Shown: piece after piece, positions 1 to 64,000 of the stretch
Layout: the number at the start of each line of letters is the position of its first letter
How positions within the stretch are numbered: position 1 is the first letter of the stretch
Assembly: GCF_009914755.1 (NCBI RefSeq)
Contig: NC_060932.1
DNA length: 64,000 nucleotides
From: the human T2T-CHM13v2.0 reference genome, Homo sapiens
Direction: 5' to 3' (one strand)
Translations under genes and position numbers: made by a program
Notes under the pieces: model-generated
Seen by the model: the letters and a program-made list of their open reading frames with translations, nothing else
What the model was told of the DNA's origin: nothing
Databases searched by the model: none

Positions 1-308
1 CAGAGTGGGACTCCATCTCAAAAAGAAAAAAAAAATACCTATGAAAAACAAAGACAACTTTTTAAAAACCTACTCTTTATCAAACATACATACCTAGGAA
101 TTTATCGTAAGGATAAAATTTAACAGAATTGAAAAGATAAGTGTGGCAATGTTAACTTGTTAACTATACTCTTATTTGTAAGAATAAAAACAAACAATAA
201 CAAAAGAAACTATGCATCAACTTGGAGGAGAATTCCGTGGCTTATAAAAATGATATCCCAAAAAACATAGAAAAATATTTATGATTACATATCAAATGAA
301 AATAGCAG

Positions 309-780
<472 letters not shown>

Positions 781-2035
781 AGAGAAAATAAGAGAATACA
801 AAATAACATTAGTAGTATAGCATGTTGGGTCAAAAACAGATTTTTGGAATATGACAATCCTGATCCAAATCACATTTAGTTACTTAGGAACTATGTGACT
901 TTGGGCATGTTCCTTATCCTTACTAAGGCTCTGTTTTCTCATTTGTAAACTAAGAATACCAATAGCACTAATTCTATCACATAGGAACAATGCTTTTGTT
1001 AACTGGAATTCACATTTAAAAATTTTATCGGAATGCCCCCATTAAAAATATTCATTTGAAAGTCATTTACACTCAAAAATTTCACCTTCTTTGCAACATA
1101 CTTTATATCTTAGATTTAAATTTCCATGTTCATCATGAAATAACTGACAGAATCTACTGCTGTGTTGTCAAATGTTTTGCAGAACTCGATAACTCTACAC
1201 TCTTCACAGTGAATAAGCCTTAAAAATTAAAACTAAGCAACTGAAAATAGAGTGCTAGTTATTTAAGGAAGTTATGGCTCTCATTGTTTTTTTCTTCCAT
1301 TGCATTCATGGCTCAACATCAAAGCCATTTATCTTATGAAAGGACTTCAATAAAGTTTCATTAGAAAACTTAATTAAGAGAAGTTGAAATATTAACAGAG
1401 TAGAAAAGAAGGAAATAATGATCAATCACATAAAATAGGAAAAGAAAGCAAAATTAGTGAAAAAGTACTTGTACAGAGAACAGATGAAATGGGTTAATGA
1501 AATGGAATAATAAATCTGTGTATAACTTTCACAGATGGCTATGATTCCAGATATGATATCTACATGCAGCATTTAGTATACTTGATAGTTTCTTTTTAAC
1601 TCACTCAGCAATTGTAAATCTATAAAATTTAGAAATGCTGAGATAATATGACTTGCTGTTTCTGGCTCATGGATTTGTCACTCAAGGCTGTGATACAAAA
1701 CACATTATCAAGCTCACCAGGCTGCCTCTTTCATTCAGTGGAAGAGGGCTGTAAAGGATACCATATTTGCCTACAAATGTTAACTAGCTCATTTGCTCCT
1801 GCATCATTGGCAGCACTTCATGAATGTCATAAATACCAACAGGCATTTCTATTGCCTCTTTTATAATAAGTTTATTGAGATATTTATACTTTTCTACCTA
1901 GAGATGTTTTTGATTATCATCAGTGCTACAAATTGGGATAACTGCAGTAGTAGATCCCAAGAGATTTCTATCCTGATAATTGGGGGTGGGAGTAGATGTG
2001 TTTCTTAGTTGGAAGGCACAGTTAAAAGTAATTTT

Positions 2036-2172
2036 AGTGGGCACAGTGCATCCACCTATAGTCTCAGTCACTCAGCAGGCTGAGCTGGGAGGATCGCTTT
2101 AGCCCAGGAGTTTGAGCCCAGCCTGGGTAACACAATGAGACCCCATCTCAAAAAATGATAATAAATAAATAA
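2036..2172 (+). mobile_element. Alu monomer (FLAM-like)
   Basis: ggaggatcgctttagcccaggagtttgagcccagcctggg + A-rich tail. Confidence 0.85.
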
Positions 2173-2583
2173 TAATTTTAGTTTCCCATTCACTTGATGC
2201 TTTTCATGATCAAGCGAAGGTTGGGCTAAAGATTCCAGTATTAGGAGGTTCCCAAAGACAGTTGAGAGTTGTATTTTCACGGGATCAATTTTCCTGGGGC
2301 TTAGGGCGATCTTAAAAGTCACAATCAGCTCTGAATTTGTTGCTACACAAGCAAAACTAAACTTATAAATCTGGACCCATTGCTATATATCACCTACATA
2401 ACAAGATGGGGCCATGCAGTGGAGTAGAATAAGGTGACCATAACGGAAGAAGCTGTAAACATCTTACACTGGAAAAATAGTGGAATAAAGAGCAGTGTCA
2501 GAGAAAATAGGCCATGTGGTAGCTCCAACATTTATGTAATCATTTATTTTGCTTCCTTGTATCCCTAGCTAAGCCTCTTCTTC

Positions 2584-2586
<3 letters not shown>

Positions 2587-2620
<34 letters not shown>
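2587..2620. repeat. (TG)17 microsatellite
   Basis: Perfect TG run. Confidence 0.99.
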
Positions 2621-2624
<4 letters not shown>

Positions 2625-3324
2625 GTTGTGTATCCTCTTCCTGATAAGATTCCCTCTTTACACCGGTACAATCAACTCCTTAATTGGAATTAGAATTTCT
2701 CTGTCTGGAATTTATACATATATCTTAGGATTGTATTTACCAGTAAAAAAAGCCCTTCAAGTTTACAAAGACTATATGGTAAGAAATCTAAGCTTAATTT
2801 TCCTTTCATTGCACTACTTGACTTACAACAGTAACCATGCAAATGGATTTATGCTTCAATGTGTAAAATGAAAGGACTTTCCTCCTTCACTTCGCACATG
2901 TACACATACACATCTGAAGGCATTTAGCAATGTGTCCAGCACAAAACAGACACTTAATTAATGTTACTTTCTGTTTCCTTTTGAAGAACAGTGTGTTAGC
3001 CACCTACACAACACATTAAGGAATTAATGGGCAAAGCAAAAGGCCAAGAGAGAATAGCTCAGTAGTTAGAAATATGAGCTTCGGTATCAGACCGGATTTT
3101 GAATTCTGGCCTTACCATTTAGCAGCTCTCTGTCCTTAGAAAGATCACTTAAACTCTGATTCTCAGTTTCCTCTGGTACAAAGTGAGGATAATACTACTT
3201 AGGCCATAGAATGTTTGTTAAAAGTAACAAGCTATTGCATGCATGCAACACACAAAGCACAGTTCCTAGAATATAATATGTACTCAATTATGAAAAGAAT
3301 TTTAATTTCTTTTTAAAACGGCAT

Positions 3325-4090
3325 ACCCACTAATCATTAGAGTAAAACACAAATCAAAACCACAATGAGATGTCACCTCATACCCATTAGGATGGCCACT
3401 ATCAACAAACCAGAAAATAACAAGTATTGGTGAGGATGAGGAGACATTTGAGTCTTTGTGTACCGCTGGTAGAAATGTAAAATGGTGTAGCTGCTCTTGA
3501 AAACAGCATGATTCCTCAAAAAACTAAAGACAGAATTACCATGTGAGGTAGCATCCCACTTCTGGGTATAAATACAAAAGAATATAAAGCAAGAGCGCAA
3601 AGAGGTATTTGTACACCTATATTCAATGCATCATTATTCACAAGAGCCAAGATGTGGAAGTAGCCTGAAATTCCGTTTATAAATGAATGGATAAAGGAAA
3701 CGTGTCATATACATATTTAGCCTTTTAAAAAAGAAGAAAATTTTGTTATATGCTACAACATCGATGAACCTTGAAGACATTATGCTTAGTAAAATAAGCC
3801 AGTCACAGAGGAACAAATACTGTATAATTCCACTTATGTAGAGCTATGTAGAGTAGGGGAAACCACGGAAACAGAAAGTAGAATGGTGGTTTCCAGGAGC
3901 TAAGGGGAGGGTGAAATGGGAGTTGTTATTTGATGGGCAAAGGATTTCGGTTTTGCAAGATGAAAAAGTTCTAGAGATCTGTTACCCAATAATGTGGATA
4001 CAGTTAACACTATTGTAATAGTGCACTTAAAAATGGTTAAGAGTATAAATTTATATTATGAGTTTTTCACCACAATTTTATCAAAAAAAA
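3325..4090 (+). mobile_element. L1MB-type LINE-1 3' end
   Basis: aaatcaaaaccacaatgagatgtcacctcatacccattaggatgg...; 3' UTR gatgaaaaagttctagagatct...cacttaaaatggttaag; A tail. Confidence 0.9.
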
Positions 4091-4484
4091 TAGGGCATAC
4101 TGAAAAAAAAAAAGTGCATCTTTAAGGATGTTCTCTCTAGCTCTTCTCCAACGCCAGAATACAGAATGAGGAGGAGAAAGGAGACATGAAAATAAAGAAA
4201 GTCAAAAACCATTTTTACCGTTCTTAAATTATGTTTATGGGATTCCTTCAGGTTAATGAGGAAAGAAAAATCTGTGTAACTGACAGCAAAAGCTAATTCG
4301 AAGCATCCTTTCTCCCTCAGCTTTGGGAATACTCAAAAGAGGGGACTAGAAATCACCCATTATAGATAAGAAAAGTCTGCGAATGTATTTATACAAATGC
4401 TTTGCCTTTGAATTGGAAGTAAGAATAGTTAAAAGAGAGGAAACAAAACTTTGAAAGGGAGGGAAGGAAGAAGGCACTGTAGAA

Positions 4485-4640
4485 AAATCTTACAGTTTGG
4501 AGTCAAGATGAGGAGTTTGAATCCTCTTTCTACTTGGTTATCCTCTCTGTGGATGACTTTGTCAGTAAAAATGGTGATGTTCATACTTTCTAACAGAGGT
4601 GTTGTGAGAACTAACTCAAGATATTATGTTTGAAATGTTC
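4485..4640 (+). mobile_element. MIR fragment
   Basis: tttggagtcaagatg...gtttgaatcct...agaggtgttgtgagaactaa resembles the MIR core. Confidence 0.6.
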
Positions 4641-5487
4641 TTTTCATCTCATGAAACATAATCCACATTTTACTTGTGATTTTACAGACGGCAAACAGTA
4701 GCTAATTACCACCCCAAGGAAAAACAGTAAGTAATTTCTACCTTCCTGCTCACGGGGCTGTAATCATTTATATTTTGACACTTGTTGCTAGTCTTGTTAA
4801 TGAATGTCAATATTAATTCAGTATGGGAAAGTGTGGGAAATTTCTATCTTCAAAGTGAAAATGTGACAACATACCCCCTGGGCATTAAAGGAAATAAAGC
4901 ATTCTTACTAAAACAAGGAAGAAATTTAATGTTTCTTAAGGGCAAATAAGTATCTCAAATCATAGCTCAAGAATGTGACTCTATTCATGGTTCTCCCTTT
5001 TTCTACAGATAATCTAAAATATTTACAAAAGGTAATAACCAAATTCACTTCCAAAGACAAAGGAGGGAATTTCACCATGAAAGAGAGGAAATGAAAGAAT
5101 TTTTGAACAATGAGGCTGATAGAACTATGGATTTTTTCCAAAAAGGAAATAATTAAATTTTTTTCCTTGGGGTTTTTAATTAAAGGTCCTCCACATCCTA
5201 AAGTATGATGGGGGTAATGTCCGTCGGAATACCTCTTGGAGTTAGTTCACAATACTGAGAATTAATGTTTCCTAAAATTGTGTTTCAGTAATGCTGCTTT
5301 CTATGTTTTCTTTTTTCTTGTATGTTGTAGCTTCAACAACAAAATACACTTAGTGGCTTTACTACTCTTGACTAACAGATTTGGGTGTTGAACAAGAAAA
5401 AACAGAAGAAAAATCTAAGTAGAACTCACTGGATATTAACAACCATGTGCCATTTTCTAAAATAGCTCAGACTTGTCTATAGCCTTG

Positions 5488-5650
5488 TTTCTTTTGTTTT
5501 GTTTTGTTCTCGCTCTGTCGCCCAGGCTGGGGTGCAATGGCACCATCTCAGCTCACAGCAGCCTTGGCCTCCTGGGTTCAGGCTCAGGTGATCCGCCCAC
5601 CTCAGCCTCCTGAAGGGCTGGGATTACAAGCATGAGCCACCATGCCCAGC
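5488..5650 (-). mobile_element. Alu monomer/truncated AluJ
   Basis: T-rich tail followed by ctcgctctgtcgcccaggctgg...atgagccaccatgcccagc. Confidence 0.9.
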
Positions 5651-5717
5651 TATAGTCTTGTTTCTTGATCAGTTTTGTTTGTTGGTTTGTTTTATTGGCA
5701 AAGAGAACTCATCAGAT

Positions 5718-5720
<3 letters not shown>

Positions 5721-5767
<47 letters not shown>
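5721..5767. repeat. (GT)23 microsatellite
   Basis: Perfect GT run. Confidence 0.99.
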
Positions 5768-5768
<1 letters not shown>

Positions 5769-7680
5769 TAACCCTTTCTCTGCTGGAGTTGGTTTACTTT
5801 ACTACTGAAATTTTTAAAATATTTGATTAAATATTTTATATTAATATTTATTTTTGCTTTATTTTAACATGAAAATTCAACCAGTATAATTTGGGTGGGG
5901 GGGAGGTGCATACTTAATATTAAAAGCACTCGCTTATGATCTTAATGAGTTCATTAAAGGAAAGTTATTAAGTAATATTACCATAGTAAAAGTAAAGTAA
6001 GTAAATGAAAGTTCAGCTCTATCTTCCAGTGGTTATTGCTTTTATTAGCTCACAATGAACCAACATTAGCTTCTTTTGCTAGTGTCTCTGAATACTAACA
6101 GTAAAGCAGTTCTGCTGGTTTCCACTTCACTGATCTACTCTTGATTTACATCAACGGTGAACCTTTCACTTAGTTACCTCTTTAGACTTGCTTTCCACAC
6201 ATCCTGTTTATGTGCAGTCAGCAGGAAGAAAACAAGAATGTGGATATGAGCAGGAAGAGAAAGATGAAGAAATAAAATGCTTTCAGAAAAGTAGAAATTT
6301 CTATGAAAGTCCCCAGCATATTTTTTTTAAACACTGGAAACGGTCTTTGTGAATCATCCAATCTGACTGTTTGTTAGCTGTCATCCAGCAAATCCTTGAA
6401 GATGAGGAACTTGAACGTTTAAATAGAAGTCGATGACACATTCTTTGTCATGTTTTCCTATTTCTCTAACTAAAACAAGAGTTTGCCATGGAGATGTTCT
6501 TGAATTAGGCTTCACATCTGTGGCATTATGGTTTACAGAAATAAACCAGACTCCCTAGAATTGGAGTCTGGATTCTAGCTAGACATGACTGTCCAGTGAT
6601 GTGACCTTGGGCAATTTTCCTTAATTCACAAGGCCTTACGTACCCTCTGGAGTTACCTAAAATCTCTACCTTTAGAGATTAAGGGATATTGAATTTCACA
6701 AGAATTCATAAACCCATAAACAAGAATTCCAGAGATGAAGGCATCAGATTGATTGCCCTATTGGATCAGGAAGAGGCAGAAAGCTCCACCATGAGGTGTG
6801 GGAATAAAGAGCAGATACAGTTGATTGAGGTTGAGCGTGTCAATGAAAGCAGAAATGTGGTGGGGTATCCTGGCATCTGTATACTGCTCTTCTTTACCCC
6901 AAGGACATTCACGGTTGGCTGAGATGCCTGGGAGTGACATGGCTTGAGAGCAGGTTTTTGAAGGATGAAAAGAGGATATTTGCCTAAAAGTGTCACCAGG
7001 AAGCAAAGAGAAAGCCATTGTCCTTGTACTTGGCAATAAAGTTCAAGAGTAAGACTATATCTGAGATTGCAAAGAAAGAATAGCAGGTTAAATATGGAGG
7101 CATGGACAACATTATAAAAAGTGTATCTTTGTTCAAGTAACACATACTCATTGTTGAAAAGTTAAAAGGTACAGATAATCACAAAATAAACTCACTACAG
7201 ATAAGTGCAGAAAAAATAAGCACTGTGAACATTTTGCTGCACATCATTGCAGGCTTTTCATAGATAAACCTTCTGCAGGTGTAAAAAGTATCAGATTCAA
7301 ATATCTGTGGGTTGTGCTTGCTAGACAACTCTTAAGCTGTGTATTGTTAAAATAAACCTTATATAATGTATTGTAGCTTATTGTGAAAGGGTCAAGAAAT
7401 CAAGATAGCTGTTTCTCTTATTTCCATTAAAAATCTATTCATTTCATGTTAGGAGGACAGTTAACTTGTTACCAAGCAGAACTGTATTTAAAACAAATTC
7501 GAAAACTATTCATAACCTATATGTATTTAGTCCTGGTTAGACATAAAGCTTCACAGTGCTGTTTTATGCATCACATTAACCAGCTATAAAACACACAGGA
7601 CTTTATCTATAGCAGACAGAGAATTTCAGGATTTATATACAGATACCCTACAAAGTCATGTGATTTTAAAATCAGTGTTT

Positions 7681-7989
<309 letters not shown>

Positions 7990-8094
7990 TTCAGTGTTTT
8001 ATTATTAAGAACTATCAAGTTACTTGTAAAACTATTCTAATTAAAAGTGGGTCTAAATATTTTCCAAAAAATAGGTTTATGCTCTATATACTGT

Positions 8095-8500
8095 TTTTTA
8101 ATTGAGGTGGAATTCACATAACATAAAATTAATTTACACTTTGAAGTGAACAATTCAGTGGCTATTAGCATATTCACAGTGTTGTGCAACCAGCACATCC
8201 ATCTAGTTTCGGAAGCATTTCATCACCCCAGCTGGAAACCTGGTACCATTAAACAGTTGGTCTCCATTCCTCCCTCCCCCTAGTGTCTGGCAACCACTAT
8301 TCTATGTTCTAGCTCTAAGGATTTACCTACTCTGGATATTTCATATAAATAGAATCATACAATGTCTGACCTTTTGTGTCTAGCTTCTCTCACTTAACAT
8401 AATGTTTCTGAGATTCATACATGCTGTACTATCAATACTTTTGTAAAAAGTTTTAATACTTATTATGATTGAATAATATTCCACTGCATATATATATAAT
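8095..8500 (-). mobile_element. L1MB-type LINE-1 3' end
   Basis: attcacataacataaaatt...ttcagtggctattagcatattcacagtgttgtgcaacc...tttcatataaatagaatcatacaat. Confidence 0.9.
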
Positions 8501-8762
8501 ATATATATTATAGAAAGCATATGAAATTTTAATTAGAGGAATTTGTTCTAATTCTTTTTAAAGTATTGGTGTAGGGTTCCCTAGTTATTTAGACTATTTC
8601 TCCTCTTCCTAATGAAAAAAAAAACATATTTTCCAAAAGTTGGGAAACAGGCTATAGCTACAACCACAACCGGTCCAACCTCCCTCTTACCCCCACCCTC
8701 ACTCCCACCCATGTCTCTGCTCTCATCTCCCACCCCAACACTCACTCTAAAAAGTTAACAAT

Positions 8763-9103
<341 letters not shown>

Positions 9104-9223
9104 TTAAGTAAAATTTTCAAAATGTTTAAAATATACACAGGTATTAGGCCCGCTAGATCCAACACCTTTATGTCAATAGTAAGATGCACATACAAGACTT
9201 GGTGAGGATATAATTGTTTGCTA

Positions 9224-9392
9224 CAGACAGTCCCCTACTTAAGATGGTTCAACTTGCATTTTTTCACTTCACAATAGCTCAAAAGTGGTTCACTTTCTGT
9301 ACATTCCTCAACTTAAAATGGGCTTGCTATGGTATTTTCAACTCAGGATGGGTTTATCAGGATGTGACTCCATTGGTAGTCAGGAGCATCTG
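9224..9392 (-). mobile_element. MER47/Tigger-type non-autonomous DNA transposon
   Basis: Imperfect terminal inverted repeats cagacagtcccctact.../...agtcaggagcatctg flanked by TA on both sides; internal gatgggtttatcaggatgt. Confidence 0.8.
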
Positions 9393-9624
9393 TATTTGCA
9401 CATATCTAGGTGATGCTTAGCATTTCCAACTAGGCTTCCTAAATTTATTTTAAATGGTTGGTATTATTTTGAATTGTGTTCACTAATACAATGTAACAAA
9501 AATGTTTTAAAATACAATGATAAATAAGTTTAAGCAGATTTTAAATGAGTTAGTGAAAGCACCGGAGTATTTCTGCCATTTTCTTTAAGGAAACTATGCT
9601 TATTTTGGAATTGTGATAGACATT

Positions 9625-9928
9625 TCCTCTTTGAGTAAAGACAGGGTCATGCTGTGTCACCCAAGCTGGAGTGCGGCTGCACAATCATAGCTTGCTGTAA
9701 CCATGAACTCCTGGGCACAAGGGATTCTCCTGCCTCAGCTTCCCAAGTAGCTGGGATTACAGGCATGTGACATCATGCCTGGCTAATTTTTTTGTTTAAG
9801 TTTAGTTTTTGTAGAGACAGAATCTTGCTGTATTGTCCAGACTGGTCTCAAACTCCTGGCTTTGAGTGATCCTCCTGCCTCGGCCTCCCAAAGTGCTGGG
9901 ATTACAGGCATGAGCCACCACACCCGAC
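9625..9928 (-). mobile_element. AluJ-like element
   Basis: gacagggtcatgctgtgtcacccaagctggagtgc...gagccaccacacccgacc. Confidence 0.92.
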
Positions 9929-10368
9929 CATCAACACATTTTTATTACACTAAGCATTTGGTTACATTTCTTTCCAGTTTCAGCTTTTGTTTTGAATAAC
10001 CTAAAAGTGCTTCTCACAAGGCAAAAATAACATCCCATGTTAAGTTCCATAGAGAATATCACTTTGGATGCTGCAAGCTTTTGCCTTTTTAAAAACATTA
10101 GAAGTTGTAATGGATGAAAAGAAGCCAGAAAAGGAGACTGAGAAGAGCCAGAAATGTAAGAGGGAAATCAAGAGCATGTAGTATGGATGAAGCCAGGAAG
10201 GAGTTTCAAAGAAGAGAAAGAGTGATTATAGAAGAACCAGGGAGATAGGTGCTTGCTACACATTCCCACCTGATGACTTCACTTCCCCTCCTCTCCTGAA
10301 CCCTTTCTCTATGCCTGAAAGCACAGTCAGTTCTCCCCTGGCTACCAGTAACCTCCTTCGTTCAGAAC

Positions 10369-10665
10369 GGCCGGGCGGGGTGGCTCACGCCTGTAATCCC
10401 AGTGCTTTGGGAGGCCAAGGCGGGTGGATCACGAGGTCAGGAGTTCAAGACCAGCCTGGTCAACATGGTGAAACCCCGTCTCTACTAAAAACTACAAAAA
10501 TTAGCTGGGCGTGGTGGTGGGCGCCTGTGGTCCCGGCTACTCAGGAGGCTGAGGCAGAAGAACCGCTTGAACCTGGGAGGCGGGGGTTGCAGTGAGCTGC
10601 GATTGCGTCACTGCACTCCAGCCTGGGCAACAGGGCGAGACACCATCTCAAAAAAAAAAAAAAAA
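10369..10665 (+). mobile_element. AluS (Sg-like)
   Basis: ggccgggcggggtggctcacgcc...ggatcacgaggtcaggagttc; A tail. Confidence 0.96.
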
Positions 10666-11197
10666 TTGTTATGAACATGGGAGGCTAAGAACACCATTCC
10701 TATTGGGGGAAAAAAAAAGAAAATGGGAAGGAAATGTAAGTGTAATAGCATATCTGAAAGAGCTTTGGAATCTATAGGACACTGTGTACATGATGGAAGT
10801 CAGAGGAAATGTCTGCTGGTCTAGATTACACAGATGTACCTTTCAGTGGAAAAGAGTTATAACAACATGGGTCAGACGTGACAGTGAATCCACCATCTTA
10901 GCAGGAGGAACTATTACATGTGAAACAGTTCACCAGCAAATTCTTCATAATTTGCTATTCATACTGCCTGTATTTCATCACCAATGATTCACTCCTTATT
11001 CTCTGACCTTTAGTTTCCCCTTCTGCCTTAATGCCCTTGTGCTGTGAATGTTGTGCAGAGTTCTTTCAAAAGCTCAGATTTTAAATGGACAGGTACAAAA
11101 ATTTGTAGCAGAGATATAAAATAAAAAACAAATTGAGAGTCATGTCTGGACCTCTATGAATAATGCTAGGATGCCAAATCTTTAAATGAGTTCATGA

Positions 11198-11440
11198 AGC
11201 CAGGAGTTCAAGGTAAGCCTGGGAAACTTAATGAGATCCTCACTTCTATAAAATAATAAAAAATAAAAAAAATTAGTGAGGCATGGTGCCGCGCACCTGA
11301 AGTCTCAGCTACTCAGAAGGCTGAGGCAGGAGGATTCCTTGAGTCCAGGAGTTTGAGACTGCAGTGAGCCATGACTGCATCAGTGCACTCCAGCCTGAGT
11401 GACACAGCAAGACCCCATCCCTAAAAATAAATAAATAAAT
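11198..11440 (+). mobile_element. 5'-truncated AluJ
   Basis: gccaggagttcaagg...gaggcaggaggattccttgagtccaggagtttgagactgcagtg; (TAAA)n tail. Confidence 0.88.
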
Positions 11441-11924
11441 GAGTTTAGACTTGAGAAAGCAATTAATGTTGAGAAATAATGAAGACAAGAAGGATTTCTT
11501 ATCATTAGTGATGGTGGCGCAATGTTTAACAGGTGAAAATAAACACTTGGAACTACACAACTTCTGTCTGATCCTCTTCTTTTCTATCAAGAAAAATAAT
11601 TTCAATGAAAACTTTCAGCACTTGGAAAAGATAAAACAAGCACATTTAAGAAAGACCCAAAGTTCATTTGATAGATGAGGAATATTAATTCCATTTAGTT
11701 ATTTTCATTGTTCAAGAGAAATACTTTTCAGAGCACTAAAAGGAGTTGTCCATGTCAGCACACGTCTGTTCTCAGTAATCTTTTAAAAATTTCAGAGAGG
11801 GATCTAAGCATGATCTAATGTAAGAACAGAAAAAAAATTCTGTCTTCTAAAATGCACACACTGGACAAGGTTGCTGTGATTCCCAGTGCAGCTTTCTAGT
11901 AATTGGTTACCATGGAAAGGAGTA

Positions 11925-12510
11925 AGTGGCTTCCTGATACAGCTGGCTGACTGGATGCATGCATTTACCTTTCTTCCCAAATCCCATAGAAATGTCAGGA
12001 GAGTAAAATTAAGTAAAAATAAATCTCCATAAATTTTAGAAAATTCAGAAGGGGTTATTGGAGTATATTGAAGAATTTCTGGAATATATTGATGCTGAAA
12101 TATAACAGAGCTAAGCAACCCATGAATCCAGACCCATGAACAAGAACTTTAAAAATAAAAGATTGCCCAGCAGAATTCTGCAAAAGTCTCACAATCAAAA
12201 TAAACAGGCTGGATGGAAAAAGTAAGCCCTGGGCAGGGGCCAGGCAAAAAGTAAAAGCAGAGCTGGTCCTCATGCCACCTAAGGTCCGCTGCTGATGTGT
12301 GCTCCAGGCTGTACATAGTGAGAGCTTCTGTGTAAAAGATTCTCAAGATGGACACTCAGTCCAGAGAGTTAGGGCCTCACCACCAGCTAATGATAGCTGC
12401 ATATTCTGTAAACAAACCATACTAACATCTTAAAGAAAAGCCCACCTTCTCTCTGCCACACGTAGCTGCTTGAGTCAGAGCTGGTTTAATCCAAACTTAA
12501 GCTTCTAGCC
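11925..12510 (+). mobile_element. HAL1/old L1ME-like 5' region
   Basis: cttcctgatacagctggctgactggatgcatgcatttacctttc resembles the HAL1 5' end; the element appears to continue beyond 13100 after younger insertions. Confidence 0.45.
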
Positions 12511-12530
12511 ATGCAAACAAGAATTCTTTA

Positions 12531-13089
12531 TTTTATTTACTTATTTTTAACTTGTATTTTAGGTTCAGTGGTACACGTGCAGGTTTGTTACACAGGTAAA
12601 CTCGTGTCATGGGGGTTTGTTGTACAGATTGTTTCATCACCAGGTACTAAGCCAAGTACCCAGTAGTCTCTTTTTCTGATCTTCTCCCTCCTCCCACCCT
12701 CCAACCTCAAAGTAGACCCCAGTGTCTGTTGTTCACTTCTTTGTGTTCATGTGTTCTCATCATTTAGCTCCCACTTATAAGTGAGAACATGGGCATTTGG
12801 TTTTCTTGTGTTAGTTTGCTAAGGCTAATGGCCTCCAGCTCTATCCATGTTCCCACAAAAGACACGGTCTCATTCTTTTTTATGGCTGCATAGTATTCCA
12901 CAGTGTATATATACCACATTGTCTTTATCCAGTCTACCACTGATGGGCATTTAGGTTGATTCCGTGTCTTTGTTATTGTGAATCGTGTTGCAATGAACAT
13001 TTGCATGCATGTCTCTTTATGGTAAAATAATTTATATTCCTTTGGTTACATATCCAGTAATGGGATTGCTGCGACGAGTGGTAGTTCTG
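12531..13089 (-). mobile_element. 5'-truncated L1PA (older primate subfamily) with TSD
   Basis: gtacacgtgcaggtttgttac...agctcccacttataagtgagaacat; ORF2 C-terminus (KTRNQPKCPS..WIKTMWYIYT); TSD gcaaacaagaattcttta 12513-12530 / gcaatcaagaattttta 13090-13106. Confidence 0.93.
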
Positions 13090-13185
13090 GCAATCAAGAA
13101 TTTTTACACTCTCCAGAAACCAATAATCTTTGAATTAGTATCCTGTCTATTAAAATGACCAAACAACCAAAAATATGTACAGAGA

Positions 13186-13529
<344 letters not shown>

Positions 13530-13764
13530 TCAATAATCAGAAACTACAACCTGGGAAAATGCAATATAGGGCACAGAATAAGGTGCTGAAATAAGTATGT
13601 TTCATGTCTTCAGGGAGATTCTAGGGAGTTCCAAACCCATAAAAATTAAAATAAAAATGGCCACTAAACACTAATAAAGATTTTTAAGATTATTAAGATA
13701 TTTACAATAAGTAAAAGAGTTGGAAAAAAGGGAAGCAGTGATCATTCCAAGTCCATATGAACTG

Positions 13765-13885
13765 ATGAAGCACAAGTCATGCCTCAATCATTTCATTTCC
13801 TGTTTTTAGAGGTCATCAGACTAGTAGATCGGGGAATGCCAGTGGCATCATATGTCTTGTGTCTAGAAAGCCATTAAATTATTGT
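13765..13885 (+). mobile_element. L3/CR1 RT fragment
   Basis: aagtcatgcctcaatcatttcatttcc...agactagtagatcggggaatgc matches a recalled CR1 RT segment. Confidence 0.55.
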
Positions 13886-14329
13886 TTCATGCTACTGTAC
13901 TCTAAAAACTAATTATATCTTACCAGTGATTGATGGTTAGAAAAGTAAGCTAATATAAATTTCCATCACCTCGTATAGAAATTTCTAATTATCCCTCTAG
14001 ATTGTAAACTTCTTGAAAGAATAAAACATTTTCTGTGTCATATTCAGCCTATCCCCATTGCCTAGAACAATACTCAGCAAATGACAGAGACTCATTAGAA
14101 ATTTACTGAATGATAATTATATTTAATTGTAATTAATGCAAAGTCTGTGTTTAAAAGCATGTATGAGATGAAAGGGAAGTAGCCGGCTTCTCAGTTCATT
14201 TGGGAACAATTTAGGGATTTTAGTTGATTGTCTACTTAATGTTGTCAATATTGTGACATGGTGGTTAAGACAGATATAGATAAAAGGCTATGGTCATTGA
14301 CAAATAGTGCAGAACACAGGCAGAAGAGC

Positions 14330-14834
14330 TGTGACAGAGTGTATTTTTCCAAACAGTATCTCTCATCCCACACGCTTTCTTACAATGTGACTTTGACTTT
14401 TGACACTCCTCCCACTGACAGGTGGCGGTCTATGTTTCTACCCCTTGAATCTGTGTGGGTTTGTAACTATGCAGAAGTATGACCATTTGACTTGCTAGGC
14501 CAGATCATAAAAGGCCATACAACTTCTTCCAAGTTCTCTTGGGATACTCACTCTTGAAATCCATGATGTTACATCAACAGCTCCAATTGAGGTCTCAACT
14601 GACAGCCAGCATGAACCAGATATGTAGGCAAACAAGCTTTCAGATGATTTCAGCATTACCCATTAAGCCTTAAAATGTCCCCAGCTGAGGTCCCAGAGAG
14701 AATAGGCAAGCCATTCTTCTGTGGTCCTTTCAAATTCCCGACCCACAGGATCTATTTGCAGAAAAAAATAGTTTTTGTTTTATGCCACTAAAATTTGGGG
14801 CAATTTGTTACGGCAGCCATTGATAACTGGAACA
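14330..14834 (+). mobile_element. MLT1 (MaLR) solo LTR, MLT1H-like
   Basis: tgtgacagagtgtattttt...cctcccactgacaggtgg...ttttatgccactaaaatttggggcaatttgttacggcagccattgataactggaaca. Confidence 0.82.
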
Positions 14835-14934
14835 ATAAGGAAATAGATATGTAAATTGTGCTGTATTTACTCAATGAAATATTATGCTGCCACAATTAGA
14901 AGAGTTCATATTGAATAGAATGTTTATTATTATT

Positions 14935-15600
14935 ATTATTCATTTATTCATTAAAGAAACATTTTTGAGCCTACTATGTGCTAGGGGATGTCTGAGGATA
15001 CAACACTGACCCAAACAAAGTCCCTACTCAAAGTCCTCTCCCTGGCCTGTACATTTTGATGTCTCTCATTATTAAGTCCTCAGTTTTTGTGGTTTTAACC
15101 ACTGACGATGTTCAAAATTCTATCTTCAGCTCTGACCTCTATCTTGAGCTTCACATCTGCATATTAAATGCTTACCTGCTGTCACAAGTCGGCTATCCCA
15201 CAGGCACCCTAAACTTTAGTCAGCGTCACTAACACCTACACATGGTCCTGCACCAGCAACCTGGGAGTTATTGAAGATTTCTCTCTTTCCTCTCATCTCC
15301 CACCGCGTGACAACCTTGGCTCTACAGCCACAGAAGCCACTGAGCTTACGTCCACATTATCTGAACCCACATTATCTGAACCCATCCCCTTTTTCCATCC
15401 CACTGCCACTGCCTGGGTCTATGTCATCATTTCTTTCTTGGGTCCCCAAAGCAGTCTCCTAATTAGTCTTTCCACCACCAGGAGCCTCAAATTCCTACCA
15501 TACAATGCTGTTATAATATTTTTTCATAACATACAAATATAATTGTTACTATCATGTTTAAAATTTTTCACTTATCCTTCTTCAGAATAAAGTCCAAGAT
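14935..15600. mobile_element. L2 fragments
   Basis: cattcattaaagaaacatttttgagcctactatgtgctagg; tctatcttcagctctgacctc...; cagtctcctaattagtct. Confidence 0.6.
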
Positions 15601-16499
15601 TCTTATCACTAACATATAAATAGAAGGAAGTTACAGAACAGCATGCAGAGTATGATCCCACTTTCTAAACATATATAAACATACTCCCACATATATGGGT
15701 ATATGTATGTTTATATATGTATAAAGTTACTGGATGTTCAATAAAATGTCAACAGGTGTAATCTCAGAGTGAAAGATTTCAGATGATTATTTTTTTTCTT
15801 TGTGCTTGTATGTACTATTTTAATACATACAATATCAAAACCCTTATCAAAAAATGAACGTTTCATTTTTACAGAAACAAGAAAACATTAAAAATATTAA
15901 AGAAAGAGACTCTTTGATATCCAGTGTTGGCCTGTGCAGCTTTGCAGTTTCCCTTTCTTCTCCCAGTCCCTGACATCATGTTGATCACTTTCATTATCTC
16001 AGCAAATTTGCTCTCCAAGAGCCTCCAGTCCCTCAGACATCCAGCTTCTGATCCCTACACACTTACCAGAGTTCAAGTCAGTTATCACTTACAAGAAGCT
16101 TTTTCTACCCAGTCTCTTCTCTAAGCTCCTATGTTGACTTCTACCACCACCTATTACACTGCTCCATAACCATCTATTGGCCTCCATCATTATAGTCAGT
16201 CCTACACACCAAGGTATCCACAGAACCCACCACAAGGCTAGCATACTGACAGCATTCAATAAAATGTTTCTTAAGGAACTCAGTGAAATACTATTTGGGG
16301 GAAACAAGAGAGGTCAGTGGCAAAGGTTTTGGCATTCTACTGCTTGGGTTCAAACTTCTAGTTCTGTCACTTTCCAGCTGTGTAACCTTAGAAAAGTTAC
16401 TTAACCTCTTTGTACCTTAGTTGTGACATCTATAATATGAAAATAGTAACTATGTCATAGGGTTGTTGTGAAGATTAAGTGATATAAAGTGTAAACAAG

Positions 16500-17275
16500 T
16501 TCCACTGATGGCTTCACTACTGAATTCTATCAAACATTTAAAGAAGAACTAATACCAGTACCACTCTAACTTTTCCAAAAAATTGAAGAGAAGGGAAACT
16601 TCCAAATTTGTTTTATAAGGCCAGCGTCTTCCTGATACCAAAGACCAGTAAAGAAAATTACAGACCAATATTCCTGATGAACATGGATGCAAAAATCCTC
16701 AACAAAATATTTGCAAACAAAATTGAACAGCACATTAAAAGGAGCATTCACCTTGATCAAGTAAGATTTATCCCTGGGATGCAAGGATGGTTCACCATAT
16801 GCAAATCAAAAACTGTGATATATCACATCAGAATAAAGGACAATAACCATATGATAATCTCAACAGATGCAGAAAAGTTATTCAACAAAATTCAACATCC
16901 TTTAAGGATTAGGAAAAAAAACTCTCAAAAAATTAGGTTTAGAAGGAATGTACCTCAACACAATAAAGGCCCAATAGGACAATCTCATAGCTAAAGTCAC
17001 ATACTCAATGACCTATAATCTTCTATGAATTATAAGGAAAATTTCCACACAATGGAAATCCTATCATCATGTCATTTGTGAAAACATGGATGAACTTGGA
17101 AGACATTATGTTTAGCGAAATAAACCAGACACAGAAAGACAAATACCTCACTTATGATCTCACTTATATATGGAGTATAAAAAAGACAAACACATAGAAA
17201 CAGAGAGTAAAATGAAGGTTACCAGAGGCTGGGGTGGAGTGGCGAGACTGAGGAGATGGCAGTCAAGAACGCAAA
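16500..17275 (+). mobile_element. L1M(A) fragment: ORF2 RT segment joined to the 3' end
   Basis: Translation [54 protein letters not shown] is L1 ORF2 RT; from ~17045 catggatgaacttggaagacattatg is the ORF2 end and 3' UTR. Confidence 0.92.
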
Positions 17276-17538
17276 CTAATAGAGCTTGAATATTGTCTTT
17301 TTCACACTCTGCTGTACTCACACGAAATATTTTCAGTTATTGTAATTTCTATTTTTAGTGATCCTTTAGAATTATAGTTTTACTAAATGTTTCCTTAGCA
17401 AAATTTCTGACTTGATAAATACCTGTTATATAAAATGAAAGGGAAATGAAAGCAACTGAATTTAACAGAATTAAACAAAATTGAATTGAATTGCAAAATA
17501 TGCAAAGGTATTAAAGTACTTAAATGTACCTATATTAC

Positions 17539-17557
17539 TGTCACTAGGGGGAGCTCA
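17539..17557 (+). promoter_or_regulatory. CTCF-like motif
   Basis: TGTCACTAGGGGGAGCTCA closely matches the CTCF core CCACTAGRGGGCRC, in non-repeat sequence. Confidence 0.5.
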
Positions 17558-20059
17558 GCACTTAATTTGTATTCTAAAAGCGTCCACCCTGCTGGCAAAC
17601 AAAACAGCAGTTTGTATCCCATTGTGCTGTGTGAGGGGCTTCTAAATAAACTAACAGCATTATTTTCCTAGAAAATGAAAGCAACTGAATGCATTAGCTC
17701 TCATGCTTTTCACGGTATTTGAAGCAAGTATAAATGGTTCGTCTCTGTGGCGCCACTGTCAAAATAACACATACACTTCTTTGAATGTAGCTCCAAAATG
17801 GCTCATGCTTTTTGCAATGGTCCAAGATGGAACAGAGGAATAAAGATTAGAACACGATGCATGAAATGTGCTTCAGCACATAGTTCTCAGTGGGAGAGTC
17901 TATGCACGTCAGACAGCAGAGTAACCACAGGAACAAGATCTGAACCTCAGGAGATTCTCCACCTTTAAATCTGTATCATTATTACATGTGAACTTCTTAT
18001 AAGTATACTTCTTACAATAGATGCCTTTTTTATAAGCAAGGGAGACCTCTATTTTGTCGCCGCTCCTTATGGCCAAAAGCCATGAACTTTGGACTCAAGC
18101 TGTTCTTTAAAAAGATTAGATGAGATGTTTAAAAGACAGTAAACCTTTGCCATGTCCTGGGGCTGACAGATTTTGAACAAAAATAAAAGACGGAACTGGT
18201 TTTCATGGGAATAATTGAATCAAATGAGCCTGTAAATAAAATTAAAATAATAACATCACATATTTTTTCACAAGCCTGATTTCTAGTGAAGAAGTTAAAA
18301 CATAATAAAAATAAGAGATCCAGGCATTCCTTTCTACTTTCCCAGACAAGAGCCAGTAAATACGAGCCTCAAGACACCCCAAACATGGCTATGGGCAAGG
18401 CCTGAGAGGAGGTGTTGAAATTCATGAAATCACAGACGTAAAATCTGGAAGGAACTCCAGAGTAACTATCTAATGCTCACCTACACAGAAGTCCCTCATG
18501 CCACCTCTGATCCCTGTGCCTTCTTGGGCAGTTGTGCTGTTCACATAGCGGGAAGGGGATCCCACCCTGTGTTCAGGCAGCCTCATCCCATTGGATGTCT
18601 CTACTTCTGCCAGAGAAACTCTTCTGTCTTCAGAACTGGAATTTCCTGCTGTACAACATCATACTTTTATTCTGATTCTGCCTTTTAGCAGAAGGTTAAA
18701 AAGTCTCTTTTGTTCTCGGGGAAGGTGTTGAATATAAACATGGACACAAGTCCTCCCCAGCTACTACTTTCTTTTCCCCAGTCCCATGCCCCCTCTCACC
18801 AAGACTTTTTATATCCAGCCAAAATATTACAGGCTTAATGACTTTTTAAAATTAAAATGTACTTTTATCATTTTTCCCTTGGTACAAAACTTTGGAGAAA
18901 AATTAGAAAATTCAGACGTGCCAAATGAAGAAAATGACCTTACTGCTCAGAAGTAATCTTAGTTATCTGATTTCCTATGTCAACATATATCTCTTTATTA
19001 AATTTTTTTCATAAAATAGGATATTATTGTTTTCAGCTCTTTTTCATATAATCAATTAATAAATTACCTACAACCACATTTTTAAAGCTGAATAGTTCTC
19101 TACTGGGTTTTGTACCATATTTATTTAAATAATTCACTACTGTGGGATATTTAGGTAGTTTTGAATTTGGGTTATTAGAACAATCACTAAAAAATTATTG
19201 TAGATGCATTTTTTGCAAGACACTTGTATTATTTTCTTCCATATTCATTTGCTAAACTAAAATTTCTAGTTTTTAGCGGTTAAACCTTTTAATTCAAAAG
19301 TAAAAATATGTTCTTTATTTCCACAACAACTTCTTATGAAACGTAGTCCAACTCCATCACTGTCCTCATCGACTTCAAAATTGTAAAAAGTGTACCTCTC
19401 TTTGGACACTTTTTCTGAAAAGCTGCCTCTCTCCCTCAATATCATTTTGTCAAAGAGGTTACCTGAGCTCCTGGATTAGGTCTCTGTTATAAAGCCTCAT
19501 CACACCTTTTGCTTGTCCTTCATGGTATTTTTCATTATTGTAACTAAGTAGGTGATACTATGATGATTTATTTAATTCCTGGCCTGTTAGGTTCACAAAA
19601 GTAGAAACTATGTCTGCTATTTCAGTGACTAGCAAAAAAATATGTACTAAATAAAACACTTATTGAATAAATGGAAATATTTCTATATTTTAGAGCAGAG
19701 TGTATGTAGACCAATGAAGTCTACCACCTCTGGTGAATAAGAAATATGATTTAATGTTCTATATTCACAGTCCTTATTCTGCAGGGCTGGCAGAAAGTTA
19801 TATTGAGGGTTTCTACATCTTGTCACCTCACCTCCTGATGAGTCATAGTTTAGGGATTTTTCCACACAGGGCATTGAAGAAGTCCTTCTGGTCGTTGACC
19901 ATCTGTCCACAGACATCACCTGGCCACTTTTCCTCTCTACATGGCCTCTTTAGGTCTGTGGCTTTTCACAGCTTCTGTGATATGTCTGGGACATGCTGGT
20001 GGGGATGCAGGTATTTTATTTAAGGTAAATAAAAGCTGGCTGAAAATTTTTTGTTATCA

Positions 20060-20270
20060 CTCCCTAGCTGTTCTAGCCCAGGTGCTTAATATGTGAGTGA
20101 AAGGTCTTCAGATGACTCTTCCCTCAGCAACCATCCAAATGCAGGTATACAGGAAACGTTAAGCAGAAACCACCCAGCTGAACCCATCAACCCCCAGAAC
20201 AGTGAGAGATAATAATACGTCACTAAGTATGCAGTAGTATGATATATAGCAAGAGACAACCAGAATACAC
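20060..20270 (+). mobile_element. MLT1 LTR 3' fragment
   Basis: cacccagctgaacccatcaacccccagaacagtgagagataataa...gcaagagacaaccagaataca. Confidence 0.7.
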
Positions 20271-20855
20271 CACTTGGGAATATAATTTGACAATATTAAA
20301 ATTTTTAATTAATATATACTTTAACTCCAGAATTTCATATATTTACTCTATAGATATACTGAAACACATACAAAGTAACATGTCACAAGATATACATTGT
20401 AGCTTTGTTTACATTAGCAAAAGACCAGAAATAATCTATATGTCTCCACAGAGGACAGGTGAAATACGGTCTGGTAAAGAGAAACAATGGAATATGCTAT
20501 TTAAAAGAATGATGAATCACAGTATACACTAATATGAAATCATATGGAATAATCCCCAAGTTATTTGTCATTTTCACAGCAAAGTGCAGGACCATATGTT
20601 TAAGGTGCAATCATTTGTACAATAAAAATAATATGCATATGTATACCTATGTAAATGCATGGAAAATCTCTAGAAGAATACATAAGAAAACGAGTAACTA
20701 TTGTCTCTGGGAAGGGGACTTGGACATCTGAAGGACAAGGAGTGAGAGAACAACTTTTCATGTAAACTTTTTCAACTCTGTGCTATCAGCACATATATAT
20801 TACCTGTTCAAATAACTTTCACAGAAATGACCTAGTTACACCAGTACACTATCTT

Positions 20856-21168
20856 CTTCTTTTTCTTTTTTTTTTTTTTTTTTTTTTGAGACAGAGTCTT
20901 GCTCTGTCACCCAGGCTGGAGTGCAGTGGCTTCTGTCTCAGCTCACTGCAACCTCCGCCTCCCAGGTTCAAGAGATTCTCCTGCCTCAGCCTCCCAAGTA
21001 GCTGGGATTACAGGCATCCGCCACCACGCCCAGATAATTTTGTATTTTTAGTAGAGATGGGGATTCACCACGTTGGCCAGGCTGGTCTCAAACTTCTGAC
21101 CTCGGTGATCTGCCTGCCTCGGCCTCCCAAAGTGCTGGGATTACAGGCATCAGCCACCGTGCCCAGCC
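20856..21168 (-). mobile_element. AluS
   Basis: T-tail then gagacagagtcttgctctgtcacccagg...cagccaccgtgcccagcc; inserted in a MIR. Confidence 0.96.
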
Positions 21169-21417
21169 ACTATCCTCATTTTAAAGATGAGAAAACTATG
21201 CTTTGAGAGCTGAGGTGATTTGTTCCGCGTGTGAGAGCTAGCCAGTAACAGAGCAAGGTCTGGAAATGACTCCTCAAGTGGAGCTCTTTTGCTTGGCTAG
21301 AATCCCTTAAGTTTATGGCTTTTTAGTAAGTCATTTCTTTTAGCATTTCCAAAAAGTACATTTTTCAGCCTGTTCTACTTCCAGACTAAAGTCCCTTAGA
21401 ACTAAATATACTTGTGT

Positions 21418-21915
21418 TGTATTAGTTTCCTATTGCTGCTGTCACAAATGACCACAAACCTAGTGGCTTGAAACAACTCAAATTAATTTTCTTACAGTTC
21501 TGGAGGCCTTAAGTCCAAAATGAGTCTTACTAGGATAAAACCACAACATTGCTAGAGCTGCATTCCTTCTGGAGGCTCCAGGGAAGAACCTATTTCCTTG
21601 TTTTGCCCAGCTTCTAGAGATGGCGTGCATTCCTTGGTTCACGGCCCTGTTACTCCACATTCAAAGCGCATCACTCTGACTTCCACTGGCCCATTTCCTT
21701 CTTTGATCATCTTTGATCTTCCTGCCTCCCTGTTTTAAGAATGCTTGTGATTATATTGGGCTTACGTGGATAGTACATACAGGATAATCTTTCCATGTCA
21801 AGATCCTTAATTTAATCACACCTGCAAAGTCCCTTTTAAGATGTAAGGTAACATTCATAGGTTCTGAGGATTAGGATATGAAAATGTTTGAGAAACCATT
21901 ATTCAGCCTACCACA
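21418..21915 (-). mobile_element. MLT1C-like MaLR solo LTR
   Basis: tgtattagtttcctattgctgctgtcacaaatgaccacaaacctagtggc...attcagcctaccaca. Confidence 0.88.
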
Positions 21916-23112
21916 TTAGACCTAAGTTTAGGGAAGTCTCATAAATGCTGTCTCAGTTTCTCCATCTATAAAGAAAGAATAAGAATGCTACCTATTTTGT
22001 ATGGTTATTTTGCAGATTACATAAGTTAATATATTTAAAGAGCATGGAACACTGCCTGACACATTGGAAGCACTGGATATATGTTATCTGTAATAGTAGT
22101 TATTGTTTACTGACCCTCTAGTTGATAGCATGTTAGAGCCTTTCATCAAGAGGATTAATAATCTCTTATTTCTTCCTTTAGATCTAACATATGTTAAGAA
22201 TATAAAAAAGAGGCTTTTACTTAATTTTAGCAAAACACAGTGTAACAAAGTCAGTTTTGAGGGAAATAACACACTCAACAGATGAATAGAATTAATTTAG
22301 AATAATAGCTAACATTTTAGATCGTATCTTCCATCTGTGCATTTTCAAGTCTATAACATACACAGGGAGCCCTTGTAATCAATCTGAAGTGTTTGCTGAG
22401 ATTTACTACTTTCAAGGCTCTGTGCAACAGGGATACAAAAGACAGAGACATTTCAGGTTATCCTGGATTTTAACAGCTGAGATAGGTGAATCTCAAGGAG
22501 ACCAACTTGCAGAGTGTCACACAGCCAGAACTGGAGCTGAGAATGTGACTCAGAAGATGAACTATAAACAGAAAAAAAAATGGGAAAGACACTGCACTAT
22601 ATATTATATGTGCTAAATGACTATAAGTGTGAAGAGATTTCAGATTAGGAAGAATCCATTAAGATGGATGGATCAGAAAAAGCATCATTAAAGAAATGCG
22701 TAACTTTTGGATACAGAGAGTAAAGAGAGAGAAGGGAAAAGATAAATTTTGAGTGTGAGCCAAGACACAGAAGAAAATATCACAGAAATGTGCTGGAGAA
22801 AGTGTGCATTGAGTATTTATTTGTAACGAAGAGCAGAGATGGAAAGCAAATGACTTCTCCATAACTTACACTGTGGGGCGAGGATGGAAGAGAACTACAT
22901 GTGGGAAGGGAGGCTTTTGGCCAACTCTTCAACAGTGCAGGGTAAGGTCCGCAGGATGTCCCATCTCCCAAGCCATTCCTGATGCAGCAGGAAGCCAAGC
23001 AACAAGTGGCCAAAATAGTTCATTTTAGAAGACGGTAGAGACAAAGTTGTCTTTCTTGAAGCTTGAGACATTATGTAAGCTCTGCTTCTTGATATTACAA
23101 ATACATGTACCT

Positions 23113-23445
<333 letters not shown>

Positions 23446-24430
23446 CACCCCCCAAAACAAAAACAAATACACTTACTTACAAGGTAGAGTTCAACATGAA
23501 AGCTAAGGCCCAGGAAAGTTTGATAACTAATCTTCAAAAGACATGTAATTACTATGATTATTGGACATTTAAAAAACGCTGAGAACTGTGCTATCACTTG
23601 CTTTACATATATTAAGCCCTTTTAAAACCCCCCTGAGGTAGGCATTATTATCTCCATTTCACAAAATGAGAAGCCAGAAAGACAGCCAAGAAGTTAGCGT
23701 TCATCCTCTACACAACTGCACTGAGCGCCTCACATTTCCCACCCATGGCAGCCTCTCTCCATTCAGTGGTGGATTCTGGACAAATGAAATAAATTCTTCC
23801 CTGGCTTGTTTTTGTTTCTTGAAAAATATTGCAAGACATTTCTGTAAACTGACTGACAAAGTCCCAGAAAGAGAAATGTAATAAATGCTAGATAATCTCT
23901 ATGTTGAGTAACCTCAAGACCATGAAACTTGATTCCTCTACATCTGTACTGAGAAGATGGCAAGGAGAGGGGAGAATGGCGGCAGCATTTCCTTTTCTTT
24001 TTGCTTCCTCCAATCAGTTACGGCTGAAGCAAGCAATCTTTGTCTGAGGTGCATACTAAGAAGTTGGGAAAGGTTTGGGATAGATCACAGATGAGTCAGG
24101 AACAATTCTATCTCTTATTGCCAGGAAGAAATAGCTGAGCACAGGTGGGCAACCTAAGCCCCATGTAATTCTGTTACAGCTAAGAGGACCCAGAATGTCT
24201 GGGCCATCAGCTTATTGATTGCTACCTCTAATGCTAGAAGAAATGAGTGTTTTCTCTTTGAAAAAAATTGTTGAAATGCATTTAAAATTTTAAAGAAATT
24301 CTTCCCCACACTACCCCCACCCCAACTCCTTCCCTTCCAAAGCAAAAGTTCCCAAAATACATGGCTTTGTGATACACTTAGTGTCTCAGTATTTTTATCA
24401 TACGCCTCAGGCCAAAAGAAATACCTAATA

Positions 24431-24735
24431 GGCCAGGTGCGGTAGCTCACACCTGTAATCCCAGCCCTTTGGGAGGCCGAAGTGGGCGGATCACCTGAGG
24501 TTGGGAGTTTGAGACCAGCCTGCCAACACAGTGAAACCCGTCGCTACCAAAAATACAAAAATTAGCCGGGCATGGGGGTGCATGCCTGTAATCCCAGCAA
24601 CTTCACAGGCTGAGGCACAACCATGGCTTGAACCCAGGAGGTGCGGGTTGCAGTGAGCCAAGATCACGCCACTGCACTCCAACCTGGATGACAGAGTGAG
24701 ACTCTGTCTCAAAAGAGAGAGAGAGAGAGAGAAAA
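24431..24735 (+). mobile_element. AluS with (GA)n tail
   Basis: Full dimer; TSD aaaagaaatac(c/a)taata. Confidence 0.96.
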
Positions 24736-25667
24736 GAAATACATAATAGTTAGGTTTATTAGGAAGTTAGGGCCAATTTAATTTGACAAATAAATACATA
24801 TGTCTTATCAAAGTAATGGCCATTTGAAAAAAATCAGATACATAAATAAAAGAAAAAATTATACTGTCATTGTGCTCCTAAAGGGCCTCAATTACTTACT
24901 GAGGGGATATGTGTGCTGGCTGGGGATTGGACAACTTCTCAAACCTCAGACACCACCACCCTCAGTTTCTGCATACACATGGATTTTTCTAAGGGTAACT
25001 ACTTTTTATCAGCAACTGCTTTTGTTTCAGCAACAGCTGAAAACCCAACCTCACGAAAATATTACAGGAGGATTAGCATGAACTAATTTTAAAACTGAAC
25101 TATTTTGAGCTTGGAATTTACAAATAACACTGTGATCCCCCGTGAATTCATTGAGGGTGCTAAGGCACACAGTTTGGGATCTGTGATGGAAAGTTAAGCT
25201 ACTGAGGTTGAAGTCTTAGAAGAGTACATGAAGTGGAACTTCCCCATTTTCTCAGTATTTGCTTGTTTGCCCCGGGGAACACATGTTCTAGAGGAGAACA
25301 CAAAAAGGAAGTAGCAGCCAGGGGCTGAGATCCACCAGGTGCTGTTCTTTTAGTCTGATCCTTAGAGAATCATCCCTGCCAAGCTCTCAGAACCACCACT
25401 GCTTGCCCCTGTCTAGCATGGAAGTGGTGATTTTTTAATCAGGCTGTCTCTTTTCATTCATATAATCCTTTCTTAAAAAAACAACTTGATGTTGTAGGAG
25501 GAGAGCTAGATTTACAGATGACTGGATTGGGGCCCTTTTTCTACCACCTCATAAGTAACCTTGGGCAGGTCACTTATTGTTTCCAAACTTTAGTTCTGAA
25601 GGTAATCCCTTTCCGCGTGCAATCCAATATTTTAGTCATAACTATATAACACATTTGAATGAGGTAA

Positions 25668-25858
25668 AATTTCTCTAACTCACTGTGTATAAGAATCATT
25701 TGAGAGCCATGTTTAAAACGCAGAAACCTAGGCTCAATTCTCAAATATTCTCTTATAGCAGGTCTAGGATGGGACCCAGGGATCTGCTCTTTTAACAAGC
25801 AGCTCCCCCCACCCCCCAGTGACATAGACTCAGGTAGGTTAGCAGTTGAGAAACATTA
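25668..25858. mobile_element. MER5-type hAT DNA transposon relic
   Basis: agaatcatttgagagcc...aggtctaggatgggacccagggatctgctcttttaacaagc...gttgagaaacatt. Confidence 0.7.
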
Positions 25859-26024
25859 GTAAAAGGTATCGTTTATTTAAATAGTTGCATGTATATAATT
25901 TCATCCTCTCAACTAACCTTTTAAAGTAGCTGGACTGGCATTATTTTCATTTTATAGAAGAAGAAACTAAGATTGTAAAAGTAGGATGATGGTGGCAGCC
26001 CCAGATCTTCTGTGCAGGTAGGGC

Positions 26025-26038
26025 GTTGGCATGGCAAC
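26025..26038. promoter_or_regulatory. RFX X-box-like motif
   Basis: GTTGGCATGGCAAC, one mismatch to the palindromic GTTGCCATGGCAAC. Confidence 0.45.
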
Positions 26039-26789
26039 CTGGCCACAAAGCTGGAGAACTGGTTTTGTAGACACCATTGCATAGCAGGTACACTATTTCA
26101 CTCAGATTGGATGGAGCTTGAGGCTGCTGATGGCCTCTCCCAAGGCCCCACAACTCCCAAGGTCCTTGGCCCTATTCCATTAAGAGGCTTACCTAACTTT
26201 CTCTCAGTCACTGTGAGGCAGAGTTCGAACCAGAGCCAGAACTCCTAGTCTAGTTCTCTAACCCTTACTGTCTCACACTGACACTACGTTTGTTTTTGGA
26301 AATACAATATCTGTCTGAATTTATGCTATCTTTTTAGTTAACACTCTGCCCTTAGTAAATATAGAAAAGTAATGTATTCTTCAAAAGTAAGGTATTTAAT
26401 CAAGGCTTAGAGAACTTTTTTCCTAGACATTTACTTTGCCTACCCTAGGAGGAGTCACTAATCAATATTATTGTTATTAAAGTAATAGGATTAATACAAG
26501 ACCCACTTTACTGATCTTTCACTCTGGGCCAGGGAGTATGCTAAACCCTTTACAAACAATATGTCTAATCCTTACATCAGCACAATCAGAAAAATGTCAT
26601 AGCTTCATTTTAAAGATGAGGGACTGAGACTCAGAGAGACCAAATAACTTAAATTCACATGGCTTCCTAACATCCATAGAGTCATCATTTACAACCAGGT
26701 CTCTGGGATTCTAAATTCCTGATATTTCCTCTGTATCACTCCGCCTCCTTGTGTTAGTAGACATTATTCTAATGATCAGAGAGACTGAA

Positions 26790-26945
26790 CTTGTCTTATA
26801 TATAACATACCTAATACGTAAATGTCTGTCCACTAAACTGCATATTCCTTGAGGACAGCATGTCCTACTCATTTTTGGATTTCGCATACCTAACAAAGTG
26901 CGTGGCACACAGCAAATGCTCAATAAGTGTTTAATAAATTAAAAA
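26790..26945 (+). mobile_element. L2 3' end
   Basis: ctaaactgcatattccttgaggacagc...gtggcacacagcaaatgctcaataagtgtt. Confidence 0.75.
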
Positions 26946-29705
26946 AAAATTTTGAGTATATAGATATATCTAATATTTCAAACAAAGCGTACTTTAAAAC
27001 ATTTTTAGTTTTTCTCAGTCAATAAAACTCTTGACCAAATAAAATCTCTGTCAAGCTACGGTTTTCACAAAATATAAAACTTTCTTTGTTTCCTAATAGC
27101 TGAGCTACAAGTAACTTTCTCACAGTTGGGGAAGGATCATGAGGTCACTCGGTCCACCCTGGAATGGAATGCCCACTTGTTGCTTGTTCAGGGAACTGAT
27201 GATGCCAACAATTCTTTGTCTTTGGTATAATCAGACTCTGAAGTGGGTCCAGCCCTCTCGGTACAGGCTGCCAATGCAGGCAGCATCACTTCCAGATAAT
27301 TTCCCTCGGTTCTGCTGACTTGGAAAATCAACTCCCAGTCAGACAGGGTGCCCCTATTCAGATGGGACCAATGTTTCTTAACCTTTCTTTTTAGGGGTTG
27401 GGGGGTGCTGGAGGAGATGCATGAAACATTTTGAAATAAAAAAGGATTCATGTGAATCCTGAAGCCAAGGTCAATCAACACTTAAAATAAGATTTAAAAG
27501 TAAACTATTTTGCAAAACCAAGCATTTTCTTTTCCCACTTCTAAAATATTTTCTAATGGCAATGATTTGAGTTGGGTAAAGTATAGCTTTCAGTGTTTTA
27601 TCTAATAGATGGAGAGACATCAGAGTGATTTCTGACACTCCTTATGACCCAAAACATTATTCAGCAGCAGCTTGTCCTGGCTATTTTTTCATTCTACTGT
27701 TGGCATTGGCACATCTGGGGAAAGTTCGTATTTCCGTCAAAGAAAAACACAGGTTAAAAGAAAACTACATAGTATAATTTTATTTCCACTGAGTGAGCTT
27801 GGCAAGCTATTACAACTTTCACTCTTAAGCTCTATGTATAAGATGTTAGTTATCTAGGGGTTATACTCACTTCTTACACATTTAAAGGCAGCAATACATG
27901 CTGAGTTATGGCTATGAAGAATCTCCCTACAGCTATTCTCAGAGTCAAGACAGGGCCCTGACCACTATGTTTACAAGTGTTTTTGACTTTGCAGTATCTG
28001 CAACTACAGATGGCACACACAAAGTATCCCCAAACACTTTCTTGGCAAAACCAGTTTGGAAACCTTTATCTTACTCATGAGGCATGTTTCTGTTATGTAA
28101 TACAGCACGCTGTGAAGAATCACAAGGCCTGGAAGGACTGTACCCTCTCCAGCATTTCTAGATCAGAGGTGAAATAACAAAAGAATATGAATTGATAAGA
28201 CTATAAAGAGAAAATGTTTTATCAAGCTGTAGTTGAGGGAAATTGCAGTGATCCACCCAAAGGCCTGTTATTTGCTCTGGTAAACATTATCATTTTACTA
28301 TTTTACAACTGAGGAAGCCAAGTTTGGGAGAATATAACTAACTTTCCCAGTAGCACTGCTAGATAATATGACAAAGGTAAGATGACAAAGTCAAATGATC
28401 CCATATTCCAATACCACATGGATTCTGACATCCTTTCCTTAACTGAATACATGTGAAAAATACTATTGTTTAGTTATTTCAGATACTATGGGAGGCAACA
28501 TTAATGTGAATAATAGAGTGTAAATAAAAGAAACATTTTCTTAAACTTTGATATGTGTTTCCATATCTGTGTTTGAATATGGATGTTGCTAAAACCCTTA
28601 AAATTCATATAACTGCCTCATTCCCCAAAGCCAGGGGAGAAATTTAGCTATCTTGATTTCAAAGCAAACCTCATATTTCTTTCCCTTTCAATGACTTTTG
28701 GATTTGGAATTTCCAAGGCACAAAATGAGATTAATGTACTTACAGGGATAAAATAACTGATTTGAAATCAGAATTGTTTGAAACACATGGTTACTGTTTT
28801 TGCAAAATGTAATCTAGGGTTATACACAAGAAAGGTGATAATGTTAACAGAGAAGTTACTAGAACTGAGCTAATGAAAATGTCATCGGAAAGTTAAAGAC
28901 AAAATTTATTTTAGATAAATCTGTATTGTTTACGCATTCACAGGACTAAGCGGGTGATACTTTAGTAACATGCCTTGCTATTTCTAAATCATGGAGAGAC
29001 AGAAGAATGCTTGGAATTAAAAAGGCAGTTGAACTAATTAATCTGCAATGATGTTTTCAGACTGAAATGTTATATTCTAAGTTTCTGAAAGAATTACACT
29101 TTGTAGCCAGCTAAAGATCTTGGAAAGGAATACACATATTAAACATCCTGACAAATATTTTCCTATCTACAAGGTTTTTAAATTCCTGCAGCATATGATA
29201 ACAATGGAAAATCTAGATAACTAAAACTGTATTATATGATACGGGGTTGTGGTTTTCATTAATAATAATAATACAACATCAAAAATATTAAATCAACAAT
29301 AAAAGTAGTATATACTTTTAGAAATTAAAAAAATGGAAAAGAAAATTTTAAAATATACTGAAAGGTAAAGAGCAAAAACAAATACTAAACCATGCCAAAC
29401 ACAAATAAAGATAACATGTTGATGTGTTTTCTTCATATCTTTTTTTCAAACATAAGGCTTGGGCATTTTTTAATACATATAATTGAAACCATACAAATCT
29501 GTACACTTGTTTTGCATTCTGTGTGAATCTACCCCATCTTATTTAACCATTCTCCTATAGTCAGACATACAGAATATATTCTTTTCAAATATAAGTAACA
29601 TTGTTACTACAATTACATTGAAAAAAAGATTGTTTCTAACAATCTTTTTTTCTAGCAAAGATGGTTGCTGGCAAGAGGATCAAAATATATAAATCATTTA
29701 AAATT

Positions 29706-30337
29706 TTATTCAACATTAGTTCTATGATGCACATTTTTAAAAATTTTTAAATCTCTGAATTTGTAATGCAACATACAACAAATGAAGTCAAATTTCACTT
29801 TTGGCTAGGCAGTAGTTTTCATTGCCTTCGTGTGTGTCAACTCAGTGGGTACACCTGGTAGCAACAACTGGATCACGGTACCCCCCACATTTTGGTTCAC
29901 AAGCTCTAAAAGGGATCTTTTGAAGAAAAAATAACAGTCTTGGCTATTCCCTGAGAAATTTATATTGACATCCTTCTGGCAAGATCAAGAACACACGTTT
30001 CAAAACTTACTTACTGGGATTTAGCCACTCCCACTGAAAGAAGGACATAACATTTTATCCTTGATAGCACAGGAGACAAAATTATGTAGAGAAATGTGGA
30101 CATAAACAACTCCAAGTAAAAGAGTAACACGGAGATTTGGATTCTGAATATAAAGTGGTTTGCTTGTATTTTTCTTTTTATACAGGCATTAGAAATATAA
30201 ATAATAAAAATTCATGTCTAAAGAATTCTAAAATAACTAAGTATAAAACAAATATTATAAATGACAAGAAATCATTGTGTTAAAGTATAGGCAGCTTTAT
30301 TTCTTCCTTAGTGATAAAAAAAGTTGCATCTTAAAAT
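29706..30337 (+). mobile_element. Kanga/MER104-like (TcMar-Tc2) DNA transposon, right end split by the ERV
   Basis: Left end tctatgatgcacattttt..atctctgaa; right end gttgcatcttaaaat is continued after the provirus by caatgatgttttagatcc (35109-35126). Confidence 0.65.
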
Positions 30338-30798
30338 TAAAGGAGTTAAAAAAAATATGACATTCTGACTATTAACTATTTAGACGAAAGGCATTTGAAA
30401 AACAGCAGGTGCAAAAAGATCACTCCGAACTCTGTGCTGTTTCTTAAACGCAGAAGATGAAATTCCCATGTGAAGGATGCAACATCCTTATCCTCAAGGA
30501 CAAGAAGTCAAGACCAAGAGAACTATATACAGACGCATTAAAATAATTATTATCTTTTAAGCTCCCCACATAATTTAGTTGCATCTTCACAATTATTCTT
30601 TGTCCACTTCAGTATGTAAGCAACTGACATTTAACTGATTCTTTAGGTCTTCATGTCTTTATGAAGATGCCAGTGCAATATAAAACTTGTATTAAATAAT
30701 TTGTGTGCTTTTCTTCTATGATGTATCTTATGTCAATTTAATTTTCAGACTCAGCCAGGATCCTAAGAGGATGGAGATAGAGTTTTTCCATCTCTACA
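30338..30798 (+). repeat. 5' LTR (MER34 family)
   Basis: taaaggagttaaa...tctctaca; aligns by eye to 34689-35104. Confidence 0.88.
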
Positions 30799-30839
30799 GT
30801 TTCTTGGAATAAAGATGGGAATCTAAAATATGGGAATGC

Positions 30840-30940
30840 CTACTTAGGAGGCTGAGGTGGGAGGATCATTTAAGCCTGGGAGATCAAAATCAGTCTGGGC
30901 AACAAGGCAAGACCCCATCTCAAACAAACAAACAAACAAA
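30840..30940 (+). mobile_element. Alu monomer fragment within the ERV leader
   Basis: ctacttaggaggctgaggtgggaggatcatttaagcc...gaccccatctc(AAAC)n. Confidence 0.8.
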
Positions 30941-33430
30941 GACTGGCTTGCTCCACTTGCTCTGGAGCCTGAGGAGGTGATCCTGGGAGAACTGACAAAA
31001 GCTGGCAGAAGGCAGGAATTCTTAACAAAGCCAGTTATCCTGGGTCTCTGTCTACAGTGTCTGGTTGAGAGAGGAAGACAAAAAACTTTTCCTTATTCCT
31101 TCCTTTCCAAATTCAGATTGGCAGAAGAAAAATGTAACAATTGGTTCTTTGATTTGTGACCCTTTTGAATTTGGATCTGGCTACTCCTTGGTCACTGATC
31201 CACACATTCAGGAATGGTTCTTGTTTTCCTTGTTTCTCTTTTGTATTATTTGTTATAAGGAGAAAATTCACAGTAAGATTCTCCTTTTATTTTCTTTTAT
31301 GTCTTGAGAGCTCAGCTTTGTGACTAGTGAAAATATTATCTCTGGTCTCTGCCAGCCATTGGGGGTGCAAGTTGTTAGGCTTGCATCAGGCAGCTCAGCT
31401 AGCCCGCTGGCTAGGAGTCAAAAACACAAACTGTCTCTTACTGTGACTGACAATGCCATCTCTCAGGGGAATTTGTCTTAACTGTCTCTACCTTCCATGC
31501 CTTGTTAACAATGGAGGTCTTGGCTTTCTTAGGCTATTTTTGGGAGTAACTTTGGATCTTGAGGTGGACTGCATCTTTTGCACCCTCTTTGGAACATGCT
31601 CTTGCATCTAGGATGAAAAGACTTACTGATTTTAAGCCATAAAAAAAGCTTATTGGTTTTTAGTCAAAATTAAAGTAGGTATAATTAGATTATGTAGTAG
31701 ATTTGCTTTTTCTTAACTAAAAGTATTTTTATGGATAGCTCTCATTCCAGAAACAAACAAAAAACCACCAAAACTGTCCTATTGGTACCTATGGGAAGAT
31801 ATGGTTTAAAGCAAGAAAATAAGTGCTTACATAAATAAAATATTATCTCAGGACAAATAAAAACTAACTTAAATGTTCTTTAAGGTCATGTGATCTGAGA
31901 TAATCCTTCGGTTAAAAAAACGCTAGTTTAAGGTTAGTGGTTTAATTAAAGCAGGCATACCTTCAGAATTGTCAACATTAAATATAATGCATACAACTTA
32001 TTCTACCTGGATTTACTAATCAAAAATCTTACATATGTTTAAGATTGTAAAATTATAAATTCAATCTAAGAATAAAATGTACAATAAAAGTAAATTACCT
32101 AATGTATGTCAAGCATGACAGTAAAAGAGAAAAAGGAAAGGCTGAATGTTTAACTTTGTAGGTGCTTTATTTCGATAGTGTTTAATACTTGCCTAATATA
32201 TATAGATAAGGATAAAAATGATCAGCAAAACAATAAGTTAATGATGAGATGCAATGTCTCACGAAGTTTTCATGAACAATCCAAGTATAATTGTTAAAAC
32301 AAAGTAAATTAATAAATGTTAATGTAAATAGAATAACAGTTTATAAATAAACTTTTCAACACTGATACGTTTTATAAGCTATGTCTATCTAAACGTAGTT
32401 TCCAGAATCTTTTTGGTGACTTAAAACCTTAAGTTATATTAACTGAAATGATGGATATTCATGGAATGTCTAGATCATTTCCAAGTAAAATATAATACTC
32501 AAACATTAACTGCTGAAAATAAGTTTAAGCTTGTTTATGTTTGACTTATTGTTACAGAGGAACAAAAAATATTTGGGTCTATTAATAAACATGTCCTGTG
32601 CCACACTGACAAATTGTGCTATAAGATAGCATATATTTCCAGAAATTAAGAAATAATGTATTCACTGATTTATGAAAGACAATGCTTGCTTCCGAGTTCT
32701 CACCAGAAACCGAAGTCATTAGGAGTTAAGAATCTAATTAATGTATATACTCAAAGTTACTAGAAATAATAGGGGAAACAACTTTGTATACAAAGTACAC
32801 AAGGAAAATAGACATTTTTGGTAAGAAAAGTTATAAGATATGAAAGATGTATTTTTGTTATGGAAAGAGTAATTTTGTTTTAGTTTAGAGCTATTTCAAA
32901 GGTTGTTTCAGAAAGAATCAATGAATGAAGGATAAAAACTGAAAGGATACAGAAAGTCAAAAAGAGAACAAAAGAGGAAATCTTATATAATCAAGCTGAG
33001 TAAATTGAATGAATTTACTACAAGATTTTTTAGAATAAGCCTTAATATAAGGAGTAAACTGACTCAAAACTAGAATTTGGTCTTCTCTATTAAAAGAACA
33101 AAGTTTTCTTGGGGATTAGTCTGACGTTGATAAGAAAACTATAAAACCATTTTACTTTATCTTTTAAATAATTTGCCTAGAAAACAAAGATTTTGTGTTT
33201 TACCAAAATAATTTCTTGTGCTTCATGTTGTCTTTTATCAGGTCTCAATAATTTTAAAAAACTGAGCCCTGTTAAAGAAGCTAAGCTTTTCCCTACAACC
33301 TTTTTTAAGTTTCCATATTTGCCTTTAAAATCTTTTGTTACTCTGGTATGGTTTCACAGTTAATTGTGATCCTCTTTTATCAAGTGTTTAAACATTTTGA
33401 CATTTTTGACAACTTTCTGAAATCAAATTT

Positions 33431-33728
33431 TTCTTTTCTTTTTTCTTTTGAGAAGGAGTCTCGCTCTATCGCCCAGGCTGAAGTGCAGTGGCGCAATCTC
33501 AGCTCACTGCAACTTCTGCCTCGGGGTTTAAGGATTCTCCTGCCTCAGCCTCCCAAGTAGCAGAGATTACAGGTGTCCACCACCACACCCAGCTAATTTT
33601 TGTATTTTAGTATAGACGGGGTTTCACCATGTTGGCCAGGGTGGTCTCGAACTCCTGACCTGAAGTGATCCACCTGCCTCAGCCTCCCAAAGTGCTGGGA
33701 TTACAGGCGTGAGCCACTGCACCCAGCC
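33431..33728 (-). mobile_element. AluS inside the ERV internal region
   Basis: gagtctcgctctatcgcccaggctg...gagccactgcacccagcc. Confidence 0.95.
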
Positions 33729-34688
33729 AGAAGTGTTCAAAATGGGACCCTGAAATGTCTGAAAAGCATTTATCCTCTCACCTTATAAAAAGAGAGATCC
33801 TAAACTAATTAGACTTATTTGGGATGCTGAACGTACATGGGATGCACTGTTAAATAAGAGATTATATTTAACCCTTCTTTGAGCTATATTTGTTATGTTA
33901 TTAATATGACTATTTCCAAAATACTCATATTACTAGATCATGAGTTCTTCTGGTTTCCTCTAATATTTGACTACAACTCTCCAAATTAATATTTCCAAAT
34001 TTCTCCCATCCTTCTGACTTGAAATCTCTAAAAAATTAAAATTGCCCTTTTCCTAAGACCCTGAAAGCTGAAACTGGACAACCTAATATAAACTTCAGAG
34101 AAATCATTCTATGAGATCATGTGTGAACAACTTTCATGCCTGCTGCTATATAGATCACTTAGAAAGTTCATCAGCACACCCAATGGCATTACCAGAGATA
34201 TTCAGACTACAAACCAGGAAATTCATCACAATTGCCACTACTTGTACTCACTCCTCTATCTAAAGATGCTTAAAAGCCCAACATCTAAACATCTTCTCAA
34301 CTGACTGCCCACTGGACTAAAAAAATGGGTTTACAACTTGCTCCAACTATTATACTTTTTCCTTTTTTTTCCCCCCAAAGAAATGCCTCTTATATAGCAC
34401 TTGTTTGCTTACATCATCTAGAGGTCTAACTTAGATGGGAGCCCACCTACAACATTGCCTCCTAATATGAGATACAACTGCTTAACCGGACTGAACTATT
34501 CTCGTAACTAAGACTGATCCATTAAGATTTGGGACAATATACTTAGAATTGTTATCTTCTGCTTGTTCCAATTAATGTTCTTCTCTCCCTTTGCAGATAT
34601 TTTGCTACTCATTTGATTTCTCTCTTCACAGCTAGCGACTCAGCTTTTAATATGTGAAACTTCTAGGGAAGTTCCCGATGGAGGAAAA

Positions 34689-35104
34689 TGGAGTTAAAAT
34701 ACTGACTATTTAAGTTAAAGGCATTGGAAAAACAGTAGCTGTACTCTGACCTTTGTGCTGTTTCTTAAAAGCAGCAGATGAGATTCCCATGTGAAAGATG
34801 CAACATCTTTATCCTCAAGGACAAGAAGTCAAGACCAAGAAAAGTTTACACATAACTTGATAAACTAACTTTCCTATCTCCCCAAATAATTTATGGCTTC
34901 TTCATAACTTACTATTCTTTATCCATTAGTAAGTGACTGTGTTTCTTCTGGTCTTTGTTTCTTTATGATACCTCCAGTGCCACCTAAAACTTGTATTAAA
35001 TAATTTTGTATGCTTTTCTCCTATTGATCTGTCTTATGTCAATTTAATTCTTGGACTCAGCTGGGACCCTAAGAAGATGGAGGTGGAATTTTGCTGCCCC
35101 TACA
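34689..35104 (+). repeat. 3' LTR (MER34 family)
   Basis: tggagttaaaat...ctgcccctaca. Confidence 0.88.
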
Positions 35105-35497
35105 ACATCAATGATGTTTTAGATCCAACAAAGCACACTGTATTGCCAAATTGCTCTTCAAAGGCGTTACATAAATTTACAAACCAGCAAAGTGTGGTGG
35201 TGGCCAAACAGTTAAACATTTTTAAATTATATTAAAATATTTTAAAATTCTATATTACGTACAGAATATATTAGGAAATAAAATAAAATAGAAAAACTTA
35301 TTAAAGCATTTATATTTATGAAAGATTACTTAAATATAAATTTCCACACACCTTTCATCTTGTGCAAATTAGGTGCATAAGAAATATTTGTTGATGATAA
35401 TGTGCTTCTTAATGCTGTAGTAGCAGTATCAAAATATAATATTATTGAGGTAATAGTTAAACATGACATATTTTGACATTAAAATAGTTTGCCGTTT

Positions 35498-35837
<340 letters not shown>

Positions 35838-36533
35838 TTAAAAGATATTTATAGTAAAGGAAAACTTAGATTCACCCTCATCCCCTTCACAACTAATACA
35901 ACACAGTTTTTCTAAAACTGTGTTTCTTTAATTGTCAGAACAACAGCTGGATTTAAATTAAGATGAAACAAGATCTGGAGGATCTAGAGAATATAATAAT
36001 AAAAATATAGAATAAAATAATTTAAGCTTTCGTTTATTAAGTATCTATAGAACCAGGCTAAATACACACATCCTATCAAATAAAAATTTCATGCAGTAGG
36101 TATTATTATCCCTAGTTAACAGAAGATGAAACTAAATCTCAGGCCAAGTATTTAGAGTGAAATCACAATGGCAATGGCAGAGAGGATTCAAATTTAGGTC
36201 TCTCTGACTTTGAAGCATTTTACAGTTTATTTTAATCATTAGATTCCCAATTTGTAACTAAATACTAACTCTCCTCTGTACCCAAGCAAAATTCTGATCT
36301 CCAAATTACAGACACAAGACCTAAAGAAAATACTTCCAACATATAAGACAAATGATTCACATCCCTTATAAACAAATCGCTCCCACAGACAAGGCTAATG
36401 ATAGTCATAGATATGACCAGGCAAGTCTAGGAACATAAATACAAATTGCTAATAAATATTTAAGTAAATATTTAAAAACACTTTATCTTACTAGTGAATG
36501 GGGAACTGCAAATTGAAGTAAGATACCATTTTT

Positions 36534-36828
36534 AGCCGGGCGTGGTGGCTCACGCCTGTAATCCCAGCACTTTGGGAGGCCGAGGCGGGCGGATCACGAG
36601 GTCAGGAGATAGAGACCATCCTGGCTAACATGGTGAAACCCCGTCTCTACTAAACATACAAAAGAAAAAGCCAGGCGTGGTGGCGGGCGCCTGTAGTCCC
36701 AGCTGCTCCGGAGGCTGAGGCAGGAGAATGGCGGGAACCCGGGAGGCGGAGCTTGCAGTTGAGCCAAGATCGTGCCACTGCACTCCAGCCTGGGCGAAGA
36801 GAGAGACTCCGCCTCAAAAAAAAAAAAG
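36534..36828 (+). mobile_element. AluY with TSD, inserted in an old L1ME
   Basis: CpG-rich; gagaccatcctggctaac, gaatggcgggaacccgggaggcggagcttgcag; TSD aagataccattttta. Confidence 0.97.
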
Positions 36829-37053
36829 ATACCATTTTTATTTATGAGATAGATAAAAATTCAAAACATCACAATGGAGGACAGGATTTGTGAATTTGTA
36901 CCTATAAAAATATTTATTACTATTTTTGGGACTATAAAATAGCACCTATTTTAAAAAGTCAAGACACACATACCTTTAGGCCTATCGGGACTATTTCTTA
37001 GTATGTCTCCTATACAAATATTCACCCAAGTGGGCCAAGATATATGTTTGATA

Positions 37054-37343
37054 ATTTTTTTTTTTTTGAGACAAAGTCTCTTTCTGTCGCCCAGGCTGGA
37101 GTACAGTGGCACGATCTTGGCTAACTCAACCTCCACCTCCCGGGTTCAAGCAATTCTCGTGTCTCTCGAGTAGCTGGGATTACAGGCATACGCCAAAACA
37201 CCCGGCTAATTTTTGTATTTTTAGTAGAGTAGGGGTTTCGCCATGTTCGCCAGGCTGGTCTGGAACTCCTGGCCTCAGGTGATCCACCCCGCGTCGGCCT
37301 CCCAAAGTGCTGGGATTACAGGCATGAGCCACTGCGCCCAGCC
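37054..37343 (-). mobile_element. AluS
   Basis: T-tail then gagacaaagtctc...gagccactgcgccccagcc. Confidence 0.95.
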
Positions 37344-37646
37344 GTATGTTCGAGAATATTCTTAACAGCAGTGTTGAAATTATAAAGAATTAGAACAAAT
37401 TTAATCATTTGGGGACTGATTAAATTGTGGCACATTCATTAGAATATAATTCACACTTTTAAAATAATGAAGTAGATGTACAAGTAGTGGAAGGATATCT
37501 GTGATATATTACTGAATAAAAAAGCAAGTTGCAGCATAATGTATTAGTTATGATACAATATGGTTAACAAAAATAACGTATGTCTGTATTTTACAATGAA
37601 AGGTATAGCAGGGTAGAAACTGAATTGTTAAAAATGGTCACATCTT

Positions 37647-37800
37647 GCTGGGTGTGGTGGCTCACTCTTGTAATCCTAGCACTTTGGGAGGCTGAGGTGG
37701 GATGATCACTTGAGCTCAGGAGTTCAGGACCAGCCTGGGCAACATAGTGAGACCCTGTCTCTATTTTTAAAATAAAACAAACCAAAAAAATTAAAGAAAA
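37647..37800 (+). mobile_element. FLAM_C-like Alu monomer
   Basis: gctgggtgtggtggctcactcttgtaatcc...gagaccctgtctcta. Confidence 0.88.
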
Positions 37801-37934
37801 AGAAAAAAAAGGTTACATCTAAGGAGGGAAAGTTGCAGGGAAAAGTAAAGAAACATCATAATTTTGGTAAAATTTAGTAATTTTCAACTATTTTCATCAT
37901 CATAAAAATATTTTTAAGTAAAAAAGATAAACAC

Positions 37935-38263
37935 TTTTATTATTTTATTTTTTATTATATATTTTTTGAGACAGGGTTTTGCTCTGTTACCCAGGTTGGA
38001 ATGCAGTGGAATGCAGTGGCACGATCTCAGCTAACTGCAGCCTTGACCACCCGGGCTCAAGTGATACTCTTGCATCACCCTCCTGAGTATCTAGGACTAT
38101 AGGCAGGTGCCACCGCGCCTTGCTAATTTTTGCTTTTTTTTTTTCGTAGAGACTGTGTTTCGCCATGTTCTCAGGCTGGTCTTGAACTCCTGGGCTCAAG
38201 CGACCGGCCTATCTCACTCTCCCAAAGTGCTGGGATTACAGGCATAAGTCACCATGCCCGGCC
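37935..38263 (-). mobile_element. AluJ
   Basis: gagacagggttttgctctg...ctcctgggctcaagcg...catgcccggcc. Confidence 0.93.
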
Positions 38264-39319
38264 TGACAGAAACATTTTTAGAAGTGAGAAAAGTACATTC
38301 CTAAATGTGTTGCATGGATAGAAATTGATTTGAGAAAAATCTCAAGAAGATCAAGTTAAGGAGACAGAGTTGCAAAACATGTAGTCCAATTGTCTCACAG
38401 TTAAAATTCTTCCCATCTGAAGATGCTATCTTCTGTTTACCTGATTTTCTCATTGAAATTATTGAACTGTAATTTATATATAATAAATTTCAATCAGTTT
38501 TAAGTATACAATAAGTTTTTACAAATGACAGAAACACCACTATACATTTAGTTTTAAGGCTTCTGTGTCACTCTTGCTAAGGATCTGATAACTCATTATT
38601 TCAGGCACATTTACACTTTAACAGAATTCTGTTCACATCCTTTAAACCAAAGGGATAAAACTCTTGTTAGGATTCTTCTACCAAAGCACTTTATGTCAGG
38701 ACAAACTATCCATGTGCCATAGCCCAGGCCACTCATGAAAGCAAGACACAAATAAGTATCTGTGAGATCTCTAGAGTCTAGACAAGTACTCAGATTCTAG
38801 AAGATAAATTATCCACTGGAATTCCCATTCATTTCCTATTTGTTCCCAATTCACTTGCGCCTGTCAATTCTCTATGCCCCAGCTTCTCGGTTCAGTCGCC
38901 TCAGTTTGATAACTCACTTTTGGCTCCATTTGATTTTGCGTAAGCTGTGAACCCTCCACCTATTTGCTGTTTTCACCTTGGCCTTGGCTCGCTTCTACAG
39001 TATTTGCTCACTTCATTCACAGTTGCATCTTCTACTCCCACCTAGCCACTTGGAATAAGCTGTCTAACCCCCAACATGGACACTTAGAACTTAGCTCAAT
39101 TTTTTAAGGATAAAAAATATTTGGGGACTTTTCCCTGTCAACTCACATCATACTTTGAAGAACTTTCTCCTGTGTTCATGGTTAAAGCTGGTCCTCTGTT
39201 CTTCCTTTTACATCTTTGAATTTTATATTTGGTTTGCCTCTTAATTTTGACTAGGCTCTTTGACCCAATCTCTGAGCAATCTTTAAACTTAAATTCATAT
39301 TTGGGGGTAGAGATATATT

Positions 39320-39615
39320 ATTATTATCATTTCTTAGACAGGGTCTCACTCTGTTGCCTGGGTTGCAGTGCAGTCGTGAGATCCTGGCTCACTGTAGCCT
39401 TGACCTCCTGGGCTCAAGCAATCCCTCCACACAGCCTCTCAAGTAGCCAGGTGTGGTGTTTCACGCCTGTAGTTACCCAGTTAAATTTTGTATTTTTTGT
39501 AGACAGGGTTTTGCCATATTGGCTAGGCTGGTCTCGAACTTCTGGGCTCAAGTGTTCTGCCCGTCTCGGCCTCCCAAAGTGTGGGGATTACAGATGTAAG
39601 CCATGGCACCTGGCC
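39320..39615 (-). mobile_element. AluJ
   Basis: gacagggtctcactctgttgcc...catggcacctggcc. Confidence 0.9.
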
Positions 39616-40011
39616 TAGGAAATGACATTATAAACATCTATTTCATTTGACCTTTTTTCCCCAAGCAGCCTGTATTACTTTTGCAACTTTTTGTATTAAA
39701 AAAATCACTTTAAGACAAAAAGAGTAAGATGGAAAGTCACAGCTATTTCAAGGGAATCATTTGCCAGATCTTGACTTTATCTTCATGTGAACTCTTTCCC
39801 AAGAGATCTTTACCATGGCTCATCTCCCTCATTACAAAAGAAAGGCAAATTTCTCAATCATCCTGAACTTTACTATAATGCTTCAAGTATAAACACCTCC
39901 AGCGTACAAAACGAAGGGAAAAACTGAAGTAGTAAAGTTGGCGTTGAGAAAGTGAATTATTCTAATGACAGGGTAACAATAATTTTTGCAAGTGAGGGGA
40001 TTTCCAATTCC

Positions 40012-40256
40012 TTTTTTTTTTTTTTTTTAACAAAGTCTCGCTCTGTCACCCAGGCTGAAGTGCAGTAGCACAATCTCAGCTCAGGGCAACCTCCACCTCC
40101 TGGGTTGAAGTAAGCACACCTAATTCTTGTATTTTTAGTAGAGACGGGGTTTCACCATGTTGGCCAGGCTGGTTTCAAACACCTGACCTCAAGTGATCCA
40201 CCCACCTCAGCCTCCCAAGGTTCTGGGATTACAGGCATGAGCCACCATGCCTGGCT
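40012..40256 (-). mobile_element. AluS with internal deletion in the right arm
   Basis: Sequence jumps from cctgggttgaag to the middle A-rich linker; TSD tttccaattc. Confidence 0.9.
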
Positions 40257-40699
40257 GGGTTTTCCAATTCTTTGCTTTCAGCAGAACTGGAGGAGGACAT
40301 AATCCATTACATCAGCTGACATATATTAAAAATAACTCTTTTTCCTTTTTTTAAAACTACATGTTAGAGTTGTGAGAAAAAAATTACTTAATAATAAGTC
40401 ATCATGTGGGTTTTCTTTTTGATGCATAACCTGGAAAGACTTCAAAATGACATGGCTACAGCAAAACTTTTTACACTTGTATCTACTTATTTATGTAAGC
40501 ACAGTTTCTCAGGATGTAAAATATGCATATTAAAAAGAAAGAATGGAATTTATGCTGAACCTTGTCTCATTCTAGCAGCTAGTAATATTCATCAAGGTAA
40601 AATTATCCTAATTTGAAATTAAAAAAAATAGATCCACCCATCTCCTTAAGGGTGCAATTCCAATAAAAATTTAGCTTTTGTTTCTAATAACTGCATACA

Positions 40700-40747
40700 T
40701 TTTATGTACTATACTTCTTTTATGTACCATACTTCTTTTATGTACCA
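40700..40747. repeat. 18-bp tandem repeat (~2.6 copies)
   Basis: ttttatgtac(t/c)atacttc repeated. Confidence 0.9.
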
Positions 40748-41279
40748 ATGTATTGTTTCATTGAAAACTGGAGAAAGAAACTTTAACACTCAGAGCTTTA
40801 GGATCACAAAATGTCGTTTTATAATTCAATTAATATGGATATTATTGTTACAGAAAAGTATGATAGGGTGATCAAAATAACATTTTCAAGCTTAAAAACT
40901 ACATTAAGATAAAGGTATAAAAGGAGAGTAGAAGGAAAATCTGAGTTCAAACAGAAGGAATTATGTGGTAATTAGCACTGTTAAAGGGGAAATTGTTCAT
41001 CCATATATAAAAACACTTTTATTATGGAAAATTTCAAACATACACAAAAACAGAGAATGATATAGTAAACCCCTACCACCTGGCTTTAACAATTACTAGT
41101 ATTTTGCCAATATTATTTCATCTATTCCTCCTTTGTTTTTTTGGCTGAAGTTTTAAAGGCAAATTTTAGATATCTGTTTATAATAAATCATGTATTTGCA
41201 AAGCAAATGATGATAGGTATCAATTTAATATTGTACTTTGAGTTAATCAGAAACATTACAAAAGAGTAATATTTTTTAA

Positions 41280-41580
<301 letters not shown>

Positions 41581-42123
41581 CTAATGTCAAGATTTTAAAA
41601 TGTCAATATTTAAAATATATAATATACAAAATTTATAATACACAATAATTATAATAGACTACTTTGTTGATTCTAAGAAGGACATTAATAAAAAAGGATA
41701 AGTATGACACATTGCTTTTCTTATTTTGTTTTAAAAAATGCTACTTTTAAAAATACATATTTTGTTTTGGACGTAAGTATATATTATAACCAGAGAAGAA
41801 TATAATATTTTGCAGCTTTAGATGCCTTGTGACATCATTATAGTCTGTCCCTTCTTTACAATTCCAAAATACAAGAATTCTGAACACTAAATTTTTCATA
41901 AATTTAGTGTATGCTTATTGGGCAGCAGAATCTACCAGAAATGATGTGAAGTTAATTCGCTTAATGTGAATATATTTTTTACTGCAAATATATTCACTAT
42001 GTTTGATTAGAGAGTGCTGCCTCAGACCCTGATGGAATATTACATGCATGATGAAAGGCAGCAAGTTTTTTAAAAAAATGTCTGAAACATTTTTAACATA
42101 TGACCTCAAGGGTTTCAGGTAAG

Positions 42124-42688
<565 letters not shown>

Positions 42689-43277
42689 TCAGGTAAGGGT
42701 TTGTGAACCTGTAGTCATATATTTTATTTAATTTAGCTGTACAAAATTGACATGGTGTATTTTTAACCCATTTATTGCATTACTTACTTTGCAGTTGGCA
42801 GTCTGGTCTCTGTTGAGTTAACAAAATGGAATATAGTATAAAGCAAATAAGCACCACATTCATATAGCTGAGGCCCACAGAAGCAGAAAGAACTATGCTA
42901 ATAAGTAAAAATACCAGGATCTTTAAATGGAACTCGGCTAACACATGATAACTTTTTTTTTTGGTATTAAACTTATTTTGTCTAAAATATAATCAAATCC
43001 TAAAAGCTTGCATTATTATTAGACCCATTTCCATCTAGAAATAGCGACTGATTGATGAAATCACTAAACAAACTCCATGCTGGAAATCTTAATCATTTGA
43101 GTTATTTCTTAAACCCCTCTTTGCTTCAAATACCTTATATTCCCCAAGCCCTACAGTCCCTCCTTTGAATAATATAAATGGGACCTTTATGCCTTAAGTA
43201 AACAATGAAACATGCTTTGTCTTTTAGAAAAACATTCTGCAGAAATTTTCCAAAATAGAAATAGTATGTTTTCTTCA

Positions 43278-44122
<845 letters not shown>

Positions 44123-44628
44123 TTAAAGTATTATTTAAGCCAGCTTATTGGATTTATGCTTTTTCTTAGGTGTTTAAAAATCAATTCTAGTTCTTAATAA
44201 GAATTACTTAAGTTATGGAGTTGTATTTACTAAGATATCTAAAATTAAAATAACATCATCAGGATGCTGATCAAAAGTTGTAAATTTTAAGATCAGTGAA
44301 AACTGTGAACTACAAGGTTTTATATTTTCTTCTAGTCTGGCAGGAGGTTTGGTTATTATTTTATTACAATTCATTTCTAGTCTCAGAACTGTTGTGTTAA
44401 CTGAATAGTCACAGGACTAGGAAGAAGGGAAGATACTTTTTTCCCTCCTCTTTCTCTAGCCTAATATTCTGGCTAATTTTTAAGTGATTTTTATATTAAT
44501 CACATGCCTACTGCTGTGATTTTACTTTTCACTCAACTATATTGCCTCTAGCCCTACTTCAGAGCGATCACTCTATCCCCTTATCCTTACCATTTAATAA
44601 TCTCTCCCCAATATTTGGTCCTAATCTG

Positions 44629-44667
44629 TGGCAGTGCAAGAACCTTGGCAGTGCAAGAACCATGGCA
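44629..44667. repeat. 17-bp tandem duplication
   Basis: tggcagtgcaagaacc(t/a) twice, followed by tggca. Confidence 0.92.
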
Positions 44668-46847
44668 CTCAGAGGTACCAGGGTAGTTGGCAGTAGCAGC
44701 CACTGATTTAAAATAAAAAGCAATGGAGAAGCGGACCACAAACCAGCACCAAGTCAACCAACAGGCATAACCAAACTCCTCTTGACTGCTGTCCAATGCT
44801 CACTGTCCCCTGAACCCCATCTTGTCCTAAAACATACACTCTGAAAAAGGCATGTAAAGAGTCAGCTCTGGGAGTTCCAACAGTAGTGAAAAGAAGTAGT
44901 AGCATAACATCATCATTAAGGGAGATCTCACAACTGCTAGATATTTATGCTTAAAACAGTATCTTGTAGCATTATACACGTTCATATATATATGATCATT
45001 TCCCATGCTCAACAATTTTCTAAGGCAGGTAAATCAGCGGAAGAAAAGTAGAGAAACTGAGATACGCAGTGATTTCTCCAAGTATACATGACTAGGTGCA
45101 TATGGCACTGATGTTTTCAGAGTATAGTGGTTTAGAGTGTACTGGGGGTCCAGACTTTGAAGGTTGGAATCTTGATTTCACCATTTCTGAGCTATGTGAT
45201 CTTGAGTAAGTGATTTAATCTCCTTATACTGTACATGGGGATTTTCACTGGGTTGTGTCAGGACTAAATATATTAATATATGTAAAGCACTCTGGGACAG
45301 TGGTCAAGCTAAGTGTGTGCTTCTATTCACTTCCCAGGAAATAGCATTTTCTAATCTCTTGATTTAAGTAAAAAGAAAAGTCAACATTTTTGCTTCTGGA
45401 TTACACTGCTTGTCCAATCTTTAGATAAATAGCCAGGTAAGATTCTAAAAGAAGCAACTAGCCTGGGAGAAGCAACTGTCCTAGGAAGGCACTAAATATA
45501 GAAGGTAAAAAGGTAATCACTCACCAGTAACAAGCTCAGATGGCAAAAATCCACCTGCTCCCAGAATGTAAATGAGAAGCCTAGTTGCTTTCTGAGCTGG
45601 TCAGGCTGCACCCTCTCATTCCGCGTTAAGTAGTAATCTACCCATCCTTTAAAAACTATTGTTAACACTCTATTATCTGAAGGGAAGTCAAGAATTAGAT
45701 CCTCCTTGGCTTCGCTTATGTCCAATGAGTGATATACAAACATGATTTGTTATTATTAGGAATAAAATACTTTTTATAATAAAAATATTTACTTGGTGGT
45801 GTGAGGTATACATGGATTAATATGTACAATCCTCTTAGAAGTGCTTGATGTTAATTATTAGCATGTGCCCTCTTCCTTATTTTTACCCACCGACCCCTGA
45901 CAATCATGCCAGTCACACACTCAACCCTGCTTTCAGCTGCTTTCACTAAATTACCATAATACCTCTGGGACAACAATCTCAAGATGTAGTTCACTGTTCT
46001 AACTTCCACATTATCCAAGGTCTCATTAAGGGTTCATCTAGGGAAGAAGCCTGTGGGACATTTGAGATATCTGGAAGTGGCTAGGTGTCCTTGCTGTAAA
46101 CCCATCTGTGTCCTAGGGTAGAGCCCTCCCCCATTTCAGTGAGGTGTGAAGAGTCTTTGCAGAGGGCTTTAGGAATGGACTGTTGTGAGCTTTCCTTCTC
46201 ACTCCCTGTTCCCATCCAGCCCCTTGTGCTCCCATTACCAACCACATTTCTAAATTTTCATTTGGATTGCTTTATTTCTGACCTAGCTTAGCTAGCCATT
46301 AAGCTCTGTCTTATTTATATAATTATGAGGTTGATTTTTAAAAAGTATATAAGGGAAATATGAGTCTTAAATTTTTCTTAAAAAAATTTTTTTCTAGCTG
46401 TTTGTCCACGTTTCCATGTTTCAATTTTCAGAACAAATTAGTTTTTCTTAAGACATTCTCTGCAGAAAGACAACACTGCATACTCAAATTCTTTTATTTA
46501 TTTAAAGATTGTGTCATTCCAGATAAAGAACTTGTTTTTCTGGTAAGAAATAACTTACCTTAAATGAATTCCTTATGTCTCTTAAAGCAGGGAGGAGCCT
46601 GATCTCTAATATAATCTGTGAATGTAACATCCATTAGAACACAACATGGTTTGCTTTCCACTCTTTCATTTAAAGAGTTTTATATTAGACCTTGGCCGTA
46701 TATTTGGAGTGGAGGAAGAGAACTGTGATAGAGATATGGCCATGACCATCTAGCTTTCTCAATGGACAACTGGATTTGATACAAAAAGACCTCAACCCTG
46801 AGCCAACCCAAACCTGTAGTACACTGCGGGATAAAAACACAGAAAAG

Positions 46848-47218
<371 letters not shown>

Positions 47219-47418
47219 TTAGTAAATCCCATGTTTTATGCCTAAATGCTCAACAGGAAGGAATATAATTAAATGTTATGATATAAAACAATAGTGTACA
47301 CTATTAGGAAATTATTAAAATAAGATTTTAAAAGAATATTTAATAAAATCAGAATTTTAAAAGTATGTGTATATATATCTAGTATATGTTTATATCGGTA
47401 CATATATGTATATTATAG

Positions 47419-47853
<435 letters not shown>

Positions 47854-47968
47854 TAATGACCATATATTACTTCTAAAGTAGAAATTTAAATATATTTTAA
47901 TGGAAGAGGGTTATTAGCTTAAACATGTTTGAAAATTATAGAGAATAAATGTTTTTAAAAACATTCCA

Positions 47969-48338
<370 letters not shown>

Positions 48339-48372
48339 CTAATAAAATTCATTTTTCAAGAATTGCTAAACT

Positions 48373-48670
48373 GGCCAGGTCAGTGGCTCACACCTGTAAT
48401 CCCAATGCTTTGGGAGGCCAAGGCAGGAAGATCATTTGAGGCCAAGTGTTCTAGACCAGCCTGGGTAATGCAGTGAGACTCTGTCTCTACAAACATTTTT
48501 AAAAAAAAATTAGCCAGGCATATTGGTGTGTGCCTATAGTCCTAGCTACTCAAGAGGCTGAGGCAGGAGGATCACTTGAGCCTAGGAGTTTGAGGCTACT
48601 GTGTAGCCTGGGCAACAGAGTAAGATCCTGTCTCAAAAAAAACAAACAAAAACAAACAAACAAAAAAACA
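48373..48670 (+). mobile_element. AluJ
   Basis: gaggcaggaggatcacttgagcctaggagtttgagg; (CAAA)n tail. Confidence 0.92.
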
Positions 48671-48689
48671 AGACAATAAAAAACAAACA

Positions 48690-49495
<806 letters not shown>

Positions 49496-50035
49496 GAAGG
49501 GCATTCCTGGGAAAGAGGATGCCTGGCACAAAGGCTCAAGACAAGAAATAGCTTGGTGTATTGATGTAACTACTAGGATTTCAGGGTTGCTGGAAGGTTG
49601 TGTAAGGGGGTAAGCCATTGTTAAAATAGACTACATACCTTGTAGAGTATGCTAAGGCATAGGGCTTGTATTTTTGGTGAAGGGTATAACTTCTACAACT
49701 GGATTTGGGCAGAATAAGATAAGCAGGTAGACACTGAGATAAACAGAAAAGAAAATATTTGTTCAACGAGCACGAGTTGGCATATTGTCAAAGAATCCTA
49801 ACCTGTACAGGTAGGCTAGGACATCAAAGACAGGGAACAGTGACATCCTTTCGAATTTTCCAGAGACTGTGATTTACATACATAGGACAAGTAAGATCTA
49901 CATGTGATTCTGTGTAATTTCTGCATGTTTGCATTAGATTTACAGTTTCTCTTTCAATGTTCAGGTTAACACATTATTAAAGTCAGAGTAGTGACTGTAT
50001 AGACACTCAGAAATTCGATACTTTCCAAGTAATCA

Positions 50036-50416
<381 letters not shown>

Positions 50417-51619
50417 TTACTCCAGGTTTTGGCACTAAAATATATCTTCATAAGATGAAGCTAAGAAGCATAACACATTTCTATGTAAATGAATTACATA
50501 GAGTTTATAGGTCACCCTTCAATTTAAGAAATTTGTAGAACAAATAAAGCCCATTAGGATGGGTTGGCCATAGCTATAGGAGTGTCCCAGACAGAAATCT
50601 AAAATAGGAAGAAACTGGATCATGGTCACCAGGGAAAAGTTGGAACTAAAGAAGCTGAGGAGCTAGGGGAAGCAGCCATCAGAACTGTTCCCAGAAAGAC
50701 AAGTTATAGTAATGGAGACTTCTTGCTACGTGCTGCCTTTACACCAAGTTTCCTTGGCAGTCCTGAGTGCTCTGCCTTGGTCTATAGCATCTGAATGGAA
50801 TAACCAGAGGGCCATACTGGAAGGAAAGAATGCATATCTAAAGGAATGAATAAGTAGGGGACTGACGAGAGAGTGTAAGACAATGAATCAGTTCCAATGG
50901 GCTATACCACTTCTCTAAGAATATTTAACTAACTGGACTCATGTAACTTGTGGCCGTGACATGTATGTCTAAACTTAGCTCAAGCGTGGCTTTGTCCACC
51001 TTGTGTCCCAATTCTGGTAACTAGGCTTCTATTGAAAGCCAAAACTCTACTGTCCACTTTTACTTAATTCAGATTTAAAAATAGGCCTGCTTTGTTCCAT
51101 GTGTCAGTGTCAAATGTATTGGTTTTCCTAATAGTTCAGCCTATCTAGAACTTTCTTGGCTTTTGCTAGTCCTACTCTTATGGAATGGAATTCTGACTCT
51201 GAGTAATGAATAATTAAATGTAAATGCTTCTGCTAAAGTGGTTTCATTGGCTGTTAACTAGATGCCAAATAATAATAAAGGTATTAAGTATTATGCATAC
51301 CAGCAGTGAATTCAAGTTCAAAGTTCTGGCTTGAACCTTTTGGAAAAAAAATAATTTTACTGTGCCCGAGGAATGATGGTCATTTAGAAACCACATAATA
51401 TTATTAGACTAAACTGAGCCAACTATTTCAAGGGGGGTGGGGAAAACGAAAAATTCTTTACTTATCATCACCTTTGTATCCATGATACAAGTAAATGTTA
51501 TTATAGTGATAAGGAAATGATTAATAAATCCAATCAGAACTCCTAAGAAACAATAATATAATGAAAGATTAGAAAGACTTACAAATATTAAATAAATCAA
51601 TGAATTGTAGGTTAACATG

Positions 51620-52375
51620 TCAACACAAGCTGATATTAGAAAGACCCCTTCCTCCCAATACAAACACATGGATCAAATATAATAATGGAAGATTTGGTTG
51701 TAATGTCAAGCTTGAAATTGACAGGAAAATCTCCAAACTAAATTCCCTGCATACAACCAGGAGTCGTAAGGGGCTGATCATCCCATGAAATGAAAGAAGC
51801 TCAGCCACTGACCCTGCCTAGGAAACTGTAAGGAAGCTTTGCCCTCTGTCTAAAATATTAGGTGGAAAAGAAGTCACCCACTGGAAGCCAGCACCTCCGC
51901 CTGCAGGTAACTGTGGAATGATCCTAAACTGAGATGTTTGCATTGTAACTGGTCCAGGTATGGCAAAATCCATCAGCCTAGGCAGAGGCAAATGTGAAAC
52001 TACACTGTGGTTCAGATTCCATATCCTGAGTACATAACAAGAATGCCCAAATCAACCCCCTGCTGGAGAAGAATTTACAGTTGGAGATTATAATCTGTTT
52101 AAGGAAATAAGTGAATCACTGTAAGAAAGTATTAGCCAGACACAACAAATAGGAGAATTTGTAAGCCAAGGAAGAGAAAAAAGGATATAGTTTAGTTGTA
52201 AAGATACTTTGAAATAAGTATTTGTAAGGAAGGAAGGAATACAATGACAATGAAAGAACAAGGCTGTATTGTAAGTCAGAGCAGGCAGATTTGTACAGGA
52301 GCCAAACAGAATCCTCCTGCAAATAAAATATATACTCATGAGAAAAAAAAAACACTTCAATGGATAGAGTTCAAA
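51620..52375 (+). mobile_element. Old L1M 5' UTR/ORF1-like fragment
   Basis: gcagaggcaaatgtgaaac...; A-rich segment aaagaacaagg...aacacttcaatggatagag resembles the ORF1 coiled coil. Confidence 0.45.
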
Positions 52376-53496
52376 TCTCTTTTCTTTCATTAGTTTATCT
52401 ACAACTCTGGTGGTCTTTTGTTACTTAACTCTGGAGATTAACTCTTACATACATGTTTTTTTAAACAGGAAAGACTAATTTCCCCTGCCACCCTGGAATT
52501 GCATATGGAAGACTAGATATGCTTTACATCCTTTTTTGGAAATTGATTGCAAACTCTAGTTTTGAGCTCTGGATGCCACACTAAATTTCTAGCATACTTA
52601 ACATGAGTTTTCATTGATTTCTATTAAATTAACATAAAAATACACACAAGCACATTTCTTGGCACTCTCCCAAAAGGACACCCTTTTCAAATATCCTAGT
52701 TATAGTAAAGTAACAGGTAATTATTAGTTAATCAAATCATTATTTTAACTGTGTCATGACTGGTACATATTCTAAAACAAAATTTTAAAAATAACAATTT
52801 ACATTTATAATTAAAACTATGATTTCTGGTACTTATAAAATCTGTTTTTAGTCGCAGAACAAGGAAAAAATATGGATATTCTAGTAATACTATGCAACTG
52901 ATAATATCACTATTACATAAATGAAAATTATCTTATTTTAAAAATAGTTTTGCAATTTAAATACCTTAAAATGCCAAGTTAATAATTATTCTCCTACCAT
53001 AGAAGCATATCAAGAATAAATTATATAATGGTGGAAATTCATGTTTTCTTTCCAAATAACCTTGTATTTGGTATATTTGGCATTACAGTTCTTTTTCAAT
53101 TCTATAGAGAATAAATGCAAAATTGTAGTGGATGTTCAACAGGAATGAGAGTCTTCCAATAAGTCACTGTTACTTGTTAAGTACCTCTTGTGACTGATAT
53201 CCAAATCAAGAAGCCATGTAACAATGAATATACATACTATACATATGCAAGAACTGCTAGGTCATACAAACTTTTATTGACTGGGGAGACTAGTCTTTTA
53301 AAATTAAAAGAGAATAAAGGGCAAAACAACAAAAATACACTTAAATGGAAAAAAATAATATTAGTGTCTTTATAAAAAGCATCCTACTCAGTGGCATAAA
53401 TTTAAATTCTGAACGCTCTGGGGGGAAATGTAGGAAATGGGTCCCTTTCCAAATATAATTTTGCATCTTAAAATTCAAAGGACCCATCAGCACTGA

Positions 53497-53881
<385 letters not shown>

Positions 53882-54044
53882 TAAAAGATAAAACGGATTA
53901 AGGGAAGGTAATGTATTTGCAAAATACTGATTGGATAGGTTTATACAGCACCAACCATACAGCAATATTTAAATCAAACTCTGATAAAAAAATGAAAATA
54001 ATTTTCCAATGGTGAATATTCTTAATAACTTTGCTAATAAAGGC

Positions 54045-54566
54045 TGAGAGACTGAATATGCAAATGGACAATGGCCAGAACATATATAAAAATCAAACTT
54101 TGACCAACAACCTTTAGCAACCTGTCCAGGGAAGCAACCCTCTTATCTACAATAAACAGTCAAGAAAGCCAGTCTGATGTAAGTCAGAATTGCAGGAAGC
54201 CAGGTTGCTATCTCTAGTGAAAATCCAGGAAGCTAAACAAAACAATCAGTCCCAAATCGTTAGGACTTGATTAATAACTGACAGCTTCCCTAATTGTTGT
54301 CCCCACTTCCAACTTAGAACCAACTAGATAAAGCCAAATATGTACCCTAATCAATCACATACATGCTCTGCTTCTGGTTTGCCTGTATCCAGTACCCCCA
54401 TGCCAACTGCCTCTGATCAGGGCATCCCAGAAGCTTTTCCACTCTTTTGCCTGCTTTTGAGTGTCCGCCAAAATGCCAGTGAAAACGGCCGACTCCCTTG
54501 CTATAGCAAGCTCAGAATAAATAGCCTTTGCTTTTCTCATTTTATTGGTCATCATTTATTTTCACA
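54045..54566 (+). mobile_element. MER21-like (ERVL-class) solo LTR
   Basis: TG...CA ends, AATAAA near the 3' end, gacagcttccctaatt motif; 5-bp flanks aaggc/aatgc. Confidence 0.78.
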
Positions 54567-54795
54567 AATGCATGTAAACAGAAGGTATTACTAAAGTTAG
54601 TATTTCATAAAAAGTTAATCATTTAGCTCTTATCATGAATCACACACTGTATTAAATGTTTTTGCACGAGTTATCTAATTTAATTTCATAATAAATATAA
54701 AAATTATTACTGAAATTGATATTACTATATTCATTTTACAGATGAGGGTACTGAGGCAGAGAAATATTGAATAATTTGTTTAATACTGAGATAAG

Positions 54796-54945
54796 GGCCA
54801 GTGCAGTGGCTCACATCTGTTGTAATCCCAGGCCTTTGGGAGGCCGAGGCAGGAGGACTGCTTGAGTCTAGGAATTTGAGACCAGCCTGGACAACATAGC
54901 AAGACCCTATCTCTACAGAAAAATAAATTAAATAAATAAAATTAT
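54796..54945 (+). mobile_element. FLAM_C-like Alu monomer
   Basis: ggccagtgcagtggctcac...gaccctatctctac; flanks aatactgag. Confidence 0.88.
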
Positions 54946-55487
54946 AGAAAAAATACTGAGGTTATAAGCAGTAAATCAAGGGTTAAAATCAAGACAATCT
55001 GATTCCAAAGGGGATAGCTCTTAACTACTATAGTAAATTGGACTTGAAATATGGAGATAGCTGCATATTTTAATTGCTATCAGAAGAAAATAAAAAACAC
55101 AAAATTAACATTTTATTGTATTTCAACCTCACATGTGGTCACAAAGTACTATATAATAGAAGAGAAAAAAATTGAATTCATTTATATCAACCTCTTTCTT
55201 TTATAAATAACCTAAGTGACACTGAGAGGAATGAAGTACTTTGATCAATATTACATATTTATTTAACAGACAACATGAGATTATAGCCCAGATCTTCTGA
55301 CTGACAGCCCAGATATCCAGCAGGCTTCATAGGGGTACAGAATATTTGCCTGGTGAGGTATATAATTCTTCAAAAAAGTTTATGCAAGCGTGTAATGCTA
55401 GCACATTCCAAACATATTACATAACATGGGTTAACACTTATCTTTTATGGAGATAATGAGTTAAATGCTATTTGAGAGGCCACTGAA

Positions 55488-55820
55488 ATTCAACGAGTAT
55501 TTATTGAGTGCTCAGTCATGTTCGGTATTGTTCTAGATACTTAAGTTTCATCAGTGAATGAAATGAAAAATACCTGATCATATTTGTTTACATTCTAGTG
55601 GGTGGAAACAAACATTACACAATAGGTACAAGAAGTGGGCAAATTCTACGTTAGACACTGATAAGTGCTACGATAAAAAGAAAGTAGAGCAGAGTGAGCT
55701 TGGGAGTGCCATTTTGGCGCCTGGCGGGCAGGTCAGTCTCATTGAGGAGGTGAGGTAGTAAGCTATGCATATAGGAAGGGAAAGTGTCCCAGGCAGAAGG
55801 AACAGCCAATGCAAAATTCT
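55488..55820 (-). mobile_element. L2 fragment
   Basis: attcaacgagtatttattgagtgc...ccaggcagaaggaacagccaatgcaaa. Confidence 0.75.
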
Positions 55821-56029
55821 GAGCAAGTTCTCTTCCTTAGAATATCAGGTTGAAAATCGTCGACAAAGTGGTTCAATGCTCTAATCTGTTTTGCCCAATT
55901 CAATCAATTGTGCAGAAATTGCAGGTGACTTTTATATTAATGATTTGAATCATGGGACTGAGGTCCCTTCACTACATTTTCAATTTATTTGGTAGTGGTG
56001 GGAGTTGGAAGGAAGAGCATCAAAAGGGG

Positions 56030-56108
56030 AAGAGGTGGTGCCTGGGCATCGATGTTTTTAAAAGCTCCTTGGGTGATTCTAATATGCAGCCATGGTTCAG
56101 AGCCACTA
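56030..56108. mobile_element. MER5A-like fragment
   Basis: tttttaaaagctccttgggtgattctaatatgcagccatggttcagagccact. Confidence 0.75.
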
Positions 56109-56899
56109 TTCTGGTACAGGTGGGAAAGAGAAGGGTGTTTTTTTTGTTGTTGTTGTTCGTTTGTTTGTTTTTCATTCCTGTTCTTAGTAGTCTGCTCAAT
56201 ATGCTCATCAGGCTTGCTGCTCGAGTTGTCACCATCTGGAACTCCAAAACTACAAATCCCCTTCACAGAAATCCTGGGACCTCCCGTCAACCCCACTGGA
56301 GGTGAAACACAGGAGAGGTCATATTTCTTCTTTATGGCTCCATTTGTGAGTTCCCCATAACACCAACAAACAAGACTGTGTATGGGTGTGAGACGACTGA
56401 AAAAGTTGTTAGAGAATGAGAATGTAAGAGGAACGGAGAGAAGAGGGTAGCAACATGGTTGGCATAAAGTGCCTAGCAAAAAGTTTTAAGAACAAGTTTC
56501 TCTAATATTCAATTTTAAATCTGGCACTGTGGTGACAGAAAATATCTCACGTCCTCAAATCTTCAGTAAAGTCGTTTCATTTACATGTGTTTGGCAAACA
56601 GTAAGTGTCTGTTAGATGAAAGAACAAATGAACTCAAGGGGGCGAATGCAAAAAACAACAGGCCCCCAACCCAACCCTTTCCAATGCCTCCAGTGTTTTT
56701 CCCAGAGGCAACCACATTTACCTCATTGTTTTTAGTTACCCCATCTGTAAACAATCTGCTCATGCTGTGAATTTTTGATGTCTCAATCTTAGATGTTGCA
56801 TACTCACTTCCTGCCAAGATAGATGAAGATTTAACTACATTAAACCACCACAAATTTTCCCTACTCATAACAGCTAATAAATTATATCACTAGTCAGCA

Positions 56900-58670
<1,771 letters not shown>

Positions 58671-59478
58671 AATCTTGTAGTAATGCAAATTGAGCCTACC
58701 AACTGACCTTACAGACTATGAGACAGAGAAATAAATCTCTCATGACTCATGTTTATTCTTTCCACTTAGTTAAAAGGTTTACCCAATATCAGCCCAGCTG
58801 GGTTTAGTGGGTGAGTGCTACCTATGACTGTGAGTATTCATTCCTACTACAAGTCAAGATTCATTCTCAGTGCTGTGTATATAACAGTGAACAAAGAAAA
58901 AAATTCCTGACTTCTTGAACTGACTTTGTAGTAGAGGGACACAGACAATAAAAAATTAAAATGTTGCATGTCCAGTATAATTCTGGAGTCAGCAGCTGTA
59001 GCTGCAGTTTTCTGATTTTGTAGGCAGCTTTTTGTTCAGAGACAGGCAGCAGCTTCTTTGGTGGCTTGCTCTTATAGTGTGACTCTAGGAATTTTTCTCA
59101 GAGTTCTATGTTTCTTCAGCCCTCCTATGATTCAGCAGAATATGTAATACTTGTTGAGAAATTCTTTTTATCTTTAAATTATAGAGCACATAGAATGATT
59201 TCTATGAATTCTATTCTCTGTAACTGAACCTGACTGCTACAATAGTCACAAAAATAAATTGTACTTTTCAGCAAGAAGCCTCCTTGGTATTTTTCTTTCT
59301 GTCCTCTGAGACCAAACTCTAGGGGCAAAGCTCATTTAAGTTCCCAGCACAGCCCCTACCTCAATTTTGTATGTACTCAGGGAAGCATTCCTACTATTTG
59401 CCATCTAGACAGATAATTTAACTGATGAGAATTCCAAGCTGACAGCTAAACGGAATACTGTACCAAAAAGTATCAATG

Positions 59479-59760
<282 letters not shown>

Positions 59761-60122
59761 TTATAAATCTGAAAGGCATATGAGCTTCCCAGAGCTTCAG
59801 GTTAATAAAGGAGAAATATATGAATGTAACCAGGTTAAGCCTAAAATTTGATATACCCACTTTACCATTTGATCTGCAAATACTGCAAGAACACTCAAAA
59901 TGAAAATGAAGACCTCAAGCAAAAATTTATGTATGCTACTTATAAACATTCTGAAAGTGTCAGATACTATGTTTACTAGAACCCCCTGAGTCTTACATTG
60001 TCAAATTATGGCCTTTTACAACAGGGCCAATGACAGATTTGCGAATTTATGAAATACAACAGTTTATCCTGAATAGTTTACATTAGAATTATTTATTTGC
60101 TTTTGAAAAATGCATAAACATA

Positions 60123-60494
60123 CTATTTTAGTCACCTCAGGCTGCCATAACAAAATACCCTAAACCGTGCGGCTTAAACAACAGGAATCTATTTTCTCAC
60201 AGTTCTCGAGGCTGGGAAATCCAAGATCAAGGATTGGTTGATTGCCCCCCAGTTTGCCTCCTGGTGAATACTCTGTTCCCATTTTGTCGATTTCTTGGAG
60301 AGTGAGAGAGAGTGAGCTCTGGTGTTTCTTCATCTTCCTATATGGTACCAACCCTATCAGATTAGGACCCCACACTTATAGCCTCATTTAACCTTAATTA
60401 TTGCCTTATAGGTCCCATCTGCAATACAGTCAACACTGGGGACTAGGGCGTCAACATCAGAATTTTGAGGTAGACACAGTTTAGTGCACAGCAC
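60123..60494 (-). mobile_element. MLT1A-like MaLR solo LTR
   Basis: ggctgccataacaaaatacc...ttctcacagttctcgaggctgggaaatccaagatcaagg...cctcatttaaccttaatta. Confidence 0.88.
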
Positions 60495-61370
60495 ATACTT
60501 CCAGAATTTTGCTTTTAGAAAATGTAAAAATATTTTACAATATTGATAATTGTAAAAACCTTTATTTAGTGATTAACATGAGCCAGGCACTATGATGTTT
60601 TATAAATGTTTTCTTATTTAATCTTTACAACCAATGAGATAAATTCAATTATCCTCATTTTACAGATGAGGAATTGATGCTCAGAGGTGCTAAGTAACTT
60701 AACCAAGATCACATGGCTAGTACAGTAAAGATTCCAACACAGACAATTCTCTTAGCTACTATGTTATAATTTAATGTATAAAATGCTGGTACATTATATA
60801 TCAGTAAGAAGTGTTGTTCAGTAAGGATTTTACAACAGGTGACACTGGAGACTGAGAAGGTACCATGAACTGGCACGGTTACGTGTGTGAGATAAGCCCT
60901 ACTGTAAATATACTACTGTGGGCACTGAAAGGAGGACTGAGTTCCTATCATGTAGGTATTGGGAGTTTTAGCTTATATACCAATTTGCACTCTCACCAAC
61001 AGGATCTGAGTTGTTTCTCTACAATCTCACCAACTCTGGGTTTTATATTTAAATAAGACCCCACCTACAACTTCAAAATAAAAATATGAAAATATTGATA
61101 TAACCCATTTGCTGTAAGAATAATCCTCTATGCAGTCATTGTGGCCTGCTTTAATCACAAGTCATCATGAAGTGCAAACCACGACAACAAGTTCACAAGG
61201 TTAAATGCAAAGCTAAGATTAAGGCTAAAATTTGATATGCCTGCTTTATTATTTAACCTGAAAATACTGCAACAACACTCAAAATGAAAACAAAGACATA
61301 AAAGAACAATTTATACAAAGATCTTGTAAACATTCTGTAAGTGTCAGATATTATTTAAATTATCTGGATT

Positions 61371-64000
61371 GGGGAGGAGGCAGAGCAAGATGGCCAAATA
61401 GAAGCCTCCACCAATCCTTCTTCCTGCAGGAACACCAAATTGAACAACTTGCCATACAGAAAAGTACTTTCATGAGAAACAAAAACCATGTGAGTGATCA
61501 CAGTATGTGTTTTGAACTTCATATCACTGAAAGAGGCCCTGAAAAGGGTAGGAAAAATAGTCTTGCATTGCCAACACAACCCCTTCCCCATTCCCTGGCA
61601 GTGGCCCAATGGTGCCGAGACAGAACCCGTGCACTTGGAGGAGGAAGAGTGCAGTGATTGTGGAAACTGGCATGGGAACTCAGTGCTGCCCTGTAACAGT
61701 GGAAACCACCACCAGGCAGAACTCAGGCAGCACCCATGAAGGGATCATCTGGACCTGCCCTAGCCAGAGGGGACTCGCCCACCCCAGTGCTCAGAATGCA
61801 TTCTGGCAGACCTCATACCACGGGCTAAAGTGCTCTGCGGTCCTAAATAGAGCTGAAAGGTGGTCTAGGCCATAAGGACTGCCATTCCTGGGCAAGTCCT
61901 GGTGCTGTGCTGGGTTTGGAGTCAGTGGACATGGGGGGCATGTGACCTAGTGAGACACCAGCTAGGGTAGCCAATTAGAGTGCTTGCACCACCCCTTCCC
62001 GTAACCCCAGGCAGCAGAGCTCCAAAGAGACACCTTCCTTCTGCTTGAGGAAAGGAGAGGGAATAATAAAGAGGACATTGTCTTGCATCTCGGATACAAG
62101 CTCAGCCACAATAGCAATAGGACAGGCATCAGGCAGAGTCCTGAGGCCCCCATTCCAAGCTCTAGCTCCAGGATGACATTTCTAGACATACCGTAGGCCA
62201 GAAGGGAACCTGCTGCCTTGAGGGGAAAGACCCAGTCTTGGCAGGATTCATCACCTGCTGACTAAAGAACCCTTGGGCCCTGAAAAATCTGCAGTGGTAA
62301 CCAGGCAGTACTTGCTGTTGGCCTTGGGTGAGACCCAGTGCTGTACTAGCTTCAAGTGTGACCAAGCATATTTCCAGGTGTGGTGGCTACAAGGATAGAC
62401 TATTGCTTGAGAAAAGCAGAAAGAAGAATAAAGGAACTCTGTCTTGCAGCTTAGGTACCAGCTCAGCCACAGTGGGGTAGAGCATCATGTGGGCTCTCAG
62501 GGGTCCCAGATTCCAGGCCTTGTCTCTTAGATGGCATTTCTGGACCTACCTTGCGCCAGAGAAAAGTCCAGTGCCCTGATGAAAAAGTCCCAGGCATGGC
62601 AGCATTTACCAAATTGACTGAAGAGCCCTTGGGCCTTGAACGAATAACAGCAGGTAGCCAGACAGTACTTGCTGCATGCCTGGGGTGGTGGTGGCCATGG
62701 GAAGAGACTCCTATGCTTGTGCAAAGGGAAGGGGAGAATGGGAAGAACTTTGTCTGGTGGCTTGGGTGCCAGCTCAGCCACAGTAGAATAGAGTACCAGG
62801 TAGACTCCTAAGGTTTCCAGCTCCAGGCTCTGGCTCCTACATGGCATCTCTGAATGCCCCCAGGACCAGGGGGATCTTTCTACCCTGAAGGGAAGGATAC
62901 AGCCTAGCTGGCTTTGCCACCTGCTGACTGTAGAGGCCTAGGACCTTGAGTGAACCCAAGTGGTAGCCAGGCAGTGGTTACCGTGGGCCATGGACGAGAC
63001 CCAGTGCTATGCTGGCTTTAGGTCTCACCCAGTGCAGTAACAGTGGTAGTAGCCACAGAGGAGCTTGTGCAACACCTCCTGCAGCTCTAGGCAGCTCAGT
63101 GGAGAGAGAAAGACTCCATTTGTTTAGGAGAAAGTGAGGGAAGAGAACAAGAGGCTCTGCCTGGCAATCCAGATAATTCTACCGGATCTTACCCAAGATC
63201 ACCAAGGCAGTATCTCTTTGAGTCTGCAAGAGCCCATAGTGTTACTGGGCTTGGAACGCCCCCTAATCCAGATACAGCTGCGGTGGGAAAAAAAATTAGA
63301 TCACAATACTCAAGTGCTTCTGAATAACTGAAAAGTCTTCCCAAGAAGCGTGAGTACAAACAAGCCCAGACTGCAAAGACTACAATAAATACCTAACTCT
63401 TCAATGTCCAGACACTGACAAACATCCACAAGCATCAAGACCACCCAGGAAAACATGACCTCATCAAATGAACTAAATGAGGCACCAGTGAAAAATCCCT
63501 GTTCCACAAAGACAGACATATTGCGACCTTTCAAAAAGAATTCAAAGTAGGTGTTTTGAGAAATCTCAAAGAAATTCAAGATAACACAGAGAAGACATAG
63601 AGAAGGAATTCAAAATCCTATCAGATAAATATAACAGAGACTAAAATAAGTAAAAGAAATGAAGCAGAAATTCTGGAGCTCAAAAATGCAACTGACATAC
63701 TGAAGACAGCAGAGCCATTTAACATCAGAACTGATCAAGCAGAATTAGTGAGCTTTGAAGACAGGCTATTTGAAAATACACAATCAGAGGAGACAAAGGA
63801 AAAAAGAATAAAAAACAATGAAGCACACCTACAAGATCTAGAAAACAGCCTCAAAAGAGCAAATCTGAGAGTTATTAGCCTTAGGGAGTAGGTAGAGAGA
63901 GAAATAGGCATAGAAAGTTTATTCAAAGGTTGTGCAGGATCTGCATTTTATGCCAAAGAAAAAAAAAGTTTATTCAAAGGGATAATAACATAGAACTTCC
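61371..64000 (+). mobile_element. Ancient L1M (L1M1/L1MA-type) 5' UTR plus degenerate ORF1, running off the window
   Basis: Start gaggaggcagagcaagatggccaaatagaagcc (YY1 site); GC-rich 5' UTR; ORF1 from ~63455 (atgacctcatcaaatgaactaaat, gaaattctggagctcaaaaatgca, gatctagaaaacagcctcaaaagagcaaat). Confidence 0.9.
63930..63964 (+). mobile_element. 35-bp retroposed micro-insertion with A tail and 16-bp TSD
   Basis: aaagtttattcaaagg at 63914-63929 and 63965-63980 flanks ttgtgcaggatctgcattttatgcc + A-rich tail. Confidence 0.8.

What the first reader, a model, noticed from the sequence alone, without database searches (positions are those of the whole stretch)
1193..6436. Candidate lost gene: decayed multi-exon, multi-RGS-domain-like locus on the + strand
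Seen: non-repeat islands between repeats have splice-site borders and K/E/Q-rich frames broken only by isolated stops or frameshifts. Seen translations: SYLRKLWLSLFFSSIAF (1257-1307); LEMLR*YDLLFLAHG (1629-1673); QQAF/YCLFYNKFIEIFILFYLEM (1837-1906, one frameshift); ASFLPQLWEYSKE..IRKVCECIYTNAL (4303-4404); EEMKEFLNNEADRTMDFFQK (5085-5144); NFYESPQHIFF..IIQSDCLL (6296-6376). Established: RGS domains carry AFxEFLxxEFSEENIxFWLxCExYK, KAxxIYxxF/YI, EVNID and FDEAQxHIFxLMExDSYPRFLxS. The 1837-1906 segment keeps the AF(x7)FxExxILF[WY]L spacing exactly. Inference: relic of a gene with several RGS-like domains (architecture like RGS22/RGSL1/AKAP10), inactivated long ago and possibly intact in other vertebrates. 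The motif matching was done by eye and is prone to over-fitting.
Basis: partly seen in the sequence, partly recalled or inferred. Interest (0 to 1): 0.85.

Follow-up and report, generated by a model that had tools for sequence, protein, structure and literature searches.

The report
Dead amino-acid transporter gene, not RGS
The flagged stretch holds no trace of an RGS gene, but it does contain the last two exons of a long-dead, apparently unannotated relative of the y+LAT amino-acid transporters SLC7A6 and SLC7A7, whose other exons lie just upstream of the window.

Summary
None is RGS-like by any test: Pfam PF00615 on six read-through frames and on each island, PDB sequence searches of all six frames, and a whole-genome PF00615 scan all gave nothing here. 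Open-frame lengths in 1193-6436 match shuffled sequence.

The same searches found a different lost gene. Window 2569-2778 and 5331-5422 (+) are the last two exons of a non-processed pseudogene of the SLC7 light-chain family, closest to y+LAT1 and y+LAT2. Four more exons lie collinear on the + strand upstream of the window, giving a span of about 20.8 kb (chr8:90,938,646-90,959,422).

Five exons score E 1e-8 to 1e-12 against y+LAT proteins. Five of the six keep canonical splice signals at SLC7A6/7 exon borders. The gene carries at least 7 frameshifts, 6 in-frame stops and a (GT)17 expansion, and three middle exons are undetectable.

Trees and shared residues place it, with moderate support, with two unnamed intact proteins outside the y+LAT1+2 clade. 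That suggests a third, ancient paralogue lost in our lineage. RefSeq lists no gene here, and I found no paper describing it.

The parts
1..2568 (+). The part of relic intron 7 that lies inside the window.

Four further exons of the same gene lie upstream, outside the window, on the + strand:
- Exon 1: chr8:90,938,646-90,939,091 (window -15354..-14909). 6 frameshifts and 1 stop. The Cys aligned with the heavy-chain-linking Cys is kept. The start codon was not identified.
- Exon 2: chr8:90,940,511-90,940,625 (window -13489..-13375). Donor AAAG|GTAAGA. No visible AG acceptor.
- Exon 6: chr8:90,949,750-90,949,846 (window -4250..-4154). AG| and |GTAAGT. 1 TGA.
- Exon 7: chr8:90,953,405-90,953,552 (window -595..-448). 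AG| and |GTAGGT. 2 stops.

Exons 3-5 were not found.
   Evidence: Upstream exons: genome search; tblastn; frameshift-aware alignment (exon 1 has 74 of 145 identical residues); flanks read.

PDB phmmer and tblastn scores:
- Exon 1: y+LAT2 E 2.3e-9.
- Exon 2: P0025 E 1e-9.
- Exon 6: y+LAT2 E 4.3e-9.
- Exon 7: y+LAT1 E 9e-12.

Intron content: no protein or Pfam hit for the islands. Alu evidence.
2569..2778 (+). Relic exon 8, encoding the last transmembrane helix. Acceptor ttgcttccttgtatccctAG|, donor ATG|GTAAGA. A (GT)17 microsatellite at 2588-2621 adds about 9 codons. There is one frameshift in the A7 run at 2745-2751.
   Evidence: PDB phmmer: y+LAT2 E 2e-8, y+LAT1 E 1.2e-6. tblastn E 1e-10 to 1e-12. 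The borders match the true SLC7A6 exon as seen in read-through protein P0006. DP alignment.
2779..5330 (+). Intron 8 of the relic. It holds an L1 3' end (3328-4113).
   Evidence: L1 ORF2p C-terminus read through stops and a frameshift, E 4e-18. At least 40 genomic copies at 70-75% identity were scored.
5331..5422 (+). Relic exon 9, the last coding exon (C-terminal tail). Acceptor ttttcttttttcttgtatgttgtAG|. In-frame stops TAG 5351-5353 and TGA 5369-5371. The terminal TAG at 5420-5422 falls at the same alignment position as the stops of P0025 and lizard y+LAT2.
   Evidence: tblastn against the 21-kb locus: P0025 E 0.003, P0122 E 0.086, mammalian y+LAT2 E 0.31. Tail alignment.
5423..6436 (+). 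3' flank of the relic. That island lies inside the RefSeq-annotated enhancer 6293-6392.
   Evidence: Alu. No coding signal. The enhancer is from the hub annotation only.

Best explanation
The interval is the 3' end of a dead, intron-containing (non-processed) gene of the SLC7 family of heteromeric amino-acid-transporter light chains, of the y+LAT type (relatives SLC7A6/y+LAT2 and SLC7A7/y+LAT1).

Shown. Six recognisable exons lie in protein order on the + strand over about 20.8 kb between RIPK2 and OSGIN2. The last two lie inside the flagged interval, at 2569-2778 and 5331-5422. The exon borders coincide with those of SLC7A6/7, and five of the six keep canonical splice signals. The reading frame is destroyed: at least 7 frameshifts, 6 in-frame stops, a (GT)17 expansion inside exon 8, and exons 3-5 undetectable. 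It therefore encodes nothing today. The rest of 1193-6436 is its introns 7 and 8 and its 3' flank, filled with L1 and Alu, and it has no RGS content.

Inferred. The ancestral product was a 12-helix exchanger disulfide-linked to the 4F2hc/SLC3A2 heavy chain; the aligned Cys is still there. With about 60-65% probability, the gene was a third, ancient y+LAT-type paralogue. On that reading it is still intact in other organisms (unnamed proteins P0025 and P0122), not a late copy of SLC7A6 or SLC7A7. It was probably inactivated on the order of 100 million years ago.
For: (1) Independent exon hits. PDB sequence searches put y+LAT1/2 first for each exon tested, 100 to 1e9 times better in E-value than LAT1, LAT2, xCT, b0,+AT or Asc-1: exon 1 E 2.3e-9, exon 6 E 4.3e-9, exon 7 E 9e-12, exon 8 E 2e-8. 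Exon 2 scores E 1e-9 and exon 9 E 0.003 against P0025.

(2) Collinearity. A six-frame search of the whole genome with lizard y+LAT2 gave 7 matches on chr8:90,938,670-90,956,754, all on the + strand and in query order.

(3) Gene structure. Exon 8 starts at LSLFF and ends 12 residues after YLP, as in a read-through of a real SLC7A6 locus (P0006). Acceptor and donor sequences were read directly.

(4) Decay. Exon 1 has 6 frameshifts and 1 stop. Exons 6, 7 and 9 have 1, 2 and 2 stops, and exon 8 has 1 frameshift.

(5) Neutral drift. An orthologous ORF from an unnamed contig (P0004) differs from human by 8 of 56 residues in exon 8, 9 of 63 in flanking intron 7 and 3 of 30 in flanking intron 8.

(6) Third lineage. 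Over 295 columns the relic is equidistant from y+LAT1 (57.6%) and y+LAT2 (56.9% human, 56.8% fish, 59.2% lizard), and 43% identical to LAT1/2. ML trees join it to P0025: 96/88 under LG+G4 with 28 rows, and 72/83 under LG+C20 with 20 rows. With P0122 this group sits outside y+LAT1+2. With two sequences per group, the relic shares 14.1 states uniquely with P0025/P0122, 4.8 with y+LAT2 and 4.3 with y+LAT1. Its 42-residue tail has the same length to the stop as P0025 and matches it at 19 of 42 positions (my count by eye on the alignment, with V read at the break the alignment writes as X). By the same count it matches P0122 at 16 of 42 and lizard y+LAT2 at 14 of 42.
Against: Exons 3-5 (about 125 codons) were not found.

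Single relic exons give no Pfam AA_permease_2 hit. Family assignment therefore rests on pairwise and phmmer homology.

The third-lineage placement is only moderately supported. The mixture-model bootstrap is 72. AU tests do not reject the relic as sister of mammalian SLC7A6 (delta lnL 19.1, p 0.054) or as a member of the y+LAT2 clade (delta lnL 10.2, p 0.17). The relic is a long branch (0.57-0.76), and P0025 and P0122 cover only about half of the columns.

The organisms of P0025 and P0122 are unknown, and no synteny could be checked.

The exon alignments were anchored on a y+LAT2 sequence.

I cannot exclude that GENCODE or another catalogue already lists this pseudogene.
Confidence: 0.9

Rival explanations
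1. One reading: a relic of a gene with several RGS-like domains (architecture like RGS22, RGSL1 or AKAP10).
For: The six translations are real. One of them fits a hand-written RGS spacing pattern that occurs in 0 of 300 shuffles, but that pattern was derived from the match itself.
Against: PF00615 gives nothing at E<=10 in 6 of 6 read-through frames and 9 of 9 island peptides. No RGS chain appears among the PDB hits of any of six frames. The same searches recovered a decayed L1 ORF2 and the SLC7 exon through stops and frameshifts, so the method works here. The genome-wide PF00615 scan found 57 matches, exon by exon, in known RGS loci and none within chr8:90.9 Mb. Open-frame lengths equal chance. 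All six islands lie in introns or the 3' flank of a different gene relic.
Confidence: 0.01
2. A duplicated pseudogene: a DNA-level copy of SLC7A6 (or SLC7A7) that landed on chr8 in a mammalian or earlier tetrapod ancestor. It either was never functional for long or decayed since. On this reading it is not an ancient third paralogue.
For: AU tests do not reject the relic as sister to mammalian SLC7A6 (p 0.054) or inside the y+LAT2 clade (p 0.17). Exons 6 and 8 score slightly better with y+LAT2 than with y+LAT1. Long-branch effects could pull a decayed sequence toward the base of the y+LAT clade.
Against: The relic is no closer to human SLC7A6 (56.9%) than to SLC7A7 (57.6%) or fish y+LAT2 (56.8%), although those are about 80% identical to each other. 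The best trees under two models put it with P0025/P0122. There are three times more uniquely shared states with that pair. Exon 2 and the C-terminal tail match P0025 clearly better (tail alignment). From recall and not tested: 8q21 and 16q22-24 form a known whole-genome-duplication paralogon (OSGIN2/OSGIN1, CALB1/CALB2, WWP1/WWP2, ATP6V0D2/ATP6V0D1). That predicts an SLC7A6 ohnologue at exactly this place.
Confidence: 0.25
3. A processed (retrotransposed) SLC7A6/7 pseudogene, or chance similarity in ordinary intergenic DNA.
For: A processed pseudogene (COX6B1P6) and many retroelements lie in the same interval (hub annotation).
Against: The homologous pieces are separated by 1.3-9 kb. They are bounded by AG/GT at the parental exon borders, which a cDNA copy would lack. 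Five separate pieces each reach E<=1e-8.
Confidence: 0.01

Closest known systems
SLC7A6 (y+LAT2) and SLC7A7 (y+LAT1), light chains of the 4F2hc-linked system y+L exchangers
   Same: They are the best sequence match for every exon tested. Identity is 57-59% over 295 aligned columns. The exon borders are the same where they could be compared. The Cys that aligns with the heavy-chain-linking Cys is retained (the role of that Cys is recalled).
   Different: The relic has no open frame: at least 7 frameshifts, 6 stops, and 3 exons missing. It is equidistant from both proteins and falls outside their joint clade in the best trees. It lies on chr8, whereas they lie on chr16 and chr14.
Unnamed intact proteins P0025 (424 aa) and P0122 (241 aa) from the representative library. 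Possibly the same kind of gene as the uncharacterised zebrafish SLC7A6-like gene si:dkeyp-120h9.1 (chr19), listed in Table 2 of PMC8478756 (passages read).
   Same: They are the nearest rows in all three trees. The C-terminal tail has the same length and matches at 19 of 42 and 16 of 42 positions (my count by eye on the alignment). The exon 2 motif ISVG.Y is shared. Both are AA_permease_2 proteins.
   Different: They are open reading frames. Their organism and genomic neighbourhood are unknown. Any link to the zebrafish gene is a guess from its name and was not tested.
SLC7A15P (arpAT), the known human unitary pseudogene of the SLC7 family
   Same: It is the same kind of event: an SLC7 light-chain gene dead in humans. 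It is listed at chr2 in Zhang et al. 2010 (PMC2864566, passages) and was seen here as stop-bearing matches at chr2:20.42 Mb.
   Different: It is at a different locus and in a different subfamily. The chr8:90.9 Mb relic is not in that paper's main-text table.
RGS-domain proteins (PF00615; RGS22, RGSL1, AKAP10)
   Same: Nothing beyond a hand-fitted nine-position pattern in one frameshifted peptide.
   Different: There is no profile or pairwise similarity at E<=10.

Membership tests
RGS domain (Pfam PF00615) | A match to the RGS profile (about 117 positions, nine-helix bundle) | tested here: not met
   0 hits at E<=10 in 6 of 6 read-through frames of 1000-6700 and in 9 of 9 island peptides. 0 of 57 genome-wide PF00615 matches lie in chr8:90.9 Mb.
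RGS domain (Pfam PF00615) | Pairwise similarity to any solved RGS-domain protein | tested here: not met
   No RGS chain among the PDB phmmer hits of the three + frames (E<=10) or the three - frames (E<=1).
SLC7 light chains of heteromeric amino-acid transporters, y+LAT type | Significant sequence homology to y+LAT1/2 over several independent exons, in protein order on one strand | tested here: met
   Exons 1, 6, 7 and 8: E 2e-8 to 9e-12, with y+LAT1/2 ranked first. Exon 2 E 1e-9 and exon 9 E 0.003. Collinear + strand matches.
SLC7 light chains of heteromeric amino-acid transporters, y+LAT type | Pfam AA_permease_2 (PF13520) profile match | tested here: inconclusive
   Single exon fragments of 33-180 residues give no hit. 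The model has 427 positions, and the frame is broken within exon 1. The nearest intact relatives P0025 and P0122 do match (E 3e-42 and 1.5e-18).
SLC7 light chains of heteromeric amino-acid transporters, y+LAT type | Exon-intron structure shared with SLC7A6/7 | tested here: met
   Exon 8 starts and ends where the SLC7A6 exon does (P0006 read-through). Exon 6 ends at LLFN|GT and exon 7 at ..PIK|GT. Acceptor AG is seen for exons 6-9. Exon 2 lacks a visible AG.
SLC7 light chains of heteromeric amino-acid transporters, y+LAT type | Cysteine in the loop after helix 3 that forms the disulfide with the heavy chain | tested here: met
   The relic reads APL*PDCESPY opposite y+LAT2 PSFPTCDPPY. That this Cys is the linking one is recalled. 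PMC8478756 describes the equivalent Cys for SLC7A9.
Functional gene | An uninterrupted reading frame and a full exon set | tested here: not met
   At least 7 frameshifts, 6 in-frame stops and a (GT)17 insertion. Exons 3-5 were not found.
Unitary pseudogene | No functional copy of the same gene in this genome, and a functional orthologue at the syntenic place in other species | not testable with these tools
   The other y+LAT-type matches in the genome search were read (by recalled chromosomal position) as SLC7A6 and SLC7A7. No vertebrate genomes are held here, so synteny could not be checked. The tree placement with intact P0025/P0122 is suggestive only.

The most novel reading that the evidence does not exclude
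Humans carry the fossil of a third y+LAT-type amino-acid exchanger light chain. It would be an ohnologue of SLC7A6/SLC7A7, sitting in the 8q21 counterpart of the 16q22 SLC7A6 neighbourhood. It was functional for hundreds of millions of years and is still intact in other vertebrates. It was lost before the primate radiation and has not been annotated or described as a human gene loss.
Probability: 0.5. Interest if true: 0.55.

Novelty: new member of a known kind. Interest (0 to 1): 0.45.

Why it matters
For the scan, this shows that by-eye motif matching in AT-rich DNA produced a confident but wrong family call. Read-through six-frame searches against solved structures were still able to pull a genuine gene fossil out of the same interval.

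For biology, system y+L transport (SLC7A6 and SLC7A7; SLC7A7 is recalled as the lysinuric protein intolerance gene) is treated in the sources I saw as a two-gene system in humans. A third, lost paralogue would change the family's evolutionary picture. It would also give a name and a human counterpart to uncharacterised 'SLC7A6-like' genes in other vertebrates. And it would add one more dated loss of a nutrient transporter to the short list of human unitary pseudogenes, alongside SLC7A15P.

It has no direct medical meaning. The locus encodes nothing today.

Tried and rejected
Word-indexed protein searches with exon 7 and exon 6 returned nothing (22 and 44 candidates, none scored).

Pfam on single relic exons gave no hit.

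The search for exons 3-5 between exon 2 and exon 6 used four y+LAT queries and then P0025 and P0122. It gave only weak candidates:
- -12499..-12446 (FNSSGLDQFEKITETMLN, E 2.8) is left as possible.
- -13337..-13257 looks like low-complexity ININY repeats, read by eye.
- -10805..-10719 I read from recall as L1 ORF2-like text.

Window 325-381 ([20 protein letters not shown] about 10) resembled the end of exon 7 but lies in an Alu.

The - strand hit to the 4F2hc heavy chain (E 4.6e-6) falls on the Alu-like piece at about 2027-2155. I read it as Alu-derived exon text in that protein (recalled), not as a transporter partner gene.

The weak RIPK2 kinase hit (E 0.39) and the YiaAB hit (E 2.9) are treated as chance.

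The representative-library search found no protein clearly closer to the relic than the y+LATs by single-exon score. Clusters there are at 50% identity, so paralogues may be merged.

Library representatives were used as outgroups instead.

The first careful tree run gave no answer. It was repeated.

Literature searches found nothing on this locus: 'SLC7A6 + pseudogene + 8q21' (0 papers), 'y+LAT3' (0), 'slc7a6 + slc7a7 + ohnolog' (0). Two broader searches and 'unitary pseudogene + SLC7A' (5 papers) also described nothing here.

The upstream exons are now described inside the first part and in the text.

Full report
**1. The observation**

The window is human chr8 (T2T) 90,954,001-91,018,000. 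The 1837-1906 string needs base 1849 to be skipped. Its second half is the frame-2 text seen.

The strings are therefore real, but the claim that they stand out from chance does not hold.
- In 1193-6436 the three + frames give a longest stop-free run of 100 codons. 64 of 300 dinucleotide-preserving shuffles reach that.
- There are 24 runs of 40 codons or more (shuffle mean 20.4; 55 of 300 reach 24) and 5 runs of 60 or more (152 of 300).
- AG occurs 371 times and GT 296 times in 5244 bases. Any short block will therefore have 'splice-like' borders.
- The AF-x7-F-x-E-xx-I-x-F-[WY]-L pattern is found once in the window and in 0 of 300 shuffles. It was written from the match, with a frameshift placed at will, so that count is circular.

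**2. The RGS interpretation**

I translated all six frames of 1000-6700 with stops read as X and scanned Pfam at E<=10. There was no PF00615. The only hit was YiaAB at E 2.9. Nine peptides covering the islands gave 0 families (one of them, 1202-1360, was in the wrong frame for the first island, which one search covers).

phmmer against all PDB chain sequences gave no RGS protein for the three + frames at E<=10 or the three - frames at E<=1.

The method demonstrably reads through decay in this very interval. It recovered the C-terminus of L1 ORF2p at about 3340-3840 across stops and a frameshift (E 4e-18 and 7e-9).

A six-frame scan of the whole genome with PF00615 returned 57 exon-wise matches, which by recalled position lie in known RGS loci (for example chr8:54.33 Mb). 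None lies near chr8:90.9 Mb.

**3. What turned up instead**

In frame 1 the PDB search also hit y+LAT2 (SLC7A6) and y+LAT1 (SLC7A7) at window 2614-2754. Searched alone, the 100-codon ORF 2569-2871 gives y+LAT2 E 2e-8 and y+LAT1 E 1.2e-6.

The sequence has the anatomy of an exon.
- The acceptor is ttgcttccttgtatccctAG, directly before 2569.
- The donor is ATG|GTAAGA, after 2778.
- A word-indexed protein search returned vertebrate y+LAT2 proteins. It also returned P0006, a read-through of a genuine SLC7A6 locus. In P0006 the homologous exon begins at the same LSLFF and ends 12 residues after YLP, as here.
- A (GT)17 microsatellite (2588-2621) sits inside the exon and adds about nine codons.

tblastn of six y+LAT2 proteins against the whole 64-kb window found one further piece, weak but correctly placed: 5312-5416 against the last exon of lizard y+LAT2.

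**4. The whole gene**

The genome is searchable. A six-frame search with P0014 (lizard y+LAT2) gave seven matches on chr8:90,938,670-90,956,754. All are on the + strand and in query order. It also gave exon sets that I read, from their chromosomal positions (recalled), as SLC7A5-11 and SLC7A13.

I fetched chr8:90,924,001-90,954,000 and aligned it with frameshift-aware dynamic programming. Flanks were read. The exons are listed below in window coordinates. Negative values lie upstream of the window, and chr8 position = 90,954,000 + window position.

| Exon | Window coordinates | Lesions and borders | Best score |
|---|---|---|---|
| 1 | -15354..-14909 | 6 frameshifts, 1 stop; 74 of 145 identical to y+LAT2 | PDB E 2.3e-9 |
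| 2 | -13489..-13375 | Donor AAAG\|GTAAGA; no visible AG acceptor | E 1e-9 vs P0025 |
| 6 | -4250..-4154 | AG\| and \|GTAAGT; 1 TGA | E 4.3e-9 |
| 7 | -595..-448 | AG\| and \|GTAGGT; 2 stops | E 9e-12 |
| 8 | 2569-2778 | (GT)17 expansion; 1 frameshift in the A7 run 2745-2751 | E 2e-8 |
| 9 | 5331-5422 | Strong acceptor; stops at 5351 and 5369 | E 0.003 vs P0025 |

Correcting the exon 8 frameshift restores the phase-1 junction needed by exon 9. The terminal TAG of exon 9 (5420-5422) falls at the same alignment position as the stops of P0025 and lizard y+LAT2.

Exons 3-5 (y+LAT2 residues about 215-338) were not found. The processed pseudogene COX6B1P6 (hub annotation, -7302..-7014) lies in that gap.

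In every PDB search, y+LAT1/2 outrank LAT1, LAT2, xCT, b0,+AT and Asc-1 by at least two orders of magnitude in E-value.

The pieces are separated by introns and bounded by splice signals. It is therefore not a processed pseudogene.

The hub's RefSeq table lists no gene between RIPK2 and COX6B1P6, or between COX6B1P6 and the lncRNA at 60 kb.

**5.

- 1193-2568 is the 3' part of intron 7. It holds islands 1-3 and an Alu-like piece at 2031-2156.
- 2569-2778 is exon 8.
- 2779-5330 is intron 8. It holds an L1 3' end at 3328-4113: at least 40 copies at 70-75% identity were scored out of 19,110 first-look candidates. It also holds islands 4 and 5, and what look by eye like two MIR copies (recalled consensus, not tested).
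- 5331-5422 is exon 9.
- The remainder is 3' flank. It holds an Alu piece at 5483-5653, a second (GT)n, and the RefSeq enhancer at 6293-6392, which covers island 6.

**6. Is it evolving neutrally?**

P0004 is an ORF from an unnamed contig that reads across the orthologous exon 8 and its flanks. It differs from the human conceptual translation at 9 of 63 positions in intron 7, 8 of 56 in exon 8 (microsatellite excluded), and 3 of 30 in intron 8. The exon shows no extra constraint.

**7. Which gene was it?**

Over the 295 columns where the relic has a residue, its identities are:
- 57.6% to human SLC7A7;
- 56.9% to human SLC7A6;
- 56.8% to fish y+LAT2 and 59.2% to lizard y+LAT2;
- 43% to LAT1 and LAT2.

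In the same columns the y+LAT1 and y+LAT2 sequences are about 80% identical to each other. A late copy of SLC7A6 or SLC7A7 should be clearly nearer to its source.

An exhaustive search of the 50%-cluster library with a y+LAT2 protein gave 150 representatives. Two partial ones stand out. P0025 and P0122 are about 70% identical to both y+LAT1 and y+LAT2. They resemble the relic best in exon 2 (50 bits against 37-38) and in the C-terminal tail. By my own count on the alignment, the tail matches at 19 of 42 and 16 of 42 positions, against 14 of 42 for lizard y+LAT2. That count was made by eye, not by a script, and reads V at the exon 8 frameshift, where the alignment itself has X.

I built a 325-column matrix: 283 anchored columns plus 42 tail columns. 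It had 34 rows: 22 y+LAT-like, 11 outgroups, and the relic. Rows were picked from about 160 proteins by identity and coverage.

| Model | Rows | Relic+P0025 | Plus P0122 | y+LAT1+2 excluding them |
|---|---|---|---|---|
| LG+G4, quick | 34 | SH-aLRT 87 | 86 | 92 |
| LG+G4, careful | 28 (6 gappy or long rows dropped) | 96/88 | 56/85 | 88/91 |
| LG+C20 mixture | 20 | 72/83 | 71/83 | 78/88 |

With two sequences per group, the relic shares 14.1 states uniquely with P0025/P0122, against 4.8 with y+LAT2 and 4.3 with y+LAT1.

Against this, AU tests do not reject the alternatives.
- Relic as sister to mammalian SLC7A6: delta lnL 19.1, p 0.054.
- Relic inside the y+LAT2 clade: delta lnL 10.2, p 0.17.

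The membership of the y+LAT2 clade was fixed after seeing the tree. The relic is a long branch. I therefore put about 60-65% on an ancient third lineage.

Two leads point the same way.
- From recall and not tested: 8q21 and 16q22-24 are whole-genome-duplication counterparts (OSGIN2/OSGIN1, CALB1/CALB2, WWP1/WWP2, ATP6V0D2/ATP6V0D1, E2F5/E2F4). An SLC7A6 ohnologue next to OSGIN2 would therefore be expected.
- Zebrafish is reported to have an uncharacterised second SLC7A6-like gene, si:dkeyp-120h9.1, on chr19 (PMC8478756, Table 2, passages read). I could not test whether it belongs to this lineage.

**8. Age (inference)**

There are six stops in about 330 recognisable codons and seven frameshifts in about 1.1 kb of exon. 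The terminal branch is about 0.35-0.5 longer than that of P0025. All of this suggests roughly 0.15-0.2 neutral substitutions per site, which is on the order of 100 million years. This is a rough figure.

It fits with the absence of the locus from the main-text table of 76 human unitary pseudogenes defined against mouse genes. That table lists Slc7a15 on chr2 and no chr8:90 Mb entry (PMC2864566, passages). The absence would be expected if mouse also lacks the gene.

**9. Mechanism**

Today there is none: the locus cannot encode a protein. The ancestral product would have been a 12-helix APC-fold exchanger. It would have been linked to 4F2hc through the Cys retained in exon 1 (PDC opposite PTC). 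It probably carried cationic and neutral amino acids, like system y+L. This is inferred from family membership only.

**10. Prior knowledge**

Seven full-text searches found no description of an SLC7 relic at this locus or of a third y+LAT. GENCODE and pseudogene catalogues could not be consulted, and bioRxiv supplements are closed. 'Not in print' is therefore limited to those searches.

**11. Verdict**

The RGS finding is an artefact of by-eye matching. The interval nevertheless belongs to a genuine lost gene of another family, apparently unannotated in RefSeq. That makes it a new member of a known kind, of moderate interest.

Noticed in passing
G000 chr8:85,525,277-85,525,465 (+), outside the window: A weak SLC7-like fragment with one in-frame TGA (E 0.006, 37% over 63 residues). 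It might be the human remnant of mouse Slc7a12 (Asc-2), whose neighbourhood I recall as RALYL-LRRCC1. Not examined.
   Followed up: no
G000 chr10:104,703,045-104,703,299 (-), outside the window: An SLC7-like match without stops inside a 183-codon open frame (E 0.057, 36% over 86 residues). Its origin is unknown and it may be chance.
   Followed up: no
window about 2027-2155 (- strand): The read-through translation hits the N-terminal region of the 4F2hc/SLC3A2 heavy chain (E 4.6e-6). The DNA is an Alu-like fragment. I read the hit as Alu-derived exon text in that isoform (recalled). It is a coincidence and not a partner gene.
   Followed up: partly
It lies about 0.9 kb downstream of the relic's stop codon. 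By eye it contains TTCTATGAA, a TTCN3GAA (STAT-type) word; the motif is recalled.
   Followed up: no
window 2588-2621 and 5725-5768: Two (GT)n microsatellites. The first expanded inside relic exon 8. Read as CVCVCV, such repeats also pulled in unrelated proteins in the word-indexed search.
   Followed up: partly
proteins P0009-P0013: Several database 'Y+L amino acid transporter 2' isoforms of carnivores end in intron read-through text with CVCVCV instead of the normal last exon. These are likely gene-model artefacts.
   Followed up: no
window 378-494 and 512-663 (+): Two adjacent SRP-related (Alu) hits below the Rfam gathering score. One mimicked the end of relic exon 7 in tblastn (window 325-381).
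   Followed up: yes
chr8:90,946,698-90,946,986 (-), 7 kb upstream of the window: The processed pseudogene COX6B1P6 (hub annotation) lies in the stretch where relic exons 3-5 should be. Whether its insertion or a deletion removed them is unknown.
   Followed up: no
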